This document shows positions 1-64,000 of a stretch of DNA of 64,000 nucleotides, one piece after another (position 1 is the stretch's first letter; each line of letters begins with the position of its first letter). This DNA is from Octopus vulgaris (taxonomy: Eukaryota). The stretch spans positions 31,868,001-31,932,000 of the forward strand of contig OX597835.1 of NCBI GenBank assembly GCA_951406725.2, in the 5' to 3' direction. The translations under genes were made by a program, and so were the position numbers. The notes beneath the pieces were generated by a model that was not told the DNA's origin, did not search any database, and saw only the letters and a list, made by a program, of their open reading frames with translations.

Positions 1-94
1 TAATTAATCTTAATTATATTTAATTTATATAAAAAATGTTATGTATTGGATTAAGTCTTTCTTTGTTTCATTTGCATAATCATGGTTTTGTCTC

Positions 95-132
<38 letters not shown>

Positions 133-165
133 CATATATTGATATATGCATATATATATATCCCC

Positions 166-226
<61 letters not shown>

Positions 227-384
227 CATATATTGATATATGCATATATATATATATGCCCATATATATATATACTTATATATATATTGGTAAAACGGTA
301 AGATAACAAAAGAAAGAGACCTCAATATTATGTAAATAGAGGAACTTTATCTATACAATAATATGTTACATTACTCGATAGTCA

Positions 385-444
385 AGATAAAACTCTGAGT
401 TTCAGATGCCGAAGTGGGAATCCACGACATCTCTTCGGGTATCT
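385..444 (-). ncRNA. Putative minimal type I hammerhead ribozyme, CCGAAGA core variant (inverted copy)
   Basis: Reverse complement of the 1440-1499 motif with one substitution in stem I. Confidence 0.5.
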
Positions 445-1439
445 GGCTATTTGAAAACGCTATGAAAAACTACCGTTATACAAAGGGAAATTACTGTGTT
501 ATAACTCTGCTTGCCTACGTACTTATACATCGCTCGCATTTTTCGCCATAAAAATTATATAAAAATGCATAAAAAATATATGAAAAATATATAAAAATAT
601 ATAAAATGTGTGATGAGATAAAAGAACCTTCTTGGGACATAACATAGAAAGCATGTTCTATCTGTTTTCTTTAGGGGACCAAAAACGTAACAGAAATGTG
701 TCACATATGGGCATGATCCGAAAAGTTCCGTCCTTGCGTTTAGACATGAACAGTTCTGTTTAGACACAAGTTCTGTCCTTGTGTTTAGACATGAACAGCT
801 GTTTTCTTGTTGTGTTTTTTGTATGTTATGTTTGATTATGTTCATGCAGGAATAAAGAATTGTGCCCGCTAAATGGAGCTTGCATGTCCAAGACCATCAT
901 ATATGAAGCTACCGTAGACTCTATAACCACTAAAGACACCGTTTCGACGAAGATAATACGTGGGCCTTACAGAGGGTAACTTCAAGGCCAGATTCAATAA
1001 CCATACTTTGAGCTTTAGGCACTGGAACAAAGAAAAGCGACACAATTATCTAATCATATTTGGTCTTTAAGAGATAAAGGTGTCGATTATAACATTCATT
1101 GGAATATTTTGGCCAGATGTAAGCCCTATACCAACGGCAGCGGAAGGTGCGGTCTATGCGACATGGAGAGATGGCTTATCTGGAAAAGCAGCTTAGACCC
1201 TACTACATGTCTAAACACAAAGACAGAACTTTTCCAATCATGCCCCCATGTGACTAAATTTCTGTTACGTTTTTGCTCCCCTAAAGAAAACAGATAGAAC
1301 ATGCTTTCTATGTTATATCCCAAGAAGGTTTTTTTTACCTCATCACACATTTTATATATTTTATATATTTTTTATATATCTTTTATGTATTTTTATATAA
1401 TTTTTATGTCGAAAAATGCGAGCGATGTATAAGTACGCC

Positions 1440-1499
1440 AGATAACCGAAGAGATGTCGTGGATTCCCACTTCGGCATCTGAAACTCAGAGTTTTATCT
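1440..1499 (+). ncRNA. Putative minimal type I hammerhead ribozyme, CCGAAGA (U4C) core variant
   Basis: agataa-CCGAAGA-gatgtcg..cggcatc(t)-GAAA-ctc a gag-TT-ttatct: 6 bp stem I, 7 bp stem II with an inner gtgg/ccac hairpin, near-palindromic stem III, GUU site; lies in the PLE 3' UTR. Confidence 0.6.
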
Positions 1500-1533
1500 T
1501 GACTATCGAGTAATGTAACATATTATTGTATAG

Positions 1534-1604
<71 letters not shown>

Positions 1605-1660
1605 CATATATATACACACACACACATATATATATATATACTTGTATATATACATACACT

Positions 1661-1711
<51 letters not shown>

Positions 1712-1712
1712 A

Positions 1713-1965
1713 AGGCGCATGGCTCAGTGGTAAGAGCGTCGACCTTCCGATCGCGAGGTTGTGAGTTCGAATCCCGGACCAGGATGTGTGTCGCGTTCTT
1801 GAGCAAGACACTTTATTTCACGTTGATCCAGTTCACTCAGCTGTAGAAATGAGTTGCGACGTCACGGGTGCCAAGCTGTATCAGCTATCGGTTACCCCTT
1901 GGATAACACTGGTGGCATGGAGAGGGGAGGCTGGTACTGCTGGTCTTCCATAAACAACCTTTCTA
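1713..1965 (+). mobile_element. tRNA-derived SINE with CORE-like central domain (family S4)
   Basis: A box tggctcagtgg, B box gttcgaatcc, then cttgagcaagacacttta...ctgtagaaatgag. Related copies at 48963-49210 and 62600-62846. Confidence 0.8.
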
Positions 1966-2411
1966 GGTGCGGTCGTGAAAGATACATATAAATGTAATTT
2001 GTTGAACTGTATACATGCTAGATTTCGGTCGAGCGTCCTATATCTAGTTCTGGAAATTGTGTTTTGTAAACGACAGACTATGCTGATGTTCTTGCAGTTG
2101 TTTACGTATCCATATGGGTGAATATTAACAAGTGAAACTAATTAGTACATAGGTAATCGTTTTTTTATTTCGTATATTTTTGTTTGTCTTGCTTATTTTT
2201 ACAATTTGGTATTTTGCTGAATTTTTTTCTTGAGAACACATTCTTCGTGAAAAATGGCGATTCTGACGTCTATATCTAGCATACAGGCTGTCCACTTTCA
2301 GTGGTCAGTCCTCTAAATTTTGAATGTAAAAAAAATTTTTAATCTTCGGATTTTTTAATATATGCTAGGCCACTGGTTTTAATTGGTTAATATCAATTTC
2401 TATCCTTACTT

Positions 2412-2570
2412 AGCAAATCGACCACAGGACTTATTTTTTGTAAGCCTAGTACTTATTCTATCGGTTTCTCGTGCCGAACCGCTAAGTTACGTGGATGTAA
2501 ACACACCAGCATCCGTTGTCAAGAGATGTTGGGGAGACAAACACAGACACAATCATTTATACACACACAC

Positions 2571-2622
<52 letters not shown>

Positions 2623-2782
2623 GACGGGCTTCTTTCAGTTTCCGTCTACCAAATCCACTCACAAGGCTTTGGTCAGCCCGAGGCTATAGTAGAAGACACT
2701 TGCCCAAGGTGCCACGCAGTGGAACTCAACCCGGAACCATGTGGTTCATAAACAAGCTGCTTACCACACAGCCACTCCTACG

Positions 2783-2784
<2 letters not shown>
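2412..2784 (-). mobile_element. tRNA-derived SINE family S1 (most abundant in the window)
   Basis: Reverse complement of ggagtggctgtgtggtaag...gcaccttgggcaagtgtcttctactatagcc...gtagacggaaactgaaagaagcccgtc-(TA/TG)n-body; matches 23388-23873 and 44063-44432. Confidence 0.85.
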
Positions 2785-2862
<78 letters not shown>

Positions 2863-3189
2863 TACATATATGTATATATGAATGTGTACCTCACTGTGCA
2901 TGTATGTGTATGTAGATATCTACATAGATCTTGTCGATAACAACCAATCTAATAAATTAGTTTATCAACAGAACATATTTTCGACCACAGCCAAAACGCC
3001 TCTGAGAATACAGCAAAGTCCCATGACGATAATAAATTCCTCTTACAGTCAACTGGAGCCTATTTACTATTACTAAATCACTAATATAAACAACAGATCA
3101 CGACAGATTGTTAAAGCAATTATATAGTAAATAACCAGCAGTCTATTCATCAATTTGTATTGTTCTAACGATCGGATTAGCAGATCATG

Positions 3190-3432
3190 TTAACCAGACC
3201 GGACATTGTGTGTGTTTATTGAGCTAAAACACCTAAGGCTCCACGAGGCACCGACAGGGGGTGGTGGTGACCCCTCCTGTACTCTTTCGCCCCAACTTTC
3301 TCTCACTCTTTCCTCCTGTTTCTCCAGTAAGGCTGCAATGGACTGGCGTCCCGTCCCGCTGGGAGGGAACGCATACGCAATAGAAACCTGGAAACCGGGC
3401 CCATGAGCCTGGCTAGGCTTGAAAAGGGCGCA
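3190..3432 (+). mobile_element. SINE family S3 body carrying the S4-type 3' tail
   Basis: Body gtgtttattgagc..aaacacctaa..ctccacgagg..ggtggtga matches 13560-13660; tail gatggactggcgtcccgtcc...gcccatgagcctggctagg..aaaagggcgc matches the reverse complement of 62600-62700. Confidence 0.75.
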
Positions 3433-4097
3433 AAGAATGAAAGTACGAGAGTTAATTCTGCCATAAATGAATTCGATTTATTGAGTACAGTTTCAGCTAT
3501 CATTTGAAACTGCTTACTTTTGAGCTATATATTCTGTTTTGCAAAAACATCCAGTCACTAAAACAATCACTTTTGTTGTTTCTAAGCTAATTATATTATT
3601 TTACACTTAAATATTTATTCACGTGTAACAACTGGGAAGTAAGTTACGTAAGAATTTTTTGTCGTGAAAGAAAACAATCGACTGAAATTTATCATCCAAC
3701 GCTTTCTTTTTATATAAAGCAGTTTTGACTTAGCTATTTCACTGTAATATTACGTTGATGTTGCGAATAAAATTTATCAAAGAAAAAAATCTCTTGGCAT
3801 TCATCACCTATCACAAATAAAACTAACATACGTACATATATGTTCTCAAAAGTGAGAGCTTTTGTGTTGTTGATAGTACTACTAGAAAGAGCGGCCAAAT
3901 CCCCCATAAATAACACGACATGGAATTATGGACACTGAAATTTTACTCTATAAAGTGCAACTAAATATATAGCCCTATTTATGTCTAATATAAATTATAC
4001 ACGTATTTATCAGAATAACGAAATAAAAAATAACTACAACAATAATTTCTGATATTTCAAAATTAAATATTAGTAACAATTATTATCACTATTATTA

Positions 4098-4152
<55 letters not shown>

Positions 4153-4679
4153 CATTTTCAGAAATCAATTTATTTTTTATGATATGAAAACTAGAAAAAA
4201 ATTATCCGTATCAATATAACGTACGATCAAATGGTAAAAGGCAAGAGAATTAATTGGATTTTCTTAGATTTCTTTTCCACTCAATTGTAATCGCTGTTTG
4301 TTCCCGGCTTATTTTTTACTGGACGAATGAGCAAATACAAACGAGAGACATAAATTTTCTCGGAGAATAGCAACAAGAAATTCAGCTGCAAACAAACACA
4401 CCGAGAAAGAACGAAACGAAAACGAACTTCAAAGAGAAGCGAAAGACAATCTGGAGAAGAATATTCTCAAGAGAAGTGACTTCGCAGTTTGGATAACGAT
4501 GCTGAGAAACATAATGAAGCCCGAGGACAATTTTCTCAATTATCAGTCCGAATATGTTTGATGCGCGTTTGAACTGGGAAACAAGCTACTCACTGCGTTT
4601 TGTCACGGAGAATATATCTCGTTTGTTAACAAATGATGTGTATACACCTAAATCAGTTCGCAGCGCCACCTACCAAGAC

Positions 4680-4725
4680 TGTGAGGTACTAGAATTTCGG
4701 AGTAGATATCTCTTCGTCAGTCACA
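4680..4725 (-). ncRNA. Decayed minimal hammerhead ribozyme motif
   Basis: Minus strand: tgtga-CTGACGA-agag atatcta ctcc-GAAA-ttctagta-CC-tcaca. Stem I is 5 bp; about three substitutions from canonical, including U16.1. Confidence 0.4.
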
Positions 4726-5229
4726 AACTCCAGGCAGACTACACTACGAAATGATTGGAAAGATGACCTCTCTTATGCTTTTCCAGTCACCGTACGGTGG
4801 CTGGTAGCGCTATACGGTGGCTCACGTTAAGTAATTTACGGAAGGCAGTACTAAGCTGTGTTACATAAAACTGCAACTTTATTAGCAATCTGAATATGCT
4901 TGATGCACGTTCGGATTGCAACAAGCGAGATATACACTCCATGACAAAACGCGGTGAGTACTTTGTTCCTAATGAAGAGATAACTACACCGAAATGCTAG
5001 CTAGAAACAAAATTCTTGCCGCAATTTTTACATGATTGTTTTGAGGGTAATTTTCAATAGCTATTCTCAAATAATTAATTAAGTTATATTCTAATATTTT
5101 CTTCCTTCTTTGCAGATTATACAATAGTAGTCTTCGTGTTTTACCTTTTTAAAAATTAATTTAGTTCACCTGCGTATCAGACACTGGATGCTGTATGAGT
5201 TCAAATTACTCTTTAGCAATGGAAGGGGA

Positions 5230-5925
5230 AAGGAAGATTCATTCTTTCTATTGCAATGAAGCTTTAAATGTCCGGAAATGCCAACAACTGCTTCACTAAT
5301 TTCTTTCGGAAATGTTTTCACTCGCTGATTACAATCGATCTGAACTACAAAGTTCTGTCAATATTGAGCTGTTGAAAAGCCTTAGATGAAAATAACTCTA
5401 AAGCTAACAGTGCAGTAATTAACAAAGTGATCAAGACACACTTTGATGAACTACGAAATTGGTCTAATCTTAGTGGGATTCTTATCATCTGAGAGCTCCT
5501 CAGCTGAATCAATGAGCTATTGCCTGCTCATCATTGAAAGGTAGACTTCCAACCAAACATTTTCTGGGTAGAATCATCACAAGTGATGAAAAGTAAGTAT
5601 CCATATCCATACTGAATGAAAACTAAAATGGTTAGCAACCATTGTACTTTTCATAGCATGAATAAAAGTTCCTTGCTTTTCTAGTGAGCCATTTCTTATG
5701 CCAAAGAAGGAAACCATGACACCTACATTTGTCAAGAACCTTTCACACATGATCCATTGACCGTTAACAGAATGTCAAAACCAAGTGCTGCCTCTCCTGG
5801 AATGGTGAATTTTTTGTCATATTCCTCTAGTTTTGCGCTGGTATTGCCTCCATCGAAATCATAAATTAGAACTTAGCTGAATTTGAGCACTTTAAGTCTA
5901 GCCTGTTTCTGAGTATTGTTAAAGT
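5230..5925 (-). pseudogene. Heavily decayed piggyBac (PGBD4-like) transposase fragment
   Basis: Manual minus-strand reading across frameshifts gives motifs in piggyBac order: FDGGNTSAKLEEYDK (cf. LRFDD..TR..R...DK), LTVN (cf. LTVDE), FGIR (cf. KFGIK), DHF..ALLALEL (cf. DNFFTS..LA..L), FPKEI. Confidence 0.45.
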
Positions 5926-5994
5926 TAACAATCTCTACATAAATTGTATAATTTATACATATCTATATATATACATACATGCATAAATGCATAC

Positions 5995-6055
<61 letters not shown>

Positions 6056-6067
6056 CATATATATACA

Positions 6068-6463
6068 TATTCTTCTATTCTTTTATATGTTTCAGTCCAA
6101 TGACTGCGGCCATGCTGGAGCATGTAATCATCTTTCCACTTTCCACCTTTGTTGAAGGATGGAGTCCGATGCTACTGCACTCTTTTGAGTTTTTTGCTTA
6201 GATATTGGCTCATCCTGGATCTCGGCAAGGCAGAGGTCAAGTTCGTTTGAAAACGTCTACATTCATTCCATGGAGGCTCCTCAGATGCTTCGACAGACAT
6301 TTAAACAGCTGTGGGCACTCGAAACCCAAGTTATTGCAGTACATCGCTCTTGCCCGAGATGAAGCGGTCGGCACAGTGGGGTAGGATAGTGACATCCTGT
6401 TCGTGCTCTGGTATAGCTCTTTATTCCAAAGTTTGGTACCAGTACTTCCAGTATCTTCCATAT
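6068..6463 (-). mobile_element. 3' fragment of a CR1-group LINE (family L-A) ending in the S1-type tail
   Basis: IWKILEVLVPNFGIKSY..RTG / YCNNLGF..PQLF..L..HLRSLHG..VDVFK..LDL.LA.I.DEP..., followed by gctccagcatggccgcagtcattggactgaaac and an aaagaata-type repeat. Confidence 0.8.
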
Positions 6464-6478
6464 ACATACATACATACA

Positions 6479-6530
<52 letters not shown>

Positions 6531-6809
6531 CATCTAAAACCTATCAATCTACGTGCGTATGCAAAGCTGTATATGTGTGAAGTGTATAAGTATGGGTCCA
6601 CATACATATACTATTTTTCGTATATTATGATATAAATCCGAACATCCATAGAATCGTTAGTTCTACTGCTACAGGAAATCTCTTTCCAATTTCTTCATAT
6701 CTCTAAAACCTAACTTTGAAAATAGGCCAAATTTTTAATTTGATGAACAATTTAATGTAAACGATATATCTACTTTATTTGATTTTTCGAAAACATTATC
6801 CTACATATT

Positions 6810-7003
6810 GTTGTTACTGTTGTTTTGTTGATTTTGTTGCTGCTGCTGCTGCTGGTATTCTTGTTGTTGTTGCTGTTTATGTTCTTCTTCTTCTTCTTCT
6901 TCTTCTTCTTCTTCTTCTTCTTCTTCTTCTTCTTCTTCTCGTCATCATCACCGTCATCGGCATCGGCATCATCATCATCATCACCAACATCACCACCACC
7001 ACC

Positions 7004-7050
<47 letters not shown>
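6810..7050. repeat. Compound trinucleotide microsatellite (GTT/GCT/CTT/CAT/CAC)n
   Basis: Directly visible tandem runs. Confidence 0.95.
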
Positions 7051-7051
<1 letters not shown>

Positions 7052-7325
7052 GACATCTAGCTATTAATGTTACTTTCTTTTTTTCTCCCTTACTGACAAT
7101 TCTAATTGTTCTTCACTAATTCTAACTCTAATTGTCAGCTACTCAGCTACGTGTGTCCTTTGATCATTTACTCGATTTTGTAAAGAAAAAAAAACACGAG
7201 CATATAGTAGTATTAATCATACGAAAAGGTAAAATGCGTCTGTTGCGAGACAGACTTCAAATGCTAATTACGCAGTGGAATTCACATAGAAATTGGCGGG
7301 GATATAAATGATGTATTCTTATATG

Positions 7326-7399
<74 letters not shown>

Positions 7400-7473
7400 C
7401 GTGTGTGTGTCTGTGTCTGTGTGTGTATTTATATATATATATATATATGTAACCAATATTAAATCTCTAAAAG

Positions 7474-7530
<57 letters not shown>

Positions 7531-7572
7531 TATATATATATATATACAATATGTTACATTACTCGGTAGTCA

Positions 7573-7635
7573 AGATAAAACTCTGAGTTTCAGATGCCGA
7601 AGTGGAAATCCACAACACTATCTCTTCGGTTATCT
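7573..7635 (-). ncRNA. Putative hammerhead ribozyme, CCGAAGA core variant (third copy)
   Basis: agataa-CCGAAGA-gat..gtgg attt ccac..atc(t)-GAAA-ctcagag-TT-ttatct; only stem II differs from the 1440 copy. Confidence 0.55.
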
Positions 7636-7829
7636 GGCTATTTGAAAACGTTATGAAAAAATACCGTTAAAAATGAAGGGAAATTACTCTGTTATAACTC
7701 TGCTTTGCCTGCGTACTTATACATCGCTCGCATTTTTCGTCATAAAAATTATATAAAAATACATAAAAATATATAAAAATACATAAAAATATATAAATTC
7801 TTCTTGGGACATAACACAGAAAGCATGTT

Positions 7830-8662
7830 CTATCCGTTTTCTTTAGGGGACCAAAAACGTAACAGAAATTTAGTCACATGTGGGCATGATCCGAAAAGCT
7901 CTGTCCTTGTATTTAGACATGTGGTAGGGTCTAAGCTGCTTTTCCAGATAAGCCATCTCTCCATGTCGCATAAACCGCACCTTCCGCTGCCGTTAGTATA
8001 GGGCTTACATCTGGCCAAAATCTTGCATTGTATGTTATAATCGACACCTTTATCTCTTAAAGACCAAATATGATTGGATAATTGTGTCGCTTTTCTTTTG
8101 TTCCAGTGCCTAAAGCTCAAAGTGTGGTTATTGAACCTGGCCTTGAAATTACCCTCTGTAAGGCCCACGTATTTCTTCGTCGAAACGGTGTCTTTAGTTG
8201 TTATAGAGTTTACGGTAGCTTCATATATGATGGTCTTGGACATGCAAGCTCCATTTAGCGGGCACAATTCTTTATTCCTGCATGAACAGCTGTTTTCTTC
8301 TTGTGTTTTTTGTATGTTATGATTGATTATGTTTTTAAAATTGGTAGTTGAACTAAAACTAATTTTTAAATTGTGTCTATTGAAGAGTTTCCTATAAGCA
8401 TGGTTAACTGGAAAATGTCTATCTATCAGTGCTAGGAAATATTTACCTATATTGAAGGCCACCTCGGGTGAGTAAGGGGGCGTAAACCAGATGACCTTCC
8501 TATTTCTACTATTCCTTTTCCTTACTGTTGGGCTAGTGATAGGTGTATATTTTATTTTTTCGCTAAAACTACTATCTTTTAAAGCTTTATTATAAACTGG
8601 GGCAACTCTATTGAAGATGTCCTCATTAGATGAGAGGCTAGAAATCCTCTTACTCATATTTT

Positions 8663-8668
<6 letters not shown>
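7830..8668 (-). CDS. PLE polyprotein C-terminal part: RT thumb, CxCx5C linker, GIY-YIG endonuclease (5'-truncated; the ORF start lies in the TA repeat)
   Basis: KRISSLSSNEDIF...RKVIWFTPPYS...CSCRNKELCPLNGAC..TIIYEATV...YVGLTEGNFKARFNNH...LSNHIWSL...CGLCDMER...LNTRTEL..SCPH. Confidence 0.88.
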
Positions 8669-8692
<24 letters not shown>

Positions 8693-8699
<7 letters not shown>

Positions 8700-8998
8700 A
8701 TCACGTGACCGACCAGACCATCAGATGTTCTTACACATCGCTGGTCATAATGCGTTCGCATCGTTTTAGCCTTCGAATGACGCCGCCCCGCTGGCTAAGC
8801 GAGCAGACCAACAGAAGAAAGAGTGGGAGATAGAGTGGTGAAAGAGTACAGCAGAGATCACCACCCCCTGCCGGAGCCTCGTGGAGCTCTTTTAGGTGTT
8901 TTCGCTCAATAAACACTCGCAACGCCCGGTCTGGGAATTGAAACCGCGATCCTGCGACCGCGAGTCCGCTGCCCTAACCACTAGGCCATTGCGCCTCC
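8693..8998 (-). mobile_element. tRNA-derived SINE family S3, full length, in (TA)n
   Basis: Reverse complement of ggcgcaatggcctagtggttagggcagcggactcgcggtcgcagg..., ending ggtcggtcacgtgatcacgtgat; matches 13490-13797. Confidence 0.88.
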
Positions 8999-9200
8999 AC
9001 ATATATATATATATATATATATATTTAAATGCATACGCATATATCTATATATACATACACACATACATACACAGACACAGACACACACACACATATATAT
9101 ATGTATAGAGAGAGTGAGAGAAGAAGAAGAATGAGAGTTATACATATATATTTGATGGTGTATTTATAAAAAATATACACATGTAGTATATATATGCTTT

Positions 9201-9242
<42 letters not shown>

Positions 9243-9246
<4 letters not shown>

Positions 9247-10503
9247 TGTGTGGTCAAGAAGCTTTCATCCTGTTGGTCAAAATGTGACCAACAGCAGATA
9301 TAAACATTATCATTAATGCGATACTCGTTGAACGCAAGCGTCTTTTTTTGCGGTGTCTGATCACAGATGGGGACATGTCAAGAGAATAAGGGGCGGTTGA
9401 TCAACTGGCAGTCATTGAAACTATTGACATCTTTCTTGATGAAAGAGAACGCCCTTCGGCAGTTTTCCTGGGAGTTTGTCCTAGATTCCCTTTCGTAACT
9501 GCCTCAGTAAGTTGGCATAGTACACTCCATTGAGGATGTGAACCTTTACAATATAACCAATGTATAACACAGGGCGAAATGCTTAGCGGTATGTCGTCTG
9601 TCTTTATGTTCTGAGTTCAAATTCTCCCGAGGTCGACTTTGTCCTTCATCTTTCTGGGGTTGATAAATTGAGTACCAGATGCGTACTGGGGTCAATCTAA
9701 CCGACTGGCTCCCTCCCCAAAACCTTTCGGGCCTTGTGCCTAGAGTAGAAAAGTATATAACCAATGAATACAACGCGTTTTGTGTCCCCAAAACGGCAAC
9801 CATCATTTATCCTGCAGACGAAATTATTTCGACTCTCTTTGGAGCAGGTGGGAAGTGGTCTTTCCCCTGCATGGATTGTCTCTTTTTCTCTGACTCAAAG
9901 TGACGAACACAACTGACGTATCCTGACTTAGCGCCTATTCAAGGAAAAAAGTTGAATCTGCCACAGAACTATGTCAAATTTTCCCGTAATGTGGCCATTC
10001 GGTGCGCTTTTGATTAGGTGCCAGAAAACGGGACACCCACTGAACAGAAACCGTTGTCATGCCAACTTCATTGTGCTGAATATTCTGAACTCTCTCATGG
10101 GATATGCTGATGCATTTGATTTGTAGTCAATCGTCTGTCATCCAGCATTATGTGGTGAACATGATCAGTGTTTTTTCTAGGAGGTGGCAGTTGCAGGATG
10201 ACCAGACCTTCGGTCATTTTCAAGACACACCCTTTCCCTCCTGAATTCAGCTACCCACTTTTGTACTCTTCACAAATTCGGAGTGTTATCTCCTCATGTA
10301 GCAAGCATGTCAGCACTAATGTCGTTGGGACGCTAAACCCCTTCTTCTAAAGTTACTTGGTAACACCCCGATGCCAAATGTTGTGGATTTTAACGCGTCG
10401 TCGCTACTAATTACGTGTGAAGTCTTCTTACCCGAGAAGAAACAATGACATTATTTAGAACAAGAATTAACATTAATGCAAGAAAGATTTCACAGCACAC
10501 GTA
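9243..10503 (-). mobile_element. Decayed mariner/Tc1 DNA transposon interrupted by a SINE
   Basis: Minus strand reads DHVHHIMLDDRRLTTNQ..ISHERVQNI.HNEVGMTTVSVQWVSRFLAPNQKR (WVPRLL motif)...QS....P.PK...SAG.MM; possible degraded TIRs at ~9243-9266 and ~10481-10503. Confidence 0.75.
9563..9754 (+). mobile_element. SINE family S2 (Meta-domain-like), 5'-truncated, with 12 bp TSD
   Basis: gttcaaatt..gaggtcgactttg.c.ttcatc.ttt..gggt.gataaatt.agtaccag; atataaccaatg at 9551-9562 and 9755-9766. Confidence 0.85.
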
Positions 10504-11206
10504 TCACTCCTTTATATTTAGCTCACCTCGTATATATACCAATCTGCTGTAGTTGATTATTTGTTAAAATCAGAGTATTAGATAAGAAGTTATTTCTTGC
10601 AATTATTCCTGTTAAACTATATAAATGATATAGAAGAACTAATGAATGTAAAGCAAAAAAAAAAGCAAAAAACATTTATATTAATTTCCCAAAGTATATG
10701 AGAGAATTACGTGATATCTAATTTGGTATGAAATATGGAAATTGTGATTACATTAGAGTCCTAACATTCAATATATATTTTCTTGTTTTAGTCGTTGTAT
10801 ATATTCTGTATATATTCTCTATATATTCTATATGTACATATTTTCTAGTTTTAGCTGCTGTATATATTCTGTATATATTCTGTATATATTGTGCATTTAT
10901 TGCTAGTTTTAGCCGTTGTGCTAACATATTAGCTTCTATCTAAAGGTCATTGGCTTTATTCATGACAGTTTGAACAAGTGCCCCGGGTGGCAGATATATT
11001 GCGACCCTAAATATACGTTCGTAGAAACAAACTATCACAATAAGTTATATAAACGTGATACAGATACTGGCGAATGTTCCTCTACGTTGCCAATTGTTTT
11101 AATAAATCGAAACATACAGGAAACAGGATTACTGTTCCACCGAATTCGAAATTGACGGAAATATAGAAAATAACGTCACACTCTACGTTATATATCAACA
11201 TGCCTG

Positions 11207-11246
<40 letters not shown>

Positions 11247-11293
11247 CATATATATATTTATATATATATGTATATATATAATACATATATATT

Positions 11294-11332
<39 letters not shown>

Positions 11333-11928
11333 TAATATATATGTATGTATACATATACACATATATGTATATATATTTATATATTATATATATATAATAT
11401 ATATATATATGTACATACATATATATATGTACATATATATATATATACATATATATATATTTATATGCATTTATACACACACAAATAAGTTCGTATGTAT
11501 TCACGTATGTATCCCTTTATGTATGTATGCACGAATGTATCTATATGCACATATAGACATATACATATATACATATACACATACACATATACATAACACG
11601 TTTCTTTTCATGTTGATATACTGATATATTACAAAATCGATTTATCATTATAATTCATGTCTATTCATTTAATTTTTGCAGATTATATAATATATATATA
11701 TATATATATATACATCTAATCATATATACATACGCCCACATACTCCCACACACGTACACACACAAACGTACAGACATATAAACACTCTCATATATACATG
11801 CACACATACACGACTGGCTTCCATTCAGTTTCCGTCCACGAAGTCTACTCACTCACCATGTGACTACAGCGCCTCGTTCAAGTTGCCGTGTGGTGGTACT
11901 TAACATGAAACCATTTGGTTACACAATG

Positions 11929-11982
<54 letters not shown>

Positions 11983-11986
<4 letters not shown>

Positions 11987-12225
11987 CATAAATATAAGAG
12001 GGAATTTTTTAACCACTATGTTGAAACCCTTATGCTAGAAGAAGATCCGCTACGGTCGCAACCACTAAGAATTGTTCTCCAGAAAATTTAGCACGCCAGA
12101 ACCGTCTTGTTCGCTTACGTTTCTGGTGTGCTAAATTTTCTGGAGAGCAATTCTTAGCGGATCTTCTTCTAGCATAAGGGTTTCCACATAGTGGTTAATA
12201 AAATTCCCTCTTATATTTATGTATG
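11983..12225. repeat. Fold-back palindrome (~110-120 bp arms, 11 nt loop) next to (TA)n
   Basis: 11983-12105 is the reverse complement of 12117-12225, apart from a 15 nt insertion in the left arm and a few substitutions. Confidence 0.9.
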
Positions 12226-12329
12226 AAATACTATTTATCGAATCTCAGTTTTTTATATGCTAGACCACTGGTGTTAAAATTGATGTTATCAAATTTAATA
12301 TCTAATTTTTTCACCCTCATTTTGATTAT

Positions 12330-12394
<65 letters not shown>

Positions 12395-12649
12395 GAGATA
12401 GATATAACTTAATCCAAGGGCATAATACACTGATGATAACTACAGAAATCAACCGTCCGAAGGCAAACGGGATAAGACACACATTCAGCATACATTCGGG
12501 TATTTGGATTCACGTGTACCGTTTTTCTGCACTGGCGAAAATAGCCTTAGCCCGCGCTATCATCATAGAGACTCTCAAACCGTCATGCTGATGTCTGCGC
12601 TGAAACGATACGTTTTGCGTCTAAATCATATATATATATATATATATAT

Positions 12650-13148
12650 TAATAAATAAATAAAATAAAACATATGCATATATATAAACATATATGTACG
12701 TACCTACCTCTACATGTACATATACACGCATATATGAGTACAGGACACCAAAAAGGACGTCGAACACAATGAGAAACGAAAACATAGACACAAAACAAAG
12801 GAACTGGACATTTATTTAAAAACAGCAAAAAAAAAAAATAGAATACAGGACAATTAACAGAAGGAAAAACCCCTTCTTAAGTCGCTAAAGCTTTCATCTA
12901 CTCTACGTTTCGAAGGATAAAAGCGAGACGTATCTTCGACAAGAAAACTTTCCTTCCTGCAAAAGCAAATCAATTAAAATTCTGAGATCTTTTCGCAGAG
13001 GGGTAAAAAATAGTAACAACAGGACAGTAACGACAGTGGAAATTGTAAACAGTATAGGATAGGACAAGGAAAACAAGATAAGAAGGGCTGTTGACGCCGA
13101 ACGAAAAAAGTATTGCAAACGCAGAATTTTTTATGGAGGACGAGCGGA
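12650..13148. mobile_element. Unclassified TA-embedded interspersed repeat
   Basis: Flanked by (TA)n; its terminal ~70 bp (aaataaaacatatgcatatatataaacatatatgtacgtacctacctctacatgtac) recurs almost identically at ~62390-62458. Confidence 0.55.
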
Positions 13149-13406
13149 GATATATATATATATAAGTGATATATTTATATATGAGTGTGTGTGAGTGTCT
13201 GTATGTGTTGTTTATTCTTGCATTGTTTTTACTTGTTCGAGTCATTTTACTGCGGCCATGATGGAGCACCCTCTTAAAGGGGTTCTTCTTTAGTCGAAGA
13301 AATTGAGTCCATGGCTTACTCTTTACCTATCACTTATTCTATCGCTGTCTGTTGCTGAACCGCTAAGTTACGGGTACGTAAACACACCAACGTCGCAAAT
13401 ACACTC

Positions 13407-13489
<83 letters not shown>

Positions 13490-13794
13490 GAGGCGCAATG
13501 GCCCAATTGTTAGGGTAGCGGACTCGCGGTCGTAGGATCCCGTTTTCGATTCCCAGATCGGGCGTTGTGAGTGTTTATTGAGCGAAAACACCTACTGCTC
13601 CACAAGTCTCCGGCAGGTGGGGGTGATCCCTGCTGTACTCTTTCGCCACAACTTTCGCTCATTCTTTCTTCTATTGGTCTGTTCGCTTAGCCAGCGGGGT
13701 GGCGTTATTTGAAGGCTAAAACAATGCGAAGCGCATTGTGACCTGCGATGTGTAGCAACATCTGATAGCCTGGTCAGTCACGGTGATCACGGTG

Positions 13795-13797
<3 letters not shown>
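13490..13797 (+). mobile_element. tRNA-derived SINE family S3, full length
   Basis: tRNA-like head ggcgcaatggcccaattgttagg...ttcgattccc; 3' end gtcacggtgatcacggtgat followed by (TA)n. Confidence 0.88.
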
Positions 13798-13852
<55 letters not shown>

Positions 13853-14034
13853 GTATGTGTGTGTGTGTGTGTGTGTGTGTGCATACATATATATATATAT
13901 ATATATATCGTATTTCTTTTTATAAGCTAAAAGCTTATAATGATCACCGTGCAAATGACTAAGGAAAATAGTCTTCCTTATAATGGAGTATCTAAGACCT
14001 GACAGTAAAAAATAGACTTTCGCGCACCGAAAGC

Positions 14035-14065
<31 letters not shown>

Positions 14066-14125
14066 GGTGTGTGCATGAATGTATGAATGTACGTATGTAT
14101 GTGTATATATATATCTATATACCTA

Positions 14126-14194
<69 letters not shown>

Positions 14195-14195
14195 A

Positions 14196-14250
<55 letters not shown>

Positions 14251-14254
<4 letters not shown>

Positions 14255-14392
14255 AGATTTTGCGAAAACAAAAGACGAAGACAGGTGGTGTACAAAACAA
14301 ACAGATGTATTAGTATAACGACCAGGAATAGAAAAAGTGTTTTACGTTTCGAACCTACGCTCTTCTACAGAAGGGACACAGAAAACAAGGAG
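14251..14392 (-). mobile_element. Short interspersed element, family H (HHR-like gaagagcgtagg.tcgaaacgt motif)
   Basis: Homologous to 30160-30352 (+) and 39070-39282 (-). Confidence 0.7.
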
Positions 14393-15048
14393 ATATAGAT
14401 AATTATCTATATACGTATGTATGTATGTATGTATGTATGTATGTATGTATGTATGTATGTGTGTGTGTATGTAAGAATTCATGTAATATCGATGATATTA
14501 TAAAAGAATGTGAAATTAATATTTGGATTTCGTTAAACTCATCAACTCGCAAATTGAACATAGTAAGCATTAAACCTGCTCTGCGAACTGATGTGAAAAT
14601 TTCTTCTGTATATATTTCTAGATTATCTTATGATGTTGCATGGAATATACGTTTCCCTTTTGTGCTTCTTGTACAGTAAGTCTTGTGATCCAATTTACAG
14701 AAAGTAAATTAACAAATTCTTCAAACTGAATTGTGTGGCTTCTCTGCACGGAATACTCAGTAACATATAAAGAAAAGAGTGAATAAGATTTTTAAAGATG
14801 GGGTTTAAGTGAAAGAAAAGGAGAGAAAAAGATTGAGAGAGGAGGGAAGGATATGGGTAGCATACATGTAAGAGAGGGGGGTTGAAAGCTAATGAAAAGA
14901 AATGTGGGAATTAACAGGTCAAGCACAGAGAGAAGCGTGCATGCGCATACACGCATGTATATACATGGATATCATTATACATACATGCATAAATACATAC
15001 ACACATACACAGATATAACACAGATTTGCATATGTAAACATATATAAA

Positions 15049-15114
<66 letters not shown>

Positions 15115-15374
15115 CATATATAAATTTAAAAATAAGAGATCTAAACAAATCTCAGTGCATGTTTAACTTCTGTTTATATATATATTTTTTTAATATATCT
15201 TCACCCGTGTGAAATAAAATAACTGTTTCCTCTATATAATTCTATATCTATTTCTATCCATCTCGCTGTCTCTCTCTAACTGTCTGTTTGTCTATCTATC
15301 TAACTATTTCTCTCGGACTGACTTGAGTACCTAATTCAACTGAATCTCAATTATTGCTTAACTCATCAACCAAA

Positions 15375-15442
<68 letters not shown>

Positions 15443-15446
<4 letters not shown>

Positions 15447-15585
15447 CGTGACCGACCAGGCTATCAGATGTAGCTACACATCGGTGGTCACAATGCATTT
15501 CGCATTGTTTTAGCCTTCAAATGACGCCACCCCCACTGGCTAAGCCGAAAGAAAAAGAGTGAGAGAAAGTTGTGGCGATGAGTGG
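15443..15585 (-). mobile_element. SINE S3 3' fragment
   Basis: Matches the reverse complement of 13650-13797. Confidence 0.8.
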
Positions 15586-16264
15586 AAAAATGCTATGAAA
15601 ATGATCGTTAAACAAAGGGAAATTACTGTGTGATTGACTGTTATTAAGACAAAAGAGCCATTTAATTGATCGAATGGGGTAAAAATGTACATAGTATTCG
15701 TGTAAGCGTGCATGTCCATACCTACACATACGCGCCCGCACACCTACGTACATGCACCTATAAGTATACACTCATCCACCCTCGCTTGAATCATACACAT
15801 TCTCACCCACACCATTCGCCAAAAAACCATATACATACATCCCCCCACACGTGCACCAAAAAGTTTCATACACACGTCTATATACGCACAAACACAAGAA
15901 AAAACATGGCCAAGGGCAACAATACAGGAAAAAGTGCAAGGAAGTATAAAAAATACTTCTTGACACTTTATAAGCATACATACATGTATACCTACATAAT
16001 AGTCATGTATACATAAAACAAAACATACAAATACGCACGTATACAACATGCATACATATATACGCATATACATACACACATACATACAAACAAAACTACC
16101 CTGTTGGTGTTGTTGAAATTCCAAAGAAGGAGCATTGGATCGAGGTTGGAAACCTTTCTCTATTGGCAAATCTTGGAATAAAACTGAATAGTAGCATATA
16201 TACATGCATACATATTTACATAAATACCTCACACACTCACAAACACACAAACACACACATATAT

Positions 16265-16495
16265 ATTTCTTTATTACCCACAAGGAGCTAAACATAGAGG
16301 GGACAAACAAGGAGAGACAAAGGGATTAAGTCGATGAAAGGCAAAGTCGACCTTGGCGGAATTTGAACTCAGAACGCAACGACAGACGAAATACATATTT
16401 CTTTACTACGAAATCCACTCATAAGGCTTTGGTCGGCCCGAGGCAAGTATAAGGCATTTGCCCAAGTTGCTATGCAGTGGGCCTGAACCCGGGCC
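16265..16495 (-). mobile_element. Adjacent SINE S2 and S1 fragments
   Basis: gaaaggcaaagtcgacc..cggaatttgaactcagaac (S2) then aaatccactca.aaggctttggtcggcccgaggc (S1). Confidence 0.75.
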
Positions 16496-16559
16496 TGAAC
16501 AGTGATTCCAGGTTCATAAATATATATATTTTCACTTACCATCAAATAAATACATTCAC

Positions 16560-16930
16560 AAGACTTTGGTCATTCTGGACGGGTCGACACTGCATAGTGC
16601 TAAAAATCCCAGCAATGCCACCGCACTTCGGGACCAGTTACTGCAACAGCCTGAGTTTCAAGGGCTCACAGCTTTTTAATATTCTCCTAAAGAGCCCGAG
16701 GAACCTGCGCAAAGTAGATGTAGGCGTTTTTAAATCAAGGCTGGACCTCTTCCTGTCGAGAATCCCAGATGAACCTACCTCACAACAGGTGATGAGGGTA
16801 GCTACAGCAAACTCCATTCTTCGCCAAGTGCCACATATTGGAGGAATCTCTCAAAAGTAACAGTGTAGTAACACGGTGATGCATCAGCGTGGCCGCAGCT
16901 CTGAGCTGAAACTACAGTAATAAAAGAAAA
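16560..16930 (+). mobile_element. 3' fragment of CR1-group LINE family L-A
   Basis: WTGRHCIVLKIPAM...YCNSLSFKGSQLFNIL..S.RNL..VDVGVFKSRLDLFLSRIPDEPTSQQ..R.A.ANS, then cagcgtggccgcagctctgagctgaaac tail. Confidence 0.85.
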
Positions 16931-17044
16931 ACATTATTATTATTATCATTGAGTGATAAAATATGTATTTAAAAATTAATAAATAAATAAATTCATGGAT
17001 GGATGTTATTTTCACAGCCTGGAATCATTATTATTATTATTATT

Positions 17045-17526
17045 GAATGAGAGAGCAGTTCATGCCATCAAAGTGACACTGGGGTAAAATATACGAAGCC
17101 CAATATACCCATCATGACTACCCGTCTGATAAAGGTACACCAGGCACATGCATCACAACCATATGTGCGCGACATGGTGATCTCATATCAAGATAAACAG
17201 CACATGACCTTGCAGGTGGGGCCCAGTTAGAATTTTCTTCAGGTTGAGTAGCCCATCCCGCTCAAACGGTCCCTGAATAAGGGTTGCTTAAGGATGTTGA
17301 AAGAACCACCCATGTTTCCAGAGGTGAACTATTCAAACCCCAAAGAATCCCTCTCAACACATGGCTATGGTGCTCCCCAACTACTTCTGCTCGTGATCAG
17401 AGATGCACATATCGTCAGCCACTAAGGGACATGTTCAACTGGTTAAGGTCAAACAACTGACAAGCAAATCTGTGGTATTGAGCAGAATATTTGCTGTAGC
17501 CCATCTTTTATACCAAGACAAAACAA

Positions 17527-17529
<3 letters not shown>
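17045..17529 (-). mobile_element. Interspersed repeat between (ATT)n tracts; possibly the 3' end of an RLE-type non-LTR element
   Basis: GC-richer 485 bp block bounded on both sides by (ATT)n; partial second copy at ~50745-50852 (gacaagcaaatctgtg.tattgagcagaatatttgct). Class assignment is inference. Confidence 0.55.
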
Positions 17530-17586
<57 letters not shown>

Positions 17587-17589
17587 CCT

Positions 17590-17771
17590 TTCTACTATAG
17601 ACACAAGGCTCGAAATTGTAGGGGGATGGGGTTAGCAGATCCTCAGTACACAACTGGTACTTAAGTCACAGGTCGTGAAAGGATGAGAAGCAAAGTCAAC
17701 CTCGACGGAATTTGAACTCAGAACATGAAGACGGACGAAATGCCTCTAAGCATTTTTCTTGGAGTGCTAAC
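17590..17771 (-). mobile_element. SINE S2 (diverged)
   Basis: gaaaggatga.a.gcaaagtc.acctcg.cggaatttgaactcagaac...gacgaaat.c..ctaagcattt. Confidence 0.75.
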
Positions 17772-18238
17772 AAAATGAAAAACAGGTTCAAAAGAAACAA
17801 AATGATTTAAAACTTATATAACTTGTGGAGAAATTCAAATATGTACACTACGAATTGAGCAAAGCGAACGAGTGTATCTCTTCACATGAAACAAACTTCT
17901 CTATCAAATTATGTAAGGTTTCTACAGCGTGATAAGTTACGGCTTTCGAAAGAAAAATAAGTTGAGAAGTAGAAACAAAAACAAAAAACAAAAAAGAAAA
18001 CAAAAGAAAAGAAAAATTGCAAATAAATAAAATGTCTGAAAATAAAGGAAAGAAATGAAGGAAAGAGAAAAAGGTTCGAGAACTTCCAATATAAGGAATT
18101 GAAGCCATTAAAGAATATGACCAAATCCGAATGAAGAAAATTACATCGAAATACGACTCTGTATGCGTGCGTGGATATACTTGTGGTCGGTTCCTGCTAC
18201 ATACCCCGCCTTACTTCATTGACTCATTATATACATAT

Positions 18239-18307
<69 letters not shown>

Positions 18308-18346
18308 GTATATATAATGTATATGTATATATAATGTATATGTATA

Positions 18347-18421
<75 letters not shown>

Positions 18422-18441
18422 GTATACATATATATACACGC

Positions 18442-18475
<34 letters not shown>

Positions 18476-18623
18476 GTATGTGCCTGTGTGTATCTGTGTA
18501 TACATACATATACTTGTTTTATTTGCATACATATACGTGTTTTATTTGCATATATATCTGCACGCGGTCACAGACACACAGACACACACATACATATATA
18601 CACGCGAATCTTTTCGTGTATAC

Positions 18624-18699
<76 letters not shown>

Positions 18700-19619
18700 A
18701 TATTTATATATGTATGTGTATGTGTTTATATATACATATGTGTTTCTGTGCATGTGTATATATATATATATATACATAGGTATGAAAATACATGCATATC
18801 GAATTTGATCAGATCTCAAAGCTACGTGCATCCAACACCTTAAGAAACCTCTGGAAAAGAGCAGACACGCGCACACATACATATACGCACACGCACGCGT
18901 GGGCATGCACACACACACACGCACATACAGGGATAAGCATAAGTAAACATCTCCTCTTAGCGTTCTTTAAATACACACACTGGCAACACTTGATGTTTTC
19001 GTATTTCACGACAAGAGTCAATAATAAGTTGCGTTAAGATCCTTTCAACTATAACTAATATACTAACTTATCGTCAAGAATCGCGCTTACCTAATATCCA
19101 TGGATTCTGCAGACAGCTTTCATATGATAAATATACACTCATGCAGATAAATAGATTAAAGTAAACACAACGTGAATCGTATCGTATATGTCATCTGTAT
19201 TTGCCTTTGTAAAACTAAATACCGGCCATTTTGGATCCAATTTTTCTTTTAATAACTGCCTCAATAGAATTTGAACAGGGCTGTTGCATTTTGTTAGAAT
19301 CGATAGAAAGTTGGAAGAAAGCTTTCAGCTATGTTTTTTCTTTCTCTTTCTATAGAGTCTTCATCTTATGTTACATTGAAATGTAGACGATTTCAACTTC
19401 ATAATTTTTGTTGCTAAAATCTCGAGCAAATATAGAAATATAGTACCAGTCATGTACTGGTGTTGATTGAATCGCATATGCCGACATTCAATGGATTCAG
19501 TTGGCTCGGACAGTAGACTCCAGTTTCACCGTCCAGCCGCCAGGCTCCGACAAGAGATGAAGTGATGGACTTCTTAGATTACACTACTGTCTATATATGA
19601 GTATATATATCATGTTCAC

Positions 19620-19815
19620 AGGCACAATGTCTGAAATTTGGAAGGGGAGAAATTTAGTCGATTACATCGACCACAGTATTCAGCAGGTACATAATTTAAC
19701 GACCACGAAAGGGCGAAACGCAAGTCGACCTACGCGGAATTTGAACTCAGGACGTAATGACAGACGAAATGCCGCTAAGCATTTTACCTAGGGTGCTAAC
19801 CATTCCGCCAGCACA
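19620..19815 (-). mobile_element. SINE S2 (diverged)
   Basis: gcaagtcgacc..gcggaatttgaactcag.acgta..gacagacgaaatgccgctaagcattt. Confidence 0.75.
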
Positions 19816-20228
19816 CTACCTTACACGCAGAGAATACGTAATCCTTGTCTATCTGTTCTTCAAGAATACCAACAACTTTCGGTAATGATATACATATACT
19901 ACTGAAATACAGATACTATATAAAAAAACAACTGTAATACTAACCTGTTCAGTCAAGTTCCGGCAGGTTCCATCAACTTCCGTCCTGTTAACAAGTATTG
20001 AAGCAGGTGAATCGGAATATCTTCGAAAAATCAGGAATCATTCCATTATATTATTTTCTCGCTTTGTTTGAATTATCACGATTTCGGATTGAAATATGTT
20101 CAATTCTGAAAATGTTTCTAAAAAGGATCTCATTATTTTCTTCATTTTTTTTATCTTTGCTTTAATGTACATCGTTTACTTATTGATATTCTTGGTTTTC
20201 TTTGAAATATCGGATTTTGTTCATATAT

Positions 20229-20259
<31 letters not shown>

Positions 20260-20260
20260 C

Positions 20261-20331
<71 letters not shown>

Positions 20332-20591
20332 TACAAACATGCATATACTATATAGATACAGGACTACATACACACATGAATACATATGTATTTACGTATA
20401 TATGCATATATGTATGTATATATATATATATGTGTGTGTGTGTGTATGTATGTGTGTGTGTGTGTGTGTGTATGTGTGTGTGCAATACATTCATACATAC
20501 ATACCCACCTGAAGGTGGTGCTCCAGCGTGGTTGCAGTCAAATGACTGAAAGACGCAAAAGAATAATAGACTACAAATATAGACACAGGGA

Positions 20592-20676
<85 letters not shown>

Positions 20677-21937
20677 CTTATACACTCAAACACACTAGGC
20701 GAAATTCTTGCGTGCCGAAAATTTGGAAGCATTTTGGCAAACATAATTACCATTTTGATAGTTGATATTAAGTGCTGCTTCTGTACAATGATGCCTAGGG
20801 GAAGACACGCAGGGTACTTGAGTAATTCACTTCACAATGATGAGTTCTCAGTTTCGATTCCAGTTCTTGGAGAAATCTCTCATATTTATCACTCTGATAG
20901 GTTTTGAAATTTTTTAAGGTTTATAAGGAATGCTCACCCTCATCGCACTCTTAATGAATGAATAATCTCATGATGTAATCGAACAATTGGATGAATATAT
21001 CGAATTAGACTTGCTATGACAATAAATTTATTCGATAGATTTATCTTGATTCAGATGCATGTCCAAAGAAGAATTTTCAAGGTTTCTATGATGTGTGAAT
21101 CATTTGATATCAAGTTTATTGTTTAATTTAATTTCGTTACTTACGAAAATATTATCATTATGCTCCATCTAATGTATTCTTTGTAACTGTAATTATTAGG
21201 GTCTATGCTGTACATAAAACAGAATTTGTAACAGAAATCTGGTGTATTCATCAAATGCTGTGGAGAAAAACAATACTTTTGCGCCGTGGCTTGGTGACGA
21301 GATGTAAAGAGTTCCACTTGACCTAACAGGTGATCATACAATATAGAGCTTCATGAATGAATAAAGTATTTGCAAGTTCAACTCCAGCAAATCTGAGGGA
21401 CGGTCTCTTAGACTATTTGCTTCATCCATGTATAAGTTAGCTTTGATCTATCTGAAACAAGTAGTATCTCACCTTCATGAGTATGCGTTTCTGATTCTTG
21501 GAGAGTATACATACATACTTACGTAAAGGAGCACTCCGTCGGTTGCGAGGACGAGGATCCCAGCTGACACAGATCTTTCACCTCACAGCTGTCAGTTTTC
21601 TGACATCTACCCATCCACAAACGCAATCACGCATTCAGACACACACATACACACATTAAGACAGTTATATACAGTCACACACACAGGCACTCATTCATAA
21701 AAGAAATCATTTAAACCCACCATTCTTTTGACCTGCACTTTCTCACCTTACTATTCTTATGCCTCCGTCCTCCTACTTCGTTTGAACTCTTGAACCTTTA
21801 GAAACTCCTAGATTCTTCTACATTCAGCCACTCTGACGTCACTCATTATAAAGAGACACTCATTATCGCCATGGGCTCCTTTAGAGCGGTCAGCTAAAAG
21901 TTTTTTGGGCATTTTGATGTCGACATAAGTTCCTTGA

Positions 21938-22020
21938 TTTTCCTGACGAGAAATCTGCATAATCTACTCCTTATTCATTCGGTATTAGGAATATGCAGCC
22001 TTCGAAACATATGTCGAGAA
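21938..22020 (+). ncRNA. Minimal type I hammerhead ribozyme with extended stem II
   Basis: ttttc-CTGACGA(21943-21949)-gaa..ctgcata..tatgcag..ttc-GAAA(22004-22007)-catatg-TC-gagaa: canonical core, palindromic stem III, GUC site at 22013-22015; ~30 nt upstream of (TA)n. Confidence 0.75.
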
Positions 22021-22044
22021 TAAAGGATATTTGTAAACTAACTC

Positions 22045-22106
<62 letters not shown>

Positions 22107-22126
22107 CGTTCAACTCCATTCTTTCA

Positions 22127-22184
<58 letters not shown>

Positions 22185-22436
22185 TACATATATACGTGAA
22201 GATGGGCAGGGATAAAAAATGTATAAAAGTAAGTATAGTATATAAGAGTAAGAGATGTAAAGGGTATAAAGAATAAAAAATATAAGAAATATAAATAAAT
22301 GTATATATATATAGAATGTATAGGGTTAAGGACCTAGCATGGTGTCAGGAGATTGATAAAGTTTAGTTGTAGAATTGTCAGAAATCAACAGTATATATAT
22401 ATATATATATATATATATGATATATATATATATATA

Positions 22437-22536
22437 GGTCTTTATATAATAGATTTCTCAAACAATATCACCATTAAACTTACCATATAGTATAACAATG
22501 AGAAAAAGCAGACAAAAAAACGAGATATATATAGGA

Positions 22537-22611
<75 letters not shown>

Positions 22612-23068
22612 TGAAACCAAAAAAAGATTAAATATTGACGTTTATATTTCAAGCAAAATATGGGGTGAGTGAACGTTGAAACGCTTTCGAGGCAATCAAA
22701 ATTTGATTTAAATATCATTTCGACAGAGAATACATGGGCGATGTCAAACATTTTGAAGCAGTTTATTACCCTCAACTTTTAGATTCACATCACTCTATTT
22801 CTTCATATTTGAGATTCTGACTTTTTTTTAGAAAATTTGAATTATGTTCAAGCATTATGAAAATTATTTTTGGGAATTTGATTTTTAAATGCGCCATTTA
22901 TATATGAAGGAAAGTTCAAATATATTTCTTCTGCATGTATCTCATTCTCTCACAATATTTTATTGCGTTTGTATCTCGTTTTTTTTTGTCTGCTTTTGTC
23001 TCATTGTGATACTATATGGTAAGTTTAAATGGTGATATTGCTTTGAGGAAATCTATTATATAAAGACC
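22437..23068. repeat. Inverted repeat pair (~90-98 bp arms) enclosing ~440 bp; MITE-like or fold-back element
   Basis: 22437-22527 (ggtctttatataatagattt...gcagacaaaaaaacgagata) is the reverse complement of 22971-23068. Confidence 0.8.
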
Positions 23069-23387
23069 CTTAAATCAGAATTATTAAATTGTAGAAATAA
23101 TTTTACATTGACATGTTCTCATAAATATAGAAAAAGGATTTTAATATTTCAATCTATAATTTAATATGCATAACTTTTCTGAAGAAAGTTTTAGCATACT
23201 TAATAGATAGATAACTACATGTTGTGACATACAATTGCTATGTTCTTTTTTTCGTTACTTACTGGCGTCTTCAAAAGTAAAATACTACACTGCCTTTGAT
23301 ACGAATCAGATGTCTTCTTAAATTTCTTTTTTGTGTACCTTCATATTTTCGAGATATTTTCTTTTCCACAGCAGGCTCCATATGACA

Positions 23388-23873
<486 letters not shown>

Positions 23874-24267
23874 CACAAAACAAAACAAAAATTAACGAGA
23901 ATACAGATCTCATCACCTTCAGGTGCTGAGCGGAGACACTGCTGATCACACCACGCTTCCAATTTTCTCGTGATTGCACCATTGATTTATCCATCTTAAA
24001 TTAAATTGCTTCATCAAATCGTCCTCGCGTCGATGTAGAGGACTAACAAACTACTTTTTTTTCCGATTCCATGGATACTATTAGGTTACATCATGTGTCT
24101 ACCTGTTTTTTGTGAACCTTGTATCTTCGCTAATCTGTGATCCCATTCTTCACTCCGCTCAGTTCTCAAATTATGTGAGTTCGAATCAGCTCTCTTAGTC
24201 ATGTTCCTAACATGTTTCTTTTCCTCATCTGTTGTGTCGTAGCCAATCGACGTTCTACCTTCTTCCT

Positions 24268-24656
24268 GGTTTTTCTCTCGAAAAACGACGACGCCGTGGT
24301 GATCTCATTCTCGCTCACAACATCATAAGCGGAAAGTGTAACCTCTCAAAAGAGCTGTTCTTCACTCCTGCTCCAGAGCGTTGGCTGCGGGGTCACTCCG
24401 AAAAGCTCTATCTACGACGATTTCATCTCAATCGAAGGAGAGAGCCTTTCTCCGTCCGGGTTGCGGATCCGTGGAATAAGCTGCCGGACGAGATAGTGAA
24501 GATGCCGACGACCGCTCGATTCAAAGATCTCTTGACCAGAATTGGCCTGAACTCTTTGTATGACCACCCTCTCTGTACATAACTCCCTGTCCCCCCTACA
24601 TGGCCTTGCTTTTGATTTTTGAGCCAATAAAAATTGAATTGAATTGAATTGAATTG
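24268..24656 (+). mobile_element. 3' fragment of a CR1-clade LINE (family L-B) with (AATTG)n tail
   Basis: FSLEKRRRRGDLILAHNII.G...LRGHSEKL...R...FSVRV.DPWNKLP.EIV......FK, typical CR1 C-terminus; ends aataaaaattgaattgaattgaattgaattg. Confidence 0.88.
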
Positions 24657-24909
24657 GTAGCCCATGTCTCACATATAAGAGCGCAGGAAGGTCGGTGCAA
24701 TTGAAGAGTCTGGCAAGTATGGGGTTATCTCACTTTGTTTAGATCATATGCTTTATGGAGCTAATGCTATAAATCTCATCCTTAGTCGCTTTGAGATTTC
24801 AACATCCATACCTCGGCGTCTATTCACTGTGTACTCTGGGTAGGAGTACTTATTTGCCTTCATGATTTCATCGCTTACCACCTGTATCAGGTCTTGTGAT
24901 ACAACAGGT

Positions 24910-25380
24910 TGCGAACTGGCAGAATCGTTAGTACGCCGGGCGAAATGCGTAGCCGTATTTCGTCAGCCGTCACGTTCTGAGTTCAAATTCCACCGAGGTC
25001 TACTTTGCTTTTCATCCTTTCGGGGTCGATAAATTAAGTACCAGTTACGCACTGGGGTCGGTGTAATCGACTTAATCCGTTTGTCTGTCCTTGTTTGTTC
25101 TCACTGTGTTTAGCCCCCTTCTGGGTAGTAAAGAAATAGATATCTATATAAATGCGTCGAGCTGGCAGAAACGTTAGCACACCGGGTGAAATGCGTAGCC
25201 GTATTTCGTCTGCCGCTACGCTCTGAGTTCAAATTCCGCCGAGGTCGACTTTGCTTTTCATCCTTTCGGGGTCGATAAATTAAGTACCAGTAACGCACTG
25301 GGGTCGATGTAATCGACTTAATCCGTTTGTCTGTCCTTGTATGTCCCCTCGATGTTTAGCCCCTTGTGGGCAATAAAGAA
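24910..25380 (+). mobile_element. Tandem pair of full-length SINE S2 copies
   Basis: gcg.actggcagaa.cgttag.ac.ccggg.gaaatgcgtagccgtatttcgtc... at ~24910 and ~25155, each ending in taaagaaa. Confidence 0.88.
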
Positions 25381-25843
25381 ACAGATACAACATACCAAGT
25401 CATTCTTCAGGATCTTATACGATAAGAGCTATGGTGGTCCGGTAAGTATCGTAGCTGGGTGTATGACCTGGCAGTTGCAAACAAGCTGCAAAAGTAAAAG
25501 TACCGCATTATTGACCTCAGAGAAAGACTTCCTCGCGTATGAAATCGCGTAGCGTGTTTGGTAGAGGCTAGAAACTAACTAAACTGAAAACATAATAAAC
25601 AACCTGCCCGCCTGGCCAGCAGGGTGGCCTCATCTTAAAAAAGCCAAAACAATTCGAGCAAATGATCCTCAGTATACTGCAGGTTAATTAATTAGATCCT
25701 TCGTGGGTGGCGGAGCGCAATCCGTGCTATGAATCTCAGGTACCAATTGGCCGACAAGGAATAAGATTACAACCCTTGCCATACGTACCTACAACTACAA
25801 CATTCTTGCTGGAAGTGTGTGTGTGTGGGTGTGTGTATACACA

Positions 25844-25895
<52 letters not shown>

Positions 25896-25937
25896 TATGT
25901 ATGCAAGTATATATATATATACTGAGAGAGAGAGAGG

Positions 25938-25993
<56 letters not shown>

Positions 25994-26093
25994 TACATAT
26001 ATTAGTTCATGCCTGTAAAGCATTTTTACGTAGGTCGAAGCATTTTCGATAGGATACCTCTAATTATCTAAATATAAATGCGTTTATATATAC

Positions 26094-26127
<34 letters not shown>

Positions 26128-26370
26128 ATATATGTATGTACGTATCATAGAATTGCATCTGCGTGTGTAAATATTAATATAGCTTGCCATTTATAATAGT
26201 CAATAAAATGTCAACGGAAAAATACATACTGTCATTTCTCTAACAACAATTTCCTTTTAAATGTATCCTAAGGGGGAATTTTTCTTGCGTAACACGCACA
26301 CACACACAGAGAGAAATACACGCACACAAATTGAGAAGCACACATAATCTCACTACCACTTATGTACGTT

Positions 26371-26418
<48 letters not shown>

Positions 26419-26512
26419 GAACCATATGTGTGTGCGTGTATGCGAATTTGTGTGTGCATTCCTGTGTGTATGCATGTATGAAGATGTAGTAGCTCGTGTA
26501 TATGTATACATT

Positions 26513-26581
<69 letters not shown>

Positions 26582-26617
26582 TTATATATATATATATATA
26601 ATATGTATATATATACA

Positions 26618-26657
<40 letters not shown>

Positions 26658-27185
26658 TATGATGCATACTCATATACCGGTGTATACATTAAATAAATAT
26701 ATTTGCAAATATATTAGAGCGATGAAAGTGTGAAAAAAATAGCACGTTGTAACAACAGTAGATAAAACAGTTTTTAAAAATATTTTTGTTCCATTTTGTG
26801 TGATTTGTCCTTTTTTTTTTCATTGTTCCATTTCTAAAGAAAGAATTGAAATACAGGCTAAAATTTAGTGGACATGCAAATCAAAACATAACCAACACAC
26901 AAACACACACACACAAACAGACACACACAAACAGACACACACGAAAGTAAACCAACAACAATAAAATATAATAATATAATGCCCACCACGTTACACATTA
27001 TTACAAGTGATTACAATAGATTGATATAAGAAACTAGTAACAATGGAGTCATGAAATTAAAAACACCATTAAAGTCTTTATACGCAATATAAAGATTTTT
27101 GCACGCGTCGCTGGCAGCTATATATGAGAGGTTACATACAAATCAGCGAAGACGGTGACTTCCATTTTGTGTGGGGTTTTTTTAT

Positions 27186-27260
<75 letters not shown>

Positions 27261-28173
27261 TATCATTTAAGAATGAATAAAAACAATTCCGCATAAATAT
27301 TTTACTGTTTATTATAAAAACATATGAATCCATATAAGTGCATTTTGGATGCGAGCGTGTGTGTGCGTGTGTGTGTATACGTGTGTGTGTGTGTGTGTGT
27401 GTGTGTGTCTGTGTTGTGGTTTTATTTTGAGTAACGTGAGAGAAGTTTAAAATATGGAGAATGATTCCTTCACAGAATGAAAATAAAAGAAAAGGGATGT
27501 GTTTGTTTCCTGATTTAGAAAGTACAATTGTTGAGTTTTAAAAGGTAAGGAAATGTAAGGAGTTACTGTTGAACTTCAGAAACTAATTAAATATTTTTAA
27601 TATCTCTCTTACAAATTCAATAACTTCGTGCATAATTAATATAGGATATATTAGTTTGTTGTATATACGTAAGCAACAGTCTTGTACACACACACACACG
27701 CGCGCAGGCATACACACAATCAAATATATGTGAGTGTGTATAATAAGAATGTATGAATGTATGAATGTATACATGTAAATATGTACAAAGGCATAATAGT
27801 CTCATGAGAAAATATATTGATCTTGATTAATTTATTAATTACAAGTTAAAAGGACGTGCGCATTCTTCTTTTTGACACATTCCGACTCGTGTGGGCTGAT
27901 TCTGAAATTATACTCATATATTTGTGTGTGTGTACGTACGTGAGTGTGTATGTGCATGTATGTGCAATTATACTATACACACACACATATATATTCATAT
28001 ATGTATTCATATATACTTATATACATAATTATACTTACACATACATACGGACATACATACATATATATGTGTGTGTTATGTATGTATGTATGTATGTATA
28101 TATATATATATATGTATGCATGTATGTGTGTGTGTATATATATGTACATATATATATATATAAACATATATAA

Positions 28174-28220
<47 letters not shown>

Positions 28221-28449
28221 ATGTCAAATCACTGGATAATGCAGTTAACATGTATACCAGTACAATTTGTCACAGAGTCGGAGTATCGGCGTCGAAATCG
28301 ATGACCCCTACCAAACCTGCTTCATGAGGACGTGGTTTCTTTAGGGTTGGACACATTGCAGGACCGTAAACATTGTCTGTCAATGTACTGATAAAGTGAG
28401 AGAGAGCCTCCGTAAGCATAGGCATCTCTCTTTTTGTCTAATTGCTTCA

Positions 28450-28875
28450 GTTACTAGACTACAGACATATGGGGACACCGCCACATTAAGGAACATTTAG
28501 TCGAATGAATCAACCTCAGTTGTTCTGGGGTTGATTCTTTGTTTTGTTGTTCTTTGTTTTGTTGAACTGCCAAGTTACAGAGTCCTAAACACACCCTCAC
28601 CAGTTATAAAGCGGGGGGGGGGGGGGGGCAAAGACAGAGAAAAAAGACACACGCACGCATACGCACACGCATACACACACAGACATATATACATACATGC
28701 ATACATACACACACACATATACAACTGGCCTCTTTCAGTTTCCGTTTACCAAATCCACTCATAAGTCTTTGGTCGGCCCGAAGCTATAGTGGAAGATACT
28801 TGCCCAAGGTGCCATGCAATGGGACTGAACCCGGAAACATGTGGTTTGTAAGCAAGCTTCTAATCACACAGTCAC
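28450..28875 (-). mobile_element. SINE S1 (diverged)
   Basis: aaatccactca.aag.ctttggtcggcccga.gctatagt.gaaga.acttgcccaaggtgcca.gca.tgggactgaacccggaa. Confidence 0.8.
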
Positions 28876-29069
28876 ATGAAAATTCCTGTGTAACACCCGC
28901 CTGATGACAAAACCTAGAAACTTGCAGCTGCCTGTTTCTCGACTAATTGCTTCTGGAGGTGAGTTACTGATGTTGTACAAGCGATCAAAGACCTGCGGTT
29001 TCAGCATGTCCATTTCTGACTGCCATCACCTTTAATATCTGAGATATAATAATATCTCAGTGAGGATAA

Positions 29070-29272
29070 GGCGTCGAGCTGGCAGAAACATTAGCACGCC
29101 GGGCGAAATGCGTAGCCGTATTTCGTTCTGGGTTCAAATTCCGCCGAGGTTGACTTTGCCTTCCATCCTTCCGGGATCGATAAATTAAGTACCATGTGAA
29201 TACTGGGGTCGATCAAATCGACTGACACCCCTCTCCCAAAATTTCGGAACTTGTGCCCAGAATAGAAATGAA
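29070..29272 (+). mobile_element. SINE S2
   Basis: ggcgtcgagctggcagaaacattagcacgccgggcgaaatgcg...gccttccatccttccgggatcgataaattaagtacc. Confidence 0.85.
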
Positions 29273-29395
29273 TATTTCAAGGACGATTAAAACTGTGTAC
29301 GTGTTCTCAGCCTCCATATATGCATGTGTGTTTTTATGTATGTATGCGTCCAGAGAATAATTTCTGGAATAATTTCGAGTGTATGTATATATGTA

Positions 29396-29472
<77 letters not shown>

Positions 29473-29633
29473 AGGTGAATGAATTATCCTATGTTTACCG
29501 TCAACATGGAAAATTCGATGAACCGATACCAGGGTAGCAAATTTACGTCAGAAACACGGTTGAAGCGACCTGTTCAAGGGTAGAAACTCCGGGTTCATGT
29601 GCAGAAATTTGTGTGTTATATATGAATAAATAG

Positions 29634-29956
29634 ATAAATGGAGTTGAACGAAGATGTTAACAAAATTCCTTTACTCTCGACATATGTTTCGAAGACAACA
29701 TGGTTTTATTCCAAAGGAATAAACGCTGCACGATGCAATCTCCTCACCACGAAAGAAAGGGAGCCTCTCTCATTATCGTTTTGTTTACCATGTAGGCAGT
29801 CATCGCAATTTTTGTCTTGTTGTTGAGAGAGGGTCCCTTTCTTTCGTGGTGAGAAGTTTGCATCTTGCAGCGTTTATTCCTTTGGAATAAAACCATGTTG
29901 TCTTCGAAACATATGTCGAGAGTAAAGGAATTTTGTTAACATCTTCGTTCAACTCC

Positions 29957-29962
<6 letters not shown>
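29634..29962. repeat. Fold-back element (139 bp arms, ~51 nt spacer); each arm carries a degenerate HHR
   Basis: 29634-29772 is the reverse complement of 29824-29962 with few mismatches; arms contain ttcGAAAcatatgTCgaga as at 22001-22019. Confidence 0.9.
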
Positions 29963-30016
<54 letters not shown>

Positions 30017-30159
30017 GTTCGTCAACATCAACAGTCCTCTTCCACACGCATGCACAAACTCTCTTATACACACGCACGCCCACCTTCGCTTTAGGCTCAC
30101 CACCACTATGTTATCTCCCCTTCTCTCTAGTTCTCCTGTGTGAGCCTTCTGTTCGGCAT

Positions 30160-30352
30160 TCGCCATGATAGATCGCTACCCAATACGCATTCTTTATTTT
30201 CTCACCTTTTTTCTTTCTCTGTTCCTTTCTGTGGAAGAGCGTAAGCTCGAAACGTTAATGAAATTTTTACTTCTCGAGCGTCATACTAACATATCTGTTT
30301 GTTGTCTACACCACCTGTCTCCGTCTGTTGTTTTTTATTGTGAATTCTCTCC
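30160..30352 (+). mobile_element. Short interspersed element family H
   Basis: gccatgatagatcg...tttctgtggaagagcgtaagctcgaaacgt...atactaa.a.atctgtttgttg...caccacctgtct; ends at (TA)n. Confidence 0.7.
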
Positions 30353-30426
<74 letters not shown>

Positions 30427-30454
30427 GTTTAAATATTTGTTGTGCAAGATTTTT

Positions 30455-30491
<37 letters not shown>

Positions 30492-30877
30492 ATACATATA
30501 TATGTATGTATGCAGGTATCTATGTATCTATGTTTATATGTATGTATGTATAGAAGTTCGAATACACATGGAAGATCAATATGTTATGTGATACTAAAAA
30601 TATAGAAACAGAATGAATATTAAAAATATCTCATCATGGGATATAGCAGTAACACTAAAAAATCATTTGTTATTAACTTAAACCAGCTTTCCTAAAAAAA
30701 TATCCGAAATTTCTGTAAATCTGTGAAGGAAACCAGAATGTACAAACGGGACCATATTCACACCTACGCACAAAAAAAAATTATGCATATATATATTAAT
30801 AGAAACATAAGTATATATGCTGTTCCTAAACCCATCCATCGACGTAGATTTGCTGTCGAGAAATGCTTGGGCATCTG

Positions 30878-30973
<96 letters not shown>

Positions 30974-30977
30974 CTAC

Positions 30978-31045
<68 letters not shown>

Positions 31046-31057
31046 TTATCTACCTAC

Positions 31058-31095
<38 letters not shown>
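30878..31095. repeat. (CTAT)n/(GATA)n microsatellite within a ~0.9 kb low-complexity tract
   Basis: Directly visible. Confidence 0.95.
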
Positions 31096-31337
31096 ATATA
31101 TCTATATATATATATATATATATATATACATACATACATATATATATATATCTATATATATATATACATACGTATATATATGAGCATATGTGTATATATA
31201 TACACACACACATATATATATGTGTGTGGGAGTGTGTGTGTATGCCTGTGTGTATGTGTGTTTGTGTGTGTGGAGTATAATAGAAACTTGTTACTGAGAT
31301 AGCCTCATGATTCATAGGAACATATATATATGCACAT

Positions 31338-31380
<43 letters not shown>

Positions 31381-31428
31381 CTTATGTATATGTATCTGTA
31401 TGTGTATGTATATGTGTATACATTTATA

Positions 31429-31562
<134 letters not shown>

Positions 31563-31697
31563 TGCATATGTACATATGAATAACACATTACGCTGCAATT
31601 TTCTGAAATATTTCTCTTATTCAACACACAAACACACACACACACCCACACATATATATATATATATATACATATACAAATGGTTTCATCCATCTAT

Positions 31698-31735
<38 letters not shown>

Positions 31736-32240
31736 TACTAGTATGTATGCTTTCATAAATGCGTATTTCATTACATCTTTGATTTGCAAGACTACTGTGG
31801 CGGTTATTAAATGAGCTACATTTGGCTTTCTGCGGTGTTTTTTTTTTTCCTTTTCCTAAATTTAAACAGCGAGTTTTGTGATTGGTTAGGATTTCTTTCT
31901 AATGAGTATTTGACGTTAGTTTGGTGAAAGTCTACACCTGATCTCAGAAATGATTCTGCAATCATTGTTGAGTGAAATAATCCCATGACTATCTGGGAAA
32001 TTTCGTCGGAGTAAAACATCCTCAGTTTTTCTTCTAATTGCTAAAGACGCCTGCGCTCGCGCGCACACAGACACTGAACCAGACACACATACTGAGATTT
32101 ATGAAGAAGATAAAACACGTGGATATAAGCAGGTGGGCAAGTACACAGAACAAATACTAAAATACAGGAACTAGAATATACATAATACAGACACACACAC
32201 ACACACACGAATATGAATATTTATATACGTGTATATATAT

Positions 32241-32589
32241 AGGCGCAATGGCCCAGTGGTTAGGGCATCGAACTCGCGGTCGGAGGATCGCGGTTTCGAT
32301 TCCCAGACCAGGCGTTGTGTGTGTTTATTGAGCGAAAACACTTAAAAACTCCACGAGGCTCCGGCAGAGGGTGGTGGCCACCCCTGTTGTACTATTTCGC
32401 CCCAACTTGAACCAACTTCACGGCAGGAGGTGTAGATGAGGGCAGCTGCATCAAACTCTCTCATGCACCAAATGTCAATTGCTAAAAAGCACTCGTGAAG
32501 TAAAATCATGTAGCAACACGGAATGGCAGTGGCCCAGCATGGCCACAGCTCATGAGCTGAAACTAGATATAAAGATAAAAAATAAAAAT

Positions 32590-32590
<1 letters not shown>
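32241..32590 (+). mobile_element. SINE S3 5' half joined to the 3' end of LINE L-A
   Basis: S3 head/body to ~32408, then EPTSRQEV*MRAAASNSL-coding sequence and the cagctcatgagctgaaac tail. Confidence 0.8.
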
Positions 32591-32657
<67 letters not shown>

Positions 32658-32871
32658 TTTTATTCTCTTTTACCCTTTTCCTCAGTCATTTCATTGCGGC
32701 CATGATGGAGCACCGCCTTTTTAGTCGAATAAAGTGATCCCAGGATTTATTCTTTGTAAGTCTAGTACTTGCTCTATCGGTCTCTTTTACCGAACCGCTA
32801 TGTTACGGGGTCTTAAACAGACCAACATTGGTTGTCATGTGTTGGTGGAGAAAGAAACACAGACATTCACA

Positions 32872-32933
<62 letters not shown>

Positions 32934-33429
32934 GATGTAAATTAAAATTATTTTATTTTAAGTTATATAAGATTGCAGAAACTATGCATAGTCCAGGAAA
33001 GATAGGGTAAATGTTTTTATTTTTCATTCCCTTTCAGAATTGCAACTATTAATGACCTGGAGTTTTACCTGCTCTTTCTAGTGAGTCAGATGTCCTATTA
33101 TGGTCATCTCTTATGTGTTTAAATGTACACTGTATTTTTCTATGAATATATATATATATATATATCTACATACACGACGGGCTTCTTTCCGTTTCCGCCT
33201 TCCAAATGCACTCACAAGGCTGTGATCAGTCCGACGCTATAAAGAAGACGATCAAGCTTCTTACCATACAACTACACATGCACCTAGGAGTGCTGGGGAA
33301 GCGCACTTATGCAGAAATTTGTTATCTATGTATCTATGTAATACATGTATGTATGTATGTATGTATGTATATATCCATGTATGTATAGGTGTATATCTAT
33401 GTATGTGTATGCGTATATATAAATATTTA

Positions 33430-33790
33430 TATGTGTGATAAGAAGCTCGCTTTCCAATCATGTGTTTCCAGGTGTTGTTTTACAGCATGGCAAGTTGGGT
33501 AACTGTCTTCTACTATAGCCACGGACCTTCCAAAGTCTTGTGAATGGGTTTGGTAGACGGAAACTGAAAGGAACCCATTGTATATATCTATGTGTGGATT
33601 GTGTGTGGGCCTGTATATATGTATATGTACATATCTACGTGTGGGCATGTCACTGCATCTGTTTGCTCCCCCCCCCCCATCAGCTCTTAACAACCAGTGT
33701 TGGTTTTTACGCCCCCGTAACATAGCGGTTCGGTCAAAGAAACCAATAGAATAAATATTAGGCTTAAAAACGTCCTGGAGTCGATTTGTT
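33430..33790 (+). mobile_element. SINE S1 (diverged)
   Basis: tgtcttctactatagcc...ttgtga.tgg.tttggtagacggaaactgaaag...cccgtaac.tagcggttcgg. Confidence 0.75.
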
Positions 33791-33837
33791 GAGGCACTGA
33801 CACAGACACAAACACACAGACACACACACACAGACAC

Positions 33838-33929
<92 letters not shown>

Positions 33930-33931
<2 letters not shown>

Positions 33932-34130
33932 CCAATAATAATAAAGGGGAAAATTAATGAATTAATTTCTACTTAATAATTTTACCAAGTAGTTTGGTAT
34001 GTTAAAAGAACCATTATCGGTAACCTAATACAAAAATTCTATAATTATTAGCATAATTATAACTAGGGTTCAGCAAAAATTGCTTCACCACCTACCGAAA
34101 TTTAGAAATAGCAGTTAAATACTATTCCAC
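33930..34130 (-). repeat. Fragment related to the 44431-45067 HHR-bearing element
   Basis: Shares ctgctatttctaa..cggta / cttggt.aaatt..aattaatttt.ccct blocks with 44440-44590; another rearranged piece at 35500-35634. Confidence 0.5.
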
Positions 34131-35460
34131 CACCATAAGATATCTCCCAGACAGTAATATTCTCAATTCACGCAGATAAAGAGAAAAAATCGTTGTTGAT
34201 TTTATAAATTAAGTTCTATATTTTGATTCTATGTACAAGATCTACGAAAACACCGCTGCTCTCCATGTAGTTTTTCATCGTGGTTTAGTAATATTTACGC
34301 AGTTCATTCCCAATTTGTGTATTTTTTTCTGATATGTTATATCTAATTCTCTTTGTATCATTTATTCATCTAATACTTCTCTATCTCTCAAGAAATTTAG
34401 TTAGAATCACTTTTCTTCCTCAAAAATACTCAACGAATATTAAACAATACTGAAATCAACGTTATCTACTTAACGCTGGATTAAAAGTATAATTGGGAGA
34501 AATGTTTTTAATGATATACCGAGTAATTAGCGTCATGAAGTGTAGGAAAGAGAGAGAGAGGGAGACACTTAGACAGACAGACAGATTGCCAGACATACAG
34601 AGAAAAAATCAAAGTGAGAAAGCTATCTTGCTGCCTTGCAGTGTTTTAAAAAGTTTTCTCGCAGTAATATAAAATTAATTTTCTGAAGATGAAATTTTCA
34701 ATAACAAAAATGAAAGTGTATTAAAATAGGAATTTTTACGAATTTTATAGACATTGTAGTTTTTCCTTGCTTTCTGTTAGAAAAAGTTACATAATAGTCA
34801 GATTTCTTTATTATGGTATAGTTTCTCTGACTTCACTTTTATATATGAAACAAAATATATTTAATATATACACATTCATTTAATTTTCAACGTTGTGATC
34901 GCTTATTTCTATCCGGTGTCGTATTTCTGCATAAGATGAATATACGGAACTGAAAGTTGAAACGTTACTATATAGCCCATAGGTATAACACTCATATTCC
35001 CCAGATCAGTGATTGGAGAATAAACTAATTGAAATGCAGAAACTCCTATAAATATTAATATCTAAAGAAATTTTCGAAAGAAATTAAACAATGGCTTCTT
35101 CAGAAAATAGAGTTGGTTTCTTTAATTGAATTTCAAGTAAAAAGAGTTCACAAGGTCGAATAAATTATTCTGTTTTATGCGTGCGAAATAGTGCAAGTAA
35201 GCTTTGTTTGAAAGCTCTGAACCAGGCGAGAGAAAGGTGTAGGTAATTAAGAATCCGGACTATGATGAGAAGAGAAAATGTAATTTTTAAGCTGTAAAGA
35301 AGAGATAGAACAGAAGCATTTTTCTTCAAATGGTGTCTAGTATCATAAATATAAATAGATTTGTCGAATTTATACCATTCAATGTGTCGTAAATATCGTC
35401 AAAATGTAAGTGGGTGAATCAGAACTAAGGAAGAGTGTGAAATGCGAGACACGTCTTTAA

Positions 35461-35499
<39 letters not shown>

Positions 35500-35633
35500 T
35501 CCGTAATAATGAAGGGTGAAATTAATTAATTTGGAATAATTATCAATTACACCAAATAGCTATAACTCTTTGACTGCTATTTCTAAATTCGGTATGTGGT
35601 AAGGCAATTCGTTGCCAAACCCTTTATTGCTTA

Positions 35634-35665
<32 letters not shown>

Positions 35666-35685
35666 GTGTATGTGTGTGTGTATAT

Positions 35686-35764
<79 letters not shown>

Positions 35765-36660
35765 ATTTAATAAAAACAATGTTTTTTATGTGTTACTATT
35801 TTTTTCTTGTGCTGGGACACCAGACGTGTTATAAAATGTTATAAAACAATGCCTCGTCTGTTCTCACTACATAAAACTAATTGTAGCCTATAAGAACATA
35901 TAATGCGTTTATCAAATAATATCTCTCATCAGGTGAAGTACTTTTGTTGTTGATCTTTACCATCACGGAACGGTACTCTGTATATGTGTGAATGTGTGTG
36001 TATATATATATATGTATCTATAGATAGACAGATAGATTAAATGACTGATCGATTGGTTGATTGATCGTTTGATTGATTGATTGATTGATCGATTGATAGG
36101 AAGTTCGATAGAAATTGCATAAGGACATATAAAATGGCTGGTCTGACATGCAGGTGCACATTTAAGCTATCATGGTGGGTTTAACACTGAGCCATGCTGA
36201 AGGTATCTAACCCAAGATCTGGAGAACTCTAGCACAAATGCATGAAGTATGTTGTTCATTAAGTTTGTGACAAACATTTGCACTAACGTTGTGATATCAC
36301 CATTTTCAAAATGTACACTTTAGCCCACGTATGTCTTCACAAGTGAAACAAATCTTCTATGGAGCTGGTATGACAGAGTCTTTTGGACTCGAAATCGACG
36401 GCGTTATCCAATATCTTATAGTGCTGAAGTGTTCCTGGGTTTAAAGGTATTGCGAAAGGTCTGCTTGGAGGCCCAACCCCCTGAGTCTTGTTACAGGGCT
36501 TAGAAGAAATGGAGGAACGTTACAATAAGTCGTGAATCTGGGAAGGGACTATGTTTAATAAAATATCAATTAACTGATCGTACTGTATTTTCTTTTACCG
36601 AAAGCCAGGAATTTTTCAGCACCATTTCGTTTTTGTGTGTGTTCGTGTATATATGTAAGC

Positions 36661-36703
<43 letters not shown>

Positions 36704-36739
36704 CGTATATGTATGCATGTACGTATATATATATGTATG

Positions 36740-36791
<52 letters not shown>

Positions 36792-36847
36792 CACACACAC
36801 ACACATGCACACACATACGCATACACACACTCACACACACACACACG

Positions 36848-36892
<45 letters not shown>

Positions 36893-37636
36893 TGTATGTA
36901 TGTACAATTATATGTACGTTTTTTTCTGTCTTGACAACCGGAGTTAGCATTTTGCATGCCCCGTAACTTAGCTGTTCGGCAAAAGAAATCGATAGAATAA
37001 GTACTAAGCATTTAAAAAAAATGAAGTACTGGTGTCGATTCATTCGCCCAAAAAACAATTCTTCAAGTCGGTGCCCCAGTATGGCATCAATCGAATGACA
37101 GATGCAAGTAAAAGCTAAAAGACAAAATACTTACACACACCTACCCACAGACGAAAACACAAGTTCAATAGGCATAGAAACAAAATAAATTGTACGCAGA
37201 CAGACTTACGAAGGCATTCACACACGCGATCAAACCCATCTACTCATAAATATAGGTCGTAAACATAGACCCTGCTGATAGCATCTTTAATATTGTGCAT
37301 TAGTTCTCTGTATTTTGTCCGTGATTATTTCAAAAGAAAGACTGCCCTACGGGTTTACAATACAATTGAACTCCAGTAAATCGAATTACCCACATTTTAG
37401 TTTCTTACTTTACTTAAAGACGCTCTCGCAATAAACCTGTATCTTAGAATATAACTCTGAAATACCGACGTGTCTGTTATCTCTATTTTTCACTCAATAT
37501 TTTTATTTGTTTTAGTCACTGGAGTGCAGTCATGTTGGAGCAAACGTTGAAAAGTTTATTCTAATAAATCACCAGCTGTACCTACTTGGCTTCTTTCATT
37601 TATATATTTACTTACTTACTTATTTATTTATTTATT

Positions 37637-37696
<60 letters not shown>

Positions 37697-37747
37697 ATTA
37701 TTATTATTATTATTATTATTATTGTTGTTGTTGTTGTTATTATTATA

Positions 37748-38003
37748 ATGCAAGCGCAAATGAAGACACATACAATAGAAATACAAAATGGCTTACAGTT
37801 GGTAAGGAGAGACAGACAAATAAGAAAGAAGAAAGCAAAGGACCACTGATGCGGTCACAGGAGTGTAACGAAAGAACTCTGGCCGAAATAAGATTAATAT
37901 TAATGTAAAAAATAAATAACTCTGAAGCAAAGTAACACCAAATATATAGAGCGTTTGTTTTTATTGGCTAAACTGACAAAATGACCATTCCTAAATACAA
38001 CAA

Positions 38004-38058
<55 letters not shown>

Positions 38059-38104
38059 ATTATTATCATCATTATCATCATCATCATCATCATCATTATT
38101 ATTA

Positions 38105-38147
<43 letters not shown>

Positions 38148-38218
38148 GCAAGCGCAAATGAAGACATATACAATAGAAATACAAAATGGCTTACGGTTGG
38201 TAAGGAGAGACACACAAA
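37748..38218 (+). repeat. ~73 bp direct duplication (37748-37821 and 38146-38218), each following an (ATT)n tract
   Basis: atgcaagcgcaaatgaagaca.atacaatagaaatacaaaatggcttac.gttggtaaggagagaca.acaaa twice. Confidence 0.85.
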
Positions 38219-38256
38219 TTATTATTATTATTATTATTATTATTAATATTATTATT

Positions 38257-39612
38257 ACGCTTGACTTTTGTTTTGTATTTGTACAATTTGTCTGCAAGTC
38301 TCACCCAGGGACCTCAAAAGACAAAAAGTTAGAAGTCCAAGTTGGTGTTATGCCTAAAGGGTCATATATTTGGTTTGGCACAAAGTATTGTTCTAGAGAA
38401 TGTTTAAGAAAACCTAAGAAAATAATAAGTTTGTTTTAAAATTTGAAATTACATAGATAGTATTTTACGTAGGATATAGGCAGTTCCCATGAGCATCATC
38501 TTTTGAATTTTTGCCATTTTGGGGTCTCCTGGTATCTGAGCTAGGTAGGACTCAGCCCCTTTTGCTAACATTCCTAGGGCACCTATTACAACATTTATTG
38601 TTTTATAATCTTGAGGTTCCACATTTTGCCAATTTCTATTTTAAGATCTTTATACTTGCTCAGTTTCGGTAGATCTTGACAGAGACATTTATGTCGATTG
38701 GGATAGTCATATCAATGAGGAGGCATGATTTTTGTTTAAAGTCCTTCAGTATAATGTATGGCCTATTTGCATCTATCTTTCTGTCAGTTTGAATGGTGAA
38801 GTTCCAGAGGAGTGAGATGTGATCATTTTCAAGCACTGGAGGTGTTTTGTGTTCCCACCAGTTTTTCTCATGGGGCAAGTCCAGGTTTTTGCAAATTACT
38901 CAGTGAATATACTGTGCTGCTCTAGCATGCCTGTTGAGATACTCTGTGGGCTCAAGAAGACAGCATAATCAATGATTTAATTTTGTTGTTTACATACACA
39001 ACATGTTGAGCTACTGTCACTCCTTAATATGTTGACCTTGTAGCTCCTTGTAGGTTAGCATTGATATTAAAGGGAAAGTTTACGAAAATAAACAAAATAC
39101 GAAGGCAGGTGGAGTACAAACAAACAAATGTATTAGTATAGCGCTCAGGAATGGAAAAGTCTTTTATGTTTCGAGCCTACGCTCTTCGACAGAAAGATAC
39201 ACAGAAAAAAAACAAGGAGAGTAAAAAAATGCGTGTAGGAGCTAACGATCTATCATGGCTTCCTGACTTCGGACAGTGGTCAGATATTAGGCTGCTATGA
39301 TACACCCAACTGTTTCCGATTTTAAACCAGAAGACACTAACCATTGATGGCTAAGGGCTTTGTCAACATCAGCATTATTAGCTCTCTTTGTGTATTTGCC
39401 ATTGAGAGGTTTTTCTTGACATTTATCAGTAGGAATATCTAAGTCAGCAGTTTTAGCATAGGTTTTCATACGCTTAGGCTTTTCTGTGCTTGTTTCCATT
39501 ATGTCTAATTCTGGTATTCGTTGTATTTGGAATTCACTTAGATATTCTTTTACCTGTTTTGTTACTGAGTATGATGCTCTCTTGCTTTCGTGCGTTAAGA
39601 TAAGTTATAACA
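38257..39612 (-). mobile_element. Decayed R4/Dong-like non-LTR retrotransposon 3' part (restriction-like endonuclease) ending in (TAA)n
   Basis: LNGKY...VDKALSHQWL.SSGLKSET.G.IIAA...KNWWEHKTPPVLEN....LLWNFTIQTDRKIDANRP.IILKD.KQKSCLLIDMTIP.D.NV..K: PD-(D/E)xK RLE pattern of the R4/Dong clade. Confidence 0.85.
39070..39282 (-). mobile_element. Family H element inserted in the R4/Dong ORF with a 7 bp TSD
   Basis: gatatta at 39063-39069 and 39283-39289; the interrupted reading frame resumes across the insert. Confidence 0.8.
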
Positions 39613-39755
39613 TTCAGCCATCAGAGTTTTTCAGGTAGGGGTTCAGGCCTATGAAAATAGGTTCAGGCCTATTGTAGCAAGTAAGGTTTATCCGTGGGAA
39701 GAAAAGCCTACGAAAAAGACCACGGTAACCTTGGTCAATATTGTTATATGTTACC

Positions 39756-39831
<76 letters not shown>

Positions 39832-40456
39832 TAGATATATAAGATATATATCGTCTACACACTTTCTGTCAATACAGAATAGAAAACTTTGCTCAAGGTT
39901 CTATGTAGTAGAACTAAATCCGACACCGCGTCATTGCAAAGCGATCCTTCTAAACAGAGAACCACGCCTATATGGAGTCCATTTTACCAGGATTATAAAT
40001 TACGTCATAGGCTCTCATTTTTCTTAACTTCATTGTCGCCATCTTTGTGTGTGGAAATAATAGAAATTTATAGCTTTAAGTTCCATAAAGACATTAGGCG
40101 AAAGTTGAAACAAAATTTTGACTATATAACGTAATAAAACCAATTATTGTGGTACTGATTACCCATCAGTAAGTATTCTCTTGTAGTTCATAAAATTTCT
40201 TTGAACTAATACACCCAAATAAACATTAATGTGTATATATACTTAACTACGTGTATAAGCACACAGAAGCAATCACACACACACACAGACACATATAGTG
40301 AAATGTGTGTATACTTCTATCTATATGTATGCATATATATATACATATATATATATATACACACAGACCCACACACACCCACACTTATAAGTAGATAGAT
40401 ACTAAATAGATTAAAATGTTTATATCCAGGATAATTTTCTCAGTGCAGTTTCTTGT

Positions 40457-40524
<68 letters not shown>

Positions 40525-41499
40525 GTTATAATCGTTTTAAAATACGCACCTAACCCACACACAAACACACGCATACTCATACATACAACAAAACACATTT
40601 GTACACGTGTGTGGGTGTGTGAGTACGTGTGAAGATGGAGAGTTATATTCCATTTCCATAAAAGATAGAAAATATAAGAGAATAATTTAAACAAGGAAAC
40701 CTTCCATACCTTCATGTGGTTTTTTTGTATAAAAATTTTAGACCATAAAAAGCTGCCGTTTTTGTCATAAAACTGTTGTGGGAAACATAATTACTATAAA
40801 AAAATCTTTAATACATGGCTCTGCTACAATGTTTCTGTTCGATAATGTTGTGATACTTCTATTTGTTTGTCTTTGTCATCAAATCCGTCTTAAAAAGCTT
40901 TTCTTTCACCACTGAACAATACAGACCATTGAAAAATTTTTTAAAAAAATGAATTTAAATGATTTCGGCACCAATCCAAACATTTAAAATTTTCTCAAAC
41001 AATTATGGTATATTTCTTACAATTTATTGCGTAGAAGATATAAAAATGAAATGTCTGAAAGGATTTTTAATATAATGTGTACTGTAATCAAGTTTTATTC
41101 ATCTTAATCTTTATATTCATAAAACTGATTCTTGATATTATATTTGTCTTCACGTCTATCGTTCTGTCGCCTGTTTTCCTAGCGATGTATCTCTTTACAC
41201 ACACCTGCACAAAGCACATACATAGAAACGCACATACACACACGTAGGTTCAGACTGAGTTCGTGTCGCTGAAGGAATTCGCTTTGCAATCATTCAGATC
41301 CTTGTACGATCCGGCTTCATGGTACTTTGAGGGAAAATCCTTGATCATAGACTCGCATCAGACAAATGTTCTCCTTGCGAAGCAGTGTAAATGGAAACAG
41401 TATACGAACTAATCAGAGGTAAGGAACTGCCTCATTCTTGTCACACTATGTAACCCCGATACTACTTTCTGAATTTCACTAATAGTAAACATTTTCCTG

Positions 41500-41792
41500 T
41501 CAGCCTCGGACCGACTAAAGCCTTGTGAGTGGATTTGATAGACGGAAACTGAAAGAAGCCCGTCATATATATGTATATGTGTGTGTTTGTGTGTCTGTGT
41601 TTGTCCCCCAACATCACTTGACAACCGTTGCTGGTGTGTTTACGTCCCCGTAACTTAGCGGTTCGGCAAAAGACCGACAGAATAAGTACTAGGCTTATAA
41701 AGAATAAGTCCTGGGGTCGAGTAGCCCGACTAAAGGCAGTGTTCCAGCATGGCAGCAGTCAGATGCCTCAAACAAGTAAAAGAGTAAAAGAG
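41500..41792 (+). mobile_element. SINE S1 (5'-truncated)
   Basis: aaagccttgtgagtggatttg.tagacggaaactgaaagaagcccgtc...aaacaagtaaaagagtaaaagag. Confidence 0.85.
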
Positions 41793-41810
41793 TATATATA
41801 TATATATATA

Positions 41811-43314
41811 CTAGCAGAATTGCCCGGCGTTGCTCGGGGCTGAATTGCTTGAAAGTACTGTTAATGATTGCACTGAATTATGATGATTATTCAGGCAAAT
41901 ATTGAAATAAGCTTACGGTGGGAGATAAGGACTTAACGCCAAACGTGTGCCATTGCATTGTTTTGGGGGAACCAAATTTCTGATGAGCATTATAGGGGCA
42001 CTAACTTTAAGTTTGAGAAAGTGTGGTGGTAGTCCGGGGTGCTCAAAGGAATTGAGTACCTCTATTGGATAGTTGATGACGTCCTCTGGGTCAGGAGTTG
42101 TATCGATAGACTGATATACATCGACTTCCCCAGGAATGAGTTTTAGCATTTCATCATTAATATGGTGAACAGTTTTATTCCTCGGGGCCAGTATAGCCTT
42201 TTTTGCCAATCCAATCCATATTCTGATAATTAGCTTGTAAATCTGGGAACACTGCATCTCTGAGATGAGAAAGCGTCTTAACAATGGTACAAATGGAATC
42301 GATGGCAATATTACCATTTTCATCCCCTGGTATTTTGCCTTCGCCATGTGCAAGGAGAGTGTGAGGAAATGCTGGTGATGTGATATTACGTCGCATATGA
42401 GCACGCATATTGGTGTGAAGTTTGAGAGTTACTTCCGTTTATTTTAAAAAATATGCATTAAAATGGAAAAAAATGATGGTAAATTATTTGTAAAATCATA
42501 GACTCATCGTAGACGCGCGCTAATACCCAGAAGGACTCGATATGAATCACGACTATAAGATACCCGGTTTTGGTTAAACTGCATCGCAAAATGTGGGAGT
42601 AGTTAGGAATCTAAATCGGAGTAGACAGACACACAACCTTTCTTTTATATATAAATACATACATACACACACACATACATACACACACACACACACACAC
42701 ATACATGCATACATACATATACACATAAACCGAGTAAAAAATTTCAGTTATCTCTCTCTTTCACACATTACTCTCTCTGTCTCTTCACACACACTAACAG
42801 AAGCACTTCACTTACACAACATACTGTCTGTCTCCCACACTTCATCAAACACACACACACACACACACATGTACATCAATGAGTCCCATGCACGGTAAAT
42901 TGAAAGGAACTTCCCTCGTCATACAATCGCTTTCTCTTAGTCTCTTTCGCTCTCATTACTTATGTAAAAAAATAAAAGTTGTTTCTATGTGTGTAAAGAG
43001 GAAGTGGGAAGCAGAGTGAAAGAATCACTCACTACAGTAAGTCAATTACTTTCATTTTATTCCTTGCCCACTGTGTGTGTGCGTTTGCGTGTGGTGTAAA
43101 CCAGACTAAGAAAAGCATTTGACACACACCAGAATGTGAGTTTTCTGTAAATTTTGCTTAATTGGAGTTTAAATTTTAAAAACTGGACCTGGCATGACGC
43201 GATGCATTGTACTCTTAAAACTGCTAGGTAAATTGTAATTGAAGAAATCCTATATTGTAGATTTGTATAACTCCCAAAGGGAGGCAGATAAAATCTGCCT
43301 TTTATAATAAGAGA
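41811..43314 (-). mobile_element. Non-autonomous Helitron with intact termini
   Basis: Minus strand starts A|TCTCTTATTATAAAAG (43314) and ends cccgagcaacgccgggcaattctgCTAG|T (41811): AT target, TC...CTAG ends, GC-rich 3' subterminal hairpin. Confidence 0.88.
41925..42420 (-). pseudogene. Helitron RepHel PIF1-type helicase fragment (frameshifted)
   Basis: LRDAVFPDL..NYQNMDW / KAILAPRNKTVHHINDEML..IPGE...Y.SID.......NYPIEVLNS....GLPPH.LKLKV.APIMLIRNL.PPK.CNGTRL. Confidence 0.9.
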
Positions 43315-44038
43315 TATAAAAACTATTTAAAAACTATTAGCCAAATATGTATAATAACGGTGCTTATTAATATTAATATATACACTGGTATATATTTTGT
43401 TTCATTTTGTTCTGTTTACCTTGCATTATTGTACCAATGAGTATTATATTATATAAGTGTAGCATTATGAAGTTTATGTATAAGTTTTTATATTTTACAT
43501 TTTTATATTTTTATATTTATATGTATATGGTTAAATAATCTTTTTCACAATTATAACAAATTTAATTCTCTGAAGAGGTCGTGGGGCATCCTTGTTAATG
43601 CCTCATTTATACCTGCCTTTATGGCTTATAGGTTAAATGAGGTATGACTGCCCTCACTGCCGAAACAGCTGTCAGATTTGATTTAATTACATATTATATT
43701 TGAAATTTTATACTTATATCTCTTTGTCTATTTACTTTTACTGTATATTTTGTATAATGCCTTTACTGATATGTAATGGTGTAATAAAGTATTGATTGGG
43801 TATCATCTGATAGTTGATGTTTTATTGATTTAAGTATGTTTCTCCATTTTCTAATTTTGTAGTATTAATTTACGGTAATATTATTACCTTTACCCATATA
43901 ATACAATAGATGAACTGATTGTTTGGCAATTTTTAACATCTATGTATTAGTCTTGTTGGGTACCAATCTAGCAGTATATTGGATATATATTATCCCATGG
44001 TGGGTTGAATTTTCAACCCCTATCTCATTTTATAACCT
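43315..44038 (+). mobile_element. AT-rich HHR-containing element (probable PLE 3' UTR/pLTR) ending at (TA)n
   Basis: Contains the 43564-43679 HHR; terminal hairpin gggttgaa tt ttcaaccc shortly before (TA)n. Confidence 0.55.
43564..43679 (+). ncRNA. Type I hammerhead ribozyme with ~85 nt structured stem II
   Basis: aattct-CTGAAGA(43570-43576)-gg..gtggggca..atgcctcattta..acct..aggt..taaatgaggtat..tgccctcac..cc-GAAA(43662-43665)-cagctg-TC-agattt: canonical core, G10.1-C11.1, palindromic stem III, GUC. Confidence 0.8.
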
Positions 44039-44062
44039 ATATATATATATATATATATATAT

Positions 44063-44432
44063 AGGAGTGGCTGTGTGGTAAGTAGCTTGTTTACCAACCA
44101 CATGGTTCCGGGTTCAGTCCCACTGCGTGGCACCTTGGGCAGGTGTCTTCTGCTATAGCCTCGGGCCGACCAAAGCCTTGTGAGTGGATTTGGTAGACGG
44201 AAACTGAAAGAAGCCTGTCGTTTATATGTATATATATGTATATATGCGTGTGTGTATTTGTGTGTATTTGTGTGTCTGTGTTTGTCCCCCTAGCATTGCT
44301 TGACAACCGATGCTGGTGTGTTTATGTCCCCGTTACTTAGCGGTTCGGCAAAAGAGACCGATAGAATAAGTACTGGGCTTACAAAAGAATAAGTCCCGGG
44401 GTCGAGTAGCTCGATTAAAGGCGGTGCTCCAG
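44063..44432 (+). mobile_element. SINE S1, 3' tail cut by the next element
   Basis: Full head and body; stops at ggcggtgctccag where the direct-repeat element begins. Confidence 0.88.
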
Positions 44433-45062
44433 TTTTTTAGCTGCTATTTCTAATGAGTTCAGTATGCGGCAAAGTAATTTATTTTACTAAGCCCTTTTAT
44501 ATAATGTAATAATTTGAATTCGCCTTAAATGGTCCCTTTGCATACTGAACACTTGGTGAAATTGATTAATAATTAATTAATTTTACCCTCAATTGTTGAA
44601 ATTATAATTAATCTCCATCTAATTAATGCTTCGGATTTTACCGAAATAAGCATAGTGTTTGCTGATTTTAACCCACGCTGGTGGAAAGGGGAGAACAGAA
44701 ATTCTTCGCTTGCATATTTGAGTTTGTTGGCACTGTTAGTTACGAGCAGATCTTCGAAAGCGATGAGAAGCCGAAAGGGTATGCTCTCACTTTCAGTGTT
44801 TTCAAATCCAAACCAAGGAGTTTCTGAGCTGATGATAGAAGTGTCGTGTTGACTAATCTTGAAACGTACGTTCTCAAATAACCTTTGCATTTGATTTTTT
44901 GATGTCTTTACCCCCAAACTTTCGTGAGTTGAGTTGAGCAAACACTATATGAGAGAGGTTTTCTTTAAGTATTAGAAATAGCTTTAAAAAAGTTTTTAGC
45001 TGCTATTTCTAATGAGTTCAGTATGCGGCAAAGTAATTTATTTTACTAAGCCCTTTTATATA

Positions 45063-45067
<5 letters not shown>
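44431..45067 (+). mobile_element. Retrozyme-like / non-autonomous PLE-type unit: ~560 bp monomer with ~77 bp terminal direct repeats and an internal HHR
   Basis: agttttt(t)agctgctatttctaatgagttcagtatgcggc...cccttttatataatgta at 44431-44508 and 44991-45067; HHR at 44825-44876; ends in (TA)n. Confidence 0.7.
44825..44876 (+). ncRNA. Minimal type I hammerhead ribozyme
   Basis: tgag-CTGATGA(44829-44835)-t aga..gtcg tgt tgac..tct t-GAAA(44861-44864)-cgtacg-TT-ctca: palindromic stem III, GUU site; U.U at the base of stem II. Confidence 0.7.
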
Positions 45068-45119
<52 letters not shown>

Positions 45120-45213
45120 GGAGTAAACACATAAATGTGAAACAAGGTGGAAAAAAGAGTACTCAAATACCAGTGGTAGAGTAATATGCTTTATTTTAAG
45201 CAGCAGAAAATTC

Positions 45214-45267
45214 AACAAAATCTGTTACTCTGAGTTTCTCGTTGCCGTTCATCAGACAGTTTTTGCT
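45214..45267 (-). ncRNA. Minimal type I hammerhead ribozyme (left inverted arm)
   Basis: Reverse complement of 48213-48266. Confidence 0.72.
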
Positions 45268-46072
45268 AGAATGGAACTGATATATCAATTCAATCTATAC
45301 TCTTACAAACGCTACACCTTTAAAAAGAAATGGACTTGTTTGATTGGCCCTTTAGAAAAAACGGTCAATCTTCGAGCGATAAACAAAAAGGTCAAAAATA
45401 TATGTATATATGTATAAAAAAATTATAAAAATTATAAAATCCGAGGAAAAAACCTATTGACGTTAATGAAGACATTGCAAATTAATGCATAGAAATTAAA
45501 CCTGTTATAAATACTGCAATACATATTTATATTAAAATCTACATATATATATCAACATACACAAAAGGATGCGCGTAAACGCCATACATACATATACAGA
45601 CGTATGAATATAAATCTAAATATACACATAAAAGCATGTGTACATATATTCACGCAAACCGTCTCGCACGCAAGCTAAAATTCATCTATGTAGCAATTCT
45701 CATATACTGGGCAAGGAGGGGGAACGAAAGAAAGGGAGAGAGAGAGAGAGAAAAAGGAACGAAGTAGGGGTGGGGAAAAAAACGAAATATGAAAAAAATT
45801 ATGTATACAAGTAGTGAACGATGTTATTGGCATCTATAGAGACCAGTATACATACACAAGTTTGAATGGATACATATACATACCGTCGTGTATATGTGTG
45901 CTTAAGCACAAACATACTTTCACTTACACATACACAGATACGCATGCTTACAAATACATATGCTTTGCTATACACATACTTATATAAACATTCTAATTTT
46001 GACAACATTGCTTTTTTTAAGGGAATTAATAAAAATATATACGAAAGACATATAAAATAAAATATATACAGC

Positions 46073-47137
46073 CATGAATCAGATAGACTTAGGAAGGACC
46101 TTATAGCTTTCTTTCAAAGGATGGGCTTACGGGTTACGATAGATGCTAACCTGAATAGTGTAGATTTTTTAGACGTAAATTTTAATGTAAGATCGGATAG
46201 ATTTAAACCTTTCCGTAAGCCCAATGAAAAGCTATCGTATATTAGCAAAGATTCGAACCATCCACCAGTTATCCTTAGGAACTTAGTCAGCAATGTAGGT
46301 AGAAGAATATCTTCAATTTCTTCGGACGAGGCAGCATTCCATAATGCTGCACCGTATTACGATAGCGCATTAAAGAATAGTGGATTATCTGAGAAGATCC
46401 AGTTCAACCAGCTTAATGCTGATAATAATGCTGCACGAAGAACTAGGACCAGGAAAGTTTTGTGGTTCAACCCGGCTTTCAATTTGGCCGTAAAGACTAA
46501 TATAGGTAAGGAATTTTTGAGATTAGTCTCTAAGCATTTTAAGCAGGGTCATAAATTCTACAGAATATTTAATAGAAGAACCCTGAAGGTTAGCTATTCT
46601 TGTTGCAGAAATTTCGCCTCTTACATTAGCCAACATAATAGGAAGCTAATTGAGATTAGACATGGTGCCGAGCCCATTAAGAAATGTAATTTCAAAAACG
46701 AAAGCTCCTGTCCGTTAGAAGGGAAATGTCTAGTGAAAGGAGTAGTTTATAGAGCCAAGGTGCAAGTGGAAGGCTCATCGGAATACAAGACATACACAGG
46801 GGCTTCAGAAAATTCATTTAAAACAAGATTTTATTCTCATAAAAATTCATTTAAATACCCAGAGAATAGGAAGAAAAACAGCCTAGCAAAATATGTCTGG
46901 GAACTAAAAGCAAAGGAAGCCCCACCTTTCAACGTGACATGGAGCATTCTGGACAGGGCGGCACCATACAGGCATGGAGCTTACAAAAATAATTTCAAGT
47001 GCAGGCTTTGTCTATTAGAGAAAATGTACATCTTATTCAAAGACAATAATTCTTTGAATCAAAGAAGTGAGTTAATGAACTTATGTAGACACGCGGCTAA
47101 ATTTAAAATGTCGAATATAAATATACCATATGGATAG
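46073..47137 (+). CDS. PLE polyprotein C-terminal half: end of RT, thumb, Cys linker, GIY-YIG endonuclease (open frame, 5'-truncated)
   Basis: Frame extends upstream of ATG 46121 (HESDRLRKDLIAFFQRMGLRVTIDANLNSVDFLDVNF); YISKDSNHPP, RKVLWFNPAF, CN(F)KNESSCPLEGKC, GVVYRAKV, YTGASENSFKTRFYSH, CRLCLLEK, LNQRSELMNLCRH. Confidence 0.9.
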   Translation, partial: HESDRLRKDLIAFFQRMGLRVTIDANLNSVDFLDVNFNVRSDRFKPFRKPNEKLSYISKDSNHPPVILRNLVSNVGRRISSISSDEAAFHNAAPYYDSALKNSGLSEKIQFNQLNADNNAARRTRTRKVLWFNPAFNLAVKTNIGKEFLRLVSKHFKQGHKFYRIFNRRTLKVSYSCCRNFASYISQHNRKLIEIRHGAEPIKKCNFKNESSCPLEGKCLVKGVVYRAKVQVEGSSEYKTYTGASENSFKTRFYSHKNSFKYPENRKKNSLAKYVWELKAKEAPPFNVTWSILDRAAPYRHGAYKNNFKCRLCLLEKMYILFKDNNSLNQRSELMNLCRHAAKFKMSNINIPYG

Positions 47138-48212
47138 AGTATATATTTTGTATTTTTGATTTTTGATTTTGATTTTGACTCTTGAGCGCTACGATGTATT
47201 TTGATTTTGATTTTGTTTTTGATTTTGTTTTTGTTTCCAAGCTATGCGGATCTTAATCCGTATAGCAAAGTCTTATGTTTCTACATATATATTAGGAAAA
47301 ACCTACAAACTTTGTTTTCATGTTATTGTATTGCATAGGATTACCTTGATTATTTATATTACCTTGATTACTTATAAATGACCCAAAATAGGATGTTATA
47401 TTTTATTTTATATGTCTTTCGTATATATTTTTATTAATGCACCCATTTTTAAAAGCAATGTTTTTTAAAAAAAGCAATGTTGTCAAAATTAGAATGTTTA
47501 TATAAGTATGTGTATAGCAAAGCATATGTATTTGTAAGCATGCGTATCTGTGTATGTGTAAGTGAAAGTATGTTTGTGCTTAAGCACACATATACACGAC
47601 GGTATGTATATGTATCCATTCAAACTTGTGTATGTATACTGGTCTCTATAGATGCCAATAACATCGTTACACTACTTGTATACATAATTTTTTTCTTATT
47701 TCGTTTTTTTCCCCACCCCTCCTTCGTTCCTTTTTCTCTCTCTCCCTTTCTTTCGTTCCCCCTCCTTGCCCAGTATATGAGAATTGCTACATAGATGAAT
47801 TTTAGCTTGCGTGCGAGACGGTTTGCGTGAATATATGTACACATGCTTTTATGTGTATATTTAGATTTATATTCATACGTCTGTATATGTATGTATGGCG
47901 TTTACGCGCATCCTTTTGTGTATGTTGATATATATATGTAGATTTTAATATAAATATGTATTGCAGTATTTATAACAGGTTTAATTTCTATGCATTAATT
48001 TGCACTGTCTTCATTAACGCCAATAGGTTTTTTCCTCGGATTTTATAATTTTTATAAGTTTTTTATATATATATACATATATTTTTGACCTTTTTGTTTA
48101 TCGCTCGAAGATTGACCGTTTTTTCTAAAGGGCCAATCAAACAAGTCCATTTCTTTTTAAAGGTGTAGCGTTTGTAAGAGTATAGATTGAATTGATATAT
48201 CAGTTCCATTCT

Positions 48213-48266
48213 AGCAAAAACTGTCTGATGAACGGCAACGAGAAACTCAGAGTAACAGATTTTGTT
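48213..48266 (+). ncRNA. Minimal type I hammerhead ribozyme in the PLE 3' UTR
   Basis: agcaaaaactgt-CTGATGA(48225-48231)-a cg GCAA cg a-GAAA-ctc a gag-TA-acagattttgtt: ~11 bp stem I, GNRA-capped stem II with an A.A base, GUA site (cleavage after 48254). Confidence 0.75.
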
Positions 48267-48359
48267 GATTTTTCTGCTGCTTAAAATAAAGCATATTACT
48301 CTACCACTGGTATTTGAGTACTCTTTTTCCACCTTGTTTCACATTTATGTGTTTACTCC

Positions 48360-48459
<100 letters not shown>

Positions 48460-48962
48460 ATATATAATTATATGGAATAATGAATAGTAATTCCTGAAAA
48501 TTTTTCCAATTTAATAATTAGATGTTTATATTTAGAATATCTGAATGCTTTTAGAGAACCATGAAATATATAATTTATTATACAAAAAAAATCTTTTCTT
48601 TGAAACATTTGATACTTTATATGGTGTGAAATTCTGCATAAGTGGTACTGAATGTACAGTCTTATCAGATAACGTTTCCGAAAGATTTTTGCATAGACTA
48701 GTCTCCCTTTCTGCCTTGAGAATTGTCATCTGATATCTCTTTACGTCAAGTTGGAAATTTTCTTAAGTATGGAACAACATCTAATACGGAGACTGTTTAT
48801 AATATTATTCTGCTACTCCAATAATTATATCCGTATTTGAATATCATTGCAAAAGTTCATATAGTTACACTTGAAACCCCCCCCCCCCGACAGTCCTAAT
48901 GACTAAATTACTGAGCGGTGAAGTTTCAAAATGCAACGGTAATATAGTACAGGCATAGATGT

Positions 48963-49210
48963 GGAGGTGCGTGGCCTTAGCAGTTGAGAAGTTGATCTCG
49001 TGATCATAAGATTGTGATTTCGGTTCCTGGACCATGCGATGCGTTGTGTTCTTGAGCCAAGTCCTTCATTTCACGTTGCACCAGTCCACCCAGCAGGCAA
49101 AATTGAGTTAATTTACAATGGACCGGCGTCCCGTCCAGATGGAGAATACATATAACATGAAAACTAGTAAACTGGCCCTTATTAGTTGGCATGACTCGAG
49201 AACGAAACTT
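48963..49210 (+). mobile_element. SINE S4 (diverged)
   Basis: gttgtgttcttgagc.aag..c.ttcatttcacgttgc.ccagtccac.cagc...atggac.ggcgtcccgtccag. Confidence 0.7.
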
Positions 49211-49668
49211 TACGTTTCTTCTACAGATATAGGTATTTAGGTAGCTTAAATGGTTCTCTTCAAAACCTTACGGGTTCTGGTTTGGTCCCACAACATTGTT
49301 CCTTAATAAAGAGGTTTTCACTTTGGTCACGAATTGCTTAACGCCTTCAGCGAAATCTCATTAACCAAATAGGATGGAGACCCCGATCATATCTTTTAAT
49401 TATGTTAGTCATTAGACTGCGGCCATCCTGGGGTATCACCTAGTATAATATTTCGTCGCATGAATCGATCCCGGTTCTTATTGTATTTGTTTCTTTCGCG
49501 AACTGCTAAATTATGGTGACATAAACACACCAGCACCGGTTGTGAAGTGGCAATGAAAGGCAAACATACACAAAGACACACATTCAAACATTGACACATG
49601 CATGCATACGTATATCTATCTATCTATCACTCAATCAATCTCTCTCTCTCTCTCTCTTTCGATATATA

Positions 49669-49776
<108 letters not shown>

Positions 49777-49781
49777 GATAA

Positions 49782-49836
<55 letters not shown>

Positions 49837-50034
49837 TAGATATAGATATATATAGATATACCACGCGCTTGCCCAAGGTGCTTCACAGTGTGGTGGCAAA
49901 CCATGCTGTACCCTTTCACCACAACTTTCTCTCACTCTTTCTTCCTATTTCTGTTTACACTTGTATTCTTAAGAGCCAGGCTTAACACACTATGTGTCAC
50001 GCTGAATATCCCCGAGAACTGACGGTGTGCCACA

Positions 50035-50065
<31 letters not shown>

Positions 50066-50087
50066 TACATACATATATATATATATA

Positions 50088-50183
<96 letters not shown>

Positions 50184-50869
50184 TACACACACACATAAAA
50201 TCTAAGCAAGCATTCTATAAAGTTGCTGCTTATTGCTTTCTCTACCGCCCACCCTTGCCTATGGAATGATAATTTCGTAAGTAAAATTTTGTTCTCGTAT
50301 TTAGTGAGTGTTCGAAATTCGGTTTTGAATCCTCTTAAATGTAATCCATTTAGAAATGTCTTAATACAATTACAAATTAAGCCGGCGAGCTGATAGAGTC
50401 TTTAATACACTGGGCAAAAAAGTTTAGTGCCTTTTTATTTTTCTTTACTTTCTGCGTTCAATTTCCGTCGATGTCGATTTTTGCCTGTCATTCTTTTGTG
50501 GTCGATAAATAAGTAGTAGCTGAATGTTAGCGTCGACGTTCTCAACTTATCTCCTTCCCTGAATTTATTGACCTTGTATCAAGATTTGAAATCAATAAAG
50601 TTAGCGATTATATTTTTGTTTTGTTACACAGTGTAACACGATTTTTGTCCTTGGGTACCAACTGTTTACTCCTAGGAAGTATGAAAGATGGCTAATACTT
50701 CTTTCAGACTTTACTTTTGTTACATTTATTTAAACCCTCCAAAACATCCAACTCAACACACAATTCCTGCTCATAATCAGAGATGCTCAAGTGGTTATGG
50801 TTGAGCAAGTGACAAGCAAATCTGTGATATTGAGCAGAATATTTGCTATAACAATATTTCTCTTTCAGT

Positions 50870-51450
50870 AAGGCGGTAAGCTGGCAGAAACGTTAGCACG
50901 CCGGGCGAAATGCGTAGCGGTATTTCATCTGCCTTTGCGTTCTGGGTTCAAATTCCGCTGTGGTCGACTTTGCCTTTCATCCTTTCGGGGTCGATAAATT
51001 AAGTACCAGTTACACACTCGGGGCGATATAATCGACTTAATCCGTTTGTCTGTCCTTGTTTATCCTCTCTGTGTGTAGCCCCTTGTGGGTAGTAAAGAAA
51101 TATGTTATTTTGTCTGCAGCTACGTTCTGAGTTCAAATTCCGGCGAGGACGACTTTGCTTTTCATCCTTTCGGGGTCGATTAAATAGTTACCAGTTACGC
51201 ACTGGGGTCGATATAATCCACTTAATCCGTTTGTCTGTCCTTGTTTGTCCTCTCTGTGTTTGGCCCCTTGTGGGTAGTAAAGAAATAGGTATTTCGTCTG
51301 CCGTTACGTTCTTAGTTTTCCGCCGAGGTCGACTTTCTTTTTCATCCTTTCAGGGTCGATTAAATAAGTACCGGTCGCGCACTGGGGTCGATCTAATCGA
51401 CTGACCCCTTCCTCAAACGTTTCGGTCCTTGTACCTAGAAGAGAAAAGAA
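50870..51450 (+). mobile_element. Tandem trimer of SINE S2 (one full head, two head-less units)
   Basis: Meta-like domain repeated three times; units 2 and 3 restart at (t)attt.gtctg right after gtaaagaaata. Confidence 0.85.
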
Positions 51451-51659
51451 TATTTCTGTTTCAGTAAGTCAGTGCTAAATCTGCCTGAAATGTAATGGGA
51501 AATAGGTCAGTTTCAAAACATTGGTGCCTTTGTCACAGAAGCGAAGTTTGAAGGGAATAACAGTAATTTCCTTTGATTTCTGGATAGAAACAATAGGAAA
51601 TAATTAATAACTCAGCCGCTTGGACTACTGCTCCCAACTATGGTCACCACACAATATAA

Positions 51660-52228
51660 AACTAACAGCAGAACTCGTAGCAATTCAAAGAAGCTACACA
51701 AAGAAGATCGTCTCAATGCAACATATCAGCTACTGGGAAAGACTGAAAGTATTAAACTCTTCTCCCTAGAGCGAAGGCGGGAGAGATATGCGGTGATATA
51801 CATCTGGAAAATCCTGGAGGGTCTTGTCCCAAACTTTGGCATTCAAAGTTACCCCAACCGCAGAACGGGGCGCCACTGCATGGTACCAAAGATCCCAGCA
51901 TCACCATAAAATACAGGACCATATACTGCAACAGCTTGGGTTTCAGAGGATCACAGATCTTTAACATCCTCCCTAAATGCCTGAGAGACTTGCATGGTGT
52001 GGATGTGGGTTTCTTTAAAACTAAACTGGATCTCTTCTTGTCGGGGGTCCCAGATGAACCCACCTCACGACAGGAGACACAGATGCGGGCAGCGGCATCG
52101 AACTCCCTTGTTGACCAAGTGCCACGTATCAGAGGTGGATTCACATATTAGTGTAGCTCATTCAGCGGTGGTGCCCCAGCAAGGCCGCGGCCTTCGGGCT
52201 AAAACATTTTTAAGGATTTAAGGATTTA
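51660..52228 (+). mobile_element. 3' fragment of CR1-group LINE family L-A
   Basis: KLFSLERRRERYAVIYIWKILEGLVPNFGI..Y.N.RTGRHC.VPKIP / GFRGSQIFNILPKCLRDLHGVDV..FKTKLDLFLSGVPDEPT...RAAASNSL; tail gccccagcaaggccgcggccttcgggctaaaac plus (taaggatt)n. Confidence 0.9.
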
Positions 52229-53159
52229 TCTAAATTTTATTACACAGCTTTACTAATATACAGTTTGAATCTTCAAATAACTGCGTATCTTAATGAAAAG
52301 AAGTATAAAGATAATATCTCTGCAATAACTACAGACCAACTGATAGAGCTTTCTGTGAAACTCTCCCACTTTATTATATAATTAACATGGTAGCCAGTGT
52401 TTCATTGGCAACTGTTTAAAATTCTTCCATTTACACCGTATACACTTTGTAAGACACGGTTGTATAAAAGCGTCGATGTTTTTATTTACGAATGACGTTG
52501 CTGTTTTTCTTGTCTTATTTACCACAAACCACCCGCTTACAGATAAATATAATAGTAAATAGATTATGACCCATAACACTAGTTTTTGCTATGCCTGACA
52601 GAGCAGCAATTAATTGAATGCTACTACGAGAAATAAGAGATGTTTTGTAAAGATATTACATGCAGATGTTATTGATAGAATATATTCGGTTACTCAACTG
52701 TATTAATAATATTAACTCTGTCCAAAGTAAAGACAAGTCCACAAGTATATGCTTAGGCAGAGGAAGGGTCACCTGCATTACTTCAGCGCTACTAATTGAA
52801 TGGTAATTGATTATTAAATTTTACTTTCCAGTTTAATTCTCAGAGATCACAATTTTAGTTTTTTCTGCTCCAGTTAATGCTGTCAGAGCGGGCAGCTGTC
52901 TTTTGCCAAGCATTCAATAGCTCAAGCGTGTAAATGATATTGTTTCCAATATAAACATAAGTCCTCAAGCACAATTACTTTGGTGCCAGTCATTGTTTGG
53001 TCATTTCTTTTTTCTTTTTTTTTCTTTGCCGTTTCAATTCACAGAGTTCTCGAGTTTACTTGTTCCGGTTAATTCTGCGAGAGCGAACAGCAACCAGGCG
53101 TCAAAGATCAAACAGGGTCTGTTTCCACGATACTTAACAGCCAAGTACTAAGCACCCTC

Positions 53160-53315
53160 ATAACAACAACAACAACAACAATAATAATAATAATAGTAGT
53201 AGTAGGAGTAGTAGTTGAAGTAATAATAATAGATATAATAATAATAATAATAATAATGATGATGATAATAATAATGATAATAATAATAATAATAATGATG
53301 ATGATAATAATAATG

Positions 53316-53385
<70 letters not shown>

Positions 53386-53402
53386 TAATAATAATAATAA
53401 TA
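53160..53402. repeat. Compound (AAC/TAA/TAG/TGA)n microsatellite
   Basis: Directly visible. Confidence 0.95.
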
Positions 53403-55449
53403 TCCACTAGATATTTTGAGCTCTCATAAGGAGGCGAGTATAAGTTCCATCCAACCGCCTCTCAAGCTTCTTTCATAACGTCCAGGTTTCTGAACCATAC
53501 AATAGAATTGGTTCGAATAATGATGATGATGATAATGATGAGGAGGGGAAGAGGAGGACAATGGTTTCAAAGTTTGGCACAGGGCCAACAGTTTTCGAGT
53601 GTATCGTTACTTCGATTACATCGACTCTATTACTTTACTGGCACTATGTTATCGATTCTGAAAAGATGAATGGCAAAGTTGACCTCGGCGTGTTTAGCAT
53701 GGAATCGGAAGAAATACTGCTTAGCACTTCCTTCAGCATTGCGTTCGATATGCTAAATTGAGATATATATTTTTTTTTAATCTGGAAAGATTGAAGGCAA
53801 AGTTGACCTTGTTGCAATGCGAACTCAGCATGTGAAGAGACTAATAATACAGTACAAGATTTCTATACCACGCTCTTACCTCCCTGTTGAATCACCACCA
53901 CCGAAAAAAAAAATACCGTTGTATTTGATAAATCCTTATACTTTAAAAGTCATAAGTGATTGTTATTTTAAATATGAATCAGTAATGGCCATAGGTATAA
54001 ATTTCAATTAGTGTTGTGTAGAAGAAAATGACGTTAACATGTACTTTATAAATGGCGGAAATAGGTGATATATCATTGCTTTTACTTCTCGGGCAGATGA
54101 ACTTTGTGTCATTAATCATTATATATAATTTAACACCTGAAAGCTGGATCTTTTTGATCTTTGGGAATTAGTACGCAAGCAGAATTTTTGTGGATATGCA
54201 ATATTTCATTGCTGGAGTTTAACCGATAAAACCGTTCGTTAAATTCATGCGGCTGTAGCAGGATCTAACGAAAGACAAAGGCTGGTATAATGATCCAAAT
54301 TTGTACGTTGACAAGGGGTTGATGGAGCAATGATCAAATGTATATTTATCGTCGATCCAACGGTTAGATATGGAAGACAAAATTTATCTCCAGTCACACA
54401 TACACAAAAAAAATAAACGGCTGAATATCATCATTAGTTTGCATTGCGTAGTCTGTCACATCCTGTTGTAAAATTAAACAGCGAAACATTAGCTACATAT
54501 CCAGGAGAGAAGATATTCATTTAACATCTGTGTTAAGAAAAGGCACAAGTGATAATATTATGCTTGACATGTTATCTATTGCTAAAAAATAGTTGGAGTA
54601 ATCAAACATCTTCTTTGAACATAATTTTGATTAAGGAGAAATGGTCATGGAGAACAAGAACTACAGAGAGTACACAATTTAAGCGTCAATAGCTTCACTG
54701 TGCTCTGTAGCTTCCAAAGCGCTAGGGTAAAACCTGTACCTTAAAGAAACATGTGAGGGCTTGTGCCTCCATACATTGAAAAATATGAAGTCGAAGTTAG
54801 AATATATTTCTTGTGAAGAGCATAGAATTACCCTATTTCTCATCTGAGATGAGGGAATAAAGGCAAAAACAATAATATAGTTTGGAGTAGAAGCTATACT
54901 GAGACTGAATTTTCCTATTTTCTATCTTCACTTTCAGGCGAAGGACAAAGCATAAAACCTAATACCACTCCTTAATGCAAATGATATTTATCTTCATCTA
55001 TAAAACTATCAATGACAAATCTCGTCTTTGAGGTATTACATCAATAACCCATATTTAGCAGATCTATGTTCAAATCCACAATCAACCCATAATTATATCT
55101 AGAGCCATATTCTAAATGCCAAAGGATTTTAACAATTTTCGCAGTATTGTTCGTGAGTCTCTAAATTCTCACTGTTATTTTGTAAGTATTCATTTCGCAT
55201 ACATTTCAACACAGTGAATTTTTTTATGTTTAATGATATAAAATTTCCCTGCATCGATACCACATGTGATAGATCTGCCTGCCGGTAAAACATTCTTCAA
55301 ATCACACTTCAATAATGTTGTTACATGGGAAAATACTTTCAAACTAAAGTTATGCGTAGACTAACTGAAGGAAAAAAAAGATATATTCATTACTAGAAAT
55401 TAGGATGGAAATGGGGGATAAGCAAAAAAATTGAAAGACAAGCAATTCT

Positions 55450-55650
55450 TTCTACTATAGGCACAAGGCTTGAGATGCTGGGAGTGGAGGTGTAAGTCAA
55501 TTACATCGACCCCAATGCGCAACTGGTACTTATTTTATCGATCCCGAAAGAAGAAAATGCAAAGGTGTCCTGGGCGTCGTTTCAACTCATAAAGTAAATG
55601 CAAACGAAATGCCTCTAAGCATTTTATTTGATGTACTAACAATTCTACCA
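55450..55650 (-). mobile_element. SINE S2 (diverged)
   Basis: tctactataggcacaaggc...attacatcgacccca.tgcgcaactggtactta.tttatcga.cccgaaag. Confidence 0.7.
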
Positions 55651-56772
55651 TCTTGTTGTCTTGAAAACAAAAAATTACATCACCCAATGAGAATAAGAGT
55701 AACAATGACATCGACCAATAAGATTAAGAGATTACTGATGGAAAGAAACAATAGTTTATTGAACTTGAAAATTCTTCGTTAAAGTTTATTTCATCAGAAA
55801 GTCAAATAAGATATATTAGTGAGAGAGACGTATCAGCTTATCATTAAGTCTAATAATGATCCAGTGCCATTGAATGTTACAAATTGTGAGAATAATAAGC
55901 AATTCTTTGATCGAAACACTTTCGCATTTCTTTAACTAGTCAAATCATCAAAAACGTTTTAAATTATTGATTTATCTCTTCTCGACCACTTTGGTGTTGT
56001 TACTGTTAATGTTGTTGTTGTTGTTTCTGCTGCTGCTGTTGTTGTTTTTATAGTTACTATTAAGCTCCTAGTTAAACCTAACCGACCAGATTTAAAATCA
56101 AAATTACATTTCAGCCTTAAATTCGTTCTTTTTCTCTTGGATATTGGACATTTAGGACCACCTTATCCGATGTCAACGTTATCATTTTCAAAGTCCAAAA
56201 CTATTTCACAATTCTACCAAATTCCTTGACCACAATGTGTTGATTATTTTTCAGATCCTGATTCTACACTGTTATTATGGTAAGCATTTAACTTACACAA
56301 ATTCCAGCATAGCTTCTTTCTTTCCATATTGTTATCAGCATAAACTTTAAAACAAAATTTCTCAAAAACTAAATCGTACTACAGAAAATCACGAACAATA
56401 CTTAATTGCAATTTACAATAGAAAGTTAACAGCGTTCCTTTCTTTTTATCTGTCTTTATATCTTTCTATGACTTTTACTGAATTTTTACTACTGTTTTTT
56501 TTTTTTGTAATAGTTATCTGTTATTGTTTTCGTTTCTTACATTATCTTTATTTATTATTTACTAAGCGTTAATGTCATTCTTATTCATTCTTTCTATCAC
56601 CACGCCGCCGCATTGTTCTACTAGGACATGAATTACAACGATGAATGCTGAAACAAACAGTAGTCACACAATTGGTGAGATATACTGATAGTTACTTACG
56701 TCATACATACGTAGTATTAGTCTCACGAGTATGTGTGCTCTTAAGAATACACTTATACACACATATACATAC

Positions 56773-56875
<103 letters not shown>

Positions 56876-59242
56876 CAGATATTCATACATACACACGTAT
56901 ATATCTTTTTTTATGTACAGAGAGAGAGAAATAGAGAGTGTGTGTATGTATATATGTGTATGAGAGAGAGAGAGAGAGATGAACTGGTGCATAAATATTC
57001 CAATAGATTTTCGTTACATCTAGAACAAGAAAATGTTTTCTATGTTTCGTTAACATAATTATCTAAACTCCATACGGATATGGCGTTTGTCGTATAATTT
57101 ACAGTTTGGCAAGCAAGAGACATAGTCTCAAAATGAAATCAATTCATTTACTTTTTTTTTACTGCTAAAGTTCTTTATCGCTAAACTTACGTAAGCGGTG
57201 ACGTCAGGCAAATCATTTCCGTACGAAATACTAAGAATTTTCTTTATAGAAGAACGAAAAAAAAAAGATGAAAGGACATTTTGGATAGTGACACAAAAGA
57301 CTAGACCACCACTCCCACTGACTACAAGCACTACAACAAAACAAAGAAAGGTGACTGTATGTTGTACCTTGGAAAAAACTAGAAATGACATTAAAATCTT
57401 TATTAAATCAAATCCAGGATATGAAAGTTTACGAAACGGCCGTTTCCTTGCCGCTTGAATTGTACCACTAATTCGACGATGACTTATTTGACATCAGACA
57501 TTCTAACGTTACTCTAGATCTCTTTCTCCTCTTCTCTTTCTCGCACTCCCTGTCTCATTTTCCTTACCCTCGTCTCATTTTTGTGTCTGAGCATATTTCT
57601 TTGTGTATAAAGTAAAGAATATGTGTGTCTCTGTTCTTCTCTCCTCCTTCTCTTTCTTTCTCTCACCCCTCTCTCTCTATCTTTCTATTTGTCTCTCTCT
57701 CTAACCATCTGCATGAGTATATTGCTATCCGCATGCCCGCGTGTGTTTGTGTGTGTCTGTGTATCTACGTACGTGCGTGTGTGTGCGTGGATGTATGTGG
57801 TGTGTTTGTGTGTGTGTATGTCTGATGTGAGTGTTGGATACTCCAGCCTCAAAACATACAGACACATAAAATACAGGCTAAATGACAAGTCAGCATTCAA
57901 TTAGCCGCGCCTGAACATATCATGTCCTCATAACATACTGACAGTCCGCCATTTTATAAACGAGATTGCTTCACGGCCTTTGAAACGTTTTCGTTACAGG
58001 TCGGCTTGATCAATGTTGAAAAGGAGATAAATAACGAAAGTAATTATTTTACATTCTGACATGAGATAATCAAATTTGGAAGAGGTATGTCGATTACCCA
58101 ATAGAGAGAGAGAGGCACACACAAAAGTAGCATGACCGAAGAAATGAGTCATTATCATTTTTACGAAGCTATAACGATTTTTGAGCTCACCTGCTTAATA
58201 ATCTCTCTCTCTCTATCTCTCTCACACACACACACACTCTCTCTCTCACACACACACTCTCTCTCTTTCTTACACACACACTCTCTCTCTCTCACACACA
58301 CACACGCACACACACACTCACACACACACACACTCTCTCTCTCTCTCTGTATGTATGTATATGTATATATATAGAGAGAGAGATAGAAATATAGATTTTT
58401 ATATATGTGTGTGTATATGCGTAAGTCTGTATGTATGTATAAACAAAATAAGAAAATGGAAAGTTTTGCTTTTATTTATTCTCCGTTACAGGTGTTCCTT
58501 TCTCTAATAGGAATCACAAAAATGTACAGTTATATAGCCGTGTGCAGAATTTCCTATTAGAAAAATCGTCGGACAGAAACTTTCATGTGTCTATATAATA
58601 ACAGTTAATCCTTTGGGATTCCTTTTAAAATATGAAGCATGTGTAGTGTAAAGTTAGCGATATCAACAAATTTCCATGTTCCTATATTTGTTTGTTCAAC
58701 AAGTCTGAAAGTAATATTTCCATAATCTACAATTTTCATGTGCATTTTAATTTACATAGATCAGTAATAAACGATACGTGACTGCAATAATAAAATAAAC
58801 AGATGTGCTTCAAGAAGAAACAGCTGGGATTTACCCTAAACAGCTAGCTAGCTAGATAGATAGATAGATAAAAAATTTAGATTCAGATGAATATGGTACT
58901 TACGTTGAGGCAGAAGAAATTAGTATTTCTTATTTTGTATATACATACAGACAGACTTACACACATACGCACACACATATGTAATGTTTGCATTGCTCAA
59001 ATAAATGGAGTCGCATGAAACAATCATACTGCATTACCTCTGGATATCCTTGTTGCTTATTTTGATAGATAGATTGATAGGAAGAAAGAAAAATAGATAG
59101 ATAGGTAGATAGATAGTTAGACAGAAAAGAACAAAGAAATGAAAAGAGAGAAGCATAAATATTATATATGCATACATATATACATATGCATAAATAAAGA
59201 TACTATTATTAATAAATAAAAATAATAATAATAATGATAAAT

Positions 59243-59288
59243 GGCGGTGCCCCAGCATGGCCACAGCTCATAAGCTGAAACTAGAATC

Positions 59289-59371
<83 letters not shown>

Positions 59372-59382
59372 GAATAATAATC

Positions 59383-59421
<39 letters not shown>

Positions 59422-59430
59422 CAAACGTCT
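59243..59430 (+). mobile_element. Isolated L-A/S1-type 3' tail followed by long (TAA)n
   Basis: ggcggtgccccagcatggccacagctcataagctgaaactaga then (aat)n. Confidence 0.7.
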
Positions 59431-60032
59431 AACAACCATAAAAAACTTAAAAGGTAAATTTATAAATTTAAAATTAAGGGTACAGGTTAGTACCAACTTT
59501 GCTAGAAATAAAATTGGAAAAATTCTCAAGCCACAATATCACTAAAAATTTAACAGGGTGACGAAATCAAGATGCGTGTAAAGGATAGCCAACATGCCAT
59601 TGCGAACAAAAGGCGCAAATGAATTTGCAGAAACACCCATCTCATGTGATTCCAAAATCTGAGGTACACACTAACTTCTCATCAGTGGCTCTTCCTGCCT
59701 GGGACTAAACTGATACCGCTTGGCATGCTTGTTAAAATCGTTGAAATACTAGCGCTAAATTCAAAAGATAGAAGTGTATAATTATACATAAATAAAAATA
59801 TTTCAACTCTTATTTCTAGCAATGCTGGTACTATCATGTACCCTTAATTATAAACACGCACACATATATATACACATGTATATACATACATTCACATATA
59901 TATATATATTATATTATATTATATATATACACACACACATTCTCTCTCACTCTTACTCACACACATGTATGTATGTATTAGTATATGACTATGTATATAT
60001 ACTTGAACACAAACTTAGAGAAGATGAGGGAG

Positions 60033-60076
<44 letters not shown>

Positions 60077-60695
60077 AGGTGTGTACATACAAAAAAAAAA
60101 CAGAAATAATTTGTAGACGCTCTGTTTTATCGTCTGGGAATTGAGTAATATTGGACAACGGGACTGATAAAGAAAAATTAATGAAATTATTTCGGTAAGA
60201 AATATTTAACTAGTAAAGAAGTTATAGTTTGATTTCCCAAGACAAACCAAGCTAAAAAGTTACGTGGTAACTATATGGATCAACAAAACTGGATTAACAT
60301 ACATACATACATACATACATACATACATACATACATACATGCATGTATGCATACATTCACACATGCAAACATACATACATACACCATATACAGATATTAT
60401 AAATGTATGTGTGTGTTTGCATGCGAGGGATGCGTATGTGTCTTTATTCATATTTCTGTTTTTGTATTGTGAGGCGACAAATAACAATATGGAGTCTCAT
60501 GGTTTCGATGATTACAGTTTTTACTTTTAATTAATGACGAAGCAACAGGCATGCTAACGACTATTCTGGGCTACTGTATGTATATATGTATGTATTATGC
60601 ATGTAAGTATGTATGTATGAATATATATAAACATGTATATATACAAACGTACAGACATACATACAGTATCACTGAATAGTCGTTAGCATACATGT

Positions 60696-60730
<35 letters not shown>

Positions 60731-61398
60731 ATATGTATGTATATATATGTATATATATGTATATATATGTATATATATATATAGACAGAGAGAGAACGAG
60801 AGAGAGAAGGATAAAAGGAGATAAATGAATAGAGGGAGAGAGGATTACATAGATATACAGATAGTTAGATAGGCAGATAGATAGATAGATGGATAGATAT
60901 GGTGTACGTAAGAATGTATTGGTAAATGTTTCTATTTCCAATCGAAGCAAAAGTTAATCATTACCGCTTCAATATTTAACTGTATTGTAAACAGGGAATT
61001 TTTCGCAATTCTACGTCAATAGATTCTCTGATATAATCTTCTCTTGCAAATATAAGTTTCATTGCACATTTGCGTATAATGTAAAATATTAATATCTCCT
61101 CCTCCTTTAGGGTTACTCATTATATAAGAATTAAAATATCAGTTTATTTTCTTCTCGCAGCAAGTATTTTCCCCTCTGCTACAACACACCCTTCTTCCTT
61201 ATCTCGATGATTATCTCTACTTGCCTCTTCATCTGAACAATTGACATTTTCACTGACGGCAATGCTGGAGCAATGCCTTGAAAAATTCTTTTTAATCCAA
61301 TGAATCGACATATTTATGTATAATTACACATGCAGCGATATGCATGTATGCATGTATGTATGTATGTATATATGTATGTATATATGTATGTATGTATG

Positions 61399-61437
<39 letters not shown>

Positions 61438-61459
61438 GCATGTATGCATGTATATATGT

Positions 61460-61666
<207 letters not shown>

Positions 61667-62159
61667 GTTATTATTTACATAAACTGGTTATAAAGTAATG
61701 GAATCGAATCCAGAAAAACACTATCAGAAATAGGCCAACTACTTAACCGCCACTAGATATAGAGTAAAACTTTAAAACAACAAAACGACACACGTTAGTC
61801 GCAAGCGATTACTGCAAGTGTTAGAAAGTTGGAGTGAAGAAAACTTGTGAGTTAGAAACTGTGAACGAGAAAACAAAATGATATTTGAAATCAACCAATG
61901 AAAACACTGTATTAGACCAAAGGCCCACACTTACGTATGTATAAAACGATTATGACGACCATTAGAAAAACAGAATTCTTCTTTACTGAATATGGCAAGG
62001 TCGCGATTAGTGAGTTAAATAAACAATATGTTCTGTTGACAAAATAGAATATTTTTAACAAGTGTATTAATGCTTACGTATGAGCGTGTGCGTGCGCGTT
62101 AGTGTTTGAGTAAGTGAGACAGTGAGTGAGTGAGATTGTGAGTGAGTGAGATAGATAGA

Positions 62160-62194
<35 letters not shown>

Positions 62195-62332
62195 GACGTC
62201 AGTGTTTATGCATATGTGAACAAATATATTTCTACACATTCATATATGTGCAAAATGTGCCCTTGCTCACGCAATCTTACGTTCACAGACACACACAGAC
62301 ACACACACACACACATACACACACACACACAT

Positions 62333-62391
<59 letters not shown>

Positions 62392-62449
62392 TAAATGAAA
62401 TAAAACATATGCATATATATAAACATATATGTACGTACCTACCTCTACA

Positions 62450-62501
<52 letters not shown>

Positions 62502-62599
62502 TATATGTATACATATATATATTGCTTAAGATTTCTTCTCATGCAAAATAACCCTCTCCTGCTTATAGACAACGTGCAAAAGGGATAAATAAAAATAAA

Positions 62600-62846
62600 T
62601 GCGCCCTTTTAAATCCTAGCCAGGCTCATGGGTCCGGTTTCCCGGTTTCTATGGTGTATGTGTTCGCCAGCTGGACGGGACGCCAGTCTATCGTAGCGTT
62701 AGTCATTTTTGCCAGCTGAGTGGACTGGAGCAATGTGAAATGAAGTGTTTTGCTCAAGACCACAACGCGTCGCCCGGTCCACGAATCGAAACCAACGTCT
62801 TATGATTATGATGCTCACACCCTAACCACTAAGCCACGCGCCTCCA
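62600..62846 (-). mobile_element. SINE S4, full length
   Basis: Reverse complement of ggaggcgcgtggcttagtggttagggtg...ggtttcgattc..ggaccggg..tcttgagcaaaacacttcatttcaca.tgctccagtccactcagctgg. Confidence 0.85.
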
Positions 62847-62879
62847 TGCGAAAGAGATACCTATAGAATAATTTAGGGC

Positions 62880-63520
62880 TACACGAGAAAGACGGACCAA
62901 TCAACGGAACAGAATACCACTTTCATTAACACGCAATCCGCATCACCAAAACATTTTTAACATCATCAAAACAAATTTGCCAATCATGAAACAAAGTGAA
63001 AAACTGAAAAAAACATATTAACTAATCAAACACTTATCGTAAGCAAAATGCAATCACATGACCTAAAGAAACTATTAACAATGGCACAATTCAACTTGAA
63101 CAAACAGGATATATAACATTCACAGTTTTCAAGTGTATTGGTAACACATGTGGAATTTACCAATACATGCATACGGGTTGATCCATTAAAACAAAAAATG
63201 GAACAGATTTTTGCAAATGCAGATATGAACTGCAAAAGCAGAAGTTTTATCTATCGCATTAAATGCCTGAATTGCGAAGAACTATATATTGGTGAGATAG
63301 GGAATGCATTATAAGACTGCCCAGGAGTTCACGGACCACAAATCCGGAACACTAAATTTCGCCAGATTCCATTGAGCAAACATATAGATACATCTGGTCA
63401 GAAAATGTTTCTAATTTGTCCTTTCCACAAACTACATGACACAAGAGAAGTTGGAAGAAAGATAAAAAGGAAAACGGTTTATTAAAATGTTCAAACCTGC
63501 TCTGAACGGAAATAACAAAA
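62880..63520 (+). pseudogene. Decayed Penelope-like element GIY-YIG region (Neptune/Poseidon-type, not Naiad)
   Basis: 63222 onward reads DMNCKSRSFIYRIKCLNCEELYIGEIGNAL*...H..QIR.....QIPLSKHI, i.e. the C.S..xIY.I.CxxC...YIGE motif; stops and frameshifts. Confidence 0.75.
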
Positions 63521-63659
63521 TTAATATAACAACTAATGATGTGGATTAAAGAATATTTTTAACGTATGAATATAACCAAATTACAGAAGACTCGCACCAA
63601 TTAAAATAAAAACGATCGAATTTGGAAAATATACAAAAACCTAGTTAGCCGTCCACAGT

Positions 63660-63990
63660 TTCACTATATCAGCTACGGTGATCACAATTTTGTGACCTGT
63701 AGGCTGGACTTAGATAAGTTCCATAGACAGGGATCCGGCTGCTGGAAACTTAACACGTCACTTTTAGCTCATATGGAATACAGGAGTCGGATTAGACAGT
63801 TCGTGATGAGGGCATTGTGTGGTGCCATCATTAACAACAAATGGTGGTATGCCCCCAAAAGATACATAAAATATGAGTCTATTAGGTGTAGCGAAGAGTT
63901 AGTGGCTAAGAAAAATAGAGTTGAAAGGGCTTTAGTTAGGGGCTTAGATGAAGCACTGGAATCTGACTCCACACACTCCGAGTTTTCACC
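63660..63990 (+). mobile_element. Tx1/L1-clade LINE ORF2 fragment (end of APE domain and tether)
   Basis: ISYGDHNFVTCRL........GSGCWKLNTSLL...EYR..I........KWW..K..IK..SI..S: SDH-like motif followed by G.G.WKLN.SLL. Confidence 0.8.
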
Positions 63991-64000
63991 TAGATAGATA

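Follow-up and report, generated by a model that had tools for sequence, protein, structure and literature searches.

A young non-coding 560-nt retrozyme family in Octopus vulgaris with two fixed 3' ends, probably inserted by Penelope-like elements

The 64,000-nt stretch of Octopus vulgaris DNA analysed here (hereafter the window) contains an element at 44431-45067 that is probably a truncated copy of a young, non-coding, non-LTR retrozyme with a 560-nt unit, pasted into a (TA)n microsatellite by the reverse transcriptase (RT) and GIY-YIG endonuclease of a Penelope-like element (PLE) acting in trans. Earlier work has already suggested that PLEs mobilise retrozymes and that copying is by rolling circle, in the accessible parts of PMC7229834, PMC4209133 and bioRxiv 2026.07.22.740005 mostly from co-occurrence and ribozyme likeness. 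As a substrate the 560-nt family is short, young and clearly delimited; its start sites are mapped, the domain between these sites is conserved, and three PLE families that have open frames are candidate helpers. The ends of its copies record two fixed starts and an accumulation of stops where the ribozyme is predicted to cut, which likely shows PLE-type copying of such RNAs into the genome. Further, in vitro tests with the family could ask directly if each strand is assigned one site of a single RNA, and if ribozyme cutting and a circle matter.

The window copy and its immediate surroundings include the following features, where S1 and S2 are the two 3' end sites described below.

44064-44432, forward strand: abundant SINE-like repeat, without its tail at the 5' joint of the insertion
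44431-45067, forward strand: one-armed insertion of the 560-nt family (locus L001), 1.14 units, 5'-truncated, 3' end at S1
44434-44992, forward strand: unit, 559 bp here versus 560 in the family
44825-44876, forward strand: type I hammerhead with minimal palindromic stem III ACGUACGU and a GUU triplet, predicted cut after 44872
44971-44982 and 45002-45013, forward strand: 12-bp hairpin over the unit junction
44993-45067, forward strand: start of a second unit, exact 75 bp, terminating at S1
45067-45117, no strand assigned: (TA)n target microsatellite, right flank of the window copy

Positions 44434-44508 recur at 44993-45067 with 100% identity over 75 nt and a spacing of 559, and adding the common AG and one T indel extends this direct repeat to 77/78 bp; the second copy in the window is without one T, hence the family period of 560. 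SINE copies elsewhere read on into CATGGCCGCAG past 44432, the joint with the window insertion sharing AG only, and the loss of the SINE tail was presumably a target-site deletion. The 5' end of the window copy does not adjoin (TA)n, as in 6 of 33 one-armed insertions. The unit has 34% GC, a circular fold with z = -6.7 (25 shuffles) and stop-to-stop frames of 91 and 123 aa, for which Pfam gave no match at cut-off. The original prediction, made from the letters of the window, had described a monomer of about 560 bp with terminal redundancy, a single hammerhead, a hairpin over the repeat junction, a SINE cut at its tail on the left, a right end in (TA)n and no recognisable coding capacity, and the present analysis bears out each of these. 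With its one ribozyme the window copy belongs to the solo class, and since it holds one hammerhead only it cannot itself release unit-length RNA. It is likely a dead end, and its ribozyme is expected to be nearly inactive by analogy with the lone minimal PLE-type ribozymes treated in the accessible part of PMC4209133.

Copies elsewhere were sought in the 2.8 Gb genome, with positions (q) counted in a natural 560-nt unit taken from locus L079, so that q1 corresponds to window position 44433 and the cut to q440. The unit as query returned 1563 candidates, the 40 scored of which gave 147 matches at 87-100% identity, mostly 99%. With these matches the unit is not a chance arrangement, and a one-off local duplication is ruled out. 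One 26-mer of the unit had 439 exact matches genome-wide (reversed control 0), the first 100 of which represent 56 insertions, and by extrapolation about 250 insertions would carry it. We examined 88 insertions, namely the 38 top-scoring and 50 more taken in genome order by the 26-mer, the first set being biased towards full units and the second towards arms reaching q448; L002, cut by a contig end, was left out. These separate insertions are dispersed and their copies very similar, so by sequence the family is young. Head-to-tail arrays reach about 12 units, 75 of the 143 arms exceed 560 nt and 112 run past the cut site, and an LTR layout was seen in none of the 88 insertions. Additionally, pieces of the unit are covered by contigs of three runs guessed to be RNA and of one untyped run; these contigs show neither strand, ends nor circles, and for joined sequence in them tandem DNA gives the same joint as a circle.

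In the 88 insertions the 3' ends occupy two fixed sites, S1 (q60-90) and S2 (q160-180), separated by about 98 nt, and the 5' and inner ends are scattered. Among 55 two-armed, head-to-head insertions, 47 combine S1 with S2, none pairs S1 with S1 or S2 with S2, and 8 have one odd end, which for L076 is a scoring artefact, as this locus ends at S2 on closer look. The 33 one-armed insertions divide into 18 ending at S2, 14 at S1 and 1 elsewhere, L011 and L157 being complex. Next to (TA)n lie 135 of the 143 3' ends and, in the one-armed insertions, 27 of the 33 5' ends. Since the 3' ends are fixed and the others scattered, the 75-bp redundancy of the window copy marks a chance truncation point. Most of what had been foreseen about other copies was found: they are periodic, the arms longer than one unit (75/143) fit copying beyond the unit length, two fixed 3' ends used one each at (TA)n targets fit the suggested partial-tandem machinery of PLEs, and sampled copies are never joined to a coding element, as expected of a retrozyme-type unit. 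Neither of the two outcomes named as damaging, copies without periodicity and a unit that is the UTR of a coding element, appeared in the sampled copies. Circularly permuted start points, also suggested, were not seen; variation is confined to the 5' ends, the 3' ends being tied to S1 and S2.

Two other copying schemes fit these ends poorly. L1-type twin priming on one linear RNA, in which the second primer would be the stopping point of the first arm, was rejected as a rule on the scatter of the inner joints, L078 alone fitting exactly, and our literature search returned no relevant paper on twin priming in Penelope. End-to-end template jumping on linear monomers is disfavoured by the absence of indels at the cut site in the units of 39 aligned loci. 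As a separate observation, L154, L160 and L175 are perfect fold-back insertions that turn at a palindrome near q308-316, with ends still at S1 and S2.

With two 3' ends, a one-sided tail and an inverted 5'-truncated arm, the S1/S2 pattern is the signature of the PLE 'tail'. In the accessible parts of PMC11167929 and PMC8557442, the tail system likewise has two start sites 3' of the ribozyme, a tail at one end and an inverted 5'-truncated arm, and PLEs use AT-rich targets, Hydra-clade families lying at (TA)n (PMC8557442) as the 560-nt family does. The available portion of PMC11167929 reports that both strands are cut and extended in vitro by a PLE protein for which a dimer is predicted, that two internal RNA start sites bound the tail, that ribozyme mutants insert normally in vitro and that the main in vitro substrate is unprocessed RNA. 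Relative to these PLEs, the 560-nt family is without an RT/endonuclease frame and its tail measures about 98 nt instead of 30-40. It also pairs S1 and S2 strictly one each, whereas the in vitro data in that portion of PMC11167929 showed no strand difference, and it has genomic stops at the ribozyme cut, where no RNA reads ended in the same work.

The hammerhead call rests on the core pattern and on compensation across families, since the Rfam search of the 64-kb window at the gathering cut-off gave no matches. Stem I has 4 bp (TGAG 44825-44828 with CTCA 44873-44876), the core comprises CTGATGA at 44829-44835 and GAAAC-GTAC-GTT, and stem II is closed by U-U. The core is intact in 175 of 181 family units and constant over sister families, in which stem I varies in compensating pairs (UCUGAG/CUCAAA, UCUACG/CGUAGA, CCUACG/CGUAGG and ACUAUA/UAUAGU), H17 can be U, A or C, and the palindrome of loop III is retained in most. 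The hammerhead of the 560-nt family is non-canonical and paired away in the predicted circular fold, and its activity is predicted to be weak; that of sister family B is canonical (GUC, G-C and a 6-bp stem I). The minimal PLE hammerheads acting as dimers in the accessible part of PMC4209133, which also proposes a circle and more-than-unit copying, share with the 560-nt family a short stem I, a palindromic stem or loop III and predicted dimer activity, but the 560-nt family has a GUU triplet and U-U in place of G10.1-C11.1. Four loci of sister families (L267, L286, L290 and L293) have a longer loop III (ACGUAACGU, ACGUUAACGU, ACGUGAGCGU) and are possibly active as monomers. At L061, an inner joint near 1551-1567 skips the entire hammerhead (q390-439) at a short GTT match.

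The region of S1 and S2 forms a conserved folded domain, listed here with the relatives of the family in the window.

33930-34126, reverse strand: 3' fragment from sister family A, which is older and has copies that are about 92% alike; it ends at its S2 beside (TA)n
35496-35634, no strand assigned: very short insertion from sister family B (594-nt unit) with two arms, the inverted one ending at S2 and the forward one at S1
44457-44606, forward strand: conserved folded domain, a three-way junction plus an AU-rich hairpin, with S1 in an open loop at about 44503-44509 and S2 just after, at about 44602-44606

The fragments proposed near 33930 and 35500 are both real relatives of the window unit (67% identity for 33937-34126 and 75% for 35505-35555), but they belong to sister families. 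Family B is tandem with two ends as in the 560-nt family, and family A has a long and a short end. A motif common to these families has 8134 matches (control 0), with unit lengths of 545-594 in the loci fetched, and these families conserve the domain. The S1-S2 region folds with z = -4.8, and the domain helices are 95% paired in 11 family representatives, a value reached by 0 of 500 shuffles. Double-sided changes occur in 3 of 24 domain pairs, and 126 of 500 shuffles reach as many; with few double changes and representatives related in sequence, the support for the pairing is modest. As modelled, the domain is a putative binding and initiation site for a PLE protein.

A candidate helper lies directly beside the window copy.

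45118-48361, forward strand: 5'-truncated Hydra-clade PLE with a frame at 46061-47137 (end of the RT plus GIY-YIG) and hammerheads at 48221 (forward) and 45259 (reverse)

This PLE occupies the same (TA)n as the retrozyme insertion, and it was rejected as part of the same insertion because the 3' ends of the two elements point towards one another from either side of this microsatellite. Its family, Hydra family 1, is young, with a 727-aa frame, many open copies and 27,305 candidates, and its linker CNFKNESSC is without the second C of the CxCX5C motif of the clade. At 59 loci its ends lie 42 and about 107-112 nt past its own ribozyme cut; two-armed loci use one end each in 7 of 9 cases, and the window copy uses S2 on both arms. 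Hydra family 2 (L206, L218, L219 and L233) has about 900 aa with long Asn-rich inserts, a hammerhead with a long stem II, open frames and two ends about 155 nt apart, which lie at (TA)n. The third family (L341 and L346), which we take to be Neptune-like from its linker motif, has a 781-aa frame, the variant ribozyme core UUGAUAA, internal repeats in its 3' part and ends at (TA)n.

The unit matched none of these three families in sequence, and in local alignments of the domain with the two Hydra junctions 148 and 160 of 200 shuffles scored as high. The unit itself has no RT or GIY-YIG frame, and at 70 loci drawn by the motif no frame contiguous with the domain was found. PLE fragments lay nearby in five of these; L267, L279, L282 and L291 were rejected as PLE-joined copies, since (TA)n or unrelated DNA in between makes them separate insertions, and the fifth is L272, the joint having been viewed in the other four only.

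The stops at the predicted cut and the variants carried by the arms bear on the form of the template. Of the 143 arms, 13 have 5' ends in q438-448, compared with 59 in q180-437 (p = 7e-6) and 33 in q449-560 (p = 1e-4); the interval was chosen after the data had been seen, yet it is anchored on the predicted cut at q440. In L176 and L179 both arms extend to about the cut point. A length below one unit, as a cut linear monomer would give, is seen in eight of the 13; the other five carry one or two further units, which fits a linear multimer cut in part and, equally well, pausing at the joint made by ligation. Local sequence can also create end peaks, since four or five of the 13 ends lie at q446, where ATA matches the (TA)n flank or the partner arm, and another 11-nt interval, q299-309, holds 11 ends from fold-backs at the palindrome near q308-316. 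The stops suggest that cut linear RNA is also copied, or that a pause at the ligation joint is involved.

Distances are 0.29% within an arm, 0.44% between the arms of one insertion and 1.64% between insertions. Of the family polymorphisms covered by both arms, 101 of 112 are common to both, the 11 exceptions including 10 C>T or G>A changes; rare variants occur in both arms in 24 cases and not in 88, with no footprint of RNA editing (rare A>G 49 versus T>C 51). Together with the strict one-each use of S1 and S2, the shared haplotype suggests a single RNA as template for priming from both DNA ends. Where both arms exceed one unit, the template has to be circular or else a multimer left uncut. 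In L072, L075 and L076, private variants are present through all covering units of both arms, and such recurrent fixation of rare variants through whole arrays favours a one-unit circle. L187 has mixed variants. In L072 and L076, the longest arrays, period-2 and period-4 variant blocks occupy part of one arm, indicating that long arrays expanded further in place.

In the mechanism that we propose, multi-unit loci would be transcribed and the hammerhead, probably as a dimer via its palindromic stem III, would cut after GUU, some of the unit RNA being ligated to a circle. A PLE protein, probably a dimer, would then sit on the folded S1-S2 domain and both strands of the (TA)n would be nicked, so that one DNA end could prime at S2 and the other at S1 of the same RNA. 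Each RT would travel a variable distance, often more than one round, the arms joining head to head or one being lost, and long arrays would grow later via local duplication; the window copy would have retained the S1 arm only, as 1.14 units. We consider a PLE-driven retrozyme very likely, against which count the lack of a sequence-sharing PLE among the three families and the use of S2 twice by the neighbouring PLE. Given such a retrozyme, a circle is moderately likely as a main template, with counter-evidence from the cut-site stops that point to linear templates, the mixed L187 and the local array expansion in L072 and L076. More tentatively, a PLE dimer might clamp the conserved 150-nt domain of one 560-nt circle, around which two RTs from opposite DNA ends, at S2 and S1, would chase each other; the domain, conserved in thousands of superfamily copies that have no ORF and no helper related in sequence among the three PLE families, would then act as an independent loading signal that PLEs read by its shape, and the GUU-joint stops would record germline ribozyme cutting in the genome.

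An unlikely alternative keeps the element and its PLE helper but has the RNA copied from a linear multimer transcript that is for the most part uncut and comes from a homogeneous source array; the ribozyme would trim only the 5' end, and a circle would not be needed. It would account for the 13 arms that stop at the cut, five of them after one or two full units, and for the mixed variants in L187. It also agrees with the dominance of unprocessed RNA in vitro (accessible part of PMC11167929), with the predicted weakness of the ribozyme and with the 8 of 9 Xenopus retrozyme dimers that failed to cleave according to the available text of bioRxiv 2026.07.22.740005. Rare variants fixed in all units of both arms in L072, L075 and L076 instead imply a one-unit bottleneck followed by amplification; moreover, a lineage copied from linear multimers would shorten with every round of 5' truncation, and a second arm starting at the upstream S2 of a multimer was seen in 0 of 55 insertions.

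Unequal exchange, a route discussed in the accessible part of the same preprint, would build the arrays later and minisatellite-like from an insertion of about one unit. The period-2 and period-4 blocks of L072 and L076 are of the expected kind, but inverted insertions that are very young often have more than one unit in each arm (75 of 143 arms overall exceed 560 nt), an arm without an initial repeat cannot expand, and the within-arm distance is 0.29%, leaving this origin highly improbable. Least credible of all is the unit as the terminal repeat (pLTR) of an unsampled coding PLE, which would explain why a ribozyme followed by two start sites is laid out as in PLE pLTRs and could draw on the fact that the loci examined are part of the 8134 motif matches. 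In arrays S2 leads directly to the next unit with no frame, 5 of 70 motif-drawn loci lie near PLE fragments, and 4 of the 4 viewed are separated from them by (TA)n or unrelated DNA.

Returning to the PLE-driven retrozyme, the sequence-level definition places the 560-nt family among the animal non-LTR retrozymes as a new family, for which cleavage and circle are predicted. By the same kind of evidence, it works like a PLE insertion, yet it is not an autonomous PLE and has no parent pLTR among the three PLE families. Animal non-LTR retrozymes, as presented in the accessible parts of PMC7229834 and bioRxiv 10.64898/2026.07.22.740005, are likewise non-coding tandem units of low GC (< 50%) with a type I hammerhead in each, occur as dimers to multimers and solo copies, and have a PLE as proposed helper. 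The length of 560 nt falls within their range of 51-972 bp given in the available text of the preprint, and it exceeds the lengths of about 220-400 nt given for units from coral, mussel and axolotl in the parts of the literature covered. Circles have been shown for retrozymes elsewhere in the portions available of PMC7229834 and the 2026 preprint, whereas a circle of the 560-nt family is proposed; the same portions are silent on the ends of insertions, on a pair of fixed start sites and on insertions with two arms. The sample in the accessible part of the preprint includes no mollusc, and its units are close to known pLTRs, in contrast to the 560-nt family with no matching pLTR. Our literature search brought up no article about retrozymes of cephalopods or about paired starts in such elements, and the supplements of the 2026 preprint and the PLE ribozyme list of PMC8557442 may bear on novelty.

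Elsewhere in the window, a fragment of a Pif1 helicase 2B domain (41913-42428, reverse strand, E 4.5e-12) is likely a Helitron relic, and another SINE-like repeat is arranged in tandem at 24912-25387 and 50919-51402, with periods of 246 and 185.
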